DNA of 64,000 bases. Source: an uncultured Gemmatimonadales bacterium. Its GTDB lineage: Bacteria > Gemmatimonadota > Gemmatimonadetes > Gemmatimonadales > GWC2-71-9. The stretch covers positions 668,674 through 732,673 of the forward strand of contig CAWCFX010000001.1 in the NCBI GenBank assembly GCA_963795085.1, in the 5' to 3' direction. Every line of letters begins with the position of its first letter. Positions within the stretch are counted from its first letter, which is position 1. This document shows positions 1-64,000 of the stretch, piece by piece. The notes below the pieces were generated by a model, which had not been told where the DNA came from, made no database searches, and worked only from the letters and a program-made list of their open reading frames with translations. A program made the position numbers and the translations under genes.

Positions 1-325
1 TCATCTTGCCGTGGTAACGGAGGAGGTCTTCGTCGGTCCGGGAGACCGTGGCGCCGATGCCCAGCAGCCGCAGCTCCAGCTTGCGCAGCTTCTCATCGCC
101 CCCGGTGCTGGTATGGGCGATCAGGGTGCGGACCACCACGCCGCGGGCGACCGCTTCTCCCAGGGCCTCCTCGACCTCCGCATAGGCCAACCGGAAGATG
201 TACAGGTCGAGGGTCTTCCGGGCCCCGGCGATGGCCTCCAGCACCGGTTCCACGCTGTCTTCCGGCTGGACCAGGAGCCGCAGGGCCTTGCGGCCCCGCT
301 TGCCGTTCGACTTCAGGGACTTCAT
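1..325 (-). CDS. phospholipase D / cardiolipin-synthase-like (HKD) protein, N-terminal part only; gene runs off the window start
   Basis: Reverse-strand translation from the ATG at 325-323 reads MKSLKSNGKRGRKALRLLVQPEDSVEPVLEAIAGARKTLDLYIFRL...VVRTLIAHTSTGGDEKLRKLELRLLGIGATVSRTDEDLLRYHGKM. The final YHGKM is the start of an HxK(x4)D motif. It is absent from the ORF track because there is no stop inside the window. Confidence 0.6.
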   Translation of the reverse strand, partial: MKSLKSNGKRGRKALRLLVQPEDSVEPVLEAIAGARKTLDLYIFRLAYAEVEEALGEAVARGVVVRTLIAHTSTGGDEKLRKLELRLLGIGATVSRTDEDLLRYHGKM

Positions 326-426
326 CGGGGTGACGGGCGGCGGGGAGTCGGTGGGCAGGCAACCATGGACCTACTCTACACCCGGCAGGGGGCCGGGGCC
401 GTGATCCCAGTCCCCCTGCCGAAGGG

Positions 427-2388
427 CTACGCCGAAGTGGAGTCGGTCTGGGCGAGCAGGGCGTCCCGGAAGAACCCCGGCGGGATGGTGCCCATCCGCA
501 TGAAGCGCTCGTGGAACCGGCGCGCGCCCCCGGCCGGGTCGCGGGATTCGACGTCCCGCCGGAGTTGCTGGATCAGGTTCTTGCCCAGGTTGTAGGTGAC
601 TGCCTGGGTCGGCCACTTGCTGTAGCGGTAAATGGCCCGGAGGGCACCGTCACAGACCGCCCGGGCCTCGAGGTCCTCGAGGCCGGCCTGACAGGCGCCG
701 GGATGGAACTGGACGTGCTCGGTGTAGTAATCCATGGCCTCGGCGAAGCCCATCCGGCCGGTGTGCAGCCCTACGTCAATCCGGACCCGGGCGGCGCGCA
801 GCAACTGGCCCTGCACTTCATAGATCCGTTCAGCGGCCGAGTAGAACCCGTGGGGTCGCCCCGCTACGGGCTCCGCCATCAACTCCTCGCAATAGAGGCC
901 CCAGCCTTCCGTCGTCATCGAGTCCTGCCACATGGAGCTGGAATCCTCCACCGCCCCCGGGGTCAGCCACCGGATGTTGGAGATCTCCCCGGCATGCTGG
1001 GTCATGTACTTGAAGTGCCAGTCGTGGCCGGGGAAGCCTTCGTGCACCGCGGTGTCGGCGACCGAGGCCCGGTTGTTGAGCTTGAGCGCCGCCGGGTCGT
1101 TGTCCGTCGGGGTGAGGTAGAACCGGCCGACGCCGGCCTTCTTGAACGGCGGGGCGGGGTAGTACACCGCGTCGATGGTGCTGCGGAGCACGGGAGGGGT
1201 GGGCATCACGTCAAGGCGGTAGTCGGCGGGAATGTCGAACATCCGGTGCTCCCGCCCATAGGCGACCGCCCGCTCCCCGGCGCTTCGGTACCAGCGGAAC
1301 AGTTCATCGTCGTTGGCCGGCGAGTCCTGGGAAAGAAAGGCCATGACGGCGCGCACCGACCTCCGCCGATCCTGGTCGGAGCCGAACGGCAACGCCAGCT
1401 GGGCTTCCCGCGAGACTTCTTCCGCCACCTCGAACATCCGGGCCTCGTACATCGCCACCTGTTCGGCGCCGTAGTCAAACAACTCCCCCGGCGTCCGCTG
1501 GACCTGGAGACAGTTCGCCAGCCGCCAGGCGTATTCTTCCTCGCCCGCGGCAAACCGGTCGGCCCGGTCGGCGGGGTCGTAAGTCTCGTGGAAGAAGGCG
1601 GCCAGTCCGTGATACGCCGTGGCGGCGGCCGCAGCGGCGGCGGCGAGATCGCCCAGGGTCGCGGCGGCAAAGGGCCGTGACCCGAGGTACGTGCGGGCCT
1701 GGGCAGGCAGGGTGTCGCGGAAGTATCCGGCATTCGATTCGCTGCCCGAGATGCCGTCCCGCTGGATCATGCGCCGGTCCGGCAGGTTTCCGTTGCTCTT
1801 TCCCGCCAGCAGGTTGGTCCGGGCGGTGTCCACGTACGCGGGAATGGCCCGGAGCCGGCGGATGACCAGTTGCCATTCCTCCAGGCTGCCCAGCGCACCG
1901 CCGTCGAAGGGCTGCATCTGCTGGATTTGCCAGTCGATCCCCCGGAACGGTTCGGCCACATAGGTATCCACTGCCCGTTCTTGGTGACGACGGGCATCCT
2001 GGTGCAGGAGAAATCCGACCTGCGCCGCGAGCACGCCGTGGTCGATCCGGGCCTGGGGGCTCAGCGCCGTCGTGTCGATGGTGGCCAGTTCCCGCTGCAC
2101 ATCCTGGTGGAACCTCGTTTCCAGCCCCAGGGTTGCCGGGGTCCAGTCGCGCAGGCGCCCGTTGACCTCCGCGAGAGACGGGTGATAGCCATCGCCGCCC
2201 AGATAGGTCGAGGTGACCGGGTTGTACTCCAGCTCCTTGAGGAAGTACCGGTCCCGGAGCGAGGTCAGGGCGGGGTCGGCCTGGTGCACGGCCGGGGTTT
2301 CCTTGGGGGCGCAGGCCCCGAGGTGGCGGAGCACGCCGAACGCGGCGGCGGTCTGGGCGGAGCGATACAGAAAGCTGCGGCGGCGCAT
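427..2388 (-). CDS. DUF885 family secreted protein (metallopeptidase-like)
   Basis: 672-aa ORF 427..2445. HEGFPGHDWHFKYM resembles the DUF885 HExxPGHHxQ motif. The internal ATG at 2388 gives a twin-arginine-like signal, MRRRSFLYRSAQTAAAFGVL, so I prefer that start. The longest ORF start is 2445. Confidence 0.75.
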   Translation of the reverse strand: MRRRSFLYRSAQTAAAFGVLRHLGACAPKETPAVHQADPALTSLRDRYFLKELEYNPVTSTYLGGDGYHPSLAEVNGRLRDWTPATLGLETRFHQDVQRELATIDTTALSPQARIDHGVLAAQVGFLLHQDARRHQERAVDTYVAEPFRGIDWQIQQMQPFDGGALGSLEEWQLVIRRLRAIPAYVDTARTNLLAGKSNGNLPDRRMIQRDGISGSESNAGYFRDTLPAQARTYLGSRPFAAATLGDLAAAAAAAATAYHGLAAFFHETYDPADRADRFAAGEEEYAWRLANCLQVQRTPGELFDYGAEQVAMYEARMFEVAEEVSREAQLALPFGSDQDRRRSVRAVMAFLSQDSPANDDELFRWYRSAGERAVAYGREHRMFDIPADYRLDVMPTPPVLRSTIDAVYYPAPPFKKAGVGRFYLTPTDNDPAALKLNNRASVADTAVHEGFPGHDWHFKYMTQHAGEISNIRWLTPGAVEDSSSMWQDSMTTEGWGLYCEELMAEPVAGRPHGFYSAAERIYEVQGQLLRAARVRIDVGLHTGRMGFAEAMDYYTEHVQFHPGACQAGLEDLEARAVCDGALRAIYRYSKWPTQAVTYNLGKNLIQQLRRDVESRDPAGGARRFHERFMRMGTIPPGFFRDALLAQTDSTSA

Positions 2389-2488
2389 GGGACGCTCGGC
2401 GGATGCGGGAACCTTGAAGCTAGGGGAGACCGGGGGCGCCGGCAAACCCGATTATATTGTCACGGTCCATACCACGGAATTCGGTACC

Positions 2489-2878
2489 ATGAAGCTCGGA
2501 TGGATGCTCGCGCTGCTGGCCGCTGTCCCGCCGGGAACCCTCTCTGCCCAGTCGCCGGGAGATTCGCTGCCTCCGGGGGTGACGGCGGAGATGGTTGCCC
2601 GGGGCAAGAAGGTTTTCACCGGGGCCGGTGTCTGTTTCGCCTGCCACGGCACCGACGGCGAGGGGGTCAGTGCCCCGTCACTGACCGACAGTGTGTGGAT
2701 TCACAGCCGCGGCGAGTATGCCCGGATCGTAGAAAATATCCGGACCGGGTTTGACGCAAAGGCTTCCCAAACCGGTGTGGTGATGCCGCCCCGGGGCGGC
2801 TCAGCCATCAACGATGAAGACTTGCATGCGGTGGCCGCCTATGTATGGAGCCTGAGCCGCCGCCCTCCCAGCCCCTGA
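2489..2878 (+). CDS. class I c-type cytochrome (monohaem), secreted
   Basis: MKLGWMLALLAAVPPGTLSAQ signal peptide. Single CFACHG haem-binding CxxCH motif. A distal Met candidate occurs in GVVMPPRGG. This is the 3' part of ORF 2213..2878. Confidence 0.8.
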   Translation: MKLGWMLALLAAVPPGTLSAQSPGDSLPPGVTAEMVARGKKVFTGAGVCFACHGTDGEGVSAPSLTDSVWIHSRGEYARIVENIRTGFDAKASQTGVVMPPRGGSAINDEDLHAVAAYVWSLSRRPPSP

Positions 2879-4330
2879 TTGGCCACTCCGCTCGAACTCT
2901 CCCACGATGAAATGGTCCGGCTGGGCACCCGGGTCACCGAGGTGGTGGCCCGCCACCTCGCGAGCCTCCGCGAACAGCGGGTCTTCACGACGCTGACCCG
3001 GGTCGAGGCGGAACGGCTGGTCGGCGAAACGGCTCCGGAGCAGGGCACCGGTTTCGAGCAACTGGTGACCCAGCTGGAGGAACGTGTCCTTGCCTACTCG
3101 GCCCGGGAGCCGCATCCCGGGTTCATGGCCTACGTTCCCAGTTGCCCCACCTTTCCCGCCATCATGGGCGACTGGCTCGCCGCCGGGTTCAACTGCTTTG
3201 CGGGAGTCTGGTCGGTGGCGGCCGGCCCCAACGCGCTGGAACTGACGGTCCTCGACTGGTTCCGCACCTGGCTGGGAATGCCGCTGGGAACCTCGGGGTT
3301 GCTCACCTCCGGCGGCTCGGCGGCCACCGTCACGGCCGTGGTGGCTGCCCGGCACGGCGTGGTGCAGGACCAGCCGGGGCGGCTGGAGCGCACCGTCCTC
3401 TACACCTCGACCCAGGCCCACTCGTCGGTGACCCGGGCGGCGTGGATCGCGGGGATTCCCCGCGGTAACGTCCGGGCTGTTCCGGTGGACAGCGAATTCA
3501 GGATGGATGCCGGCGGGCTGCGCCGCGCGATCGCCGCCGACCGCGCCGCCGGATTGCTGCCCTGCTGCGTGGTGGCGAGCGCCGGGACGACCAACACCGG
3601 GTCCGTGGATCCATTACCGGAGATTGCCGGCATTTGCGAGGAGGCCGGCACCTGGTTCCATGTTGACGCCGCGTATGGCGGGTTTGCCGCGCTGACCGAC
3701 CGGGGGCGGGCTCTCCTCGATGGTATCGAGCGCGCCGATTCGGTGACCCTGGACCCCCACAAGTGGCTGTTCGTCCCCTTCGAGTGCGGCTGCCTGCTCG
3801 CCCGCGAGCCGGCCCGCCTCAGCGATGCGTTCCGGATTCTGCCGGAATACCTGCGGGACGTGGAGACCGACGGCGTGGAAGTGAATTTCGCCGACTACGG
3901 CGAACAGCTGACCCGCTACAGCCGCGCGTTCAAGGTTTGGCTGCCCATCCAATATTATGGCCTGGGTGCGCTCCGTTCCGCGATCGATACCGGCATCAAC
4001 CTCGCGGTCCACGCCGAGCGGCGGCTGCGCGAGGACCCCGCGTTCGAGATCCTTTCCCCCGCGAAGCTGGGGATCGTCTGTTTCCGGGCGCATCCTCCGG
4101 GCATGGACGACAATGTCGCGCTGGATCGGCTCAATGAGCGCCTCAACCAGGATGTCAACGCGGGGGGCCGCCACTTCATTTCTTCGACCCGGATAAACGG
4201 CTGCTTCTCTCTCCGGATTTGCATCCTGGGTTTTCGCACCCTGGAACAGGATGTGGACGATCTGGTTGCTGCTCTGCGTGACGCGGCTGCCCGCCTTCAG
4301 GCCGAAAGCGGCCGGCCGGACCTGCCCTGA
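2879..4330 (+). CDS. PLP-dependent group II decarboxylase (aromatic-L-amino-acid / glutamate decarboxylase family)
   Basis: 483-aa ORF. SVTLDPHKWLFVPFECGCLL contains the PLP-lysine HK motif typical of group II decarboxylases. The TTG start abuts the cytochrome c stop codon. An alternative ATG lies at 2912. Confidence 0.8.
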   Translation: MATPLELSHDEMVRLGTRVTEVVARHLASLREQRVFTTLTRVEAERLVGETAPEQGTGFEQLVTQLEERVLAYSAREPHPGFMAYVPSCPTFPAIMGDWLAAGFNCFAGVWSVAAGPNALELTVLDWFRTWLGMPLGTSGLLTSGGSAATVTAVVAARHGVVQDQPGRLERTVLYTSTQAHSSVTRAAWIAGIPRGNVRAVPVDSEFRMDAGGLRRAIAADRAAGLLPCCVVASAGTTNTGSVDPLPEIAGICEEAGTWFHVDAAYGGFAALTDRGRALLDGIERADSVTLDPHKWLFVPFECGCLLAREPARLSDAFRILPEYLRDVETDGVEVNFADYGEQLTRYSRAFKVWLPIQYYGLGALRSAIDTGINLAVHAERRLREDPAFEILSPAKLGIVCFRAHPPGMDDNVALDRLNERLNQDVNAGGRHFISSTRINGCFSLRICILGFRTLEQDVDDLVAALRDAAARLQAESGRPDLP

Positions 4331-4347
4331 TCGCCCTCCCGGATTTC

Positions 4348-5895
4348 CTAGGGTTGCAGCTCCTGGGCAAGGAAGGCCAGGGTCGTGCAGCTCCCCGGCA
4401 TCGCCTGCGCGGTGGTCCCCAGGATCTGGAGGCTGTGGTCCAGGCCCTGGAGCGGGAGGTAAGTCGCCGGCACCCCGGCCAGGTTGAGCGCGGACTTGAG
4501 CCAGGAAGAATGGCTCGGCGGCACCACCGGGTCGGCGGTGCCGTGGATCAGCAGCGCCAGGGGGTCGCCCGCGCTTGTATGCTGAATCGGGGAAGCCTTG
4601 GCTGCCACCGACGGCACATTGGCGGGGTTCCCACCCAGGAAGTCGATCACCATCGGCAGGCTGGCGGACGGAAAATTACCGGTCTGGCGCAGGTCGGAGG
4701 CGCCGGCATAGGCGACGACCGCCTTGATCGTGATCATCGCGCCTGAGGTGCCGCAGGGCCCGTCGAGGGACGTGACGTTGGCAGCCAGGCCCATCAACTC
4801 GGCGAGATGCCCGCCGGCCGATACCCCGAGCGCGGCGCCCCGGTTAGGGTCAAGGCTGTAGCTGGAGGCGTTGGACCGGATCCACCGAAGCGCGCACCTG
4901 AGGTCCTGGATTGCCGCTGGGAACCGATTGGTGTTCCCGGACACGAGGCGGTAATTCACCGAGAGCGCGGTATAGCCCGCCGCCGCAAGCTGCAGAATCT
5001 CATTCCGTAGGCTGGATTTGTCTCCCTTGAACCACCCACCGCCATGCACGAGGATCACCACCGGGTGAACACCGGGGGTCTTGGGCCACGCCACGTCCAG
5101 TTTCTGGGGAACACCGCCGGTGGTGGTGTAGGTGACATCGGTCGCCAGGTTGACACTCCCGGCTGCCGGCACCGCCGGGATCGGGCAGTTGGTGACGACA
5201 CTGACGGCCTCGGCTGGATTCCGCACCGTGACCGTGGCCGTCTGGCTCAACGCCACGCCGTTTGCGGTGACGCTCAGGGTCCGGGTACCGGCCACGGTGG
5301 CGGAGAACCGTGCGGTTGTTATTCCGGACCCATCGGTCGGCGCCGGGGCGGTGATCTGGTTGCCCGTGCCAGTGGCGCTGACGGTGACCGCCGCGTTGAC
5401 AACAGGCTGGCCCCCGGCATCGCGCACGATAACCGTGACAATCGCGACCCCCGAATCCTGGGCGATGGACGACGGGTTGACGGTGATCGTAGATGCGGTC
5501 GCGCTGGGCGGGTTGGCGGCTCCACCCTGGAGCGTAATGGCGGCGGTGTCGGCCTTGCCGCCCGCGGTGGCGGTGATGAGGGCTTGCCCGCTGGTAGCCA
5601 GGCTGGTCACCCGGCCGCTACTGTTGACGGAAGCCCGCGCCGGGTGCAGCGACTGCCAGGCGACCCCCACGTTTGCGGGTGGGATGGTCTTTCCTGCCTG
5701 GTCCTTTACGCTAACGGTCAGGGTCACCGAACTGCCCTGTCCGACAATCGTGTCAGCGGCCGGAGTGACCCGGACCGCGCTGACGGTAACGGCCTGGGCA
5801 ATGACAGAGTGTGGCTCGGATGGTCCGCTACGGTCAGCGTTTTCACAGCCCAGCGCGGCTAGCGCAAGGCATACTGTGGCAATCTTTGAACCCAT
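4348..5895 (-). CDS. lipoprotein with N-terminal bacterial Ig-like (Big_2-type) repeats fused to an alpha/beta-hydrolase (esterase/lipase) domain
   Basis: Lipobox LAALGC. Repeated VTVSA/VTVTA Ig-like segments. Oxyanion motif VILVHGGGW and nucleophile elbow GVSAGGH (GxSxG). Confidence 0.75.
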   Translation of the reverse strand: MGSKIATVCLALAALGCENADRSGPSEPHSVIAQAVTVSAVRVTPAADTIVGQGSSVTLTVSVKDQAGKTIPPANVGVAWQSLHPARASVNSSGRVTSLATSGQALITATAGGKADTAAITLQGGAANPPSATASTITVNPSSIAQDSGVAIVTVIVRDAGGQPVVNAAVTVSATGTGNQITAPAPTDGSGITTARFSATVAGTRTLSVTANGVALSQTATVTVRNPAEAVSVVTNCPIPAVPAAGSVNLATDVTYTTTGGVPQKLDVAWPKTPGVHPVVILVHGGGWFKGDKSSLRNEILQLAAAGYTALSVNYRLVSGNTNRFPAAIQDLRCALRWIRSNASSYSLDPNRGAALGVSAGGHLAELMGLAANVTSLDGPCGTSGAMITIKAVVAYAGASDLRQTGNFPSASLPMVIDFLGGNPANVPSVAAKASPIQHTSAGDPLALLIHGTADPVVPPSHSSWLKSALNLAGVPATYLPLQGLDHSLQILGTTAQAMPGSCTTLAFLAQELQP

Positions 5896-6129
5896 GTGCT
5901 GAAACCTCTATGCTAATGGCTCCCGCCTCGTGGAGTGCATCGCCCTCCGCGATACGGAATTCCCGGATTTGCAGGCAGGCACAGGCGCGCTTTCCCCGCC
6001 CGGCGATAGTGAATTTCCTGCACCAAGTTGTTCGCATCCAAGTTGATACATGCCGTACGCAGGGGCTGTGGCGGATGACCCGACTGGCCTGGGATCAGGG
6101 AACTCCCCATGGGATTGCCTGGCAGGGTG

Positions 6130-6170
6130 AAAAAGACCGCGCCCGCCGAATGCCGGCGGGCGCGGTTTTG
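6130..6170 (-). terminator. rho-independent terminator after the 6190..7038 gene (A-run and T-run on both sides, potentially bidirectional)
   Basis: 13-bp perfect GC-rich stem, ACCGCGCCCGCCG (6136-6148) pairing with CGGCGGGCGCGGT (6154-6166), with a 5-nt loop. On the minus strand it is followed by CTTTTT. Confidence 0.7.
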
Positions 6171-6189
6171 CTACGGTCTGGTCAGCGGA

Positions 6190-7038
6190 TCAGGGGCAGT
6201 GCGAAAAGCCCTCGTTGCCGTTGTTGTAGCTGTCCAGGAGGCTGGAGAGGGCGGTGAGTTGGCCCTTGCTGAGCGTTGAGCCGCCCGGGTTGAGGAAGTA
6301 AGCCGTGGCGTCGTCAAGCGCGCTCTGGATGTGCGCCGGCACCCCCGCCCCGTTGGCCTTGTTCAGCGTGGCGGCAATGAACTGGTGGCCCAGGATGTAA
6401 TAAACGTTGCCGCCCTTCGGCGCCGTTTTCAGGACGTTGAGCCAGCTCTGGCCGCTGCCGTAGAAGGTCGCGTTGGGAGAATGGCTCTGGGGCCAGGCGC
6501 TGGAGTGGTTCTTCCAGTAGCCCTGGGTATACGTGCAGCCACCGGGGGGCGGCGGCGGCGGAGGGACAACCGAGTTATAGAACTCCACCAGGACGCCCCG
6601 GTCGCCATTGAAGGCCGAGGTGTAGGTGGTCGTGCCGGTGATCGGCGAACCCCGTACCCCGGTGGGATTCCGGATGGTGTTGATCGTGGCCACGATGGAA
6701 TCCAGAACAATCCCGGGATCAGCGGTTTCCGTCGTGGTTACCGAGATGGTCCCGGCCCCCAGGATCTCGGTACTGGCCAACACCGCGCACTCACCTGCCG
6801 CGAGGGTGACGGAGGTGACCGGGCCGCTATTGATGCTGTATTCGAACGTGGCCGCGGTGCCGTGTTTGCAGACCTCGAACTCGCCGGTGTCCACGACACC
6901 AGGCGTCCCGCCGCCCACGGCAAACTGGGGGGTCATACCGCCGCCGGGCGCGGTGGGGTTGGAAACCTCGCTACAGCCGGCGAGGGCTGCGCCTAGAAAC
7001 AGGATGCATCCTGTTCCCCGAACTGCGGATCGGAGCAT
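6190..7038 (-). CDS. hypothetical lipoprotein with a poly-proline linker
   Basis: The internal ATG at 7038 gives MLRSAVRGTGCILFLGAALAGC, a signal with lipobox. It has a VVPPPPPPPGGC linker and a C-terminal GCTYTQGYWKNH... region. I could not assign a family. Confidence 0.6.
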   Translation of the reverse strand: MLRSAVRGTGCILFLGAALAGCSEVSNPTAPGGGMTPQFAVGGGTPGVVDTGEFEVCKHGTAATFEYSINSGPVTSVTLAAGECAVLASTEILGAGTISVTTTETADPGIVLDSIVATINTIRNPTGVRGSPITGTTTYTSAFNGDRGVLVEFYNSVVPPPPPPPGGCTYTQGYWKNHSSAWPQSHSPNATFYGSGQSWLNVLKTAPKGGNVYYILGHQFIAATLNKANGAGVPAHIQSALDDATAYFLNPGGSTLSKGQLTALSSLLDSYNNGNEGFSHCP

Positions 7039-7337
7039 ACTTGGCCTCACGGTATCTGGGGTGTTGAAACATCTGGGGTGGACGCCGGGCCATGATCGCA
7101 AGAGGAATACCGCAGTCGATGGCCGTTGCCATTTCTAGCTAAGCTGTTGTTATTCAACGATATCCATCTACCAAAACGAGAAACGTGGCCCCGGCTGTTG
7201 TGGCGGACCTCTGACAGGTCGGGGCGCCCGCGCTCCTGCAGTGCGCCCCAGTCGCCTCGCGGTTCTCGCGGTTGTGGATCGAAACGACGGACGCCGGAAC
7301 CGGTCCTGGCTCCCGGGGGAAAGGCCTGGTCCGCAAC

Positions 7338-9504
7338 GATGTTGGCGGGTTTTCAGGGGGACCCGTCCCGGCCTCGGTTGTATCGGCTCTCCATGATCGT
7401 TACATTGGTGCCGCCATCCCCCTGTCATGACCAGGAGTTCCACTCTGTCACACTCCACCCACGTTCGCTCCCGGTGGTGGGTCCGGTGAAAGAATCGGAG
7501 ACGGCTCCGGCGCCGACGCTGCCGGCCGAACTGGTCCAGATTCTCGTCGAGCTTAGTAACTCCCTCAACAAGCACACCATGTATCCTGCCGGCCATCCCA
7601 TGCTCGTGGGAGCGGCTGACAATTTCCTCGGGCTCCTGAACAAGCTGTTTGAAACCCGCGCGGCTCTCGCTCTGGGCGTGTCGCCCAGCCAGCTGATCGC
7701 CGGCGGCATTGCCACCGACCCCAGTCATATCATCCTGCGTGAACTGGCCGCCCGTCTGCACCGCCGGAATATCGGCGCGATCAAGTTCTACCGGGGGGTT
7801 CACCGCGACGAGCTGGTGGAAGCGCTGCTGTTTCTCTCGGCCGAGGACCGGCTGCAGGAAGGGGAATCGGCGCGGCGCTGGGCCCATATCCGCCTCCACC
7901 CGCTCTCCTACAGCGCGCTCGAGTTGATTGGCGAGGGCGGCCAGGCCGGCGGCAGCTCCTGGGCCGCCAAGCTGTGGCTGGACCTGAGCCGCGCCGCGCT
8001 GGAACGCGCGGACATGGTAGAAGGGGCCACCGATCCCGCCGGCATGGCCCGCGCGATCGACGCCCGGCAGTGGGATGACCAGTACGGCCAGCGCATCGCG
8101 GAGACCCTGACCGACCTGATGGAGGCCTGCCGGGCCCGGGGCGGGGCCGAAGCCATCGCGCTGCAGAGCCAGATTTCCCGGTTGATTTCCTCCATGTCGC
8201 CGGAGACGCTGGAGCGGCTGGTCATGCTGGAGCGCAACGAGGTAGAACGGCAACGGTTCCTGCTGGAGATCGCCCAGTCCATGGCGGTGGACGCGGTCAT
8301 GGACCTGGTGCAGGCCGCCTCCCGTGCCACCGGGCGAAGCATCTCCCCGGCGCTGGTGCAGTTGCTCGAAAAACTGGGCGAGCACAGCCGGCAGGGATCG
8401 GAGGCCACCCGGGAACGCGCCGAGTTCGCCTTTCGCAACCAGGTGCGGGAGTTGATCACCGGGTGGGAGGATTATGAATCCCGGGACCCGGCACCCCGCG
8501 ATCATCAGCGCACCCTGGCCCACCTTCACCTGGCCGGGATGAGTCCGCTGCGCGGTCATTCGTCGACCTACGAATGCGAGCCGGAGCGGATCCTGGCCAT
8601 GAGTCTCGAGCTGGGCACCGCCAACCAGTCTACCTACGCGGCTGCCGCCTACCTGATTCACCAGGGTAAGACCGCCAGGCTCAAGGATTACTTCGCGCGC
8701 TCTCCGTCGCCTGGCCTGGCTGGGGAGATCCTGAACGCGGTGGCCACCCCGGAATCCTTTCGGGCTCTGCTGGGCCGGGACCCGCTCGACATGTCGGGTC
8801 TCGAGTTGCTGGTGCCGCTCCTGGCGGAAGGGGCGATGGGTCCGCTGCTCGACGCCCTCGCGGCGGCGGAACCTCCGGAGCGACGGGACCAGTTGATCCG
8901 GATCCTGGTGCCGTTCGGCGAAACGGCCGGGGCGGAAGCACTCACCCGGCTGGAGGGCGCCGAATGGGCGGCCCAGCGCAACCTGCTCACGCTGATCACC
9001 CGGATGCCGGCCCCGCCGCGCGGGTTTTCTCCGGCCCTGTTCATCGATCACGCGGAGCCGAAAGTGCGGTCCGAGGCACTCCGAATTCTGTTCCGGGGGC
9101 CGGCCACCCGGACTCGCGCCATCTGCGAAGCGCTTTCCGCGAAGGACCCGGGGACCGTACGGCTCGGGGTCTTCGCCGCGGCCGAAGATTGTCCCGTGGC
9201 GGCGGTCCCCCTGCTGATCCCGCTGGTCGAACGGAGCGCCTTCGAGCCCGGTATCAAGGCCACGGCCATCCAGGCGCTGGCCCCGGTTCCCCAACCGCTG
9301 GTGCTGGAATGCCTGGTGGGTCTCTGCCTGATCCGGGGCCGCTGGTTCCGGCGCAGCCGGATCGCGGGGAAGTCGCCCCTGGTGCTGGCGGCGCTGACGG
9401 GCCTCAACCGTTACTGGGCCGACCACTCCAGGGCCCAGGAGCCGCTGGCCCTGGCCGCGGGCCATCCCGACCGCGATATCCGCGCGGCGGCGGAACGAAA
9501 ATGA
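7338..9504 (+). CDS. hypothetical regulatory protein: N-terminal domain paralogous to the N-terminus of the downstream HD-GYP protein, with C-terminal HEAT-like repeats
   Basis: ORF 7126..9504. LVELSNSLNKHTMYPAGHPMLVGAADNFLGLLNKLFE parallels LNSFVQTLATIRLYSPGHPQRSRAVDASFAQLANLLE of the next gene. C-terminal segments such as HAEPKVRSEALRIL and GHPDRDIRAAAERK look HEAT-like. The start is uncertain: ATG at 7338 or 7393, or GTG at 7474-7486. Confidence 0.6.
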
Positions 9505-10673
9505 GCGTCCGTCTCGCGGTGCTCTTCCTCAACTCGTTCGTGCAGACCCTGGCGACGATCCGGCTGTACAGTCCCGGGCATCCCCAGCGGTCCCGGGCGG
9601 TGGACGCGTCCTTCGCCCAGTTGGCCAACCTGCTGGAGTCAGACCCCTATCCCCGATTCTCCTTCCTCGAGCAGAGCGTCATCTATGGCGACAAGCCGGT
9701 GCACGATCTGCCCAAGTGGCCCTGGGCCCAGCGGCTGGCGGCGGTGGGCGTGCAGCGCATGGAGTTCGACAAGAATATCAGCCGGGAGGACTACGAGGGC
9801 TTCCTCGACCACGTCCTCAACCTGCTGACGACGACCGACGAGGGATTCCGCGCCAAGGGCCGGCGCACCACGGTCAAGTTCGGGCAGGTGGGGTTCCGCG
9901 AGGGCGAAGAAGTCGTGAAGGTCGAGAAGATCGCGGCCATCAAGAAAGCCTACACGCTCGATGAAGAGGTCGGCGTCGTCCAGTACCTGCAGCAGCGGGT
10001 GGCCGAGGGGGGCAAGATTCCAGCCGCCGAGGTGGAGACGGTGGTGCGGTCGCTGGCGGTGGCCATGCGGGAGGAGGACATCCTGATGGCGCCGCTGCTC
10101 GAACTCAAGAACATCGAGGAGTACGCCTCGGTCCACGCCGTCAATGTCGCGCTGCTGACCATGACCTTCGCCGAATCCATGGGCCTGGCCGAGGCCGACG
10201 TCCATGAATTCGGGGTGGCCGGGCTGCTGCACGACACCGGCATGATCCTGGTCCCGGCGGAGCTGAGCGCCAGGAAATCGCTGACCCCGGAGGAACGCGC
10301 CATCATGGAGGGGCATCCGGTGGAAGGCGCCCGGTTGATTCTCAAGCAGCAGGGCTCCGACCTGGCGGCGGCGGTAGCCTACGAGCACCATGTGCGGCCG
10401 GACGGCAACGGCTACCCCCGCTTCGTGTTTCCCCGCGAGTGCCATTTCGCCAGCAAGATCGTCGGGGTCTGCTCGGCGTACGACGCCCTCCGGATGGCGC
10501 GGCCCTACCGTCCCGCCTGGAACATGCACCGGGTGCTGGAATACGTGTATGAAGGGGCCGGGACCGTGTTCGACAAGGACGTGGCGTGGCACCTGGTGGG
10601 GATGATGCAGCGGCTGGAGAGCCGGATCGCGGGGCGGGGAGAGGTCAGGAATCCAGGGGAGCCGGGGGCGTAA
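9501..10673 (+). CDS. HD-GYP domain protein (putative c-di-GMP phosphodiesterase)
   Basis: The ATG at 9501 overlaps the upstream stop (ATGA). HD motif GLLHDTGM, plus EHHVRPDGNGYPRF (HHExxDGxGYP). Confidence 0.8.
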   Translation: MSVRLAVLFLNSFVQTLATIRLYSPGHPQRSRAVDASFAQLANLLESDPYPRFSFLEQSVIYGDKPVHDLPKWPWAQRLAAVGVQRMEFDKNISREDYEGFLDHVLNLLTTTDEGFRAKGRRTTVKFGQVGFREGEEVVKVEKIAAIKKAYTLDEEVGVVQYLQQRVAEGGKIPAAEVETVVRSLAVAMREEDILMAPLLELKNIEEYASVHAVNVALLTMTFAESMGLAEADVHEFGVAGLLHDTGMILVPAELSARKSLTPEERAIMEGHPVEGARLILKQQGSDLAAAVAYEHHVRPDGNGYPRFVFPRECHFASKIVGVCSAYDALRMARPYRPAWNMHRVLEYVYEGAGTVFDKDVAWHLVGMMQRLESRIAGRGEVRNPGEPGA

Positions 10674-10718
10674 GCACCGGTTCTATTGCCCCGGGACGGG
10701 AACCGGGCCGCCGGCCGT

Positions 10719-12146
10719 TCAATGCTCGCCGTTCGCGAGCCGTTCCCGGATCCGCCGTGCCGCCTCGATCCCGCTGGCGTTGGTGGGGTCCAGCGCCACC
10801 GATTTTTCGTAGTTCCGCAGCGCCGGCTCCAGCTGCCCGTCCGCCAGGTATGCCTCCCCCAGGCTGTCGTAGGGGTTGGGTCGATCAGGATACTCCTCCA
10901 CGTTCAACTCGAAGATCGCGATAGCGTCCTTGACCTGCCGAGCCTGCAGGAGGTCATACCCCAGGGTGTTCAGCAGGAACTCGCTGAACCCAGCCGTAGA
11001 GCCGGCCCGTTTGAGTTCGTGGTACCGGACAATCGCGGCCGGCGCCCCCTGCCGCCGGAGTACATCCGCCATTTCAACGCGTACGCGCCGGGCCGGCGAG
11101 TCGTACTGCTCGTACCTGAGCCAGGCGGCTCCCGGCTGATCCTCGCCGGCCAGGCTCAGGATCGCTCGTTGCAGGGCAAGACCGTTGTCGCTGTTGGCGA
11201 AGTACACCAGGCCGGACTTCCGCGAAGGATCGGCCAGCAGGTACCCCTTGTAGCCGCCGTTGTCCCCCCACTGAAAGAATTCCAGGCCCCGGGCCGTGCG
11301 CTGGAGCCCGACGCCAAGACCCCAGGATACTCCGGAATCCACGGAGACCTGGGGAACCATCATCGCGGCGACCGTCGCCGCTTTGAGGCCCCGGTGATTC
11401 AGGAGCGCGGCCAGGAAGCGGCCGTAGTCGGGGCCGGTGGTGTGCAGGCTGGCCGCCGCGTTCGCAGTGCCGGGGTGCGCCTTGGGCCGGGGCGAGGCGG
11501 CGGCATTGTGGGGCACTGCCACATTGTCGTCGAACCGGGATTCCCACGTGAGGCTGCTGCGGACCATTCCCAGGGGCGCAAACACCTCCCGCCGGGCCAG
11601 GTCGGGCAGGGAGAGCCCGGTAAGTTTTTCCATGACGAGGCCGAGATAGACGAATCCTTCGCCGGAATAGCTGAACCGGGCGCCAGGCTCGAACTGGATG
11701 GTGAGGTTACCGCCCCGGGGCCGCCAGTTGGGGAATCCGGAGGTGTGGCTCAGGATCATGCGCGCCGTGATCCGCTGATATCGTGAATCGTCGGCGATGT
11801 CAGGATAGGGAAGGTACCTGGCGAGGGGCCGGTCGAGGTCGAGCAGTCCCCGATCCATCAGCCGCAGGGCCGCATAGGCCACCACCTGCTTGGTGAGCGA
11901 GGCGGCCTCAAAGACCGTGGCGGTGTCGGCCGCTACCCGGGTTTCCGCGCTCCGGACGCCAAAGGCGCGGGCGTAGACCAGCCGGCCGTTCTCCACGACG
12001 GCGAGGGTCAGCCCCGGCACCCCGGCTGAATCCATGATGGCGGGAAGCCGGCGCTCGAGTTCGGCCGTTCGTTGAGCAAGGGGAACCTGGCCCTGGAGCG
12101 GGCTGGCGGCGAGCAGAACGAGGGGGAGCCAGTGAATGAGGCGCAT
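10719..12146 (-). CDS. serine hydrolase (beta-lactamase / class C-related family) with C-terminal TPR-like region
   Basis: Signal peptide MRLIHWLPLVLLAASPLQGQ. SxxK motif in FEAASLTKQV. YSGEGF matches the Y-x-N-type motif region. C-terminal LGEAYLADGQLEPALRNYEKSVALDP is TPR-like. Confidence 0.8.
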   Translation of the reverse strand: MRLIHWLPLVLLAASPLQGQVPLAQRTAELERRLPAIMDSAGVPGLTLAVVENGRLVYARAFGVRSAETRVAADTATVFEAASLTKQVVAYAALRLMDRGLLDLDRPLARYLPYPDIADDSRYQRITARMILSHTSGFPNWRPRGGNLTIQFEPGARFSYSGEGFVYLGLVMEKLTGLSLPDLARREVFAPLGMVRSSLTWESRFDDNVAVPHNAAASPRPKAHPGTANAAASLHTTGPDYGRFLAALLNHRGLKAATVAAMMVPQVSVDSGVSWGLGVGLQRTARGLEFFQWGDNGGYKGYLLADPSRKSGLVYFANSDNGLALQRAILSLAGEDQPGAAWLRYEQYDSPARRVRVEMADVLRRQGAPAAIVRYHELKRAGSTAGFSEFLLNTLGYDLLQARQVKDAIAIFELNVEEYPDRPNPYDSLGEAYLADGQLEPALRNYEKSVALDPTNASGIEAARRIRERLANGEH

Positions 12147-12309
12147 TTGTTCGTGATGGGGGCTGGGGAAACGAAGACCTCGCGGTCACTGGAGTAGATA
12201 CGGAATAGCGCTGGAAAGGTTTGCAGGCGTTCACGCGGAGGGCGGCAGGACAGGACGGCGATTCGGCCGCGCAGAGACGAAAACGCCCCCGCCGGTGGCG
12301 GGAGCGTAA

Positions 12310-12383
12310 TCGGGACGGCGGGATTTGAACCCGCGACCCCCTGAACCCCATTCAGGTGCGCTACCGGGCTGCGCTACGTCCCG
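12310..12383 (-). tRNA. tRNA-Pro (anticodon GGG)
   Basis: The minus strand reads CGGGACGTAGCGCAGCCCGGTAGCGCACCTGAATGGGGTTCAGGGGGTCGCGGGTTCAAATCCCGCCGTCCCGA. Acceptor stem is 7 bp (CGGGACG/CGTCCCG), D stem GCGC/GCGC, anticodon stem CCTGA/TCAGG. The loop AT-GGG-GT has T33 and G37, and the T arm is GCGGG-TTCAAAT-CCCGC. CCA is not encoded. Confidence 0.9.
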
Positions 12384-12391
12384 TGGAACAG

Positions 12392-12461
12392 CAGAGTGCA
12401 AAGTACAGAGTGCAAAGTACAGAGTGCAAAGGACAGAGTGCAGAGTGCAGAGTACAAGGTG
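12392..12461. repeat. tandem array of ten heptamers (CAGAGTG/CAAAGTA type; 14-bp super-unit CAGAGTGCAAAGTA)
   Basis: Read directly as cagagtg caaagta cagagtg caaagta cagagtg caaagga cagagtg cagagtg cagagta caaggtg. The array ends 8 nt from the mature 5' end of tRNA-Pro. Confidence 0.9.
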
Positions 12462-12570
12462 CGGGCGCCCTGCCTGACTGCGCTACGGCCCGTCACTCCC
12501 CTGGATCCCGCACTGGGCGAGGCGTAAGGTAGCCGATCCCCGCCCATCCCGGTAGGCCGGGCGTCGGGCC

Positions 12571-13041
12571 CTACCTTCCCCGCTGCCTCATGTCCAGGCT
12601 GGTCAGGCCGCCCCCGAAGTAGGCAATCATGAGAGCGCCACCCAGCATGGCCAGGTTCTTCATGAACATGGCCTGTTGGACCCCCACTGCCGCGGGGTCC
12701 GACAGGGTCCAGAACTGGTGCATGGTGAACGTCACCGGGACCAGGAACAGCACGATCAGCCAGGCCCCGAGCCGGGTGTGGAATCCCAGCAGGATGCAGA
12801 GGCCGCCGGCCAGGGCCACCACACCGGAGACGGGCACCAGGATCTCCGCCAGGGGCACGCCCTGCTGGGCAGCAAATCCGATGGTGGCCCGGGAAAAATG
12901 CCGCAGGCCCGACATGATGAAGATCGCGGCGAAGAGCGCCCGGGCAAGCGGGATGACGATCCGCCAGTGTTCCCCCACCGGGATGTGCGCCGGCAGTCGA
13001 GTGACCCGCCGCTCGACGAGCGGTTCGGTGTATGAGGTCAT
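12571..13041 (-). CDS. DoxX family membrane protein
   Basis: 156 aa with four predicted TM helices. LARALFAAIFIMSGLRHF... and PVTFTMHQFW are typical of DoxX-like proteins. Confidence 0.7.
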   Translation of the reverse strand: MTSYTEPLVERRVTRLPAHIPVGEHWRIVIPLARALFAAIFIMSGLRHFSRATIGFAAQQGVPLAEILVPVSGVVALAGGLCILLGFHTRLGAWLIVLFLVPVTFTMHQFWTLSDPAAVGVQQAMFMKNLAMLGGALMIAYFGGGLTSLDMRQRGR

Positions 13042-13212
13042 GATTTCTCCTCGCTAATCCTCGGGTCCACTATGGGTCCTGGTACTCGTTATAGATGTGA
13101 CCACCGTCAATGACGTTCCTTAACGCATTGTCCCGGCACGGGATGGGTAAGATGTACCTGTTCAGCGTATATTCCGCTGCCCGTCCTTTATCCCAGCCCA
13201 GAGCCGGCCTCC

Positions 13213-14520
13213 ATGACTGAGACCTCACCGAATCCAGACGCCCTCCTGGTGCGTGAGCTGGGCACCCGCCAGCTGGCCGCCGGCATTTTCAACTATGTCG
13301 TCGGGAGCGGCATTTTCGCCCTCCCCGCCATCGCGATGGGCATGCTGGGACCTGCGGCCCCGGTGGCCTACCTGGCCTGCGCCATCCTGATGGGCATGGT
13401 GGTGCTCTGCTTTGCGGAGGCAGGGAGCCGGGTGGTAGCGTCGGGGGGGCCGTATGCCTACGTCGAGGTGGCGCTGGGCCCGTTCGTCGGCTTCATGGCC
13501 GGCGCGCTCAACTATCTCACGCAGATCGCCGCGACGTCCGCGGTGACGGCCCTGCTCGCCGATTCGGTGGCCCGGCTGGCCGGCATTGAAGGATCGTTCG
13601 TCTTTCGCGCCGTGTTTGTGCTCGTCACCCTGGCCCTGCTCGCGTGGGTCAACATCCGCGGGGTCCGGACCGGCGCCCGGGTCCTGGAACTGGTGACGGT
13701 GGCTAAGCTGGTGCCGCTGGTGGGATTCGTCCTGATCGGAATGTTTTTCGCCGATGGTGGCAACCTCGGATGGACCGAGACTCCCAGCGTCAAAGGGGTG
13801 CTCGGCGCGGCGGGGATCCTGATCTTCGCCTTCGCCGGCATCGAAGGGGCGCTGGCGCCGAGCGGGGAACTGAAGGACCCAAACCGCACGGTGCCGCGGG
13901 CGGCGTTCCTTGCCCTGGGCCTGGTGACGGTACTGTATATCGCCATTCACCTGGTGGCCCAGGGGATCCTGGGGCCGGAGCTGGCCGTGGACAAAGTGAC
14001 CCCGCTCGCCACCGCGGCGGCCCGGTTCGCCGGTCCGGCGGGGTTCACGATCATGGTGGTGGCCGCGTCCATTTCCATGCTGGGACACACCAGCGGCGCC
14101 ATCCTGGCCACCCCGCGGATGCTGCTGGCCTTCGGCCGGGACGGTTTCATTCCCCGCTGGTTTGCCACGGTACATCCCCGCTTTCGCACTCCCCACGTCG
14201 CGATCGTGATCCACACCGCCGTGCTGGCCGTGGTGGCCCTCTCCGGCACCTTTGCCCAGCTGGCCATCCTCGCCAACGTCGCCGTACTGTCGCTCTATTT
14301 TCTCTGCGCGATCGCGGCCCTGGTGCTTCGGCGGCGGGACGTGCGGCAGAGCGGGGCACCGTTCGAAACGCCGGGCGGCCCCCTGGTCCCGATTCTTACC
14401 TGCGTTGCCATCACCTGGCTGCTCTGGGCCACCGTCACCCGCCGCGAATTCGTGGCCCTGGCCGCAGTGCTGGCGATCGCGGTGGTAATGTACGGGGTAC
14501 GCCGCGCGCGGGGGGCCTGA
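13213..14520 (+). CDS. APC-superfamily amino acid permease
   Basis: 435 aa and about 12 TM helices. The N-terminal RELGTRQLAAGIFNYVVGSGIFALP signature is typical of amino-acid/polyamine/organocation transporters. Confidence 0.8.
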   Translation: MTETSPNPDALLVRELGTRQLAAGIFNYVVGSGIFALPAIAMGMLGPAAPVAYLACAILMGMVVLCFAEAGSRVVASGGPYAYVEVALGPFVGFMAGALNYLTQIAATSAVTALLADSVARLAGIEGSFVFRAVFVLVTLALLAWVNIRGVRTGARVLELVTVAKLVPLVGFVLIGMFFADGGNLGWTETPSVKGVLGAAGILIFAFAGIEGALAPSGELKDPNRTVPRAAFLALGLVTVLYIAIHLVAQGILGPELAVDKVTPLATAAARFAGPAGFTIMVVAASISMLGHTSGAILATPRMLLAFGRDGFIPRWFATVHPRFRTPHVAIVIHTAVLAVVALSGTFAQLAILANVAVLSLYFLCAIAALVLRRRDVRQSGAPFETPGGPLVPILTCVAITWLLWATVTRREFVALAAVLAIAVVMYGVRRARGA

Positions 14521-14524
14521 TCTC

Positions 14525-14600
14525 CGTTCCCTTCCCTGTCGGGAAGGAGGTTGGGCTTCAAACTACCTAACCCCTACCCCCTTCCCTATTGGGAATGGGG
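14525..14600. repeat. left copy (inverted orientation) of the two-hairpin repeat module
   Basis: Hairpins are CCTTCCC-tgtc-GGGAAGG (14530-14547) and CCCCCTTCCC-tatt-GGGAATGGGG (14577-14600, one mismatch). The module overlaps the 3' end of the DUF559 ORF. Confidence 0.8.
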
Positions 14601-15018
14601 TTTGATCATCATCTGGATTGGGGAAGGGCACGTGGCTGACAGTCGGGTGATCCGCAGGCTTCTCGAATTGCCGCAACCACGACCTCCAGTCTTTCCAGGA
14701 CATCCAGGTGCTGAAGTGCACCACCCGGATGTGCCGTCGGCTTAGCGCGGCATCACGGTCACGATCATAGTCGCCTTGGTTGTCATGAATGTCGCCGTCC
14801 AGCTCGATGGCTAGCCGTGTGCTATGACAGTAAAAATCCACAATGAACCCGGCGATGACCTGCTGTCGACGAATGTGAAGCCCGCCAAGCTGATTGCGAC
14901 GGACCGCTTGCCACAGCGTCCGTTCGGCGGCCGTCATGTTTCGCCGAAGCTCCTTCGCGAGCTCGACCTTCGCGCGGTCCACTCGCTGGCCGATAATGAC
15001 ACGGTTGCTCTCCCGCAT
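14563..15018 (-). CDS. DUF559 endonuclease-domain protein (Vsr-like / PD-(D/E)xK fold)
   Basis: TAAERTLWQAVRRNQLGGLHIRRQQVIAGFIVDFYCHSTRLAIELDGDIHDNQGDYDRDRDAALSRRHIRVVHF is the classic DUF559 core. The C-terminal tail ...PFPIGKGVGVR is encoded by the flanking hairpin repeat. Confidence 0.8.
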   Translation of the reverse strand: MRESNRVIIGQRVDRAKVELAKELRRNMTAAERTLWQAVRRNQLGGLHIRRQQVIAGFIVDFYCHSTRLAIELDGDIHDNQGDYDRDRDAALSRRHIRVVHFSTWMSWKDWRSWLRQFEKPADHPTVSHVPFPNPDDDQTPFPIGKGVGVR

Positions 15019-15055
15019 GCCATAATCTGATCTGCATGCCAGCAGAAGTCGTCAT

Positions 15056-15290
15056 CCTTTTTCCGCAGAGCCCATGAATACCCCCTTCCCAGCAGGAAGG
15101 GGACAGGGGTAGCCAGGTCACGCACCCTTTGCCCGCGGAGCCTGTCAAAACCCCCTTCCCAGCAGGGAAGGGGGCTGGGGGTTAGGTCCTTCCCTGCAGC
15201 GAGGGGACGGGGTAGCAGGCCACGCATCTTTCTCCGCAGAGCCTATGAATACCCCCTTCCCAGCAGGGAAGGGGGCAGGGGGTGAGGTCC
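15056..15290. repeat. three tandem copies (about 70-100 bp each) of a GC-rich hairpin repeat
   Basis: Each unit starts ...TTTYYCCGCRGAGCCYRTSAAWA and carries CCCCCTTCCC-agca-GGGAAGGGGG. Perfect 10-bp stems lie at 15151-15174 and 15252-15275, with a slightly degenerate copy at 15081-15102. The middle unit has a second hairpin. Confidence 0.85.
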
Positions 15291-15409
15291 CCGCTTGCGC
15301 TCCTCCGAACCACCCTGCACACTCCCAGGGTGCAACCAAACGGCCGTCTGTTGCGTCTATAGGTTCAGCCGGCTGAGCCGCGCCCGGTTCATTTCCATCA
15401 GGATCCGAC

Positions 15410-16804
15410 ATGTCATTTCCCAATCCCGTCCGCCTGTTGAGGGCGGTTCGCTGGCCGCGTTCCCGGACCAACCGGGCGCTGCTCGTGGTCGGGGCGCTGG
15501 CCGTCCCCGGCGTCTGGCTCTTTGCCCGCAGCCCGGCCGCCTCCGATGCCTCGCTCGTCGCCCGGGTGAAGCACGGGAAGTTCACCCAGACCATCACCTC
15601 GAGCGGCGAGCTCCGGGCCCGCGAGTTCGTCGAGGTCACCGGGCCGGCGAACGCCCAGCAGGCCGGGGCCTACCAAATGAAGATTTCCTCGCTGGTGCCC
15701 GAGGGCACACTCGTCAACGCCGGCGATGTCGTCGCGGAACTGGACCGGTCCACCCTGGCGAATAAGCTCAACGAGGTCTCCCTCGCGCTTCAGAAGGCCC
15801 AGGCCCAGTACGAGCAGGCCATGCTCGATTCGACCCTCAATCTCTCTACCGCGCGCGAGAATATCCGCACCATGGAACTGACGCTGGAAGAGAAGCGGAT
15901 CGCGAAGGAGCAATCGGTGTACGAGGCGCCCTCGGTGCGGCGGCAGGCGGAGATCGACTACGAGAAGGCCGAGCGGGCGCTGGCCCAGGCCCGCTCCGAC
16001 TACGTCACCCGGGAGGAGCAGGCCAAGGCCAAGATGCGGGAGGTCGGCGCCGACCTGGCCCGGCAGCAGGGGCTGCTCAAGGTGGTGCAGGACGTGATGG
16101 AGGCCTTCACCATCCGGGCGCCCTCGGCGGGGATGGTGATCTACGTCAAGGAATGGAATGGCCGCAAGCGGACCTCGGGCTCCCAGGTCAGTTCCTGGGA
16201 CCCGGATGTCGCCACGCTTCCTGATCTCTCCCGCATGGAGTCGGTCACCTACGTCAACGAGATTGACGTCCGCCGGATCCAGGCCGGGCAGCCGGTCACC
16301 ATCACCCTGGATGCCGATCCCGCAAAGCGGCTGAACGGCACCGTGGCCGCGGTGGCCAACGTGGGCGAGCAGCGGCCCAATACCGACGCCAAGGTCTTCG
16401 AGGTGAAGGTCACCATCACCGAGTCCGACACCACCCTCCGCCCCGGGATGACCACCGGGAACTCGATTGAGACCTTCACCACCGATGACGTGCTGTTCGT
16501 GCCGCTCGAGGCGGTCAACAGCGAGAACGGGATTCCCTATGTGTACCGGGTGAACGGCGGCGGCATCGAGAAGCAGGAAGTGGTGACCGGCGCGCTCAAC
16601 GACGACGAGGTGATCATCGCGCAGGGTCTCACCCAGGACGACCAGGTCCTGCTCACGCCGCCCGCCGACGGAGGCCGTATGACCATCAAGCGGCTGCCCA
16701 ATTCTCCGGTTCCTCAGGCGCCCGACACCACCGCGCCCCCCGCCGGCGGCGACACCGCGGCCGGTCCCAGGCCGGTGGCGAATACCGGGCAGCGGGCTCC
16801 CTGA
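15410..16804 (+). CDS. efflux transporter periplasmic adaptor (HlyD/MacA membrane-fusion family)
   Basis: N-terminal TM anchor. Long coiled-coil region (LNEVSLALQKAQAQYEQAMLDS...EIDYEKAERALAQARSDY). A beta-barrel/lipoyl-like C-terminus typical of MFPs. Confidence 0.8.
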   Translation: MSFPNPVRLLRAVRWPRSRTNRALLVVGALAVPGVWLFARSPAASDASLVARVKHGKFTQTITSSGELRAREFVEVTGPANAQQAGAYQMKISSLVPEGTLVNAGDVVAELDRSTLANKLNEVSLALQKAQAQYEQAMLDSTLNLSTARENIRTMELTLEEKRIAKEQSVYEAPSVRRQAEIDYEKAERALAQARSDYVTREEQAKAKMREVGADLARQQGLLKVVQDVMEAFTIRAPSAGMVIYVKEWNGRKRTSGSQVSSWDPDVATLPDLSRMESVTYVNEIDVRRIQAGQPVTITLDADPAKRLNGTVAAVANVGEQRPNTDAKVFEVKVTITESDTTLRPGMTTGNSIETFTTDDVLFVPLEAVNSENGIPYVYRVNGGGIEKQEVVTGALNDDEVIIAQGLTQDDQVLLTPPADGGRMTIKRLPNSPVPQAPDTTAPPAGGDTAAGPRPVANTGQRAP

Positions 16805-16823
16805 CCGGGCGCCGAGATCATCC

Positions 16824-16982
16824 ATGAACGAGCGATTCAACCGCGAGAATCTCGGCGAACTGCGGGCCATCATCGTCGGGCATGTTCTCTTCAGCATGCG
16901 CACGGCGCTGGAGGCCGTGCGGGTCAACAAGCTGCGGGCCGGCCTGACTTCGCTGGGATTCTCTTCGGGGTCGCCTCGGTGA
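16824..16982 (+). pseudogene. 5' fragment of the MacB/FtsX-type ABC permease gene, separated from the body by a 1-nt frameshift
   Basis: It reads ...MRTALEAVRVNKLRAGLTSLG and then FSSGSPR-stop. The expected continuation ILFGVASVIAMLAIG is in the -1 frame, which is the frame of ORF 16979..18226. The shift is at the G-run 16955-16957. Confidence 0.7.
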
Positions 16983-18226
16983 TCGCCATGCTGGCCATCG
17001 GCAAGGGCGCCGAACAAGAGGTGCTGGAGCAGATGCGCCTGTTGGGATCCAACAACGTGGTGGTCACCCCCCTGGTAGAACAGAAAGAAGGCCCCGCCGC
17101 GGAAGAGGACAAGCGGGACGTCAAGAAGTTCACCCCCGGGCTCACCTACGCCGACGCGCAGTCCATCCTGCGGGTGGTGCCCGGCGTCGAGGCCGCCAGC
17201 GCCGAAATCGTGCTCAACACCACGCTGAGCCGGGAGGGCCGCCGCCGGTCCGGCAAGGTGGTGGGGGTGGATACCTCCTATTTCAGCCTGACTAACCTGG
17301 AACTGCAGCGGGGGACCTGGTTCCGGTCGCTGGAGGTGGAACGCGGGCTGCCGGTGGCGATCATCGGCCAGGGCGTCCGCACTCGTTTCTTCACCACCGA
17401 AGACCCCATCGGCAAGCCGCTCAAGGTGGGTGAGACCTGGGTGACGGTGGTGGGCGTGCTCGCCGACCGCCACGTCGCTGACAACTTCGCCGGGCAGCTC
17501 GGCATCCGGGACGCCAACATGGACGTGTACGTTCCGGTCCGGTCCCTGCTGCTCCGCTACCGGAACCGGGCGCTGGTCACCGCGCAGGACGTCCAGGAAG
17601 CCTCCCGCGAGGGCAACTTCGTCTCCAACGACGAACAGCCCGAGTCCGAGGAACAGCGTGCCGAGCGAACCAACTATCACCAGCTGGACCGGATCATTGT
17701 CCGGGTCAGCGAGTCCACCCTGGTGCCCGCGGTGGCCACGGTGCTCAGGAAGATGCTGGAGCGCCGCCACAACGCGGTGGTGGACTTCGAGGTCACGGTC
17801 CCCGAGCTGCTGCTGCAGCAGGAGCGCCGCACCAAGACCATTTTCAATATTGTGCTGGGGGCCATCGCCTCCATCTCGCTCATCGTCGGCGGCATCGGCA
17901 TCATGAACATCATGCTCGCCTCGGTGCTGGAGCGGATCCGGGAGATCGGCGTCCGCCGGGCGATGGGCGCCACCCAGAAGGACATTCTCTACCAGTTTCT
18001 GAGCGAGGCGGTCCTGATCAGCGTGGCCGGCGGGGTCGCCGGCATCCTGGTCGGTGTCGGGATCAGTGCCGGCATCGAGAAGCTGGCCGGTATCGCGACC
18101 ATCGTCTCCTTCGTCTCGGTAGGTCTCGCGTTCGCGGTTTCGATTACGGTGGGGATCGCCTTCGGCATCATGCCCGCCTACCGGGCAAGTCTGCAGGACC
18201 CGGTGGTGTGCCTGAGATATGAGTGA
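16979..18226 (+). CDS. ABC transporter permease, MacB/FtsX family (body of the gene; true N-terminus lies upstream in another frame)
   Basis: 415-aa ORF. It has a large periplasmic MacB_PCD-like region followed by a C-terminal FtsX 3-TM bundle (ERIREIGVRRAMGATQKDILYQFLSEAVLIS). Confidence 0.8.
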   Translation: MIAMLAIGKGAEQEVLEQMRLLGSNNVVVTPLVEQKEGPAAEEDKRDVKKFTPGLTYADAQSILRVVPGVEAASAEIVLNTTLSREGRRRSGKVVGVDTSYFSLTNLELQRGTWFRSLEVERGLPVAIIGQGVRTRFFTTEDPIGKPLKVGETWVTVVGVLADRHVADNFAGQLGIRDANMDVYVPVRSLLLRYRNRALVTAQDVQEASREGNFVSNDEQPESEEQRAERTNYHQLDRIIVRVSESTLVPAVATVLRKMLERRHNAVVDFEVTVPELLLQQERRTKTIFNIVLGAIASISLIVGGIGIMNIMLASVLERIREIGVRRAMGATQKDILYQFLSEAVLISVAGGVAGILVGVGISAGIEKLAGIATIVSFVSVGLAFAVSITVGIAFGIMPAYRASLQDPVVCLRYE

Positions 18227-19739
18227 GAAGTGCAAAAGTGAGAAGGCGCCGTCAACCCATAGCGATCAGGGCAGGAGGCCGGTGAGAACTTCGATTGGGA
18301 GAGCTTCCCTCATCGTGGCGGGGCTGGCGGGCTGGGCGGGGACGCTTGCGGCCCAGCGTGCCGTCACCCTGCCGGAGGCCATTGCGCTGGCCCAGCAGCA
18401 GGGACTCCAGGCCCGGGCGGCCAATGCCTCGCTGGCGGCGGCCCGGCACAACGATGCGGCGTTCAACGCCCGGCTGCTGCCCCAGCTCTCGCTGAGCGGA
18501 AACCTGCCCCGCTACAACCGGTCCATCATCCCGGTCATCCAGCCGGATGGCAGCACCCAGTTCCGGGCCCTGACCCAGACCACGACCGACCTGGCGCTTA
18601 CCATGTCGCAGCAGATCCCCGGCACCGGGGGCACCCTGTTCGTGTCCTCGTCGCTGGAGCGGTTCACGGTCACCGGGCAGCAGGACGTGCGGACCTGGTC
18701 TTCCACGCCGGTGCAGATCGGCGTCCGGCAGGACATCCTGCGCCCCAACACCGCGCGCTGGAACCAGCGCCAGCAGGCTGTCCAGGGCGAACTGGCCGAG
18801 CGGCTCTACCTGGAGAGCATGGAGGAGATCGCGCTGCAGGCCACCCAGGCCTTTTTTGATGTGTATGCCGCCCGCACCGGCCTGGCCAATGCCGTGACCA
18901 ACGCGGCCGTCAACGACACCCTGTTCACGCTCAACAAGGGGCGCTACGAGGTGGGGAGAATCGGGGAGAACGATCTCCTCCAGAGCGAGCTGGCCCTGCT
19001 TCGCGCCCGGGCGGCGGTGCAATCGGCCCGGCTGGAATACGACCGGGCCACGGCGGCGCTCCGGCTGATCCTGAACCTCCCCCCCGGCACTGACCTCCAG
19101 GTGGTGGTGTCGCCCGAGGTCCCGGAGGTCGCGGCCGATACCGCGAAGGCGGTCGCCGAGGCGATGCTGAATCGCGCGGCGGTCAGCGACGTGGCGCTGC
19201 AGGATGTGCAGGCCAGGCGCCGGGTGGCCGATGCCCGCCTGGCGCAGGGAATCGGAGCGACGGTGCAGGCGAGCTTCGGCCTCAACGCCTCGGCGCCGGA
19301 GGCGAGCCTCGCCTACCAGAACCTGCTCCAGTCGCGGGCCTTTTCGCTCTCGGTCGAGATGCCGCTGTGGCAGTGGGGCGCCCGGTCGCAGTCCGTGCAG
19401 GCCGCGCGGTCCGACCAGGAACGGGTCGAGAGCAACGCCGAGGCCACCCTCCGGCAGACCGCGCACGAGGCGCACTTTGCGGTCCTGGAGCTGGAGCAGG
19501 CCAAGATCAACCTGCTGATCACCGCCAAGGCCGACACGGTCGCCGGCAAGCGATTCGAAGTGGCCTATAACCGCTACGTGATCGGCCGCATCCAGATCGA
19601 TAACCTCTACCTGGCGCAGTCCGAGAAGGACCAGGCCCTGCTGCAGTACGTGCAGGCGCTGCGCGGATACTGGCTCGCCTATTACCGGCTGCGCCGCGCC
19701 ACGCTGTTCGACTTCGCCGCGGGCCAGCGGATTCACTGA
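18219..19739 (+). CDS. TolC-family outer membrane efflux protein
   Basis: 506-aa ORF. Typical TolC repeats appear (LTLPEAIALAQQQGLQARAANASLAAARHN...; paired coiled-coil and beta segments). An alternative GTG start at 18282 follows AGGAGG and gives VRTSIGRASLIVAGLAGWAGTLAAQ. Confidence 0.8.
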   Translation: MSEKCKSEKAPSTHSDQGRRPVRTSIGRASLIVAGLAGWAGTLAAQRAVTLPEAIALAQQQGLQARAANASLAAARHNDAAFNARLLPQLSLSGNLPRYNRSIIPVIQPDGSTQFRALTQTTTDLALTMSQQIPGTGGTLFVSSSLERFTVTGQQDVRTWSSTPVQIGVRQDILRPNTARWNQRQQAVQGELAERLYLESMEEIALQATQAFFDVYAARTGLANAVTNAAVNDTLFTLNKGRYEVGRIGENDLLQSELALLRARAAVQSARLEYDRATAALRLILNLPPGTDLQVVVSPEVPEVAADTAKAVAEAMLNRAAVSDVALQDVQARRRVADARLAQGIGATVQASFGLNASAPEASLAYQNLLQSRAFSLSVEMPLWQWGARSQSVQAARSDQERVESNAEATLRQTAHEAHFAVLELEQAKINLLITAKADTVAGKRFEVAYNRYVIGRIQIDNLYLAQSEKDQALLQYVQALRGYWLAYYRLRRATLFDFAAGQRIH

Positions 19740-19802
19740 ACGGCAAGAGGCCAGAGGCCCAGGGACAGGTGGTGAACGGTTCCCGCCGTTCTATATTCGG
19801 GG

Positions 19803-21404
19803 GTGACCACCGCCATCCCGTCCGACCTTAGCAGCGCGCTCGCCGACCGCTATGCCCTGAGCCGGGTGCTGGGCCGGGGGGGGATGGCGACCGTTTACCT
19901 CGCGCGCGACCTGAAACACCACCGCGAGGTCGCCATCAAGGTGTTGTTGCCCATGCTGGCCGCCCAGCTCGGGGTCGAGCGGTTCCTGCAGGAAATCGAG
20001 ATCGTCGCCCGGCTGACCCATCCCCATATCCTTCCGCTCCACGATTCCGGCGAGGCCCGGGTCCGCGATGGCCTCGATGGCGAGGCCTCCTTCCTCTACT
20101 ACGTGATGCCCTTCGTGCAGGGCGGATCGCTGCGCGACCGGATGGCGGAGCGGCGGCCCATGGTCCTCCCTGATGTCCTGACGGTTCTCCGGCCGGTGGT
20201 GGATGCCCTGGGTTACGCGCATCGCATCGGCGTCCTGCACCGGGACATCAAGCCCGAGAACATTCTTTTTTCGCAGGGCCACCCGATCGTCGGAGATTTC
20301 GGGATCGCCCGCGCCGTCACCACAGCGGGCGGGACCAACCTGACCCGCACCGGTTTTCCCATCGGGACCCCCGGATACATGAGCCCGGAACAGGCCGCCG
20401 GGCTCACCGATCTCGACCAGACCACCGATGTCTATAGCCTGGCCGTGGTGACCTACGAACTGCTCACCGGTGAACTGCCGGGGCGCTGGCCCACCGAGGA
20501 AGCAGTGCGCCGGGGCCGTTTCGAGGGGCTCTCTCCGCGCGCCCGCGCGGCCCTCACCGGGGCCGGCCCCGCCGCCGAAGAGGCGCTGGTCCGCGGGCTC
20601 TCGGTCCGCCAGGACCAGCGCACGGGCACCCCCGCTGCACTGATCGAGGAACTGGCCGGGGCATCGACACGACGCCCCCGCTACAGTCCCGGCCAGGTGC
20701 AGGAGATCGTCGGGCGGGCCGCACAGTTGGAAGCCACCGTCCCTACCCTCGGCGGGGAGATGACACTCGGCGGGGTGGAAGCCCTGGGTGCCGAAGTCGG
20801 CATCGCCCCGGACCGGATCCGGGAAGCCGCCCTGGCCGTGCGCCGGCCCGGCGATGGGTCCGCCCTCGCCACCAGCGCGTCCGAGGCCAACAACCGGTGG
20901 CTCAACGGGCCCACCCGCATCGCCCTGGAACGAGTGGTGGATGGAGAGCTGCCGGAGGCGGAGTATGCCAGCCTGGTGGACGAGATCCGCTATCTGCTCA
21001 AGAACGGGGGCCAGGTGAGCCAGCTGGGCCGGTCTTTTGCCTGGTCGCCCTCCCGAAGCGAGTATCTCAGGCGCGACCTCGAGGTCGTGGTGACGGTGCG
21101 GGGCGGCAAGACCCGGATTACCGTGATGGAAAACCTGAAGGCGCTGGCGGGGTCGATCTACGGGGGAATCGGCGGCGGGTTGGGCGGCGGCGGGATGGGG
21201 CCGATTCTCGGCGTCACCATCGGCGCGCTGAGCATGAACCCGGTTTTTCTGATCGGTCTGATCCCGGCCTGGTTGGGCGGCGTCTATGCGACCGCTCGCA
21301 CGGTGTACGGACGACAGTCCCGGAAGCGGGCGGTCGAGCTTGAGGAACTGGCGGACCGGCTGGCCCAGGTGGCCGGAGACCTGATGGGTCCCCGGACGCG
21401 GTAG
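19803..21404 (+). CDS. serine/threonine protein kinase with C-terminal unknown domain and glycine-zipper membrane segment
   Basis: GRGGMATVYLARD...AIKVL (ATP site), HRDIKPENILF, DFGIAR, GTPGYMSPEQ. The C-terminus is GSIYGGIGGGLGGGGMGPILGVTIGAL followed by a TM helix. The start codon is GTG. Confidence 0.85.
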   Translation: MTTAIPSDLSSALADRYALSRVLGRGGMATVYLARDLKHHREVAIKVLLPMLAAQLGVERFLQEIEIVARLTHPHILPLHDSGEARVRDGLDGEASFLYYVMPFVQGGSLRDRMAERRPMVLPDVLTVLRPVVDALGYAHRIGVLHRDIKPENILFSQGHPIVGDFGIARAVTTAGGTNLTRTGFPIGTPGYMSPEQAAGLTDLDQTTDVYSLAVVTYELLTGELPGRWPTEEAVRRGRFEGLSPRARAALTGAGPAAEEALVRGLSVRQDQRTGTPAALIEELAGASTRRPRYSPGQVQEIVGRAAQLEATVPTLGGEMTLGGVEALGAEVGIAPDRIREAALAVRRPGDGSALATSASEANNRWLNGPTRIALERVVDGELPEAEYASLVDEIRYLLKNGGQVSQLGRSFAWSPSRSEYLRRDLEVVVTVRGGKTRITVMENLKALAGSIYGGIGGGLGGGGMGPILGVTIGALSMNPVFLIGLIPAWLGGVYATARTVYGRQSRKRAVELEELADRLAQVAGDLMGPRTR

Positions 21405-21496
21405 TCCCATCCCTCCTGCCCGGGCACAACCCCAGCGGGCTTGGGGACGTCTACCACGAGTCGGGATTTCAGGTCACCGTCTCCTGGAGCCGGGTC

Positions 21497-22519
21497 ATGC
21501 CAGGGATTCTTCCGCTTCTCCTCCCGCTCGCCTTCGGGGCTGCAGCGTTCCAGGCCCCGGTCGTGCGCCCGGTTGTCTCGATTGGATGCGGCGACTGCGG
21601 TGGCGCCGCCCAGTTTACCGCCGTGGCCGATGTGGCCGTGAGCCCCAACGGCACCGTCTGGGTGGCCGATCGAGAGGACCCCCAGGTCCGGATATTCTCT
21701 CCGGACGGCCGGCACGTCCGCGGTTTCGGTCGGCGAGGCAGGGGGCCGGGAGAATATTCCGGAATCGCGAAGATGTTTGTTGGCGGGGATGGAACGGCCG
21801 CCATCGTCGACATGGGGTCCTTCCAGCTGACCCGGGTGGACAGCACCGGCCGGCTGCTCTCCACCACGCCGCTCCACGCATTCCCCCTCGATGCCGGCGC
21901 GGCGCCGGGCTCCCTTGCGATCCATCTCCTGTTCAGCCGCTTCCAGCCGGGGACGAGCCTGGTGCGGCTGGCCGCGCCGGGAAGCGACAGCTTGCGCCCC
22001 GTCGCGATCCACCTCGGCACCTTTCCGCGGCCCCAAGCGCCGGCGGAGATTCACAGCCTGGCCATCGGGCCCGATGGCTCCGTCGCCGTGGGCGATGGCG
22101 GAACCGAGTACCGGATCCGCGTCTACCGGCGGTCAGGTACCCACGACATCGTGCGCGATATCCCCCTGAGCCGGCGGACTCCCCGGGAACAGGCTGCGCT
22201 GCTGGCCGGTATGCGGGGCGCCGCGCAACTGGGGCGGATGGAAGGCGGCACCGCTCATCCCGCGCCGCCGCCGCTGGAGAAGCCACACTTCGACTGGCGA
22301 GGGCTGCGCTACGATCCGCGGGGGAGACTCTGGGTGAAAACCGGGCGGGGCACCGACACACGAACGATACTCGACGTCTTTGCCCCGTCGGGAGATTTTC
22401 TGGGGGAAGTCCCCGTTCCCGGGAAGGTGACCGGGTTTGCCTTCGGGGGGAACTACCTGGTCACCGCGGCGGAGGATGCACAGGGGACGCCGCGGGTGAC
22501 GCTGTGGCGGGTGAAGTAG
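21497..22519 (+). CDS. secreted beta-propeller protein (6-bladed / NHL-like), function unknown
   Basis: Signal peptide MPGILPLLLPLAFGAAAF. Repeated blades of the type VAVSPNGTVWVADRE..VRIFSPDG and IGPDGSVAVGDGG..IRVY. Confidence 0.6.
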   Translation: MPGILPLLLPLAFGAAAFQAPVVRPVVSIGCGDCGGAAQFTAVADVAVSPNGTVWVADREDPQVRIFSPDGRHVRGFGRRGRGPGEYSGIAKMFVGGDGTAAIVDMGSFQLTRVDSTGRLLSTTPLHAFPLDAGAAPGSLAIHLLFSRFQPGTSLVRLAAPGSDSLRPVAIHLGTFPRPQAPAEIHSLAIGPDGSVAVGDGGTEYRIRVYRRSGTHDIVRDIPLSRRTPREQAALLAGMRGAAQLGRMEGGTAHPAPPPLEKPHFDWRGLRYDPRGRLWVKTGRGTDTRTILDVFAPSGDFLGEVPVPGKVTGFAFGGNYLVTAAEDAQGTPRVTLWRVK

Positions 22520-23627
22520 GGCCTGGCTGGAGCGGATATCGATCGTCCATCGGGAACCCGCTCCCTTCCATTTCCTTTCTCACCCAGGCACCCACCCGCT
22601 GCCGCACGTCGGCCGGCACATCGAGGTGCCGGTCGGCGCTGCCCCGCACGAACAGCTCGGCGTTGGTCTGGAGCAAGTGGGGGGGATGCATCTCGAAGGC
22701 CTCCTGGTGCTCCTGCATGTAGGCAAAACTGCATTTCCGGACCACGTCGGCGACCTCCGCCTCGCTGAGCGGGGCCACGCCGAGGAACCCGGCGACCTGG
22801 CGCACCGTGGCGGCGAGGTCGCGCTTCATGTCTTCGAAGAAGACGAAGAGCACGTTGCGTCCCTCGCGGGACCGGTTCCACCATCCCTTCACATGGTTGG
22901 GCCAGCTGCCCCACCACATCATGTCGTGCCGGCAGTACCACTCCTCGAAGAGCGGGAGGGGCGGCGCCATCGCGCCGGCGTTGGTGTTCACGAAATCGAT
23001 GCAGCTGGCGAAGCAGGACACCGGGTGCCGAGCGACATAGATGTACTTCGCCGCCCCGCTCCAGGGACACAGGTCGGCGGGCAGGTGGGTCTTGATGATC
23101 CGCGCGGGACGTTCCGTCCCGATGATGGGGGACTGCTCGACCGGGACGCTCTTGATGGCCTCGATCCAGGGAGAGACGGCGTACATCGCGGTGCCCGATT
23201 CCACCAGGTTGCCGCGTCCGCGGAGCAGCACCTCGTACACCACGTGCTGCATCCAGGTGGTTCCGCACTTCATCTGGGTCACCACGAAGACATCCTCGGC
23301 GCGGGCCTGGTAGGTGTCCGCCCGGGCGAAGCTGGCCGGGCTGCAGCTCCCCATCGGGGCGGCGACACCCCGGTGGATAAAACTGGCCCGGGAGAAGGTG
23401 AACTTCGACAGCCGGGCCGACAGCCAGAGAACCGGGGCCAGCAGCACCGCGTGGAGCTTGAGCCGTCGCTTGAAGGCGGCCCGTCCCCCGGGCGGCAGAC
23501 CGTAGTAGGCCAGCCCCACCGACTGCTCGTGTTCCCACTTCAGCACCGTCGAGAGATAGACGAACTGCACGATAAGGAGCGCGAACGCCGCCCCCAGAAT
23601 GGTGCCGATCCAGCCCAGAATTCCCAT
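22461..23627 (-). CDS. membrane-anchored sulfotransferase (Sulfotransfer_1-like)
   Basis: N-terminal TM helix. TQMKCGTTWMQHVV resembles the 5'-PSB PAPS loop (PKSGTTW). It also has VIKTHLP and RNVLFVFFEDMKRD. The 3' end overlaps the convergent propeller gene by 59 nt. Confidence 0.7.
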   Translation of the reverse strand: MGILGWIGTILGAAFALLIVQFVYLSTVLKWEHEQSVGLAYYGLPPGGRAAFKRRLKLHAVLLAPVLWLSARLSKFTFSRASFIHRGVAAPMGSCSPASFARADTYQARAEDVFVVTQMKCGTTWMQHVVYEVLLRGRGNLVESGTAMYAVSPWIEAIKSVPVEQSPIIGTERPARIIKTHLPADLCPWSGAAKYIYVARHPVSCFASCIDFVNTNAGAMAPPLPLFEEWYCRHDMMWWGSWPNHVKGWWNRSREGRNVLFVFFEDMKRDLAATVRQVAGFLGVAPLSEAEVADVVRKCSFAYMQEHQEAFEMHPPHLLQTNAELFVRGSADRHLDVPADVRQRVGAWVRKEMEGSGFPMDDRYPLQPGPTSPATASPAASPVHPPPR

Positions 23628-23693
23628 GCCTGGCCTCGTCCTGATACGATGGGTAGGTGAGCGCGATCCGGTCCCGCGACCGCCGCCGGAATG

Positions 23694-24920
23694 TTAACGC
23701 GAAGCTGGCGGTGGATCGAGTTGGGGGCGCTCGAAGCTGGCCGGCATTTCCGCGTGGGTCGGCTCGAAGCCCGGGGGTGGGTCGAGGTGGGGCGTTTCAA
23801 AGTTGGGTGGTGGCACCTTGAGGACGAACCCGGGGAACAGGGTATTGAGAATGGTGTAGATAATGACCCCCCCCAGCAGGTACTCTGGCACGATAAAGCG
23901 TTCCCGGAGCAGCTCGGTGCAGACCAGCGAGAACACCAGCGTCGGGAGCAGGGCGACCCCGATCTTGGCGCCCTCCTGGGGGCGCTCTTTCAGTACGATG
24001 CGCCGGTGCAGGGCGACCTCGCCCAGCCGGAGGGAAATGAACACCACCGTGATCGCGAGGCCGGAGAGGATTGCCCAGCCATCCAGCCCCGCCAGCCGGA
24101 TCTGCTGGCCGGCCTTGAAGAAATAGAACGGGATGAAGACCGAGGCGAACGCCTCCACCGCGCCCAGCATACGGTCGGAGGACATGGCGGGGAGCAGGTC
24201 GCGGAACTGGCGGGCCGCCACGCCGGCGACGAAGGCGCCGACCAGGTAGTACACGCCCAGGTGCCGGGTGACATAGGCGCTGATCATCGCCACCAGGATG
24301 AGAAAGGCGAACTCCGACCGGGGCGCGTAGGGCGAAATGGCCGCGGCGAACCAGCGGAACATCGGCGGCAGCAGCACCATGAGCAGCACCAGCGCCAGCA
24401 GGCTCAGGCCGAGTTCCTGGAATGACCCCGAGCGCAGGGCAATGAACATGACGCCCAGCGCGAACAACTCGGAGCTGATGGCCTTGGCCTTGGTCCAGCG
24501 TTTTTCTCCCGGGCTCAGGCCGAACCGGTCCAGCGAGTCGAGGATGAATCCGGTCGAGGGCGTCACGATCGCCAGGGCGAGCAGGATCGCCGCACGGGGC
24601 GAAATAGCGAAGAACCAGACGCCCGCGCCGGTCGTCAGTGCCAGGGTAATGGCCCAGATGATCAGGTGCTGGCCCAGCACCTTGGCGTCCGGCCGCAGGT
24701 CCTCGAGGTCCACCTCCAGTCCCGCGAACAGGAACAGTGTGACGATGCCCAGGGTGGAGAGCAGGGCCAGCGTATCGTCATGCTGGAACAGGACCAGCGC
24801 GGTGGCGCCGATCCCCAGCAGCAGGCTGGTGATCGCCGCCGGCAGCCGGTACCGCTGCATGAACCGGGGTACCACGAACAGGACGAAGAAGAGAACCAGG
24901 TAGGAAATGTCGTTAGGCAT
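23694..24920 (-). CDS. cation:proton antiporter (Na+/H+ exchanger family)
   Basis: 408 aa and polytopic. The N-terminus YLVLFFVLFVVPRFMQRYRLPAAITSLLLGIG is typical of CPA-type exchangers. Confidence 0.75.
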   Translation of the reverse strand: MPNDISYLVLFFVLFVVPRFMQRYRLPAAITSLLLGIGATALVLFQHDDTLALLSTLGIVTLFLFAGLEVDLEDLRPDAKVLGQHLIIWAITLALTTGAGVWFFAISPRAAILLALAIVTPSTGFILDSLDRFGLSPGEKRWTKAKAISSELFALGVMFIALRSGSFQELGLSLLALVLLMVLLPPMFRWFAAAISPYAPRSEFAFLILVAMISAYVTRHLGVYYLVGAFVAGVAARQFRDLLPAMSSDRMLGAVEAFASVFIPFYFFKAGQQIRLAGLDGWAILSGLAITVVFISLRLGEVALHRRIVLKERPQEGAKIGVALLPTLVFSLVCTELLRERFIVPEYLLGGVIIYTILNTLFPGFVLKVPPPNFETPHLDPPPGFEPTHAEMPASFERPQLDPPPASR

Positions 24921-24959
24921 GGAGGGATTCTAGTCCATGCCCGCAGGGAAGGCCATTGC

Positions 24960-27092
24960 TCAGCGGGTAGTTCGGACCCTGACCGACGCAACGGCGTCTC
25001 CCGGCAGAATGCGCTCCACCCCCTCCATGCCCCCGATGACCTGCCCGACGACGGTGTACTCGTGGTCGAGTTGCGGGTTGTCCACCAGGTTGATGAACAG
25101 CTGCGCATCCCCGGTGTCGCGGCCCCGGGTGCTGATCCCCAGGGTGCCCCGGGCATGGGTGCGGAACCCCAGTTCGTCCCGCATGAAGCGGTCATCGCCG
25201 ATGTATTCCGAGGCCCCGGGCCCGCCGCCCTGGATCACGAAATTGGGTTCCACCCGCTGCCACAGCTTGCCGTCATACCAGCCTTCGCGGGCCCGCCGGA
25301 CCAGCCGCGCGATGGCCGCCGGTGCTTCCCGGCTGAACAGCCGCACGAGGAAGGAGCCGCCGCCGCTCTCCGCCGCCATGGTCACTTCGAGTTCGAGGCT
25401 GTCGCCGAGAAAGATGTCGGCCAGCGGCTCCGGTTCGATCGCCAGGGGGACCGGCGCCGCCTCGGCCGGCGCGCCCGTCCACCGGGCCAGCATGGCGGCC
25501 GCGGTGTCCGCGACCGTGGTGTCGAAGTCGCTGAGGTAGGGCTGGAGCCGCGCCGCCACCGCCGGGGTGCCCATCTCGCCGATCCGGGAGAGCAGCGCGA
25601 GCCGGGGATCCCGGGCGTTTTCGCTGCGCCGGCGGCTGACCCGGTCGAACGCGTTGAGTAATGCTTCCACCGCGCGCGGATGCTCCGAACCCGCCAGCGC
25701 CTCCGCCGCCGCGAGCAGGACCTGGTTCCCGTCCGACGAGAGCGCCGCGAGAAAGGTGGTGTCCGCCGCACGCTTCTCCGTGGCGGCCAGGCCGGCGATA
25801 GCCGCTTCGCGGACGTTATCGTCAGCGTCCCGGGCCAGCCGGTAAAGGACGCCGGGGGCGCTCACCAGGGCGGCTGCGCGGGCGGCGAACTCGCGGTTCT
25901 GCCATTGGCGAGCGCCGGCAAATCGCGCCAGCAACGGGGTGGCCCGGGCGGAGTCGATCCGGGCCAGGGATACCAGCGCAAACGCGCTGGCCTGCCAGTC
26001 GCGGCTCGAGGTATCGGTTTCGTCCGCGCGAAAACCCGCGACGGTGGCCAGGACAGATGCCGCGGCCTCGCGGTCCGCGCAGGGCTGTCCCAGGGCGGTT
26101 ATCGCGACGAGGATAACATAGGGATGCGGATCTTCCAGCGCGGAAACCAGTGGGGCGCAGTCCGGCGCGGGCGCTCCCGCTCCGGTTCCCGCCCGGGCCG
26201 CGGCGACCGCCGCGATCCGTACCATGAAGCTGGAATCGGCGAACGCCCTGCGCACCAGCGCCGTCCGGGCGGCCGGCGGGAGCCCGGCCGCGCCGGCCAT
26301 TGCCAGCCGGCGAACCTGCGGGTCGGGATCCCGGCTGGCCGCCCGCGTGGTGGCGGAGTCGAGCGCGCCCGCCCGGGCAAGGGTCACCACCGCAAGTCGC
26401 CGATGCAGGGTGTCCTTCGAAGACCGTGCCGCCTCACGCAGGAGTCCGAGCGCCGGCGCCGGGAGATTGCCGAGGACCCGACGTCCCGAGGCCAGCCAGA
26501 AGAGCCCGTGAGTCATCCCGTAATCCAGCGTGCCGTTCGCCCGGGCCACGATCGCCTGGGTCGCCCAGCGGGCCTGCGCGCTGTCCCTGAGTTGGAGACG
26601 CCCGATCGCCTCGGCGATGACCCCGGCAACGCTGTCGTCCGATTCCCGGGCGATGGCCTCGGTGAGCACCCGGAGGGCGACCGGGACATCCAGGTGGGAG
26701 GGATCCCCGGCCGCCTGACCGCGCGGCTGGTCGCGCAGAGTCTGCGCCAGCGCGATGGCCGCCTCGGCGCGGATCGCCGGGAGCGGGTCCACCAGGAGGG
26801 GGAACAGCGCGCTCCCCAGGTCGGGCCGCTGCAGCCGGCCGACCGCGCGCGCCGCCACCCGGCGGATCAGGGTATCCCGGCTTTCCAGTCCTTCCATCAA
26901 CGGCGCAATGCGATCGCTGCCCTGTCCGCGGGCGTCTTCGGCAATCAGCAGCCGCTGCAACGTGGCGCGTTGGGCCGCCTGAGCGACCGCCCCGCCAGGC
27001 AGAGCGGCGACGAGGGCAAGTGCCAGGGCAAGAGAACGTTTCAAGGTCGCTCCGGGACGGGGGTGGTTGCGGAAATCCGGTCGTGTCTGCAT
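24960..27092 (-). CDS. HEAT-repeat protein fused to a C-terminal cyclophilin-type peptidyl-prolyl isomerase
   Basis: The start at 27092 gives MQTRPDF...LALALALVAALPGGAVAQA, a signal peptide. Multiple HEAT-like repeats (DP..VRR.A..AL) follow. The C-terminal WQRVEPNFVIQGGGP...GTLGISTRGRDTGDAQLFINL...HEYTVVGQVIGGMEGVERI is cyclophilin-like. The upstream 255 codons of ORF 24960..27857 look non-coding. Confidence 0.8.
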   Translation of the reverse strand: MQTRPDFRNHPRPGATLKRSLALALALVAALPGGAVAQAAQRATLQRLLIAEDARGQGSDRIAPLMEGLESRDTLIRRVAARAVGRLQRPDLGSALFPLLVDPLPAIRAEAAIALAQTLRDQPRGQAAGDPSHLDVPVALRVLTEAIARESDDSVAGVIAEAIGRLQLRDSAQARWATQAIVARANGTLDYGMTHGLFWLASGRRVLGNLPAPALGLLREAARSSKDTLHRRLAVVTLARAGALDSATTRAASRDPDPQVRRLAMAGAAGLPPAARTALVRRAFADSSFMVRIAAVAAARAGTGAGAPAPDCAPLVSALEDPHPYVILVAITALGQPCADREAAASVLATVAGFRADETDTSSRDWQASAFALVSLARIDSARATPLLARFAGARQWQNREFAARAAALVSAPGVLYRLARDADDNVREAAIAGLAATEKRAADTTFLAALSSDGNQVLLAAAEALAGSEHPRAVEALLNAFDRVSRRRSENARDPRLALLSRIGEMGTPAVAARLQPYLSDFDTTVADTAAAMLARWTGAPAEAAPVPLAIEPEPLADIFLGDSLELEVTMAAESGGGSFLVRLFSREAPAAIARLVRRAREGWYDGKLWQRVEPNFVIQGGGPGASEYIGDDRFMRDELGFRTHARGTLGISTRGRDTGDAQLFINLVDNPQLDHEYTVVGQVIGGMEGVERILPGDAVASVRVRTTR

Positions 27093-27263
27093 TGTAGTGG
27101 CCACAGGCGGGGTTCCACGCCTAACCTCTTCGGCTCTCCCCCAGCGGGAGCCCACGGGAGGCAAAGGGGGGCAGACCCTCGGATCGCAGGGCCAAACCTT
27201 TGGCGCCGCCGCCGGCGACGCTGCTGGGGAGCGTGCCGGAGGCCCGTCCAGAGGATCCTTCCG

Positions 27264-27944
27264 ATGACCACCAACAAAGACTATAAGCGTATCGTGCGCG
27301 CCCGCATGGTCCGAACCGGCGAGTCCTATACTGCCGCACGGGCGCACCTCCAGGCTCAAGCGGATCCCGCACGGGCCGCCCTTCCCCGGGTCGCGGACCA
27401 TGCCACCCTTGCCGGGATGAGTGACGCCGCCATCAAGGCCGGGACCGGCTGTGACTGGCGGAAGTGGGTCGAGGCCCTGGATTACAGGAAGGCCCACGAG
27501 TGGTCCCACCGCGAAATCGCCGCGTACGTCCGCGAGAAGTTCAGGCTCTCCAGCTGGTGGAGCCAGGGTGTCACCGTGGGTTACGAGCGCATCAAGGGGC
27601 TCCGGGCCATCGGCCAGCGCCGCGGCGGCGACTTCGATGCGAGCAAGAGCAAGACATTCAACGTCGCCCTGAGCCGCTTGTATAACGCGTTTGGCGACAA
27701 GCGGAACCGGAACAAGTGGCTCGGTCCCGTGGAGCTGACGGTGAAGACGGCCATCCGGGGCCGGTCCATGCGGATCACCTGGTCCGACGGCAAGCCGGTG
27801 GAGATGTCGTTCGTCGCCAAGGCGCCCGGCAAAAGCACGGTCACCGTCACCCACCACAGGTTGCCGGATCGCGCCGCGGTGGACCGGGTCCAGGCCGAGT
27901 GGGCGGCGAGGCTGGAAGCCCTCGGAGCACTGCTGTCGCGCTGA
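27264..27944 (+). CDS. conserved hypothetical protein (family not assigned with confidence)
   Basis: Only the last 226 codons of ORF 25680..27944 have protein-like composition (MTTNKDYKRIVRARMVRTGESYTAARAHL...WSHREIAAYVREKF...WWSQGVTVGYERIKGLR...). The upstream part is antisense to the PPIase gene. Confidence 0.55.
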   Translation: MTTNKDYKRIVRARMVRTGESYTAARAHLQAQADPARAALPRVADHATLAGMSDAAIKAGTGCDWRKWVEALDYRKAHEWSHREIAAYVREKFRLSSWWSQGVTVGYERIKGLRAIGQRRGGDFDASKSKTFNVALSRLYNAFGDKRNRNKWLGPVELTVKTAIRGRSMRITWSDGKPVEMSFVAKAPGKSTVTVTHHRLPDRAAVDRVQAEWAARLEALGALLSR

Positions 27945-27950
27945 AGGCGC

Positions 27951-29504
27951 TCAGTGGGTGCCGGCCGGGGCGGGTTTCCTCGGCATCATCCCGTCCCGGT
28001 TGGCCAGGCTGTACACCGTCCAGGCCACGATAGTCGCGGCCTGCTGGAGGTCTTCGAGCACCAGCCGCTCGTAGGTATCCACGTGCGAGTGGTGGGAGCG
28101 GATCCCGTATTCCAGCGGATCCTGGATGAACTGAAACCCAGGAACTCCGGCGGCATCAAAGGAAAGATGATCAGTGCCGCCGGTGGGATGGAGCCGGCTG
28201 GCGACGAATCCCACGTCGCGGAAGGGCAGCAGTAGCTGGTCAAAGACCCGCACGGCTGCTTCGTTATGCTGGCCCCACACGCCGCGGATTCGTCCCGATC
28301 CGTTATCGATGTTCAGGTAGGCCGAGATTCGCGGCATCTCTGCCCGGTGCCGGCGCACCCACGCCCGGGAGCCGAGCAGGCCCTGTTCCTCGCCGCTCCA
28401 GAGGGCGATTCGCACCGTGCGCCGGAGCGGAAGGTCGAGGGACTTGAGAATACGCATGGCCTCCATCATGGCGAGCGACCCGGCGGCGTTGTCGGTCGCC
28501 CCGGTCCCGCTGTACCAGCTGTCGAAATGGGCGCCGATCATCACCACCTCGTCCCTGAGGTCGGTGCCGGGGATCTCGCCGATCACGGTGAACTCGCGCT
28601 GGTCGGGATTGGTCCACCGGTTCTGCACGTTCACCTCCAGCCGGGCGGCGACCCCGCGCTTGGCCAGCCGGTACAGCTGCCCGTACTGCTCGTGGGTCAC
28701 CATCAGTGCCGGTGTCGGTTCGTAGGCGCTGTCCCTGGCCACCCGCCCATCGGGGTGGCCGCCGGTGCGGAGCAGGCCGTAGGTCCAGCCGGAGGGGATC
28801 AGCAGCATGGCCGGATGTTCCCGGCGGAGAAACCGGGTCACCGCCTGGTTGCGAGCCTGCGCTTCCCGGAAGCGGGCCTGCTGTTCCGGGTTCGCCTGGT
28901 TCCCGCCAGCCGGGGGTTCCGGCCGCTGGTTGCTCCAGGTGATGAGGGACTCAGCCGCGTGGCGCCGGGGACGGGAATCGAATTCAGGCCCGATCGGGTT
29001 CCAGGGCTGGGTCATCACGCAGGAGTTGCGGAGCTTCCCCGCATACTGGGCCAGGTCCGTGGTGTCCCGGATCTCCAGGAGGACGACGTCACAGGCGACG
29101 GTTCCCCGGGTACTGCCGCTCCATCCCATGGGCTCGGCCCGCAGCGGTTGTTCAAAGGGGGCCAGGAAACGCCCGTGGTAGCTGACCCGTTCCCAGCCCC
29201 GGCCAAAGGTCGAGTCCCACGGCTCCAGCGCCACGTTCGTCAGGCCCCAGCCGCGGAGTGCGGCCGCCGCCCATTCCTGGGCCCGTCGCATGCCGGAGGA
29301 GCCGGTGAGCCGGGGGCCGATGCCGTCGAGCAGCTGCTGCGCAAGAGTATCCACCCGGCTCCGGGTGAGTCCCTCGTCCCGGATCCGCTGGAGCACCGCG
29401 AGGTCCAGCCGCTCCTGTACCACCTGGGCCGGCAGGGCGGCGGTCCCGGCGGGCAGCGCCAGCATTGCCAATAGCAGGCCGCGCACGACGATTCGAGATA
29501 CCAT
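27951..29504 (-). CDS. M28 family metallopeptidase (aminopeptidase)
   Basis: The start at 29504 gives a signal peptide, MVSRIVVRGLLLAMLALPAGTAALPAQ. Zinc-ligand motifs are GAHFDSW, GATDNAAGS, SGEEQGLLGS and GGTDHLSF. Confidence 0.85.
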   Translation of the reverse strand: MVSRIVVRGLLLAMLALPAGTAALPAQVVQERLDLAVLQRIRDEGLTRSRVDTLAQQLLDGIGPRLTGSSGMRRAQEWAAAALRGWGLTNVALEPWDSTFGRGWERVSYHGRFLAPFEQPLRAEPMGWSGSTRGTVACDVVLLEIRDTTDLAQYAGKLRNSCVMTQPWNPIGPEFDSRPRRHAAESLITWSNQRPEPPAGGNQANPEQQARFREAQARNQAVTRFLRREHPAMLLIPSGWTYGLLRTGGHPDGRVARDSAYEPTPALMVTHEQYGQLYRLAKRGVAARLEVNVQNRWTNPDQREFTVIGEIPGTDLRDEVVMIGAHFDSWYSGTGATDNAAGSLAMMEAMRILKSLDLPLRRTVRIALWSGEEQGLLGSRAWVRRHRAEMPRISAYLNIDNGSGRIRGVWGQHNEAAVRVFDQLLLPFRDVGFVASRLHPTGGTDHLSFDAAGVPGFQFIQDPLEYGIRSHHSHVDTYERLVLEDLQQAATIVAWTVYSLANRDGMMPRKPAPAGTH

Positions 29505-29648
29505 GGGGACGCTCCGTGTTGGGTAAGTGGCACCGGGCTGGCGGTGGTAAGGTAATATCCGGAGTAGGGAAATAAACCCGACCGCCATCCGTGGCATCCA
29601 AGCGGTTGACCCGTTGAAGATCATCTTCTCCTGCGCTGGAGTCGTGTC

Positions 29649-31499
29649 GTGACCCGAAGCGTCCTGCTGGCCCTGCTTTCAAGTGCGATTCCCCTCGCTG
29701 TCACGGCTCAGCAGCCTTTCGATCACTATGCCGAGGCCGTGGCGCTTCGGTACTCGGCCGGGCAGCCGGTGGTGAGTTATACCCTCCGCATTGACTCCAC
29801 CGATCTTCGCTCCTGGTCCGTGGCGATGACTCTGCGGAACCTGCCTGACACCTTTCACCTGGCCATGGCCGCGCACCCGGAGTATGACGACCGGTTCTAT
29901 CGTCAGGTCACGGACATCGCGGTCACTTCCTCGGAAGGAACCGGGTCGGTGGCACGGTCGGACAGTGCAGTGTGGCGAGTGGTGGCGCCCGGAGGAGCCG
30001 CGCTGGTCCGCTACCGTATCACCCTGCCAGCGCCCGCGACGCCTCCCCGCGGGGCCTGGCGGCCCTTTCTGACGCCGACCGGCGGTCTCACCGGCGGTCC
30101 CCACGCCTTCATGTACGTACTCGGCGGAGAACTGGCTCCGGCTCACGTGCGGCTCGATCTGCCTCGTTCGTGGGATGTGGCCACCGGCCTCGAGCCGACA
30201 GCGGATCCCCTGGTCTTTCATGCACCAACCGTGCACGTCCTGGTGGAATCTCCGCTGCTGGTCGGCCTCTTCAGCGAGTGGCATTTCATGGTGGACGCGG
30301 TGCCCCACCGGGTTGTGTACTGGCGGAGCCCCACCGGGACGCCATTTGACACCGTCGGCTTCGTCGAGGGCATTGAGCGGCTGACCCGCGAGGCAGTCGC
30401 TCTTTTCGGGCGCCCGCCGTACCGGGAGTTCACGTTCCTGTTTCAGGATGACGCCTACGGTGGCCTGGAGCATCCCAACTCGGTCACCCTGGGGGCGGAG
30501 AGCCGCCTGCTCGCCCGGGACCCCCTCGCCACGCTGGACGAAACCAGCCACGAGTTCTTTCATACCTGGAACCTGATGCGCATTCGTCCCGAGGAGTACC
30601 GGGACGTCTCCCACCAGACCCAGCCGCCCACGGCGGGACTCTGGTTCAGCGAGGGACTCACCATGTACTACGCGGACCTGCTGCTGCGGCGGACCGGCCT
30701 CCCGGTGCCCGGTACGGACCGGATCGAGCATCTGCAGGCGCTCATCACCCGGTATCTCGCCTCGCCCGGCAACTATCGCTTCTCGGCGGAGTCGTTGAGC
30801 CGGGTGGAATACAATGTGGGGCCGATAGCCCTGGGCGATTATACGGCCAGCACCCACCTGGTGGGCGAGCTGCTGGGCGGCATGCTCGACCTCGAGGTGA
30901 GACGGGCAACCGCCGGCGGCCGCTCCATGGACGATGTGATGCGGCTGATGCTGGCGCGGTCCGGCGGCCCCCGCGGGTTTAACGGGAAGGATGTGGAGGA
31001 TGTGGTGGAGGAGGTCTGCGGCTGCGAGGTCTCGCCGTTCTTCGCGCAGCACGTGCGCGGGGGCGGATCGCCCATCGATTTCGATCGCTACCTCGCCGCG
31101 ATCGGCATGCGGGTCGAAGTGAAGTGGGAGCCCGCGTTAGTGAACGGACTGCCCGAACCCGACCTCCGAATCTGGGCCTGGGAGCCGGAGGGGGAGACCG
31201 GTTTGCGGCTGATCGTCGGTCACCCCGAAACCTCCTGGACCCGCGCCGGGCTGCACAGTGGTGACCGGGTGATCTCGATCGACGGACGTCCGGTGCGGAC
31301 CTGGCCCGAGTTCCGTGGTGCGCTGAGGCAGAGCCGGATCGGTGACACGCTCGCCTTCGAGATCCGGGGGGAGCGCGGGCCCCTTACCCGGCTGGTGACC
31401 GTCTCCGGTTACCAGCGTCCCGCCGTATCCCTCATTCAACTGGCCGAGGCCACCCCGGCCCAAATCGAATTGCGCAGGCGATGGCTCAGTGCCCGCTGA
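29649..31499 (+). CDS. M61 family (glycyl aminopeptidase-like) zinc peptidase with C-terminal PDZ domain
   Basis: HEFFHTWN is the HExxH motif. The C-terminal GLHSGDRVISIDGRPV...GDTLAFEIRGERG is PDZ-like. It has a signal peptide and a GTG start. Confidence 0.8.
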   Translation: MTRSVLLALLSSAIPLAVTAQQPFDHYAEAVALRYSAGQPVVSYTLRIDSTDLRSWSVAMTLRNLPDTFHLAMAAHPEYDDRFYRQVTDIAVTSSEGTGSVARSDSAVWRVVAPGGAALVRYRITLPAPATPPRGAWRPFLTPTGGLTGGPHAFMYVLGGELAPAHVRLDLPRSWDVATGLEPTADPLVFHAPTVHVLVESPLLVGLFSEWHFMVDAVPHRVVYWRSPTGTPFDTVGFVEGIERLTREAVALFGRPPYREFTFLFQDDAYGGLEHPNSVTLGAESRLLARDPLATLDETSHEFFHTWNLMRIRPEEYRDVSHQTQPPTAGLWFSEGLTMYYADLLLRRTGLPVPGTDRIEHLQALITRYLASPGNYRFSAESLSRVEYNVGPIALGDYTASTHLVGELLGGMLDLEVRRATAGGRSMDDVMRLMLARSGGPRGFNGKDVEDVVEEVCGCEVSPFFAQHVRGGGSPIDFDRYLAAIGMRVEVKWEPALVNGLPEPDLRIWAWEPEGETGLRLIVGHPETSWTRAGLHSGDRVISIDGRPVRTWPEFRGALRQSRIGDTLAFEIRGERGPLTRLVTVSGYQRPAVSLIQLAEATPAQIELRRRWLSAR

Positions 31500-31528
31500 G
31501 GCCGGCGTTGCCTGGCCCCGTGACGCAG

Positions 31529-31564
31529 CATGCCCCGCTTGCTCAGGCAAGCGGGGCATGTTGT
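31529..31564. terminator. bidirectional rho-independent terminator between convergent genes
   Basis: Perfect 14-bp stem, CATGCCCCGCTTGC (31529-31542) pairing with GCAAGCGGGGCATG (31547-31560), with a 4-nt loop, followed by TTGT. Confidence 0.7.
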
Positions 31565-31584
31565 AGCCATCGCGCGAACCAGGT

Positions 31585-32169
31585 TCAGGTGGCGGGAACC
31601 AGGCCGACCTGCATCGAGAACCGGACCAGTCCCGCCAGGTCCCGGATACCGACCCGCTTCATCACCTGTGCCCGGTGGGTCTCGACGGTCTTCACGGACA
31701 AATTGAGACGTTCCGCGATCACCCGGGTCGATGAGCCAGACGAAAGCAACTGCAGGACCTCCATCTGGCGGTTGGACAGCTTGCGGAGGGGGGCCCGCTC
31801 TTCCAGCGCCTCCTGGATGGCCGGCCGGAGGCGGGCCATGTCGCCGACGCTGATAAAATCGGCGGCCCCCGCCTTCAGGGCCTCAATGGCGGAGGCGTTG
31901 CAGTCCCGGGCCACAATCAGGAAGGGACTGCCGGGCCGCCGCCGCTGCGCCATGCTGAGCGCTTCCAGGAGCGGCGGTTCGCCCTCCGGCGTGGCGAGAA
32001 TGACGTGAGGCGCGAAGGCCTCCAGCGCGCCCTGGTACGCCGCGGCGGAATCCGCCCGGCGCACAACCCAGGGCTCTTCACCTTCTTCCAGGACGCGGAG
32101 AACCTCCTCGGCAATCCCGTCACTATTGGCGAGCAGGACTCTGAGGTCCCGCGAGGCGTCGTTTGGCAT
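31585..32169 (-). CDS. LuxR/FixJ-family transcriptional regulator with a degenerate (pseudo-)receiver domain
   Basis: The C-terminal LSNRQMEVLQLLSSGSSTRVIAERLNLSVKTVETHRAQVMKRVG is a LuxR-type HTH. The N-terminal receiver-like fold has HVILATPEGEP where DxxxxDxxMP is expected, and GAADFISVG where the conserved Lys is expected. Confidence 0.75.
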   Translation of the reverse strand: MPNDASRDLRVLLANSDGIAEEVLRVLEEGEEPWVVRRADSAAAYQGALEAFAPHVILATPEGEPPLLEALSMAQRRRPGSPFLIVARDCNASAIEALKAGAADFISVGDMARLRPAIQEALEERAPLRKLSNRQMEVLQLLSSGSSTRVIAERLNLSVKTVETHRAQVMKRVGIRDLAGLVRFSMQVGLVPAT

Positions 32170-32252
32170 GGCTCAACATGGAGCACTGCAGGTCCGGGAA
32201 CCGTGATGTTGGCTACATTTCGTGGAAGGTTTTACCCCAAAAAGTGTGATCT

Positions 32253-33578
32253 ATGTTGCGTTGGAGTGGCTTAGGCGCCTGTTTGGCCATGTTGACCGCC
32301 GGCTGCGGCGCGGGGCTGACACCGCCCGGACCAGTCGGGGAGACCCCCTGCTACGTGGCTGGGGAAGCCGGCTTTCGGGATACGGTCACCATCGCCTTCA
32401 CCGACGTATTGCATCCCGCCCACCAGCCCGTTCCCCTGAACGACGCCGAACGCCTGCTCTTTCGGCACCAGTACGCCACCTTGATCCGGCTGGACTGCCA
32501 GGGCCGGGCCACACCGGATGCGGCCGTCACCTGGTCGCGCGACTCCACGGGGTACTCCTGGTCGTTCACCCTCGACAGCCTGGCACTGTCCGGTGGGGCG
32601 CCGCGTAATGCCGCCGATATGGTGACGGGATGGGACAGCCGCAGGACCGAAGGGCTCTGGCCCTGGCGCAGGATCCTATCGGTGCGGGCTACCGGACGGT
32701 ACTCGATTGAGATCCGGCTCGATAGCATCTTCGGGACAGTGCCGGAGGTTTTCGCCGACCTTGCCCTGGCCATTCACCACCCCGCGCCGCCCGGCCGCAC
32801 GCCGCCGCCATCCGGCCGGTTTCGCGAGTTCCTCCACGCCCGACCCACCACCGGTCCGATCCTGGATCTGATCCTCCTGGTGCCCGCCGATACCCCGGCC
32901 CGTTCGCCGGTGCTCCGGTTTCAGGGCCTTCGGCGCGGACTCGATCCCCGTGATCTCCTGGACCTGCCGGCCGTGGGCGCGCTCCGGCCCGCCGATTTCG
33001 TGATCACCCGGGATGCCGATGCCGTGGCCTATGCCGGTGCTCGCGCCGGGTTCCGGACCATCCCGCTGGCGTGGGACCGGTCCTACCTGCTCGTCTCCCC
33101 TCTCGCCCTGGACGCCCTGGACGGTATCGAGAGCCCGGACTTCCGGGAGTCGCTTGCCCGGGAGACGCTGCGCGACGAGGCCCGGCCGCCGGCGCCCCCG
33201 TTTACGTGGAATAGCCAGGACTGCAGCACCCGGCCGCTCCGTCCCATGGGCCGACTGTCCCAGGTTGTTTACCCGCTCGACGATGACGTGGCTCGGCAAC
33301 TGGCCGAACGGCTGGTCGCTCTCCGCTTTCCCGCCTACCGGGCGCTAGGCCTGTTGCCCGATCCGTTGGCGGCGTCACTCGCCGCCGGTGAGGCGGCGCT
33401 GTACGTGGTCCCCGTGAACCGCACCCCCGCGGCGGGTTGTCACGGATTCCCGGCATCGCCCGCCGGGTCCAGGGTGATTCCGCTGGTGGATTCCCGGGCC
33501 CATGCCATCGTTCGCGACGGCGTCCCTCCCTTCTATATCGAAGCGGATGGATCGGTGCGATTCCCGGTTGCCCCATGA
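32253..33578 (+). CDS. hypothetical lipoprotein, possibly solute-binding-protein-like, first gene of the sensor kinase operon
   Basis: Lipobox LAMLTAGC. Segments such as VTWSRDSTGYSWSFTLD resemble family-5 SBP strands, but the assignment is weak. Its stop overlaps the kinase start (ATGA). Confidence 0.5.
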   Translation: MLRWSGLGACLAMLTAGCGAGLTPPGPVGETPCYVAGEAGFRDTVTIAFTDVLHPAHQPVPLNDAERLLFRHQYATLIRLDCQGRATPDAAVTWSRDSTGYSWSFTLDSLALSGGAPRNAADMVTGWDSRRTEGLWPWRRILSVRATGRYSIEIRLDSIFGTVPEVFADLALAIHHPAPPGRTPPPSGRFREFLHARPTTGPILDLILLVPADTPARSPVLRFQGLRRGLDPRDLLDLPAVGALRPADFVITRDADAVAYAGARAGFRTIPLAWDRSYLLVSPLALDALDGIESPDFRESLARETLRDEARPPAPPFTWNSQDCSTRPLRPMGRLSQVVYPLDDDVARQLAERLVALRFPAYRALGLLPDPLAASLAAGEAALYVVPVNRTPAAGCHGFPASPAGSRVIPLVDSRAHAIVRDGVPPFYIEADGSVRFPVAP

Positions 33579-35214
33579 CCTTCCGCACCCGGGTCGCCCT
33601 GGCCGTCGCCGTCGGGTCGTTGCTGCCTCTCGTCCTTCTCGCCGTGGGCGTCCGGCGCGAGATGACCTCCCGGCTGGAACGCCAGGCCGAGCTGGAGGTG
33701 CGTCGCCAGGCGGGGGAGATCGGCCGCCGACTGGCCTCCCAACACTCCGCCACGAGCGAACAACTGCGGCGGCTGGCGATAGCCCTGGCTGACGACAACC
33801 GCTTCCGGCTTGCGATCGCCGCCGATCCGGCCGACGCGTGGATCCGCGATTGGGCCTCCCGGGCGATGGAGCCGGCCGGTCTGGCGGTGCTCGAGCTGCA
33901 GGACAGCGCCGGCCGGGTCCTGAGTTCGGGGCACTTCCGGAACGAGTTCGGGCTGGACCATCGCGGGTTGGTCACGGCGCTGACCACGACCGGCACGCCG
34001 CCGGTCCTGATTCGGGCCAGCACACCCAACGGCCCGGTTGAGGTGCTCGGCGTGGCCCACCGGTTCATGGTCGCCGGCCGGAGCTACCTGCTCCTGGGGG
34101 GCCGGGGACTGGATCTTGCGCCGGGGGGAGACGGATCGGATGTCGCGGCCACTCTGCAGCTTGAAGCGCCACCGCCCGCGCCGACCCCCGCCGTGGTGGC
34201 GCGGTTTCCGTTGCGGCTGGTGGCCAGCGCCGAGCCGCATGCTATCCGCGATGTGGCGGTCGTCCTGACCCGGGACCTTTCATCGCTTGCCGAGCTTCGC
34301 CGGGGCGTGGATCGCTGGTTTCTGATCGCCGCCGCCGTGCTGGTTGCCCTGGCGATCCTGCTCTCGCTCTGGTTGTCCGACCGGGTGACCCGGCCCATCG
34401 CCGAACTGGCGGCCCGGACCTCCCACGTCGATCTGGACCGGCTTGACCAGACTTTTTCGACGGGCCGGGATGATGAGATTGGTGGCCTGGCCAAACTGCT
34501 CGATGCCATGACCGCCCGGCTGCGGGCCAGCGCCGCCCGGCTGCGCGAATCCGAGCGGCGCGCCATCACCGGCGACCTGGCCCGGCAGGTCAATCACGAC
34601 ATAAAGAACGGGCTGGCACCCATCCGGCATGTGCTGCGGCACCTGGGCCAGGTGGCCCGGGAGCAGCCGGACCGGCTGGCCGCCGTGTACCGGGAACGGC
34701 AGGGAACTCTGGATTCGAGCACTGAGTACCTGGAGAACCTGAGCCGCAATTATGCCAGGCTGTCGCCTGCCGCCGGGGAGGGGACCGCCGATGTCCGCCA
34801 GCTGTTGGCGGAGATGGCAACAGCTCATGGGCAGGACGGGGTCGCGGTGCAGGTGCTGGCCGGGCCTGCCAACCTGGAGGCGGGGGCCGATCCGGTTATT
34901 CTCAGGCGCATCATGGAGAATCTGTGCCGGAACGCGGTGGAGGCCGCCCGGGAAACCGGCGGAAGGGTCACTTTGCAGGCCGAGTCCCCTCATGCAGGCT
35001 CCCTGCGCCTTACCGTGGAGGATGACGGTCCGGGCATGACCGAAGCGCAACTCAGCCGGGCCTTCGACGATTTCTACACGACCCGGGCCGGCGGAACCGG
35101 CCTGGGGCTCTCCGTGGTCCGGCGGCTGGTGGCCGACCTCGGCGGTTCGCTCCGGGTGGAAACCGCTCCCGGCCGCGGCAGCCGCTTCATCGTCGAACTG
35201 CCGGCGGTGCCGGC

Positions 35215-35218
<4 letters not shown>
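33575..35218 (+). CDS. sensor histidine kinase (periplasmic sensor, HAMP, HisKA, HATPase_c)
   Basis: Two TM segments flank an approximately 240-aa periplasmic region. HAMP (VTRPIAELAARTSHV...), H-box LARQVNHDIKNGL, N-box ENLCRNAVEA, G-boxes EDDGPGM and GGTGLGLSVV. Confidence 0.85.
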
Positions 35219-36567
<1,349 letters not shown>

Positions 36568-36604
36568 CACCGGTCCATCGGGACACTCTTCCCAATCTCT
36601 CCTC

Positions 36605-36620
36605 GTGTCCCGGTGGACAC
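36605..36620. promoter_or_regulatory. perfect 16-bp palindrome, candidate enhancer (UAS) for the adjacent NtrC-type regulator
   Basis: GTGTCC-CGGT-GGACAC at 36605-36620. A further half-site GGGACAC lies at 36580-36586. The centre is about 95 bp upstream of the -24 GG of the candidate sigma-54 promoter. Confidence 0.35.
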
Positions 36621-36706
36621 GGACGCCTCGATCCCGCCGCGAGCATCTAACCCGACACTCCTTACGTCACAATCACTTACCTCGCTCGGCCCCGGGGCGC
36701 ATTTCG

Positions 36707-36721
36707 TGGCCGTTCGCTTGC
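36707..36721 (+). promoter_or_regulatory. candidate sigma-54 (-24/-12) promoter
   Basis: TGGCCG-TTCGC-TTGC matches TGGCAC-N5-TTGC, with GG and GC at the canonical spacing. It lies 76 nt upstream of the ATG at 36797 and directly downstream of the sigma-54 activator gene. Confidence 0.5.
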
Positions 36722-36796
36722 CTTTCCCTGGTGGCGTCACCGCGGCGAGCCCGTTCGCCGCACCATCGCGCCCAAGGCGCCCACCAGGAGGAAAAC

Positions 36797-37810
36797 ATGA
36801 CCCGCACCGTCATCACCACGCATCGGTTCCCGCGTACCGCGCTCGCGCTGGGCGCGCTGCTCCTCGCCGCCTGTGGCGAGAAGCCGCCGGCTGGAACCGC
36901 TACCGCCGGCGCCGAAACTCCGGCGGCGACCATCATCAATGCCAGCGTCACCACGCGCGAGCCGGCGCCCCTGCCCACCGCGGCCGGCCCGGTCATGCCG
37001 GCGTCATTCGCCGATGCCGAATCGGTGTATCGCGCCGGAGACTATGCCGCCGCCCGGCGGTTCTTTCAGTCCTATGTCGAGGCCCGGCCCGAGAACCCCT
37101 GGGGCCATTACATGCTGGGGCTCTCCGCGTGGAAGAGCGGGGACCTGCCGCAGGCCGAAGCCGCCTTTGAGCGGGCCATCACCCTGGATTCGACTCAGAT
37201 CAAGAGCTACCTGAACGGGGCCCGGGTGCTCCTGGACCTGGGGCGGAACCACGAGGCGCTGGAACGGGCCGAGCAGGCCCGCCGGCTGGATGCTGGAAAC
37301 GCCGAGACACTCAGACTCATCGCCCGGGCCCGGCACGCGATGGGGCAGGCCGATGCCGCGATCGAGGCGTATCGCGGGGCCATTCTGCTGGACGACCGCG
37401 ACGTGTGGGCCATGAACAACCTGGGTGTCCTGTATCTCGATCGGGGCGAGCCGGACCTGGCGCTGGCACCCCTCGCGAGGGCCGTACAGCTCCGGAACAC
37501 CGCACCTGTCTTCCAGAACAACCTGGGCATCGCACTGGAACGCAGCGGCCATGTCGCCGCGGCCCGGTCGGCCTACGAGGCAGCGATCCGCGCCGACAGC
37601 AGCTATGCCAAGGCCATCACCAGCCTTGCCCGGGTGAATGGCCTGGTTGCCGACCCCGCAGACCTCGTGGATCTCGATGAGCTGGCCCAGGTATTTCGGA
37701 TGCAGGTGGGGATGTGGCGGGATAACGCCGCCCTGGGGGGTGAACCGGCTCTCGATTCGCTGATCAAGGCGGACACCCTGACCGGAGCCGGTCCCGAGGG
37801 GGATCGGTAG
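36797..37810 (+). CDS. TPR-repeat lipoprotein
   Basis: An AGGAGG RBS precedes the ATG at 36797. MTRTVITTHRFPRTALALGALLLAAC is a lipoprotein signal. There are at least 6 TPR units (AEAAFERAITLDSTQIKSYLNGARVLLDLGRNHEALERAEQARRLD...). Confidence 0.8.
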   Translation: MTRTVITTHRFPRTALALGALLLAACGEKPPAGTATAGAETPAATIINASVTTREPAPLPTAAGPVMPASFADAESVYRAGDYAAARRFFQSYVEARPENPWGHYMLGLSAWKSGDLPQAEAAFERAITLDSTQIKSYLNGARVLLDLGRNHEALERAEQARRLDAGNAETLRLIARARHAMGQADAAIEAYRGAILLDDRDVWAMNNLGVLYLDRGEPDLALAPLARAVQLRNTAPVFQNNLGIALERSGHVAAARSAYEAAIRADSSYAKAITSLARVNGLVADPADLVDLDELAQVFRMQVGMWRDNAALGGEPALDSLIKADTLTGAGPEGDR

Positions 37811-37831
37811 GGACTGACAAGCGACAGCACG

Positions 37832-37860
37832 AAGCCCCGGCGAGCCGCCGGGGCTTTTCT
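37832..37860 (+). terminator. rho-independent terminator after the TPR gene
   Basis: 11-bp stem, AAGCCCCGGCG (37832-37842) pairing with CGCCGGGGCTT (37846-37856), with a 3-nt loop and then a TTTTCT tail. Confidence 0.75.
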
Positions 37861-37901
37861 GCCACCAATCCACCTCACATCGACCCCCGGACCCCTCAAG
37901 C

Positions 37902-38297
37902 TCACTTCGTCTTCTTCACGATCCCTTCCAGCACCTCTTTCGCCAGGCCCTTGTCCCACACCACCATGTCCTCGCTGGCGACGACCTCGACCCGGGTACC
38001 TTCACCTTCGGTGCGGAGGGTGACCTGGATGTTCTTGTCACCGCGCTTTCCGTTCAGTTGCCGTTCCTCGCTGCTGCCCGTCTGCTCGCTGGTGATTTTC
38101 TCCTCGCTGATGCCCATTTCCCGGAAGGTCTGCTGCGCGGCCGCCATGGCCCGGTCGATGGGGGTCGCCACCAGGGATTCGGCGCCCCGGTCGGACAGAT
38201 AGATGCCGGCACCCAGGCCGGCCCCCGCAGCGGCGAGGCAACCACCGGTGGTCGTGACAACCAGCGCCAGCAGGACAGTTCTCAGGTGTCGGGACAT
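37902..38297 (-). CDS. small hypothetical lipoprotein (DUF3568-like)
   Basis: A GGAGGA RBS precedes the start. MSRHLRTVLLALVVTTTGGC is a lipobox signal. The mature protein is about 130 aa and charge-rich. Confidence 0.65.
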   Translation of the reverse strand: MSRHLRTVLLALVVTTTGGCLAAAGAGLGAGIYLSDRGAESLVATPIDRAMAAAQQTFREMGISEEKITSEQTGSSEERQLNGKRGDKNIQVTLRTEGEGTRVEVVASEDMVVWDKGLAKEVLEGIVKKTK

Positions 38298-38386
38298 ATC
38301 GGCTCCTCCACGGTCAGGTCCATGGCAAAACGCTCCCGACACGGTGGCGCTCCGGCCACCTGGCAGCCGTGACCTGTCTCACGAGT

Positions 38387-40141
38387 CTACTGCAGTACCG
38401 GCAGGACGATGCGGGAAGGGCGCCGGCGATCGTGGTAGATCGAAATCCGGGCGGACTGCGTGTTGTCGGAGAACACTTCCGAGTCGCCGCTGTGGAGGTT
38501 CCGCGAGAACCACGGATAGAAGGTCGTGGAAACCTGGATTCGGATCCGGTGACCCCGTCGGAACAAGTTGCCGGTCAGCATGTTGTCCAACGTCAATCGG
38601 TAGATACGCCCGGGGACCAGTGGTGCCGGTTCCATGGTTTGGGTGCGAGAGCTGGCCCGGATCACGTCCAGGCCCGGGTGCATGAGGTTCCACGCAGTGC
38701 CGTCCGGCGCAACATCCTGGACCCTGACCCAGAGGTCGGTATCCCGCCCGTCGACGGCCAGGTAGATCTCCGCCGATATGGCGCCAACTACCCTGAGTTC
38801 CTGGTCCAGTGGCGGAGTCTCGAAGGTCAGGACATCCTCCCGACCCGCCAGCGCCCGGTAGTCGTGGGCCCCCGGGGATTCGGCATGGGGATCGATGACC
38901 GGGGCTGCGGGATCCGACTCGAAGACACTGAACTCCTCCTCCTCCGGGTTGCGGGCCGGCAGGAGGCGTCCCAGGGCGGAACTGGTATCCCGGCCCGCGA
39001 GGTACAACGGATGCGGTTGGATGCCCGGCAGGGGCCAGCGGTCCGACTCGATCCAGCGATTCTCGCCCATGACGTATACCCGGACCCGGGGCTCGGTCCT
39101 GACCCCGTTGTCCAGCCCTTTGAGGTGATGGTCCATCCACCGGAGCACCAGCTCGTCGTAGTCCCGGGCAGCCTGGTCGCCCACCTCACGCTCTCCCACC
39201 GCAGTCCGGCCTACGGCATCGACCCCATGGGACCAGGGGCCCAGCACCAGGCTGGCCCTGGGCGCCCGTCCCGCGCGGGCGGCAAGGAGGCCTCGAAAGT
39301 TGCGGATCGCGCCCGATGGCCCGTAGGCCTCATCATGCCAGCCGGACAGATTCAGCACCGCGGCCTGGGTGCGCCGGTACTTGCCGGTAAGATCGGCCCA
39401 GTTCCACCACGGGTCGGCGGCCGGATGATTGAGCCATTCGTAGTACCAGGGCGCCACCTGCTTGAGAGCGGGCAAGCCGCGGAGCGGAAGGTATCCGTGC
39501 AGCCGGTCTTTGACCGCCTGCCACTCGGCGGCGGCAGCCTGGTAGGTTTGCGGACCGGGCAAGCCGTTCCGGACCCGGATGTCGGGCGCGATGTTGAACC
39601 AGATCCACCCGATCCAGGAGAGATCCCAGACGCCGCCGGAGGTGAAAAACGTCCGCGGGGTGGCGAAGGTCATGGCCGGCGCCATGGCGCGGAGGTGAGG
39701 TGGGCTTTCTACCGCGGCGAGCCATTGGACGGCACCGGGGTAGGACAGGCCAAAGGTACCCACCTGGCCGTTGGACCAGGGCCGGGCCGCGGCCCATTCA
39801 ATGGTGTCATAACCGTCGCGACCCTCCTGGTGGTAAGCGTTGAATTCGCCGCCCGACCCATAGCGGCCGCGGACGTCCTGGACGAGGACGGCGTACCCGC
39901 GATCCACCGCTTTCCGGAAGATGGTATACTCTTCGACCGCTGAGCGGCGCCCGTACGGCGTCCGGTAGACCAGGACCGGCCAGGGACCCTCTCCCGGTGG
40001 GCGGAGCAGATCGGCCTTGAGGATCACGCTGTCTCGCATGGGAATGGCAAGATCGCGATCCGTGACCAGCGGCGCGGAATCCTGGGCCCGGAGCACGCCC
40101 GAGATTGCCGCAACGAGAGGAAACCAGCGAAGGAGGCGCAT
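38387..40141 (-). CDS. CocE/NonD family hydrolase (S15 X-Pro dipeptidyl-peptidase-like)
   Basis: The start at 40141 gives signal MRLLRWFPLVAAISGVLRAQD. VLVYRTPYGRR...GYAVLVQDVRGRYGSGGEF...DTIEWAAARPWSNGQVGTFGLSYPG (GxSYxG) is characteristic. Confidence 0.85.
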   Translation of the reverse strand: MRLLRWFPLVAAISGVLRAQDSAPLVTDRDLAIPMRDSVILKADLLRPPGEGPWPVLVYRTPYGRRSAVEEYTIFRKAVDRGYAVLVQDVRGRYGSGGEFNAYHQEGRDGYDTIEWAAARPWSNGQVGTFGLSYPGAVQWLAAVESPPHLRAMAPAMTFATPRTFFTSGGVWDLSWIGWIWFNIAPDIRVRNGLPGPQTYQAAAAEWQAVKDRLHGYLPLRGLPALKQVAPWYYEWLNHPAADPWWNWADLTGKYRRTQAAVLNLSGWHDEAYGPSGAIRNFRGLLAARAGRAPRASLVLGPWSHGVDAVGRTAVGEREVGDQAARDYDELVLRWMDHHLKGLDNGVRTEPRVRVYVMGENRWIESDRWPLPGIQPHPLYLAGRDTSSALGRLLPARNPEEEEFSVFESDPAAPVIDPHAESPGAHDYRALAGREDVLTFETPPLDQELRVVGAISAEIYLAVDGRDTDLWVRVQDVAPDGTAWNLMHPGLDVIRASSRTQTMEPAPLVPGRIYRLTLDNMLTGNLFRRGHRIRIQVSTTFYPWFSRNLHSGDSEVFSDNTQSARISIYHDRRRPSRIVLPVLQ

Positions 40142-40150
40142 GCCGATAAT

Positions 40151-40969
40151 ATGCACCGGGTCCCCATGACGTCCGCAACCGTGGCCCTGCTGGGAGTGGC
40201 GTACGACCAGGCGTCTTCGTTTCAGCGGGGGGCGGCTGCCGGGCCGGCGGCGATCCGGGCTGCGCTGCACTCCGGGAGCACCAACCTATGGTCGGAATCG
40301 CTCCTCGATCTGGGACGCCCGGGCGTGCTGATCGACGCCGGCGACATCACTCCCGCCCGGGCGGCGGCCCGGGACGAGATCCAAAGCGCGGTGGCCGCCG
40401 TCCTGGAGCGCGGACAGGCTCCGCTTATCCTGGGAGGAGACCATTCGATCACCTATCCGGCGGTGCGGGCGTTCCGCGGCCGGGCGCCTTTCGCGCTTCT
40501 CCACTTCGATGCTCACCCCGATCTCTATCCTGACTACATGGGCGACCGCTATTCGCATGCCTCGCCATTTGCCCGGCTAATGGAGGAGGGACTCGCGGCC
40601 GAGCTGGTGCAGGTGGGAGTGCGGACGATGAACGGCATCCAGGCCGAGCAGGCGGCGCGGTTCGGGGCGCAGGAAATCGGGCCCGACCAATGGGCGGCCG
40701 GCTGGCGGTTCAGCTCCGCGCTACCGGTCTATCTGTCAATCGACCTGGATGTTCTGGACCCCGCCTTCGCGCCCGGCGTGGCTCATCCCGAGCCGGGCGG
40801 TTGCTCCACCCGGCAGCTGCTCTCCACGCTGCAGGCCATCCCGAATCGGGTCATCGGAGCGGATATCGTCGAATTGAACCCCGCGAACGATCCTGCCGGG
40901 CTGACCGCGAGGGTCGCCGCGAAACTGGTCAAGGAAGTTGCCGCGATGATGCTACGGGTGACGGTCTGA
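40151..40969 (+). CDS. arginase/agmatinase/formiminoglutamase family ureohydrolase
   Basis: Mn-binding motifs LGGDHSITYP, LLHFDAHPDL and SIDLDVLDPAFAPG. The start may be the ATG at 40166. Confidence 0.85.
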   Translation: MHRVPMTSATVALLGVAYDQASSFQRGAAAGPAAIRAALHSGSTNLWSESLLDLGRPGVLIDAGDITPARAAARDEIQSAVAAVLERGQAPLILGGDHSITYPAVRAFRGRAPFALLHFDAHPDLYPDYMGDRYSHASPFARLMEEGLAAELVQVGVRTMNGIQAEQAARFGAQEIGPDQWAAGWRFSSALPVYLSIDLDVLDPAFAPGVAHPEPGGCSTRQLLSTLQAIPNRVIGADIVELNPANDPAGLTARVAAKLVKEVAAMMLRVTV

Positions 40970-40970
40970 T

Positions 40971-42857
40971 TCAGCGGACTCGGAGGAGGGCCAGGTCGGT
41001 CCGGGAGACGGAGAGGGGCTGACCTTCGGGAGCGGTGTAGGCAATCTGGGTGGGGCCGCTGACCTCGACTTCCAGGTAACGGGCATCGAGTTCTTCCAGC
41101 ATCAGCGTGGAAACCCCTCCGCCGGCCGATACATGGGCATCCACGAGCACGCTCGCCGGAAAGAACCGGCGCAGGTCCCACATGGGGTCCTGGATGGCCG
41201 GGCTGGCGCCCGGCAGTTCGTCGGCGTACCAGGAAAGCAGCCATTCGCCCACCACCTGGTTGGGGGAGCGGCGCTGCCCGGTCAGGTCGTTGGAGATCTG
41301 GGTGAAGGTCCGCCGCGCCGGCAACGAGGAAAAACGCTCCAGCACCGCGGCCTGCGGCTGTCCGGATTCCACCGCCCGGGCGATCAGGCTGCTGACCATG
41401 CGGCAGGCCATCGGGTAGTCGATCGCACCGGCGACGGACCGGGGGCGGGCCGGGACGTCCGCCAGCCCGCACATGGAAAACAGGCGGGCCCCCTTGGCGG
41501 TCATCAGATGCGGAGAATTCCCCAGGTTGCTCGTGAAGGGCCGGGGCGCTCCCTGCATCGTCCACAGGTGCCGCATGACATCGGCGTAGCCTTCGACGGT
41601 CCATTCCTTTCGCCGGGCCGACTGGTCCGGGCTGCGCTGAAACCAGAAGTCGGCCAGGTGCGCGGTCTCGTGGGCCGCGGTGCTGAGCATGCGTGCTTCC
41701 CGGGCCGCCGTAGGGCGGAACAGCGCGGTGCCATCGAGCCAGATGAAGTCGTTGCGCGCGGGGCGGTTGCCGCACAAGTGCCCGGTTTCCCAGGATGGAT
41801 ACGCGAAGCCGCGGGCGTTGGCCGCGCTGGAGTCGGTGACCAGCACCGGGATACGGCTGGAACGGTGCCAGCCGGGAAGCGCCTCCGTGAAAAACGGGGT
41901 GACCATTGTTTCGTACTCGTCCAGGAAGGCCAGGAGGCGTTCCTTGACCGCCGGGTTTCGGCGAGCCCGTACCAGGGTAGGCGCGTCGACGAAGACCATC
42001 AGGTGGGCCGAGCTGCCGACGGCCTTCCAGTATTCGGGCCTGCGGCCCGGCCCGTGCAGCCCCAGGAAGCGGCCGTTCTTGGCCCGGGCGGTGGCCAGGA
42101 GCAGCGAATCACCGATGACGGGCGAGGCCGAACATGGAGTGGCCCCGGGCAGCACCGAATCCCAGGGTGCCCGCTCGAGGTAATTGACCGCCGGCAGGTA
42201 GGAAAGCTCGTACTGTTCAGGGTCCGGCCGCTCCACCAGGCGGGAGGGCCGCTTGGGGAGGGACCGCGGGCCCGCCACCTGACGGCCAAGGAGCCGGTGT
42301 TCCGGCTGAATCGTCACCTGGGCGCGGACCGTGTCGGTTTTCCGGGCCAGACGGTCGTCCTGTTCCCACGAAAACGGCATCGCGACATAAAGGCCGGTAT
42401 CGGCGACCTCGACCGCGCAGCCGCGCGCGACGGCGTCGGTTGCAAGGACGTGCTCGCCCGGTGCGAGCGAAACCCGGAAGGGCACGGCCGCCGCCGGCAA
42501 GACCACCTGAGTCCGTTGCCGGCCCCGGCGAAGCTCGACGTCAAAGGAGACTCCGGACCGGAGGCAGGGCGTAAAGAGGGCCGACGGCAGTTCCACGGCA
42601 AGGCTGGTGTCGCTGGCCTGCCGAGTGGGGGCCCGGAAGCCTCCCACCCGCACCTGGATGCCCGCGAGGTCCACCCCCGAAAAGCGAAGAACCTGACCCG
42701 GCGCGAGCACCGAATCCATGGGCGTGACGCGCAGGCTCACCGGTCCGACCAGCCCCTCGTCCGCCCGGCATGCGAGCAGCACGAACACCGCAAGGGCCAG
42801 AACGATCAGGCCTCGCGCCGTGCTGAGGTTGACATGGGCGGGTGTTGCGGGCCGCAT
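40971..42857 (-). CDS. hypothetical lipoprotein with an HExxH motif (possible zinc metalloprotease)
   Basis: The start at 42857 gives MRPATPAHVNLSTARGLIVLALAVFVLLAC. There is a single HExxH in AAHETAHLADFWF. I recognise no family. Confidence 0.55.
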   Translation of the reverse strand: MRPATPAHVNLSTARGLIVLALAVFVLLACRADEGLVGPVSLRVTPMDSVLAPGQVLRFSGVDLAGIQVRVGGFRAPTRQASDTSLAVELPSALFTPCLRSGVSFDVELRRGRQRTQVVLPAAAVPFRVSLAPGEHVLATDAVARGCAVEVADTGLYVAMPFSWEQDDRLARKTDTVRAQVTIQPEHRLLGRQVAGPRSLPKRPSRLVERPDPEQYELSYLPAVNYLERAPWDSVLPGATPCSASPVIGDSLLLATARAKNGRFLGLHGPGRRPEYWKAVGSSAHLMVFVDAPTLVRARRNPAVKERLLAFLDEYETMVTPFFTEALPGWHRSSRIPVLVTDSSAANARGFAYPSWETGHLCGNRPARNDFIWLDGTALFRPTAAREARMLSTAAHETAHLADFWFQRSPDQSARRKEWTVEGYADVMRHLWTMQGAPRPFTSNLGNSPHLMTAKGARLFSMCGLADVPARPRSVAGAIDYPMACRMVSSLIARAVESGQPQAAVLERFSSLPARRTFTQISNDLTGQRRSPNQVVGEWLLSWYADELPGASPAIQDPMWDLRRFFPASVLVDAHVSAGGGVSTLMLEELDARYLEVEVSGPTQIAYTAPEGQPLSVSRTDLALLRVR

Positions 42858-42984
42858 GGGCCTTCCCTCCGGCTGGAAACTAGTGACTACCCGTAGGTAT
42901 AGATGCAAAAGCAGGACCTGCGGTTACTGCCCCCTGGAGCGGGCCGCCCCGGCCTCCCCGGCCAGGATTGTCTGCTCCGCCGGA

Positions 42985-43407
42985 CTACCAGCCGTCCGGA
43001 AAGGTGACATCGATGGCCATCGCGATCGCGACCAACTCGCGTGCCGCCCCGGCATAGGGAAGCAGCGATCCCATGCTCCCTTTCGAAAGGCGAAGTTTCC
43101 CGCTCATTACCGCAGTCAGCGGAGCCATCGTCCCCCCGAGCAGTTCGCGCCATACCGGGGCAGTTCCGGTCAGGACGTAGCGGGCGTTTTCCCGGTCCAG
43201 GGGAGTGGCCGCCCGGGCCTGGCGACACTCTCCGTGCCAAAGGTCGAGGTAGACCGCCCGCTCGTCGGCGGTGCTCGAGCCATCCCGGGCCATGACCAGG
43301 GCGACACCTCCCTCCCATGTACTCGCTGCGGCCCGGTACGCCTGGCTCTGGTTCAGCCGGGTGCACCATTGGTTGGCCCATTCCGCGGAAAATGCTTCGC
43401 TTGCCAT
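42985..43407 (-). CDS. SCP2 sterol-carrier-like domain protein
   Basis: 140 aa. EWANQWCTRLNQSQAYRAAASTWEG...GTMAPLTAVMSGKLRLSKGSMGSLLPY matches the SCP2 C-terminal pattern (M.GKLK..G.m). Confidence 0.6.
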   Translation of the reverse strand: MASEAFSAEWANQWCTRLNQSQAYRAAASTWEGGVALVMARDGSSTADERAVYLDLWHGECRQARAATPLDRENARYVLTGTAPVWRELLGGTMAPLTAVMSGKLRLSKGSMGSLLPYAGAARELVAIAMAIDVTFPDGW

Positions 43408-43697
43408 GATCCTAGTCAGGGTATGTTGACCGTGAATGGTGACTTACAATTTTTGTCCAGTGAGTCAGTGTCCACCTGACCTGTTGGTCAATCGGCGCAA
43501 GGAGCCCGGTACCAGGGGCTGCTTTCGCCGTCTATTCCCAAGAACGTGATGCACATCACTGCCCACCCCCACGAGCGAAGGACATCTTGCCCATCCTACG
43601 GGACCCGACGATCGCGGTCCCGGTCAAGCGGTTCTGGCCTATTGCCGAGTGTGGTAGGGTTGCCGTACCGCATCAAACCTGTCAGGGAGGTTATCGG

Positions 43698-44372
43698 ATG
43701 TTTTCTCATCGCTCTCACTCCGGCCGGGTCGCGCTCGCTGGTTTAGTTGCGGCCTTCAGCGTTGTCGGCTGTGCCCGGGTCACCCCGGACCAGTTGCAGA
43801 CCGAGTTGACCACCATTCGTTCGGAAATCGCCTCCGGAGACAGCGCGTTGAGCGGGCGTATCACCGCGACGGATCAGCGGGTGAATGCCATGCAGACCCG
43901 GCTCGACTCCCTGGAGCGCGACCTGCAGGCTCTGCGCAGCGAGTTTAACGCCAGCATCCAGCGAATGGAAACCGCCGTGCGGTTCAATGTACCCGTACAC
44001 TTCGATTTTGACGATGCGACCCTTCGCGAAGCCGACCGGCCGATGCTGGACCGCTTTGCCCAGATCACCCAGAAGTACTTCACCGACGCGACCATCACCA
44101 TCGAAGGCTTCACCGACCCGGCTGGCGATGCCAGCTACAACCTGGCCCTCGGCATGGACCGGGCCGAGGCCGTGCGTGACTATCTCGCCTCGGCGAGCGG
44201 TCTGACCGGCGACCGGGTCAAGGCCGTGAGCTATGGCGAGGCGCGGAACCGGCAGGTTGTTCCGGGGGCGCAGGGCCCCGGCCAGGCCGGGATGGAGAAC
44301 CGCCGGGTGGCCCTGGTCATCGACTATGCGGGCACCGGCACCACCCCGACCACCACCGCCAGCGCAAACTAG
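43698..44372 (+). CDS. OmpA-family lipoprotein with N-terminal coiled coil
   Basis: A GGGAGG RBS precedes the start. Lipobox in MFSHRSHSGRVALAGLVAAFSVVGC. OmpA_C motifs are FDFDDATLREADRPMLDRFAQI, GFTDPAGDASYNLALGMDRAEAVRDYL and NRRVALVI. Confidence 0.85.
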   Translation: MFSHRSHSGRVALAGLVAAFSVVGCARVTPDQLQTELTTIRSEIASGDSALSGRITATDQRVNAMQTRLDSLERDLQALRSEFNASIQRMETAVRFNVPVHFDFDDATLREADRPMLDRFAQITQKYFTDATITIEGFTDPAGDASYNLALGMDRAEAVRDYLASASGLTGDRVKAVSYGEARNRQVVPGAQGPGQAGMENRRVALVIDYAGTGTTPTTTASAN

Positions 44373-44392
44373 CCGCCCCGCGGTTCCTCCAG

Positions 44393-44424
44393 AAAGCGCC
44401 GGGTTCTCCCGGCGCTTTTTGTTT
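44393..44424 (+). terminator. rho-independent terminator after the OmpA-family gene
   Basis: 11-bp stem, AAAGCGCCGGG (44393-44403) pairing with CCCGGCGCTTT (44408-44418), with loop TTCT, followed by TTGTTT. Confidence 0.8.
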
Positions 44425-44441
44425 GCCGTTACCTTGGGGCC

Positions 44442-45557
<1,116 letters not shown>

Positions 45558-45569
45558 CCCCGGACGGTC

Positions 45570-46856
45570 ATGCCGGACCCGGCCCACCCACCCTCATTCG
45601 GCGAAGCATTCCGCTTCTGGCTCCGGCTGGGGTTCATCAGCTTCGGCGGGCCGGCCGGCCAGATCGCGATCATGCACCGCGAGCTGGTGGACGAGCGGCA
45701 GTGGATTTCGGAGCCTCGGTTCCTGCACGCGCTCAATTTCTGCATGTTCCTCCCCGGCCCCGAGGCCTGCCAGCTGGCCATTTACATCGGGTGGCTGTTC
45801 CACGGGACCCGGGGCGGCATCACCGCCGGAGTTCTGTTCGTGCTTCCGTCGGTCGTCATTCTCTGGGGGCTGAGCCTCCTCTATGCATCGCTCGCCGGCC
45901 TGGGCTGGGTGGTGGCGGTATTCTACGGGCTCAAAGCAGCCGTCGTTGCGATCGTGGCCCATGCCATGGTGCGCATCGGACGGCGCGCGCTCCGGAACCT
46001 GCCCCTTGCCCTGATCGCGGTCCTCGCCTTTGTCGCGCTCTATTTCCTGAACCTCCCGTTTCCCCTCGTCATCCTGGCCGCGGGGGTGGTTGGTTTCGCG
46101 GGTGGCACCATTCGTCCTGATGCCTTTGCGCCGACGGGCGGCGACGGGCACCCGTCTCCCTACACGTTTCGCGACTTGGCCGGGCCAGCGCCGACGGGTC
46201 GGTCAATCCGGGTGGCACTGGTCTGCCTTTTCCTCTGGTGGCTGCCGGTCCTGGCTGCGGTCTTATGGCTCGGCAGCGGCAGCGTGCTGGTGGGCGAGGC
46301 GCTGTTCTTCAGCAAGGCGGCGATGGTGACCTTTGGCGGGGCCTACGCCGTCCTCCCCTACGTTGCCCAGCACGCGGTAGAACGGGCCGGCTGGCTCTCC
46401 GCCCCGGAGATGGTGGATGGGCTGGGGCTCGCCGAAACTACCCCGGGGCCGCTGATCATGGTGGTGCTGTTTGTGGGGTTCATGGCGGGATGGCATCACC
46501 CAGAGCCGCTCTCGCCACTGGGCATGGCCACCGCGGGAGCGCTGTTGACCACCTGGGTCACGTTCGTTCCCTGCTTCATGTGGATCTTCCTCGGAGCTCC
46601 CTACGTGGAGCGGCTCTACGGCAACCGGAAGCTGGGGAGCATACTCGCGGCTATCACGGCGGCGGTCGTAGGGGTCATCGCCAACCTGTCGGTGTGGTTC
46701 GCCGGGCATGTGGTGTTTCCGGCCGGCCGGCTGGACCCCTTCGCGCTGGGGCTCGGCATCATCGTCCTGGCGGGCCTGTTGCGTTGGAAATGGAAGGTGG
46801 TGCCGGTGGTAGGAGGCGCGGCACTGGCCGGGTGGGGGTACTGGCTGATCAGGTAA
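45570..46856 (+). CDS. chrA: chromate transporter (CHR family, two-domain)
   Basis: FRFWLRLGFISFGGPAGQIAIMHRELVDERQWISEPRFLHALNFCMFLPGPEA, with a second repeat FSKAAMVTFGGAYAVLPYV...GLGLAETTPGPL. Confidence 0.85.
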   Translation: MPDPAHPPSFGEAFRFWLRLGFISFGGPAGQIAIMHRELVDERQWISEPRFLHALNFCMFLPGPEACQLAIYIGWLFHGTRGGITAGVLFVLPSVVILWGLSLLYASLAGLGWVVAVFYGLKAAVVAIVAHAMVRIGRRALRNLPLALIAVLAFVALYFLNLPFPLVILAAGVVGFAGGTIRPDAFAPTGGDGHPSPYTFRDLAGPAPTGRSIRVALVCLFLWWLPVLAAVLWLGSGSVLVGEALFFSKAAMVTFGGAYAVLPYVAQHAVERAGWLSAPEMVDGLGLAETTPGPLIMVVLFVGFMAGWHHPEPLSPLGMATAGALLTTWVTFVPCFMWIFLGAPYVERLYGNRKLGSILAAITAAVVGVIANLSVWFAGHVVFPAGRLDPFALGLGIIVLAGLLRWKWKVVPVVGGAALAGWGYWLIR

Positions 46857-46916
46857 AGGGGCCTCACCGGTATCACGAAGGGAACGAAGAAATGATTGTC
46901 CCTCCGGGGGGCCTGC

Positions 46917-47168
46917 CTACTGCGCTGGCTTGTAGATCCGGAGCCGGGGGTTGCCGCCCAACCCGACGAAAGTCAGGCCGAGGGTGGCCAGATCGTCCGG
47001 GGTCAGGCTGCTCAGGGTCTCCTGGTCCAGAAAGCCGCTTCGCCGGGCGCATGGCTCACAGATCCCGTGGGACACCCCGGATCCTTCCGGGCTCCCTTCG
47101 AGAGTCTCGCCACACCAGGCGCAGCGCAAAAGCAACGGCATCAACAACCTCGTCCCCGCCGAGGCCAC
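46917..47168 (-). CDS. small hypothetical Cys-rich (zinc-ribbon-like) protein
   Basis: CAWCGETLEGSPEGSGVSHGICEPCA is a CxxC...CxxC pattern. A more likely start is MPLLLRCAWCG at 47141. I cannot confirm that it is expressed. Confidence 0.35.
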   Translation of the reverse strand: MASAGTRLLMPLLLRCAWCGETLEGSPEGSGVSHGICEPCARRSGFLDQETLSSLTPDDLATLGLTFVGLGGNPRLRIYKPAQ

Positions 47169-47275
47169 GGTTATTCCCCCCTATGGGGGATCGCCGAATC
47201 CCCGGGGCGGGTGACCTCGGGAACCGGGGTGCGAAGGGGCATTTCGCATGCCATTCCGGGCGGGGCCTCGACGCG

Positions 47276-48340
47276 TCAGGGGGTCGGCAGGGTGGGCCAC
47301 TGCTGGGTAACGCAATGAATGGCGCCCAGGCCCCAGACCAGGTCGGTGCAATCGATCCCAACCACGCGGCGTCCCGGGAAGAGGTCCTGTAACGCCTGCC
47401 GGGCGACTTCGTCCCCCGGGGAGCGGTAGGTGGGAAGGAGGACCACCTTGTTGGCGATGTAGAAGTTGGCGTAACTGGCGGGGAGGCGCTGGTCTCCCTG
47501 GTAAAGCGGGTTCGGCATCGGCAACGTCACCACCCGGAGCGGCCGGCCGTTCTGGTCCTTCATGGACGACAACCGCTGGAGATTCTCCTGCAGCGGGGCG
47601 TAGTTGGCATCGGTCGGGTCCGGTTCCACGACGGTGACGACGGTGCGGGCATCGGTAAAGCGGGACAGGTCGTCCACATGTCCGTCGGTGTCATCTCCTT
47701 CGATACCGTCCCCCAGCCACAGAATGTGGCGTACTCCCAGGTAGTCCTTCAAGTACTGTTCGATCTGCCCGCGGGACAGGTCCGGGTTGCGGTTGGGATT
47801 GAGCAGGCACGCCTCGGTCGTGAGCAGGGTGCCCGCACCGTTGAGGTCGATCGACCCTCCCTCCATGATGATCCCCGGATGAAAGACCGGGATCCCGAAC
47901 TCGGCGCCGATCCGGCTGGGAATCACGTCGTCGAGATCATAGGGCGGATACTTGTTCCCCCAGGCATTGTATCCCCAGTCCACGATCGCCTCTTCGGCCT
48001 TCTCCTCCCCCCGGCGCTGGACGAAGATGGGCCCGTGGTCCCGGCACCAGGCGTCGTTTGTGGGGTTATGGTGAAAGAAAACCCGGTCCTTCGGGATCTC
48101 CGGGTGCTGGAGGAAGCTCCGTGCCGCAGCCTCCTCTTCGGGGCCGGCCACGTTGATGTGGACTTCCTCGTGGGGCGCCAGGTGACGGACCATTTCACCG
48201 AAAATGGCGGGCACCGGACCAAAGCGGCCCGGCCAGCTGGCTTCCTTGTGGGGCCATGAGAGCCAGGTACCCCGGTGAGGCGCCCATTCAGCCGGCATGC
48301 TGAAGCCGGCTGGGCGCTTCGCATCGGCTTGGCCGGTCAT
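47276..48340 (-). CDS. aguA: agmatine deiminase
   Basis: FSMPAEWAPHRGTWLSWPH, DAWCRDHGPIFV, GGSIDLNGAGTLLTTE, DGHVDD, and the catalytic Cys in GAIHCVTQQ. Confidence 0.9.
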   Translation of the reverse strand: MTGQADAKRPAGFSMPAEWAPHRGTWLSWPHKEASWPGRFGPVPAIFGEMVRHLAPHEEVHINVAGPEEEAAARSFLQHPEIPKDRVFFHHNPTNDAWCRDHGPIFVQRRGEEKAEEAIVDWGYNAWGNKYPPYDLDDVIPSRIGAEFGIPVFHPGIIMEGGSIDLNGAGTLLTTEACLLNPNRNPDLSRGQIEQYLKDYLGVRHILWLGDGIEGDDTDGHVDDLSRFTDARTVVTVVEPDPTDANYAPLQENLQRLSSMKDQNGRPLRVVTLPMPNPLYQGDQRLPASYANFYIANKVVLLPTYRSPGDEVARQALQDLFPGRRVVGIDCTDLVWGLGAIHCVTQQWPTLPTP

Positions 48341-48769
48341 TGCCGATTGCCGATCAAAGATTGCCGATCTGCCTGCGGTGCGCTCTCGGCGGTCCGATGG
48401 CTGGCCACGAAGATCGAAATCAGCTCCTCAGTCTCATCCCGAAGGTCTAGCACCATTCTTCTGTTCTATCCTCGATTGTGCTTTGAGCAGGTCACGCCAG
48501 AACTGGGTTTCGTCGCACTCCTCGATGACAATACCCGGCGACTAACTCCTTCCTGGAGCGGGCACGGCAGGTTGACCGATAATTAGCCGCAACACTCGTT
48601 CTACTACGGAGCAACTGGTCGCGGATCACCCGAACGGCGGAACTATATGCTGATGTTTCGGAAAAGTGAGGACGTCGAGGGCAAGCTGTTTGGTCCTGTC
48701 TCTGAGCAGGCGGCGTTTTTCGGCAGAAGTGAGACCCGGGAGGAGGCTGACTTCATCCCGATCCATCAT
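48337..48769 (-). pseudogene. four-helix-bundle protein gene (23S rRNA intervening-sequence protein family, TIGR02436-like), with at least 3 frameshifts
   Basis: Minus-strand pieces lie in three frames. Piece 1 is MMDRDEVSLLPGLTSAEKRRLLRDRTKQLALDVLTF. Piece 2 is SETSAYSSAVRVIRDQLLRSRTSVAANYRSTCRARSRKELVAG. Piece 3 is IVIEECDETQFWRDLLKAQSRIEQK. Piece 4 is (M)VLDLRDETEELISIFVASHRTAES...IGNRQ-stop. The QLLRS.TSV.ANYR...RARS...F and DET.FW motifs are characteristic of the family. Its stop TGA overlaps the aguA ATG (ATGA). Confidence 0.7.
48339..48373. repeat. heptamer array (ATTGCCG)n, five units (three perfect)
   Basis: attgccg attgccg atcaaag attgccg atctgcc, starting inside the aguA start codon. 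Confidence 0.85.
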
Positions 48770-48855
48770 CAAGAGGCGCCAGTACCTCCAGGTGATAACT
48801 GCCTGGTCAACAAGCTAAAGTCTTACCACCACTTTACGAAAATACGCATCTTTCC

Positions 48856-48893
<38 letters not shown>

Positions 48894-48900
<7 letters not shown>

Positions 48901-49772
48901 TCCAGATACCTCTTCGTCAGGTCCCCGTAGGCATCCACCCGCCGGTCCCGGAGAAATGGCCAATGGGTCCGGGCGGTGTCGATCAGGCCCAGGTCGCACT
49001 CCACGACCAGGGTTTCCTCCCCCTCGCCGGCCCGGGCCAGCACGGTCCCGTAGGGATCCGCGACAAAGCTGTTGCCCCAGAACTCGATGCCGCCGGCCGG
49101 GTCGCCTTCGTGGCCCACCCGGTTGACGGCCACCACGAAGACGCCATTGGCGATCGCATGGCTTCGCTGCATCGTTTCCCAGGCGTTCTGCTGGGCCGCG
49201 CCATATTGGCTCTTCTCGGCCGGTAGCCACCCGATGGCCGTGGGATAAAAGAGCACGTGGGCGCCGTGCATCGCGGTGAGCCGGGCACCCTCGGGATACC
49301 ACTGGTCCCAGCACACCAGGGTCCCGATGGGGCCGTGGCGGGTGTTCCAGCTGCGGAAGCCGAGGTCGCCGGGCGTGAAATAGAACTTCTCGTAGAAGAG
49401 CGGATCGTCGGGGATGTGCATCTTCCGGTATTTGCCGGCCACTGTCCCGTCGGCTTCGATCATGGCCGCGGTGTTGTGGTACAGGCCTTCGGCCCGCTTT
49501 TCGAAGAGGGACGCCACGATCACCACGTTGAGCTCCCGGGCCACTTTGCCCAGCGCCTCGGTACTGGGACCGGGGATCGGCTCGGCCAACTGGAAAAAAT
49601 CGTGGTTCTCGCTCTGGCAGAAATACTGGGTGCGAAACAGCTCCTGCAGGCAGATCACCTGGGCGCCCCGTGCGGCCGCATCGCGAACTCCGGCCACGGC
49701 GCGGGCGAAATTGTCGGCGGGATCGGTGGAGCACCGCATCTGGACCAGGCCGACCGTGAGAGTCTTGCTCAT
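48894..49772 (-). CDS. aguB: N-carbamoylputrescine amidase (carbon-nitrogen hydrolase family)
   Basis: LTVGLVQMRCS...ICLQELF (Glu), YRKMHIPD (Lys), LVCWDQWYPE (Cys) form the nitrilase-superfamily triad. The C-terminus FLRDRRVDAYGDLTKRYLDD is typical of CPA enzymes. Confidence 0.9.
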
Positions 49773-49789
49773 GGAGGCAAGATAACGGC

Positions 49790-49820
49790 CAGTGGGTCAG
49801 TGGGTCAGGGGTCAGTGCCT
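49790..49820. repeat. short array of CAGTGGGT-type octamers
   Basis: cagtgggt cagtgggt caggggt cagtgcct, 18 nt upstream of the aguB start. Confidence 0.8.
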
Positions 49821-49874
49821 GAGGCGCCATGGGCCGGACCGGGGCTGGTTGGCGCCGATGTCCCGGTACCATTA

Positions 49875-49950
49875 TCCTGTCCCACTGTCCCACTGTCCCA
49901 CTGTCCCACTGTCCCACTGTCCCACTGTCCCACTGTCCCACTGTCCCACT
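49875..49950. repeat. octamer array (CCCACTGT)n, about 9 units; inverted relative to 49790-49820
   Basis: Eight perfect cccactgt units span 49881-49944, with partial units at both ends. CCCACTG is the reverse complement of CAGTGGG. Confidence 0.9.
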
Positions 49951-49972
49951 TCTCCGTGACCTCTCAGCGACT

Positions 49973-51055
49973 TTGACCCGATCCCTTTCCGTCACCTTCG
50001 CGCTGGCTCTGCTGACTACTGGCTCCGCGGCCGCCCAGTCAGTAGACTGGCGCACCCGGGCCACGTTTTACGCCGACAATACCGAGTTCTTTACCCCCTT
50101 CCGTACCGGCGAGACCATTCTCGGCGCCCAGTTCCAGACCTGGCTCGATCTCGGCGTAAGCCCGCGGACCCGGGTGCGTGCGGGGGTCTTTGGGGACCTC
50201 CGCTACGGCAGCGAGGAGTTCCTGGACCCGGTCAAGCCGATCATCAGTTTCCGGTACGAGACGCCAGCCACCCTGGGTGTACTGGGGACCCTCGAAACCG
50301 GAAACCGTCACGGGTACCTGGAGCCGCTGGAAGTGTCCACCCTGGAATTCACCCGGCCGATTGAATACGGTGGCCAACTTCTTCAGCGGCGGCGCCACTG
50401 GGACATGGATCTCTTTCTGGACTGGCGGGGGCTCAACACCCCGAGCAGCCGGGAGACCTTCAACTACGGGCTGGTCCTGCGAGGGCGGCCGGCTTCGTTT
50501 CTTACACTCGAGTACCAGTTCCATGGACTGCACCGCGGCGGCCAGCTGTACGACGCCGGGGCGCCGGTGACCAACAATACTGTCAGCGCGATCGGCGCCA
50601 GGCTGCACCATGACCTGGGCCGGATGGGGCCAGGTTCGCTGGCGGCCTTCTACCTCGCGAGCCAGGGCCATATCGACCCCAACGGGCCCGCGGGGCGCCC
50701 CGACCGGGGGCACGGCACCTGGCTCCGTGCATCGGTGATGCCGCTGGGATACATCGAGGTGTTTGGCCTGTACTGGCTGGGTCGCGATTATCACACCGAC
50801 GAGGGCGACGCCAATTACAACTCGGCCGGAGCGGACCCGGCCTTCTACCGGTCCCGTCGGCGCTACGCCGAACTGGGCGCCATACGGCGAACCCGGATAG
50901 ACGGGAAGGTCGAACTCGACGCCGAGTTCCGGCTCCACCGGGTGGACGACGAGGTGAGCCAGGCCCTGTTCGACAGCAAGTGGGAATACTCCTACCGGCT
51001 GGTGGTGCGGGTGCCGCTGGACCTTTCGTTGCGCGCCAGCCGGGAGCGGCCCTAG
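49973..51055 (+). CDS. hypothetical secreted protein, possibly an outer-membrane beta-barrel
   Basis: The TTG at 49973 gives MTRSLSVTFALALLTTGSAAAQS. Alternating-hydrophobicity strands are rich in aromatic residues. The longest ORF starts at 49829, but that part only translates the octamer array (SHCPTVPL x3). Confidence 0.55.
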   Translation: MTRSLSVTFALALLTTGSAAAQSVDWRTRATFYADNTEFFTPFRTGETILGAQFQTWLDLGVSPRTRVRAGVFGDLRYGSEEFLDPVKPIISFRYETPATLGVLGTLETGNRHGYLEPLEVSTLEFTRPIEYGGQLLQRRRHWDMDLFLDWRGLNTPSSRETFNYGLVLRGRPASFLTLEYQFHGLHRGGQLYDAGAPVTNNTVSAIGARLHHDLGRMGPGSLAAFYLASQGHIDPNGPAGRPDRGHGTWLRASVMPLGYIEVFGLYWLGRDYHTDEGDANYNSAGADPAFYRSRRRYAELGAIRRTRIDGKVELDAEFRLHRVDDEVSQALFDSKWEYSYRLVVRVPLDLSLRASRERP

Positions 51056-51147
51056 CCGGAAACCGCGGCTGTCACGAGGCGTCCTGTTATCTTCCGGCTT
51101 CCCCGGGTCCTGCCCGCGTCCCCTTACATCACGACGAGGAGTCTACG

Positions 51148-53121
51148 ATGGTTCTCGGCCTGCTCATGGTGCTGCTGCAACAGCAACCGGCGACTCCGAC
51201 CCGGCCTGCCTCCGGCATTTCGCGGGTTGAAATCACTCCAGCGGCCACCGAGGTGCAGGTCGGCCAGGCGCTGCAGTTGCGCGCCCGCGCACTGGATTCC
51301 ACCGGGGTCGAGGTCCCGGGGGCTCGGTTCTTCTGGAACGCATCCGGCGAGGGCACCGTGGATTCCACCGGACTGGTCCAGGGCGCGTTCCGGGGCCCGC
51401 TCCAGGTGAGCGTCATGGCCACCGTGCGCGGCAAGAGCGGGCGGCTGGTCGAAACCGTCGACCTCCGGGTGGTGCCGCAGCCGGCATCCCGGGTTGTCAT
51501 TACCCCGGCGCCCGCCCGGGTGCTGGCGGGAACCCGCCTCAGTCTCACGGGGGCGTCCTACAGTCCCCAGAACGATGTTCGTGGCGACGTGATCACGTTC
51601 ACCTCCAGCAATCCGCGGATCGCAACGATCACGTCCGACGGGCGGCTGAGCGCGGTGGCGCCGGGCCAGGTAACGATTACGGCCAAGGCCGGCGCCGCCA
51701 CCCATGCCCATACCATCCAGGTGGTGCCGAACCCGGTGACCCGGATGGCGGTAGAACCGCAGAACTCCACCGCGCTCACCGGCGACGTGGTCCGCTTCGC
51801 CGTGAACGCCAGCACGGCCGGGGGCCGGCCAGTCAGCGGCTTCCCGGTCCGCTGGGCCGTGGCCGGGGGCGGCGGGGTGGCGCAGATCGACGAGCAGGGG
51901 ACCTTCGTGGCGGAACTGCCGGGCATCTATACGGTGACCGCCTCGCTGGGCTCGACCTCCACCGATGCGGTGGTGCGGGTCGCACCCCGGCGGGTGACCC
52001 GGGGCGTGGAGGTGGTGGGCCGGGTGCCGATCGAGCACTCGAGCGCCGAGGTCTGGGCGCACCCAGGCGGTACCTGTGTGTACCTCTCCACGATATCGGA
52101 CCGGGTCTACGCCATCGACGTGACCACGACCGGCCAGCCTCGCATCGTTGACTCCATGATGGCCAATGCCCGGCTGGTCAACGATGTGATGACGACCGAA
52201 GACGGTCGCTTCGGCGTCTTCTCCCGTGAAGGCGCCTCCGACCGGAAGAACGGCATCGTCATCTTCGATGCGTCCGACCCCTGCCACCCCAAGCCGATCT
52301 CCTCCTTTACGGAGACGGTCTCCGGCGGGGTGCACTCGAGCTTCGTCTACCAGGGCCACGTGTACCTTACCGACGACGCCACCGGCTCGCTTCGGGTCAT
52401 CGACATCCAGAATCCCCATGAGCCGCGGGAAGTCGGCCGGTGGCAGACCGAACAGACCGAGATCGGCCGTTACGTGCACGACGTGGACGTAAAGGACGGG
52501 CTGGCCTACCTCTCCTACTGGAACGATGGGCTGGTGATCCTGGACGTGGGGAACGGCGTGAAGGGAGGCAGCCCCGCCAACCCGGTGTTCGTCTCCCAGA
52601 TCAAGTACAACCTGGACGAGGTGTATGCCCGGGTCGACCAGATCTTCGGGCTGGGCGCCCGGGGCACTCACACCGCCTGGCGGCACAAGAACTACGTGTT
52701 CGTGGGCGACGAGGTCTACGCCGCGAGGAATTACAAAGGCATCCAGGACGGCAACAACCTGACCTTCGGGCGGCTCCACGTGTTCGACGTGTCGGACATC
52801 GCGCACCCGCGGCCGGTGGCCTGGTACGAGCCGACCGATGGCGGCGTACACAACGTCTGGGTGGAGGGCGACACGCTCTACATGGGCGCCTACCAGGGCG
52901 GGGCCCGGATGCTGGATATCTCGGGCGAGCTGCGAGGCGACCTGCTGCGGCAGGGCCGCGAAATCTCCTGGATCTCGACGGCCGACTCCCTGGGCCAGCG
53001 TCCCCGCGCGACCTTTTCATGGGGTGCGGTGGTCAAGAACGGGAACATCTATGTCCCCGACATCAACTCCGGCCTCTGGATCCTGCGGCTGGAGCCGAAG
53101 GAGGAGCGGCTCACGCCGTGA
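51148..53121 (+). CDS. secreted protein with four Big_2-type Ig-like domains and an LVIVD-repeat beta-propeller
   Basis: A GAGGA RBS precedes the start. Repeated V.I.P....V..G..L.L.A segments are Big_2-like. The C-terminal DGLAYLSYWNDGLVILDVGNG and GDTLYMGAYQGGARMLDIS are LVIVD-type. Confidence 0.75.
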   Translation: MVLGLLMVLLQQQPATPTRPASGISRVEITPAATEVQVGQALQLRARALDSTGVEVPGARFFWNASGEGTVDSTGLVQGAFRGPLQVSVMATVRGKSGRLVETVDLRVVPQPASRVVITPAPARVLAGTRLSLTGASYSPQNDVRGDVITFTSSNPRIATITSDGRLSAVAPGQVTITAKAGAATHAHTIQVVPNPVTRMAVEPQNSTALTGDVVRFAVNASTAGGRPVSGFPVRWAVAGGGGVAQIDEQGTFVAELPGIYTVTASLGSTSTDAVVRVAPRRVTRGVEVVGRVPIEHSSAEVWAHPGGTCVYLSTISDRVYAIDVTTTGQPRIVDSMMANARLVNDVMTTEDGRFGVFSREGASDRKNGIVIFDASDPCHPKPISSFTETVSGGVHSSFVYQGHVYLTDDATGSLRVIDIQNPHEPREVGRWQTEQTEIGRYVHDVDVKDGLAYLSYWNDGLVILDVGNGVKGGSPANPVFVSQIKYNLDEVYARVDQIFGLGARGTHTAWRHKNYVFVGDEVYAARNYKGIQDGNNLTFGRLHVFDVSDIAHPRPVAWYEPTDGGVHNVWVEGDTLYMGAYQGGARMLDISGELRGDLLRQGREISWISTADSLGQRPRATFSWGAVVKNGNIYVPDINSGLWILRLEPKEERLTP

Positions 53122-53150
53122 GGAAGTAAACGAGTCCCGGACTCCGCGCC

Positions 53151-55088
53151 TTACGTCTTTCGGGGAGCCTTGCGGCGGCAGGTCACGGTCGCCGCGCCCT
53201 CGCGCATGGGCCAGCGCGGTGTCACGGAGTCGCCCTGCCGGGTGGTATCGAAACCCCGTTCCGACTTGGACACCGTGGTGATCTCGAATCGCCACGGTTC
53301 CGTCGCGGGTGACAGGTCCAGGGGAAGCGCCTGGGCGAGCGAGATCTCCGGGGCGAAGAACGCACCGGGAAACGCCGCGGTGTCCCACCGGTAGCCAAGC
53401 GAGAATGACCCGTCCCGCCTGAACTGGTACTCCTTTTCGTAACGCAATGGTGCCAAGTCGCCGGACTGGAGCCGGATAGTCACCGCGCCCCGGCCGGCCT
53501 TCACCTGGTGGCTCATCGCGCGCGCCGCGCCCGACCAGAGCGGGGTGAACTCGCCCTCCGTGTACTGGTCCTGCCGCAGGTCCGCGGCGAGCACCCGGTC
53601 CACGAAGAGCGCGCGATCCTCCCGGTCCATGGGCGGAAGCCGGTCGAGGCGGCCGGCGCCTTCGATATCATGGATGCTGGGCGTGCCGCCCTCGTCCTGG
53701 TGGCCTCCGTCCCCGGGACGGCGGAAGTGGTAGGACTCCCGCCGCCGGGTCAGCATGTTGGCGTAATTCAGCCGGTCCCGAAAGACGGTAAACTCCTCCA
53801 TGACGCCGCCCCGCCCGGGCGCGATGATGGCCGAATAGGCCGGCCCGTGAACCCAGATCTCCTCGAACCCGTCCCCATCGATATCCAGCAGTTCCCACCC
53901 CAGCGTATCCGATTGCCGGAGAAACTCCTCGGCGGCGGCGAGTTCCCGCCAGATCGCGTCCCGGAGGTGGGGCAGGTAGAGTCCGCCGAAGACGCCATGC
54001 CAGTACGCGTCGTTGCACTGTGCCCGCCCGATGGCGCGGCGCGCCTCCGGTGGATTGTGGCGCTCGCCGCACAGGCGGCTCAGCGCCTGCATCTTCTTGT
54101 GCATCCGGTTGGACTCCGAATACTTCACGAAGAAGTTCCGCCAGTGCGCGCCCCGGATCATGGCCCCATCCGGCCCGGCGAGCCGGTCGGCGCCAAGCTC
54201 CCGCTCCAGTTGTTCGAAGCGGAGACCTGCCTCGGCGGGCAATGACCAGCCTTCCATTTCCCGGTAGGACGCGGTGGGGAGGTAGGCGAGCCCACCGCTG
54301 GGCACCGCCGCCCGGGCCGCGGCCAGGGTGCTCATCTGGACTTCACCGGACTCGATCAGTGCCATCATGGTGTCGAGGAACCGGGTCAGCCAGCCCTGGC
54401 CATAGACCCAGTCCTGGGTCCCCGGCCAGCCTCCGAATTTTTCGCCGTCATCCGCCAGGACTGCCAGCCGATGGCCTGCTTCCCGGAGTTCCCTGAGGTA
54501 GCTCGCCGTCTCGCCCGGCGGCCGGAAGGGAATCAGGTACCGAAGCCGTTCATCGATGGGGAAGAGCCCCACGGTCTTCCCGTCGCTCTCGGTCTGCAGG
54601 TGGGTGTGGAGCTGGTCCCGCCGGAATCCGGTGGCGAGGAAATGCCGGTCGTCCACCAGCGCGTAATCCACGCCGGCCACGGCCAGGTCGGCGGCCAGCT
54701 CCGGTTCCCAGACGCGCTCGGTGAGCCACAGCCCGGTGGCGGCCACCCCGAAACGGCGGGATAACGCCTCCTTCATCCATTCGACCTGCTCCACCCGGTC
54801 CCGCCGGGGAAGCGAAGCGAGCACCGGCTCGTACAGCCCCGCCAGCAGCAACTCCAGTTTGCCGTCGGCCGCCAGCCGGCCCACCTTGTCGAGGTAGGCC
54901 GGGTCGTGGTGTTCGAGCCATTCCAGCAGGGGCCCGGAGATGTGCAGGACGAGGGGGAAGAAATCACGCTCCGCCACCCGGTCCAGGAAGGGGAGGTACA
55001 CATCCCGCACGTGATCCTCGAACACCTGGTCGAAGTTGCCGACCGGCTGGTGCAGGTGGAGGCCGAACGCGAAGCGAATGGGGTCCAT
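53151..55088 (-). CDS. GH57 family alpha-amylase/4-alpha-glucanotransferase-like protein (with DUF1925/DUF1926-like C-terminus)
   Basis: The N-terminus FAFGLHLHQPVGNFDQVFEDHVRDVYLPFLDRV is typical of GH57. WLTERVWEP and DGEKFG carry the GH57 catalytic Glu and Asp regions. Confidence 0.8.
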   Translation of the reverse strand: MDPIRFAFGLHLHQPVGNFDQVFEDHVRDVYLPFLDRVAERDFFPLVLHISGPLLEWLEHHDPAYLDKVGRLAADGKLELLLAGLYEPVLASLPRRDRVEQVEWMKEALSRRFGVAATGLWLTERVWEPELAADLAVAGVDYALVDDRHFLATGFRRDQLHTHLQTESDGKTVGLFPIDERLRYLIPFRPPGETASYLRELREAGHRLAVLADDGEKFGGWPGTQDWVYGQGWLTRFLDTMMALIESGEVQMSTLAAARAAVPSGGLAYLPTASYREMEGWSLPAEAGLRFEQLERELGADRLAGPDGAMIRGAHWRNFFVKYSESNRMHKKMQALSRLCGERHNPPEARRAIGRAQCNDAYWHGVFGGLYLPHLRDAIWRELAAAEEFLRQSDTLGWELLDIDGDGFEEIWVHGPAYSAIIAPGRGGVMEEFTVFRDRLNYANMLTRRRESYHFRRPGDGGHQDEGGTPSIHDIEGAGRLDRLPPMDREDRALFVDRVLAADLRQDQYTEGEFTPLWSGAARAMSHQVKAGRGAVTIRLQSGDLAPLRYEKEYQFRRDGSFSLGYRWDTAAFPGAFFAPEISLAQALPLDLSPATEPWRFEITTVSKSERGFDTTRQGDSVTPRWPMREGAATVTCRRKAPRKT

Positions 55089-55108
55089 GGGCGACTGCCG
55101 GTTGACGA

Positions 55109-57094
55109 TTACGGATGACCAGTGGTTGCGGGATTCTCGAAGCCCAGGCGTTCCGCGAGGGCTGCCAGCTCGGCGCTCGGAACCCGGCTGGCGGCCAGGC
55201 GCTCTCCAAACCGGGTCTGCGCATCGAAGGGGATGGCGAGTTCCAGCACCGAAAGCAACTCGAGGGCGCGGAAGACGGGGCTGGTTCCCCGGGTCTCCAT
55301 GGCACCGATGGCGCTCACCAGGGCCCGCCGGACTGCGGCCGGGAGGTCGGTGTCGCCACTGGCGAGCGCCTGCCGCTGGTCATCGGTCAGGACCTCCTCC
55401 ACCAGCTGCCGGCGGCGCGCCTGGCCCGCCAGCTGCCGGTGGCGGTCCCACAAATCGGTCGCGTTGAGCCGCCAGGCCAGGGGGGACGCCATCGCGTTCT
55501 CTGCCAAGGTAACCTCGATTTCGGTTTCCAGCAGTCCGACCCGGAACCGGTGTTCCCGGCTGGTGCGGCGATGGCGGAGTTCGATGTCCCAGGCGCCTTC
55601 GCCTGCCCTCGAGACGACTGCTGTGAACGCTCTAGCCTGGCCCAGGGCGGGGTCGAGGCTCAGCGACCCGAGGAGCGCCAGGCCGGCCGCGTGGCGAATC
55701 TCCGGGGCGATGGCGGGCTTGGCGCGGGCCAGATAGATCTGCCGGCCATCTCCCTCCCGGGGATCATTGCTGCGCGCTTCCGCCAGCCGCCGGAGAAACT
55801 CCGCCTCGATCCGGGTGCCGTCCGGCCCGGCCAGTTCAATGGCGCGCGCGGCATACTTGAGCACCTGGACCGGTTCGATGCCGGCCAGGTCATCGAAGAA
55901 CCATGCGCACGACGTGTAGACGAGCAACGCGTGCCGCTCCAGTTCCATCAGTTCCCGGCCCCGCGGGCTCGCCCCCGCGTCCTCACCCCCGGGGTCGTAC
56001 CGGTTCCGGGTCTCCCAGATATCGTCGAACAGTGCGGCCCCCTCCCGCTCGTAGATGGCGTGAATCTCTCCCGCGAGCCAATCCAGCGAGGACCGCAGCA
56101 CACTGCGCCAGAGCTGGCGGGTGGGCAGGTGGGGAGCGATGCGGCAGCCGCATTCTGACCGCCAGCGCTCCACGCCGTGGGCGCAGCTCCAGCTGCTGGG
56201 CGCGTTCAGAGTCACCGGGTGGATGGCCGGGTGGCGGGCCAGCACGGTTGCAAAGTTTTCGGGAGCGGGGGAGCGCAGCTCATGAATGACCCGGGCCAGC
56301 GCCATCTCCCCGAACGTGTGGTGGTGGCCGTAGGTCTCGCCATCGGTGGCGATCGCGACGATGCCCGGCGCGTCCCCGAGCCGCGAGATCCAGCGCCGGG
56401 CGTCGCGAATCAGTTCCCCGAACGCCACCCCGTGTGACAGATCCCCGTCGTAGAAAAACAGCGCGATCTCCCGGCCCCCGGGGGTGCGGTAGAGCCCGGG
56501 GAGGCCATGGGGAGGCAGGGGCTGGGCCTGGTGGGGCGCCAGGACGGTGAACCGGATGCCCTGTTCGGCCAGTACGTCGAGCGTCTCCTCATCCACCGCG
56601 GTTTCCGGCAGCCACATGCCCTCGGGCTCCCTCCCGAACCGGCGGGTGAAGTCGCGAATGCCCCAGCGTACTTCGGTCACCTTGTCCCGCCGGGTGCTGA
56701 GCGGAAGAATGGCGTGATGGTAGGGGTGGGCGATGGCGTTGCCATGGCCCAGGCGGGCGATGCTTTCCCGGTCTGCCTCGAGGATCGCCTGGTAGGTATC
56801 CGGTGCCTCTCTCTCCAGCCAGGTGAAGAGGGTGGGACCGAAGTTGAAGCTGCTCCAGGCCAGCGTGTTGATGATCTCGGCGATCCTGCCGGTGGGTCCC
56901 GGCAGCCGGGCCGCCGTGACCGCGCGGTACGATTCGGTCTCGATCCGCTGGTTCCAGTCGTGATAGGGCGCCGCGGTCGGCTCGGCCTCGATCTCTTCCA
57001 GCCAGGGATTCTCGCGGGGCGGCTGATAGTAGTGGCCGTGGATGACCACTGCCGGCGCGGGGGGCGGGGTGGCGGGATCGCGGGTGCGAGTCAC
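55109..57094 (-). CDS. GH57-domain protein with DUF3536-like C-terminal region
   Basis: VVIHGHYYQPPRENPWLEEIE...APYHDWNQRIETESY, GMWLPETAVD and TDGETYGHH. The GTG start at 57094 lies 8 nt after the upstream stop. An alternative ATG at 57151 would overlap the upstream gene. Confidence 0.75.
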   Translation of the reverse strand: MTRTRDPATPPPAPAVVIHGHYYQPPRENPWLEEIEAEPTAAPYHDWNQRIETESYRAVTAARLPGPTGRIAEIINTLAWSSFNFGPTLFTWLEREAPDTYQAILEADRESIARLGHGNAIAHPYHHAILPLSTRRDKVTEVRWGIRDFTRRFGREPEGMWLPETAVDEETLDVLAEQGIRFTVLAPHQAQPLPPHGLPGLYRTPGGREIALFFYDGDLSHGVAFGELIRDARRWISRLGDAPGIVAIATDGETYGHHHTFGEMALARVIHELRSPAPENFATVLARHPAIHPVTLNAPSSWSCAHGVERWRSECGCRIAPHLPTRQLWRSVLRSSLDWLAGEIHAIYEREGAALFDDIWETRNRYDPGGEDAGASPRGRELMELERHALLVYTSCAWFFDDLAGIEPVQVLKYAARAIELAGPDGTRIEAEFLRRLAEARSNDPREGDGRQIYLARAKPAIAPEIRHAAGLALLGSLSLDPALGQARAFTAVVSRAGEGAWDIELRHRRTSREHRFRVGLLETEIEVTLAENAMASPLAWRLNATDLWDRHRQLAGQARRRQLVEEVLTDDQRQALASGDTDLPAAVRRALVSAIGAMETRGTSPVFRALELLSVLELAIPFDAQTRFGERLAASRVPSAELAALAERLGFENPATTGHP

Positions 57095-57101
57095 CTGGTG
57101 C

Positions 57102-58679
57102 TCATCCCAATGCCGCCGCAACCGCCGGCAGGATGTCCGGAAATAATCCATCGCGGCCGCCCAGCTGCTCCGCCAGGCGGGAGGCGGGTCCGATGAACTC
57201 AGGCGCCGCCAGCCCCGCCACCAGTCCCTCGGCGGCATCGCAGTGCTCGCGGAAGCGCCGCTCCGCGTAATCGGCCGCCGCCCCGGTGGTGATGATGAAC
57301 GGCCAGTCGGACGATTGGGCCAGCAGTAGTTCCCGCGCGGCCTGGGCCAGGACGTAATGGCTGCGCGGCTCGGCCAGCGCCGGCCTGGCCACCCGCCAGA
57401 ACGCCTCGTCCAGGGCGGCCATCCGTTCCCAGATCCACTCGGTCGCCGGGTTTTGCCACATGCTGAAGTCGCCGTTGGCGCCCCAGGAGCCCTCCGATAA
57501 TTCGATCGCCTCCGCGGCGGGATTCTGGTCCAGGTGACGAGCGGCGGTGGCGGGCCGGACGTTGCGGGTGCGGCCCAGCACTTCGAAGAGCGCGCCGAGA
57601 AATTCCGGACCTTCGAACCACCAGTGCCCGAACAGCTCGGTGTCGAACGGCGCCACGATGCCGCCACCCGGCTTACCGCGTTGCCTCGCCGTATCCTGCA
57701 GCAGGGAGGCGAAGTGGCGGGCATGGTGCCGGGCCCGGGAGCGGGCCGATTCCGGCCGATAGGGGAGCTTCTGGCCGAGGTCGCTGCCCGGACTGCTCAC
57801 CCGCCACAGGCGGAGTCCTTCCGGCCAGCGAATCTTGTGGAACTCGAGGTAGTGCTCATCCCCCGGATAGCCCTCGTAGCGGCTCCACACCTGGCGGGAG
57901 GTCACCGGGTCGCGGAGCAGCGCGGTGGCGGGCCCGACCCGGTAGGCGTGGTAGGGAGAATGTTCCCGGGGCCGGGTCGGCGGCCTGGGCACGGTGGTCC
58001 GGGTTTCACCGGCGGCATAGACATCGGCCGGATCGCCGGCGGCAGCTACATGAGCGTCGCTCCAGAAGTACTCGAACCCGGCGCGGCTCACGCGGGTTTC
58101 GATGCCGGGGCGGTAAGCGCACTCGGGCACCCAGCAGCCGCGCGCCCGCAGGCCGAAGAGCCGCTGGTGCTCGGAGAACCCCAGCCTCAGCTGCAGGTCA
58201 ACGCTTTCCCGCCTGTGGAGCAGCGGGAGCAGGCCGTGGGTGGCCGCGGAGCCGGACAGTTCGATCCGGCCGTCCCGGGCCAGCCGGGCGAAGGCCCCGA
58301 CCAGGTTGCCGTGCACCGACCGAAAGAGAGCCCGCAGCCTGGTGAGGCGGCGGGCCCAGAAGACGGCGATCCCGGCCAGTTGCTGGTCGCCGGTTGCGGC
58401 CAGGGTGCGGGGAGCCTCGGCCGCGGCCTGGAGCCGATGGTCGAAGTAACTCTCAAGGAGGGCGGGAAACCCGGGGTCCGCCAGCTGGTTCGCGAGGACC
58501 GGGGTGAAGCCCAGCGTCAGGGGCGCCGGAATGTCCTCGTTTTCCAGCCGCAGCAGCACCTCCAGCAGGGGCAGATAGCTGTCGATGGCGGCTTCGGCCA
58601 GCCAGTCGCTGCCGTGGGGCCAGCGGCCGTGATGGAGGACGTAGGGGAGGTGGCTGTGCAGGACGAGGACTACGTCCAT
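57102..58679 (-). CDS. GH57-type 1,4-alpha-glucan branching enzyme-like protein (GH57 plus DUF1957)
   Basis: MDVVLVLHSHLPYVLHHGRWPHGSDWLAEAAIDSYLPLLEVL, GCWVPECAY and FDTELFGHWWFEGPEFL are characteristic of GH57 branching enzymes. Confidence 0.8.
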   Translation of the reverse strand: MDVVLVLHSHLPYVLHHGRWPHGSDWLAEAAIDSYLPLLEVLLRLENEDIPAPLTLGFTPVLANQLADPGFPALLESYFDHRLQAAAEAPRTLAATGDQQLAGIAVFWARRLTRLRALFRSVHGNLVGAFARLARDGRIELSGSAATHGLLPLLHRRESVDLQLRLGFSEHQRLFGLRARGCWVPECAYRPGIETRVSRAGFEYFWSDAHVAAAGDPADVYAAGETRTTVPRPPTRPREHSPYHAYRVGPATALLRDPVTSRQVWSRYEGYPGDEHYLEFHKIRWPEGLRLWRVSSPGSDLGQKLPYRPESARSRARHHARHFASLLQDTARQRGKPGGGIVAPFDTELFGHWWFEGPEFLGALFEVLGRTRNVRPATAARHLDQNPAAEAIELSEGSWGANGDFSMWQNPATEWIWERMAALDEAFWRVARPALAEPRSHYVLAQAARELLLAQSSDWPFIITTGAAADYAERRFREHCDAAEGLVAGLAAPEFIGPASRLAEQLGGRDGLFPDILPAVAAALG

Positions 58680-58683
58680 GCGT

Positions 58684-60168
58684 TCAGAATGCGCTGTGCG
58701 GCGGATCCGCCAGGACCCGCTGGTATACCTCAGTGTACTTCTCGCCGGAGCGGGCCCAGCTGAAGTCGCGCGACATGGCTTCGACCATGAGACGCTTCCA
58801 CACCTCGCCGTCGTGGTAATAGTCCATCACGGCCCGGGCGATCCGCAGCAGGTCTTCCGAGGAATACTCGTCAAAGAGAAAACCGGTGACCCCGTCTTCT
58901 ACGGTATCGGCGATCCCGCCGACCCGCCGGGCCAGCGGGATCGCGCCGTAGCGCTGGGCCCGCATCTGGGCCAGGCCGCACGGCTCGTAAAGCGAGGGCA
59001 TGAGGTACATGTCGGCGCCCGCCATCAGCCGGTGCTCGATCCGTTCGGTAAACCCGAGGTGCACGGCGATCCGGTCGGGCCAGCGGGACGCGTAATGCTT
59101 GAGCATCGCTTCGTATTTGGGCTCGCCGGTGCCGAGGAAGATGAACTGCGCCTCCAGCATGAAGAGCGTGTATTCGCCGACGATCAGCTCCAGCCCTTTC
59201 TGGGATGTCATCCGGGCGGTCATGACGAACAGCGGCATCCGGGAGCGCTGGGGCAGCCCGAAGGTCCGCTGCAGCGCCGCCTTGCACCGTTTCTTCCCCT
59301 TGAGGTCCTCCGGTGAGTAGCGGGCGGTGATGACCTTGTCGGTCGCCGGGTTCCACTCCTCGAAATCGATTCCGTTCACGATCCCCGAGAACCGGTTGCG
59401 GAGCGAGATGAACACGTCGTGCAGGCCGAAACCGCCTTTCACGGTCTTGAGCTCGTGCGCGTGGGTGGGGCTTACGGTGACGGTCGCGTCCGAGAAGACC
59501 AGCGCCCCCTTGAGGAGGTTGGTCTGGCCGTGCCATTCCAGGTACTGCCAGGTAAACAGCTCCCAGGGCAGACCGATCTGCGGCATGACGTCCGCCCCGT
59601 AGTAGCCCTGGAAGCCGGCGTTGTGCACCGAGAATACCGTGCGGAACCCGCGGTGGAAGGTGCTGCTGGCGAACTGGGTGCGGAGATAGACCGGTGCCAG
59701 CGCGGCGTGCCAGTCATGGGCATGCAGGATGGAGGGCGAACGGGCGATCCGGGGCAGCAGCTCCAGCGCGGCCATGCAGAAAAAGGCCCAGCGCTGGGGG
59801 TTGTCGCCGTAGTCGGAACCACCCTCGCCATAGAGGCCCGCGCGGTCGAAGTACTCGTGCTCGATGCAGTAGATCTTCGGCTTGCTGGGCTCCACCGGGA
59901 GGCGGTAGAGGCGGCCCTCTTCGGTCCGGGGTCCGACCTGCACGGCAAACGGCTGGCCCACCCGTTCCAGCTGGCCGGCGACTTCCCGCACCGAGCGGTG
60001 CAGTGGCATGATGACCGCGACCGGAATGCCCTGGGCCGCCTGGTACTCGGCCAGCCCCATGACCGCCTCCGCCAGGCCGCCGGTGCGGGCCAGGGAATCA
60101 TACTCCGCGGCGAGATGCACCACCCCCACGGGAGTGCCGTCGATGGTGCCCAGCGGATTTACAGCCAT
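58684..60168 (-). CDS. glgA: glycogen synthase (GT5)
   Basis: The start at 60168 gives MAVNPLG...VVHLAAEYDSLARTGGLAEAV (K/R-TGGL motif). It also has HAHDWHAAL, GIVNGID and YEPCGLAQM. Confidence 0.85.
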   Translation of the reverse strand: MAVNPLGTIDGTPVGVVHLAAEYDSLARTGGLAEAVMGLAEYQAAQGIPVAVIMPLHRSVREVAGQLERVGQPFAVQVGPRTEEGRLYRLPVEPSKPKIYCIEHEYFDRAGLYGEGGSDYGDNPQRWAFFCMAALELLPRIARSPSILHAHDWHAALAPVYLRTQFASSTFHRGFRTVFSVHNAGFQGYYGADVMPQIGLPWELFTWQYLEWHGQTNLLKGALVFSDATVTVSPTHAHELKTVKGGFGLHDVFISLRNRFSGIVNGIDFEEWNPATDKVITARYSPEDLKGKKRCKAALQRTFGLPQRSRMPLFVMTARMTSQKGLELIVGEYTLFMLEAQFIFLGTGEPKYEAMLKHYASRWPDRIAVHLGFTERIEHRLMAGADMYLMPSLYEPCGLAQMRAQRYGAIPLARRVGGIADTVEDGVTGFLFDEYSSEDLLRIARAVMDYYHDGEVWKRLMVEAMSRDFSWARSGEKYTEVYQRVLADPPHSAF

Positions 60169-60182
60169 AGAGGTGCCGCCTG

Positions 60183-62345
60183 TCAGTACGTGTCGATCGG
60201 TGGATCGTCCGGCGTCTGGTAGCCTCGAATCGCGGGGACGTAATAGTCCCGGGCGTAGTCGCCGACCATGCGGCGGGCCGTGAACAGGTTGCCGGCCACC
60301 CGAATCGCATTGCGCATCCGTTCGAGCCAGCCGGTGGGAATGCCCCGCTCGTCGCGGTCGTAGTACAGCGGGATCACCTGCTTCTCCAGCAGGGTATACA
60401 GATGTTCGGCGTCGGACTCGTCGGCCTCCTCGTCGGCGCCGCCCTGGGGGATGGCCCAGCCGTTGGTCCCGTCGTAGCCCTCGGCCCACCAGCCGTCCAG
60501 GGTGCTGATCTGGGGGACGCCGTTGAGGGCCGCTTTCATGCCGCTGGTTCCGCTGGCCTCCAGGGGCACCCGGGGCAGGTTGAGCCAGACATCCACGCCC
60601 TGCACCAGCACGTGGGAGACGTGCATTTCGTAGTCCTCGATGAACGCCACCCGACCCTCAAACTGGGGATCCCGGGTGAATTTGTACACCCGCTGGAGCA
60701 ATTCCTTGCCGGGCTGGTCGGCCGGGTGGGCCTTGCCCGCGAACACGATCTGGACCGGGCGCCAGGGGTTCACCAGGAGCCGGCGCAGCCGCTCCGCATC
60801 GCGGAACATGAGGTCGGCCCGCTTATAGGTGGCGAACCGGCGGGCGAATCCGATGGTGAGGGCGTGGTGATCGAGCAGGGTGCCGGCCCCCACCACGTGG
60901 GCCGCTTCCTTCCACTGGGTGGCCCAGCGGTTGCGGGCGTCCTCCCGCATGGCGCGGAGCAGGGTGGACTTGAGTCGCATGTGGGTGAACCACAGTTCCT
61001 CGTCGTCCAGCGTCAGCACCTGGTCCCAGAAGCCCGCCTCGGTCGCCCGCGCGTCCCAGCCCGGCCCCAGGTGGCGGTCCATCAGCATCAGGGCGGGCTT
61101 GGCCATCCAGGTGCCGACGTGTACCCCGTTGGTGATGTGCCCGATGGGGACCTTCGAGGTCGCCCGCCCGGGCCAGAGATCCTTCCACAGGTCGCGGGAG
61201 ACATCGCCGTGCACCTTGGAGACGCCGTTGATGCCCCGGGAGAGCCGCATCGCGAGCGCGGTCATGTGGAACTCCTCCGGGCCTTCCGACGGGTGCCTGC
61301 CGAGAATAAAGAACTGCTCCCGCGTGATGCCCATCTCGGTCCAGAACTCGCCCACGCACTTGGCCACCTGGTCCACCGGGAAGTGGTCGTGCCCCGCCGG
61401 TACCGGGGTATGGGTGGTGAAGATACTGGCCTCGCGGACCCGGGCCACCGCCTCCTTGAAGGAGAGTCCTTCCGCCGCGTACTCGCGCAGCCGCTCGACG
61501 CCCATGAACGCCGCATGGCCCTCGTTGGCATGCCACGCGGCGGGATGGATCCCGGCGGCCCGGAGCGCCCGCACCCCGGCCACGCCCAGAATCCATTCCT
61601 GCTTGAGGCGGAGGTCGGCGCCCACTCCGTAAAGCTTGGTGGAAAGCTCCCGGTCCTGGGGGTCGTTTTCTTCCAGGTCGGTGTCCAGCAGGTAGAGCGG
61701 CACCCGCCCGACCAGCATCTTCCAGGCTCCGACATGCACCGTCCGGCCGAAACAGGTCACCGTGGTCAGCCAGGGCTCGCTCTGGGGCCCGTACACGGGG
61801 ACCAGCGGGGTCACCGGGAAGTCGAACTGCTCGTCCCGGTCCTCCTGCCAGCCGTCGAGTCCTAGGTGCTGGTCGAAGTAGCCGCGGGTGTACATCAGGC
61901 CGACGCCGGTGAGCGGCACGCCCAGGTCGCTGGAGGCCTTGCAGTGGTCGCCAGCCAGGATACCCAGGCCGCCGGAATAGATCGGGACCGAGTTGTGCAA
62001 CCCGAACTCGGCGCAGAAATAGGCGATCGTCTTCCGATCGGGGGCGGGATAGTTGAGATGGAACCAGGTCTGGTCGGCGGAGGCTTCGGCCGCCATCCAC
62101 TCGTTCAGCGCGTCGAGCCGGCGCAGGAACTCCGGGTCCTGCGACAGGGTGGCCAGGCGGCCCGGATCCACCCGCCGGAGCAAGTCGATCGGGTTGTGGC
62201 GGGTCAGGTGCCAGAGCGGCTCGTCAATGGAACGAAACAGGGCGCGAGCATCAAGATTCCAGCTCCAGGCGAGATTGGTGGCCAGCGCGGCCAATCCTTC
62301 CAGACGGGGAGGGAGAAACGGGATCTTGCTGCGAAGTGGATTCAT
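60183..62345 (-). CDS. glgP: alpha-glucan phosphorylase (GT35, DUF3417-type N-terminus)
   Basis: LAALATNLAWSWNLDARALFRSIDEPLWHLTRHNP, IAYFCAEFGLH..PIYSGGLGILAGDH, and the PLP lysine in EASGTSGMKAALNG. Confidence 0.85.
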   Translation of the reverse strand: MNPLRSKIPFLPPRLEGLAALATNLAWSWNLDARALFRSIDEPLWHLTRHNPIDLLRRVDPGRLATLSQDPEFLRRLDALNEWMAAEASADQTWFHLNYPAPDRKTIAYFCAEFGLHNSVPIYSGGLGILAGDHCKASSDLGVPLTGVGLMYTRGYFDQHLGLDGWQEDRDEQFDFPVTPLVPVYGPQSEPWLTTVTCFGRTVHVGAWKMLVGRVPLYLLDTDLEENDPQDRELSTKLYGVGADLRLKQEWILGVAGVRALRAAGIHPAAWHANEGHAAFMGVERLREYAAEGLSFKEAVARVREASIFTTHTPVPAGHDHFPVDQVAKCVGEFWTEMGITREQFFILGRHPSEGPEEFHMTALAMRLSRGINGVSKVHGDVSRDLWKDLWPGRATSKVPIGHITNGVHVGTWMAKPALMLMDRHLGPGWDARATEAGFWDQVLTLDDEELWFTHMRLKSTLLRAMREDARNRWATQWKEAAHVVGAGTLLDHHALTIGFARRFATYKRADLMFRDAERLRRLLVNPWRPVQIVFAGKAHPADQPGKELLQRVYKFTRDPQFEGRVAFIEDYEMHVSHVLVQGVDVWLNLPRVPLEASGTSGMKAALNGVPQISTLDGWWAEGYDGTNGWAIPQGGADEEADESDAEHLYTLLEKQVIPLYYDRDERGIPTGWLERMRNAIRVAGNLFTARRMVGDYARDYYVPAIRGYQTPDDPPIDTY

Positions 62346-62380
62346 GGCCCCTGGCTGAAACGGCGTGAAGTGGCGGGTGC

Positions 62381-62429
62381 GCAGTGAGTCGTGAGTAATG
62401 AGCAGAGAGCGGTCAGCAGGAAGCCATGA
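62381..62429. repeat. degenerate heptamer array (NNNTGAG/NNNNNAG period 7), seven units
   Basis: cagtgag tcgtgag taatgag cagagag cggtcag caggaag ccatgag. It lies 36 nt upstream of the glgP start, between glgP and the ettA stop. Confidence 0.6.
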
Positions 62430-62491
62430 GAGGCCCGTCCGGCCAGGCGCGGCGGGACGCTGTTCCCGCCTCCGGCTTCCCGCTCACTTTA

Positions 62492-64000
<1,509 letters not shown>

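Follow-up and report, generated by a model that had tools for sequence, protein, structure and literature searches.

In the 64,000-nucleotide stretch of DNA that was analysed (the window), an open reading frame (ORF) for a DUF559 endonuclease lies between an APC permease gene on one side and an efflux operon on the other. It is the sole ORF there that is bracketed by short hairpin-forming repeats, which are designated here as 'intrastrand triplex motif' (TM) units. The features of the locus are as follows.

14528-14556, + strand: degenerate TM-type unit directly 3' of the permease stop codon (pyrimidine arm CCCTTCCC, loop TGTC, purine arm GGGAAGGA, degenerate G-box GGTTGGGC); the hairpin is present in the minimum-free-energy fold.
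14563-15018, - strand: DUF559 endonuclease ORF, 151 aa as read, Vsr-like PD-(D/E)xK type with an E-D-H-D motif.
14565-14600, + strand: left terminal half-module, inverted relative to the right-hand units (box ACCTAACCCC at 14565-14574, pyrimidine arm CCCCCTTCCC at 14577-14586, loop TATT, purine arm GGGAATGGGG at 14591-14600).
14640-14716, - strand: out-of-frame remnant of the C-terminal helix, LQHLDVLERLEVVVAAIREACGSPD, from three-frame translation.
15081-15112, + strand: TM-type unit copy 1, slightly degenerate (CCCCCTTCCC AGCA GGAAGGGG ACA GGGGTAG); it passes the test for a hairpin plus mirror third strand.
15084-15290, + strand: tandem array, 2.0 copies of a 101-nt period (TRF score 302, 84% matches).
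15151-15187, + strand: TM-type unit copy 2, intact (CCCCCTTCCC AGCA GGGAAGGGGG CTG GGGGGTTAGGT); right terminal half-module, inverted relative to 14565-14600.
15188-15221, + strand: degenerate TM-type unit (CCTTCCCTGCAGCGAGGGGACGGGGTAGCAGGCC) with a weak fold.
15252-15289, + strand: TM-type unit copy 3, intact (CCCCCTTCCC AGCA GGGAAGGGGG CAG GGGGGTGAGGTC), hairpin z -2.3.

A search of the whole window for the hairpin pattern CCCTTCCC-N4-GGGAAGGG, with up to two mismatches, returns five matches, starting at 14529, 14579, 15083, 15153 and 15254. All five cluster around the DUF559 ORF. Only 0.09 matches are expected, and none of 100 shuffles reaches five or more. Units to the left and right of the gene are inverted with respect to each other, and the inversion includes the non-palindromic flank GGGGTTAGGT / ACCTAACCCC. 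The arms at 14571-14603 and 15148-15180 are 85% complementary, and those at 14514-14548 and 15187-15221 are 74% complementary. A first-pass annotation, made from the letters of the sequence, had proposed such inverted modules together with extra tandem copies on the right, and both proposals are borne out. A 63-nt unit occurs there in three direct copies (15057, 15127 and 15228), and every unit of the 101-nt array contains one intact and one degenerate TM unit.

Two other descriptions in that annotation need adjustment. Each module was said to form two stable hairpins. The left 90 nt do fold well (-19.3 to -21.1 kcal/mol, z -3.9 for either strand), but they comprise parts of two units. Read on the + strand, one unit closes with the hairpin 14529-14548 and a degenerate G-box, and the next opens with ACCTAACCCC and the hairpin 14577-14600; the unit at 14528-14556 forms the right end of a neighbouring unit. 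On the right side, the second hairpin of the module (15188-15206) is weak, and 15127-15222 overall folds no better than shuffled sequences (z -0.3). The GC content of the island had been put at about 55%, below its flanks. The gene is indeed lower than the 67.5% of the entire window, but its actual value is 56-60% (59.7% for 14607-15018).

DUF559 is a very large protein family without an assigned function. The window ORF matches Pfam PF04480 over residues 18-103 (E 2.6e-27; score 95 bits, cut-off 20.6), NCBIfam PRK09767 at a score under the cut-off of that family (E 5.7e-16), and the structure PDB 3HRL (E 7e-12). A profile of its subfamily matches 3HRL with an E-value of 3e-28 and the homing endonuclease I-Bth0305I (3R3P) with an E-value of about 6e-4 (5.7e-4). 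The window protein keeps the catalytic core IVDFYCH..IELDGDIH..D, including the E, D, H and D of the ExDGxxH...D block (IELDGDIHDNQGDYD), and these four catalytic columns are invariant across 40 relatives. An exact look-up of the protein returned no record, and a search of viral contigs with a member of the subfamily returned no relatives.

This copy of the gene seems to be damaged. The Pfam match ends at profile position 89 of 109, short of a complete domain with an in-frame C-terminal helix. The helix typical of the family (HLDVLERLEVVVAAIREAC) can be read in another frame, from about 14712, in a three-frame translation. Because the helix is encoded in a different frame, the window ORF is probably frameshifted, or carries a short deletion, near 14712-14716. 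In an alignment to the ortholog P0014, the repaired ORF gives 126 aa versus 104 aa for the ORF as read. The half-module at 14565-14600 overlaps the last 11 codons and the stop codon of the ORF as read, and the C-terminal tail PFPIGKGVGVR is read from its hairpin, as had been noted at first. By the same reasoning, this tail is probably an accidental by-product of the frameshift. Pseudogenised DUF559 copies are also present at two other loci (L056 and L093), and DUF559 genes have a GC content lower than that of their flanks (median -4 points, p 0.0013). The window copy is best read as an old, decaying example of a widespread unit, in which a small Vsr-like DUF559 endonuclease gene lies within BoxC/PIT/TM-type repeats or directly next to them.

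The repeat is neither new nor confined to DUF559 genes. The window repeat is a BoxC / PIT / TM unit and belongs to a class that is already known. Bachellier-Hofnung and Hoyne-Maher reportedly described such repeats. Catalogues of them go back to the 1990s and take in E. coli, cyanobacteria, Neisseria, Pseudomonas and many other bacteria; neither an origin nor a function nor a partner protein is established (Holder et al. 2015, PMC4666352). Each unit has a C/T-rich and a G/A-rich arm separated by a loop, followed by a G-rich mirror box, and takes the form CCCCCTTCCC-N4-GGGAAGGGGG-N3-GGGGTTAGGT in this lineage. Published TM_ECO units share the pyrimidine arm, loop of 3-6 nt, purine arm, short loop and mirror G-rich third segment; the former are written CCCTCNCCC N3-6 GGGNGAGGG N3 GGGNGAGGG and those of the window lineage CCCCCTTCCC N4 GGGAAGGGGG N3 GGGGTTAGG (PMC4666352). 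The two sets also have in common an intergenic location, both orientations, inverted ('palindromic') pairs, occurrence in many phyla with an abundance in cyanobacteria, and rearrangement-prone loci. They differ in that the window variant has the core TTCC in place of the published TCNC. A resemblance of GGGTTAGG to telomere repeats was dismissed as coincidence.

Class membership was also assessed with a formal TM test, which calls for a pyrimidine arm, a loop, a complementary purine arm, a loop of at most 6 nt and a third segment that is the mirror image of the purine arm (G*G, A*A or T*A), using 8-nt arms and at most one mismatch per part. The sites at 15081-15112 and 15151-15184 pass, and five shuffled windows contain no passing site. 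The remaining three window units are degenerate versions in this test. Two inverted units make up a module of about 90 nt with the ends GACCTAACCCC ... GGGG(A/T)(G/T)AGGTC. Full inverted-pair modules of this kind could be aligned, and pairing is preserved through compensatory changes at 10 of 23 hairpin pairs. Modules occur in both orientations, in tandem arrays and also within coding sequences, and some copies are nested within the hairpin loops of others. Gene-less modules are dispersed and far outnumber gene copies. Among the matches listed, of which there are at least 120, the repeats are found in Chloroflexota, Cyanobacteria, Planctomycetes, Gemmatimonadales and other groups.

The ends of the modules raise the question of whether they could be integron attC-like sites with DUF559 as a gene cassette. 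The box ACCTAAC, and the right end GTTAGGT that is found in some copies, are compatible with the degenerate R'' (RYYYAAC) and R' (GTTRRRY) sequences. As in integrons, an imperfect palindrome lies 3' of a short, promoterless-looking ORF, and several ORFs begin a few nucleotides past one module and have their stop codon in the next. However, most full modules end in GAGAGGT and have no GTT. The units also form inverted halves around a gene, nested copies and gene-less tandem arrays with 18-30 nt spacing, and are mostly single. Gene lists of loci L001-L003 and L205-L209 contain no integrase, and cassette arrays were not seen. The attC reading was rejected on the arrangement of the units and the sequence of their right ends, and we assign it a probability close to nil.

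Physical linkage to TM-type units is nearly universal among the DUF559 genes of many phyla. A C/T-G/A hairpin is present within 250 nt upstream of the gene in all 70 metagenomic relatives with enough sequence, which are close relatives of one subfamily and may reflect shared ancestry instead of independent events. Hairpins are found downstream in 33 of 61, against a background of 0.21 per kb in the same contigs. Sites passing the formal TM test lie within 300 nt of the gene in 71 of 80 loci, compared to 0.045 per kb elsewhere. Of 16 distantly related DUF559 genes from annotated replicons, 15 have such hairpins nearby, among them E. coli ycjD. The latter gene has no unit upstream; it terminates in a degenerate unit, with a canonical TM_ECO about 165 nt further downstream.

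Viewed from the side of the repeats, the picture is different. Among the matches listed, 118 of 120 repeat-bearing 8-kb blocks, selected for the repeat, have no DUF559 gene, and the two DUF559 genes in the remainder both lie within 90 nt of a repeat. A lack of enrichment near DUF559 genes had been named in the first-pass annotation as an outcome that would speak against its proposal. Enrichment is extreme when viewed from the gene side (70 of 70), and this objection does not apply.

The arrangement of gene and repeats varies. Some genes have an upstream module only, some have direct full modules on both sides, some are flanked by inverted halves, and E. coli has a unit downstream only. The layout of box and hairpin, gene, then hairpin and box recurs at L205 (an ortholog of the window locus), at L093 and in Deinococcus, Sphingomonas, Sinorhizobium and others, in agreement with the TIR-like architecture first suggested. 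At L001 and L129 the gene resides in module linkers or between tandem modules, with near-identical direct flanking modules. In one clade, a conserved module with a long linker of about 70 nt lies upstream of the gene and the downstream module is absent. Half-modules may also surround an unrelated gene, as at L059, where they flank an ordinary peptidase gene.

The junction between gene and repeat is a fixed one at some loci. At 17 of 80, the terminal box supplies the DUF559 stop codon (ACC TAA CCCC). Solitary modules (117) show no frame preference as suppliers of a stop codon for an upstream gene (13 versus 16 and 15), so the stop-in-box junction is specific to DUF559. The odd Pro/Gly-rich ends of DUF559 proteins (..SPSLxGKGPGVRS, ..PTPFPAREGGA, ..GPNP, ..NLTP, ..T*) are encoded by the repeat, and the early suggestion that such termini derive from hairpin repeats is supported in these relatives.

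One reading of this linkage gives the modules a cis-regulatory role for DUF559, as RNA or DNA elements such as a 5' UTR structure, promoter, terminator or mRNA stabiliser, comparable to some REPs, and takes copies elsewhere to be unrelated uses of one stable hairpin. The constant presence of an upstream module in the subfamily, often ending only 5-70 nt before the start codon, and the compensatory changes that maintain hairpin pairing are in its favour. Yet a pattern scan of 14400-15450 found no sigma-70-like promoter or intrinsic terminator. Rfam searches with the window region and five full-module loci, at E-values up to 1, returned chance miRNA-like matches only and no family. In E. coli, PIT/BoxC elements acted neither as promoters nor as terminators (PMC4666352, citing its ref. 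41), and ycjD does without an upstream unit. Modules that are nested, in tandem, in either orientation or inside coding sequences also fit poorly, and a regulatory role is very improbable as the explanation.

Comparison of orthologous sites reveals gene-plus-repeat insertions that some genomes have and others lack. The first-pass annotation had recommended such a comparison for the permease locus, where the block is indeed polymorphic among related genomes. L205 carries box, hairpin, DUF559, hairpin and box, with the box, hairpin and TATT loop of the left half-module of the window at the orthologous position. L208 has two abutted boxes and nothing else, and L209 has neither gene nor boxes. On a Synechocystis plasmid, a unit lies within a DUF1156 coding sequence, both halves of which align to an intact homolog. 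Further DUF559 genes reside between sufB and sufC, between paaD and paaZ and within an hpa operon, and these single genes wedged into operons are likely to be insertions. The E. coli gene is similarly patchy, being present in 3375 of 5426 genomes, and TM is found at the sapF-fabI locus only together with ycjD. Target-site duplications, which had also been suggested as a check, were not seen at any of ten element ends (L224, L221, L228, L205, L093 and the window), a small set that lacks close empty sites. Recent identical copies were not seen either.

The near-obligate linkage suggests that the DUF559 nuclease is the missing protein partner of BoxC/PIT/TM repeats. A partnership of nuclease and repeat, resembling either the REPIN-RAYT systems or homing endonucleases, is a reading that we judge to be evenly poised between right and wrong. 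The nuclease would recognise the folded or duplex repeat and nick or cut there. Host repair or replication would then copy the flanked gene to new sites, and gene-less inverted pairs could be copied in trans. Such a system may be likened to REPIN-RAYT, or to a free-standing homing endonuclease that brings its own portable homology arms. The linkage in 70 of 70 genes, the fixed stop/box junction, the insertions, the nested repeat copies, the pseudogenised copies, the low GC content, the compensatory changes in the hairpins and the nuclease match are all in agreement with it. A bolder version, in which YcjD-type endonucleases, acting in a structure- or sequence-specific way, have created the repeats and carried both them and themselves across phyla, is plausible but falls somewhat short of an even chance. 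The linkage itself is directly observed, whereas mobilisation of the repeats by DUF559 is inferred.

Several observations do not sit easily with a partnership. Because 118 of the 120 listed blocks have no DUF559 gene, and E. coli strains without ycjD retain TM copies elsewhere in their genomes, the repeats must persist without a nearby partner gene and perhaps without any. The heterogeneity of the layouts indicates that one simple transposition mechanism is insufficient. The half-modules around the peptidase gene of L059, the lack of target-site duplications at the ends inspected and the lack of recent identical copies also count against it. Holder et al. saw no genes for mobility in the neighbourhood of TM_ECO sites. 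Triplex formation was demonstrated in vitro, for TM_ECO alone, and went undetected in vivo (PMC4666352).

A rival reading casts DUF559 as a free-standing endonuclease gene of the homing type, parasitic on TM/BoxC repeats that were already present and would be independent of it in origin and spread. The repeats would offer the gene no more than a target and ready-made homology arms, and it would thereby come to lie in or beside them. Its presence in module linkers or between tandem modules with near-identical direct flanks (L001 and L129), the great excess of solitary modules over genes, the TM copies of ycjD-less E. coli and the absence of target-site duplications are consistent with this proposal, as is the profile kinship to I-Bth0305I (PMC3239194). 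This prototype of the EDxHD (Vsr-like) homing endonucleases (3R3P) shares the fold and catalytic residues of DUF559 (PMC3239194), and both are selfish genes with presence/absence polymorphism. I-Bth0305I differs in having NUMOD/HTH DNA-binding domains and in residing in a group I intron of phage recA (PMC3239194), whereas the DUF559 proteins here are about 125 aa long, free-standing, without NUMOD/HTH and found among repeats.

The sites where no repeat preceded the gene are difficult for the homing proposal. Strains of E. coli that lack ycjD have no TM at sapF-fabI, so TM must have arrived there together with the gene. The DUF1156 insertion takes the place of a linker without TM in the intact homolog examined, and the upstream module with its 70-nt linker in one clade resembles a co-inherited unit and not a target. 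Homing into existing repeats is unlikely on this evidence, though it commands more weight than the other alternatives considered here.

A further alternative is that TM is unstable, recombination-prone DNA (H-DNA or cruciform) that traps small genes, with DUF559 acting as a host structure-specific repair nuclease and neither component mobilising the other; regulation or history would account for the position of its gene near the repeats. Vsr itself is a repair nickase. The half-modules around the ordinary gene of L059 speak for this alternative, and the window has undergone local tandem amplification and an apparent deletion of a repeat-adjacent gene. TM loci are rearranged more between E. coli strains (PMC4666352). 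Instability does not account for the near-obligate adjacency (70 of 70) and the fixed junction of stop codon and box, however, nor for units inserted within coding sequences and operons. Also left unexplained are the patchy presence of DUF559 genes, their lower GC content and their frequent pseudogenisation, and this alternative is rather improbable.

The partnership of nuclease and repeat can be compared to mobile systems that have similar anatomy. The first-pass annotation called the locus REPtron-like, and its anatomy fits this description. REP and REPIN-RAYT systems also have short palindromic units with a conserved non-palindromic end (PMC3116915, PMC3337134). Their dispersed, gene-less form is an inverted doublet, as it is here, where gene-less inverted pairs exceed genes, and a low-copy nuclease gene may lie between inverted units, as in the window, L205, L093, Deinococcus and Sinorhizobium. 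As in those systems, target-site duplications were not seen here, and repeat type tracks protein lineage. The label fails for the molecules themselves. The nuclease is a Vsr-like PD-(D/E)xK enzyme and not an HUH/Y1 transposase of the IS200/IS605 type, and the units are polypyrimidine/polypurine mirror repeats and not GTAG-type REPs. In addition, the near-identical repeat sequence spans phyla, and the genes appear to be horizontally mobile and in many cases degraded, whereas RAYTs are single-copy and vertically kept. MITEs and their autonomous IS or transposon parents likewise have terminal inverted repeats around one ORF and many short gene-less derivatives with two ends. They differ from the units here, which have no DDE or serine/tyrosine transposase, no target-site duplication at the ends inspected and, in some cases, direct flanking modules.

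The history of the window can be reconstructed tentatively along these lines. Arrival of the unit between the APC permease and the efflux operon would predate the split from the L205 lineage. After that arrival the reading frame was probably lost, near codon 103, and the right-hand unit expanded into the array of two 101-nt copies. This array occupies the position where relatives have an Amidohydro_2 gene, which in L205, L208 and L209 lies between the equivalent position and the MFP gene. The Amidohydro_2 neighbour was probably deleted through recombination between repeat units. L209 has a solitary TM immediately upstream of its MFP gene.

The value of these observations lies in the family-wide pattern, of which the window copy is merely a decayed example. 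Near-obligate linkage provides a candidate explanation for both the BoxC/PIT/TM repeats and DUF559, as the discovery of RAYTs did for REP sequences. Published work on these repeats has named no protein or mobility gene, whereas here the units are tied to DUF559. The linkage appears to be undescribed so far: in the literature on DUF559/ycjD and on BoxC/PIT/TM repeats, no paper was found that connects the two. The text of the TM study mentions neither DUF559, endonuclease nor ycjD (PMC4666352), and a full-text literature search for box and hairpin strings of the window's lineage gave nothing relevant. If the bolder version of the partnership is right, it would be a second, independently evolved system of the REPIN-RAYT kind, built from a Vsr-fold nuclease and mirror-repeat DNA, and it would account for the genomic instability reported at TM sites. 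E. coli K-12, with a single ycjD and only 23 copies of TM_ECO, that is, of BoxC (PMC4666352), makes the question directly testable. For genome annotation, read-through of the repeat is the source of many odd protein ends rich in Pro and Gly and of many short hypothetical ORFs (PSP..GEG.G, SPSL.GKGPGVRS).

The DUF559 open reading frame (ORF) of the window belongs to PF04480 and is enclosed by two genes:

13213-14520, APC-family permease gene, neighbour of the DUF559 ORF
14563-15018, minus strand, DUF559 ORF of 151 amino acids (PF04480, E = 2.6e-27)
15410-16804, membrane-fusion protein (MFP) gene, neighbour on the other side

Searching the whole 64-kb window with up to two mismatches places the hairpin CCCTTCCC-N4-GGGAAGGG at 14529, 14579, 15083, 15153 and 15254. 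All five sites are confined to the DUF559 locus, where 0.09 are expected and no shuffle gives five. The first-pass annotation had described inverted repeat copies flanking the gene. A repeat finder recovers this arrangement (pairs I1-I3, left copy inverted relative to the right copies), and the inversion extends to non-palindromic flank (ACCTAACCCC on the left, GGGGTTAGGT on the right). The tandem organization reported for the right side is also found, as a 63-nt unit present three times in direct orientation (family D1) and as an array of 2.0 copies with a 101-nt period (TRF). Stable hairpins had been claimed for each module; folding of the left 90 nt goes far beyond that of shuffles (z = -3.9), but the second hairpin on the right is weak. 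The gene is indeed lower in GC than the whole window (67.5%), although at 56-60% rather than about 55%. DUF559 genes in general have, on average, a GC content 3-4 points lower than that of the sequence around them (n = 46, p = 0.0013).

Judged from its reading frames, the window ORF is probably broken. Its Pfam match ends at profile position 89 of 109, and the C-terminal helix of the family (..HLDVLERLEVVVAAIREAC..) can be read on the same strand in a different frame, from near 14712. Repairing the ORF there extends the alignment to the ortholog P0014 from 104 to 126 residues. The tail PFPIGKGVGVR is read from the hairpin, as first proposed, but most likely as a by-product of a frameshift through which translation enters the repeat. 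Pseudogenes also occur at loci L056 and L093. The catalytic block IELDGDIH..D is intact in the window copy, and E71, D73, H77 and D84 are invariant in a profile of 40 subfamily members that matches PDB 3HRL (E = 3e-28) and 3R3P (E = 5.7e-4). YcjD of E. coli is a Vsr-like PD-(D/E)xK nuclease by long-standing prediction (PMC1189080).

Most of the 120 homologs listed are about 125 amino acids long and end in ..ACxExT, and other tails are common among them (SPSLxGKGPGVRS, PTPFPAREGGA, PFPIGKGDR, GPNPRPLP, NLTP). At three of three loci read directly (L001-L003), like elements lie on both sides of the gene, and the full module is GACCTAACCCC-nn-CCCCCTTCCC-loop-GGGAAGGGGG-AG-linker-CTCCCCTCTCC-loop-GGAGAGGGG-yy-GGGGGAGAGGTC. 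Its sequence accounts for the odd Pro/Gly-rich termini, which had been suspected of being repeat-encoded: GGA CCT AAC CCC reads G-P-N-P, AAC CTA ACC CC reads N-L-T-P, and G ACC TAA gives the common ...T-stop ending.

Viewed from the gene's side, the linkage between DUF559 and the repeat is near-obligate. A metagenome scan yielded 80 DUF559 loci, all relatives of one subfamily. An upstream C/T-G/A hairpin is present in 70 of the 70 loci with at least 250 nt of upstream sequence and a downstream one in 33 of 61, against a background of 0.21 per kb in the remainder of those contigs; in 17 of the 80, the terminal box contains the stop codon of the gene. The enrichment persists under a formal test for triplex motifs (TM; 8-nt arms plus a mirror third segment, at most one mismatch per part), with a site within 300 nt in 71 of the 80 loci and 0.045 per kb elsewhere. 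In the window, two units pass this test, versus no sites in five shuffles. Layouts vary. The gene may follow a full module, lie between full modules in direct orientation (at times near-identical, linker included, as at L129), or be enclosed in the inverted form box-hairpin, gene, hairpin-box seen in the window. At L126 (2760-2960, 3450-3491), about 42 nt of the downstream gene's start (ATGTTCA.CGAAGCC.ACACCGTCGAAGACTTCAGGCGACC) are repeated upstream of the DUF559 unit, fused to a module, which hints that flanking host sequence was duplicated on insertion.

The linkage reaches well beyond the window's subfamily. Of 16 more distantly related DUF559 genes, all on annotated replicons, 15 have such hairpins within 250 nt, from Deinococcus (four), Azospirillum (two), three cyanobacteria, Sphingomonas, Sphingobium, Sinorhizobium, Methylobacterium, Photobacterium, Neisseria gonorrhoeae and E. 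coli; the only one lacking a hairpin, on a P. aeruginosa plasmid, is a partial match. Repeat type varies by lineage, for example CCTCTCTCCC..GGGAGAGAG-CTA-GAGAGAGGG in Neisseria and TCCCCC..GGGGG-CTAGGGGG in Picosynechococcus and Pseudanabaena. Flanking units in Deinococcus and Sinorhizobium are inverted, the inverted repeat reaching 18-35 nt further out, and no target-site duplication is visible at them. In Photobacterium sp. GJ3 (L225, around 2368-2538 and beyond), 17 more C/T-G/A hairpins (CCTCCCCCTTGAAAAGGGGGAGGGATTGATCGAGC..) form a dense local array within 3.4 kb of DUF559.

The repeat itself belongs to a known class. Searches with E. coli-type variant strings led to Holder et al. 2015 (PMC4666352) and so to the BoxC repeats known from the 1990s, which Hoyne and Maher called PIT elements and which also go by the name "intrastrand triplex motifs"; the E. 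coli consensus, TM_ECO, is CCCTCNCCC N3-6 GGGNGAGGG N3 GGGNGAGGG. That paper puts these repeats in over 260 genomes, with very high abundance in cyanobacteria, enterobacteria and Neisseria, and describes inverted pairs as well. Loci carrying them are rearranged between strains, and the authors found no mobility functions nearby. The triplex forms in vitro and was undetected in vivo, and the repeats lack promoter or terminator activity (PMC4666352). On first reading, the cassette was not known to have been described as mobile or self-propagating. Its repeat is not new, but the words DUF559, endonuclease and ycjD are absent from the paper by Holder et al., and in open-access text no prior mention of the linkage was found; an earlier one may exist.

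A one-genome-per-species scan with the pattern GACCTAACCCC-N2-5-CCCCTTCCC returned at least 120 stretches. The matches listed come from Chloroflexota, many cyanobacteria, Planctomycetes, delta-proteobacterial MAGs, Binatia, Gemmatimonadales, Armatimonadota, Thermotogae, Acetothermia and others. Among them the repeat is far commoner than the gene, gene-less copies outnumbering gene copies: just two of 120 8-kb blocks contain a DUF559 ORF, both with the repeat within 90 nt. Dispersed copies are full two-hairpin modules. In the consensus of 30 aligned modules, a short CCC/GGG stem closes the two hairpins, with compensatory pairing (both sides changed) in 10 of 23 pairs; no Rfam family matches it. 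Some copies are nested, a second TM-type unit occupying the loop of the first hairpin (L012, L083, L091, L121, L122). Unrelated extra hairpins are inserted in the box-hairpin interval (L137) or the loop (L088, L093, L037). In Nostoc (L008, L027, L030, L077, L092, L103, L110 and others), the module occupies the middle of a larger palindromic element that runs from TATAGCGGTTCTC to GAGAACCGCTATA and looks like a MITE that captured, or was invaded by, the module. In a Candidatus Binatus MAG (L059, 4354-5202), inverted half-modules (GACCTAACCCCTAA-hairpin and hairpin-TTA-GGGGTTAGGTC) enclose an ordinary pyroglutamyl-peptidase-like ORF of 205 amino acids, so that genes other than DUF559 can also lie in such a bracket.

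Units of gene plus repeat are polymorphic for insertion and leave no visible target duplications. Presence and absence of the block in the permease-MFP interval are found at orthologous loci identified through permease homologs of 83-86% identity. Three relatives (L205-L207) read permease-TAG, ACCTAACCCCCCAA-hairpin (TATT loop)-DUF559 (minus)-hairpin-TTT-GGGGGTTAGGT, TGAATCCC.., then Amidohydro_2 and the MFP gene, and the window has the L205 insertion in common (same box, same TATT loop). A fourth, L208, lacks DUF559 and has just GACCTAACCCCCAGGGGTGAGGT before the same TGAATCCCC. There (4800-4825) two terminal boxes abut as a 22-bp palindrome (ACCTAACCCCC A GGGGTGAGGT), through which the permease ORF runs to a TGA in the right box; this may be a footprint, a minimal element or a target. 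L209 has neither box and carries an ordinary hairpin in their place. Amidohydro_2 precedes the MFP gene in L205, L208 and L209 and is absent from the window (15291-15409). It would have been lost in the window's lineage by deletion between two direct repeat units, since L209 has a solitary TM unit (CCCCCTTTCC AATA GGGAAGGGGG ACA GGGGGTTAGGT) immediately upstream of TGCAACCAAA..GCGTCTATAGGT, a conserved stretch that precedes the MFP gene.

Insertion also interrupts a coding sequence. The plasmid CP101712.1 of Synechocystis sp. B12 (L210, 2900-3420) has a 504-nt box-hairpin-DUF559-hairpin-box unit within a DUF1156 gene, and both parts of that gene can be aligned, in a single frame, with an uninterrupted homolog from Planktothrix (..EIGDLYPEI[29 aa]LTPVAYLWTRTVKCPNP..). 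This Zn-ribbon methylase-like gene is frameshifted upstream too, and a second full module, gene-less, sits at the end of the downstream DUF1156 fragment (4775-4860). On Picosynechococcus PCC 7002 pAQ6 (L214), a DUF559 gene is immediately upstream of a DUF1156 gene. Lone DUF559 genes occur inside operons (L213, L224, L221, L212, L223), with examples in the sufB/sufC interval of Sphingomonas, the paaD/paaZ interval of Deinococcus psychrotolerans, between acyl-CoA carboxylase genes in Sphingobium, and at two different places in the hpa operons of two Deinococcus species.

In E. coli, the ycjD segment is present in 3375 of 5426 complete genomes, and the remainder carry eefRABCD at the site (PMC12817139). 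The ..RRSPSP-stop end of ycjD falls within a degenerate pyrimidine arm; beyond it, in the sapF-ycjD-fabI locus (L218, 1000-1260), come a partial copy, about 50 nt, of the gene's own 3' end and, about 165 nt downstream of ycjD, a canonical TM_ECO. K-12 has 23 copies, which puts the probability that one falls within 250 nt at about 0.0025. The TM adjoining fabI is absent from the one eef-carrying strain examined, and therefore arrived with ycjD. Some strains have IS1 insertions within ycjD (H57-H59).

We infer that the DUF559 nuclease would act on the repeat and in this way drive copying both of the unit of gene plus repeat and of inverted pairs without a gene. The chief competing reading is that the repeats arose independently and the gene does no more than parasitise them; against it, a small sample, the E. 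coli and DUF1156 loci, argues for a joint arrival of gene and repeat. Less consistent with the observations are an integron-like reading, a purely regulatory role, and a role of DUF559 as a host repair nuclease for unstable DNA. The likeness to a REPtron noted at first sight is functional: the unit resembles REPIN-RAYT systems (PMC3116915) but is not a member, since its defining protein differs. It likewise recalls a homing endonuclease with portable homology arms, again without membership by defining protein.

Elsewhere in the window, a minus-strand tRNA-Pro (GGG) gene at 12310-12383 has right beside it, at 12392-12457, a 14-nt unit (CAGAGTGCAAAGTA) repeated 4.7 times in tandem.
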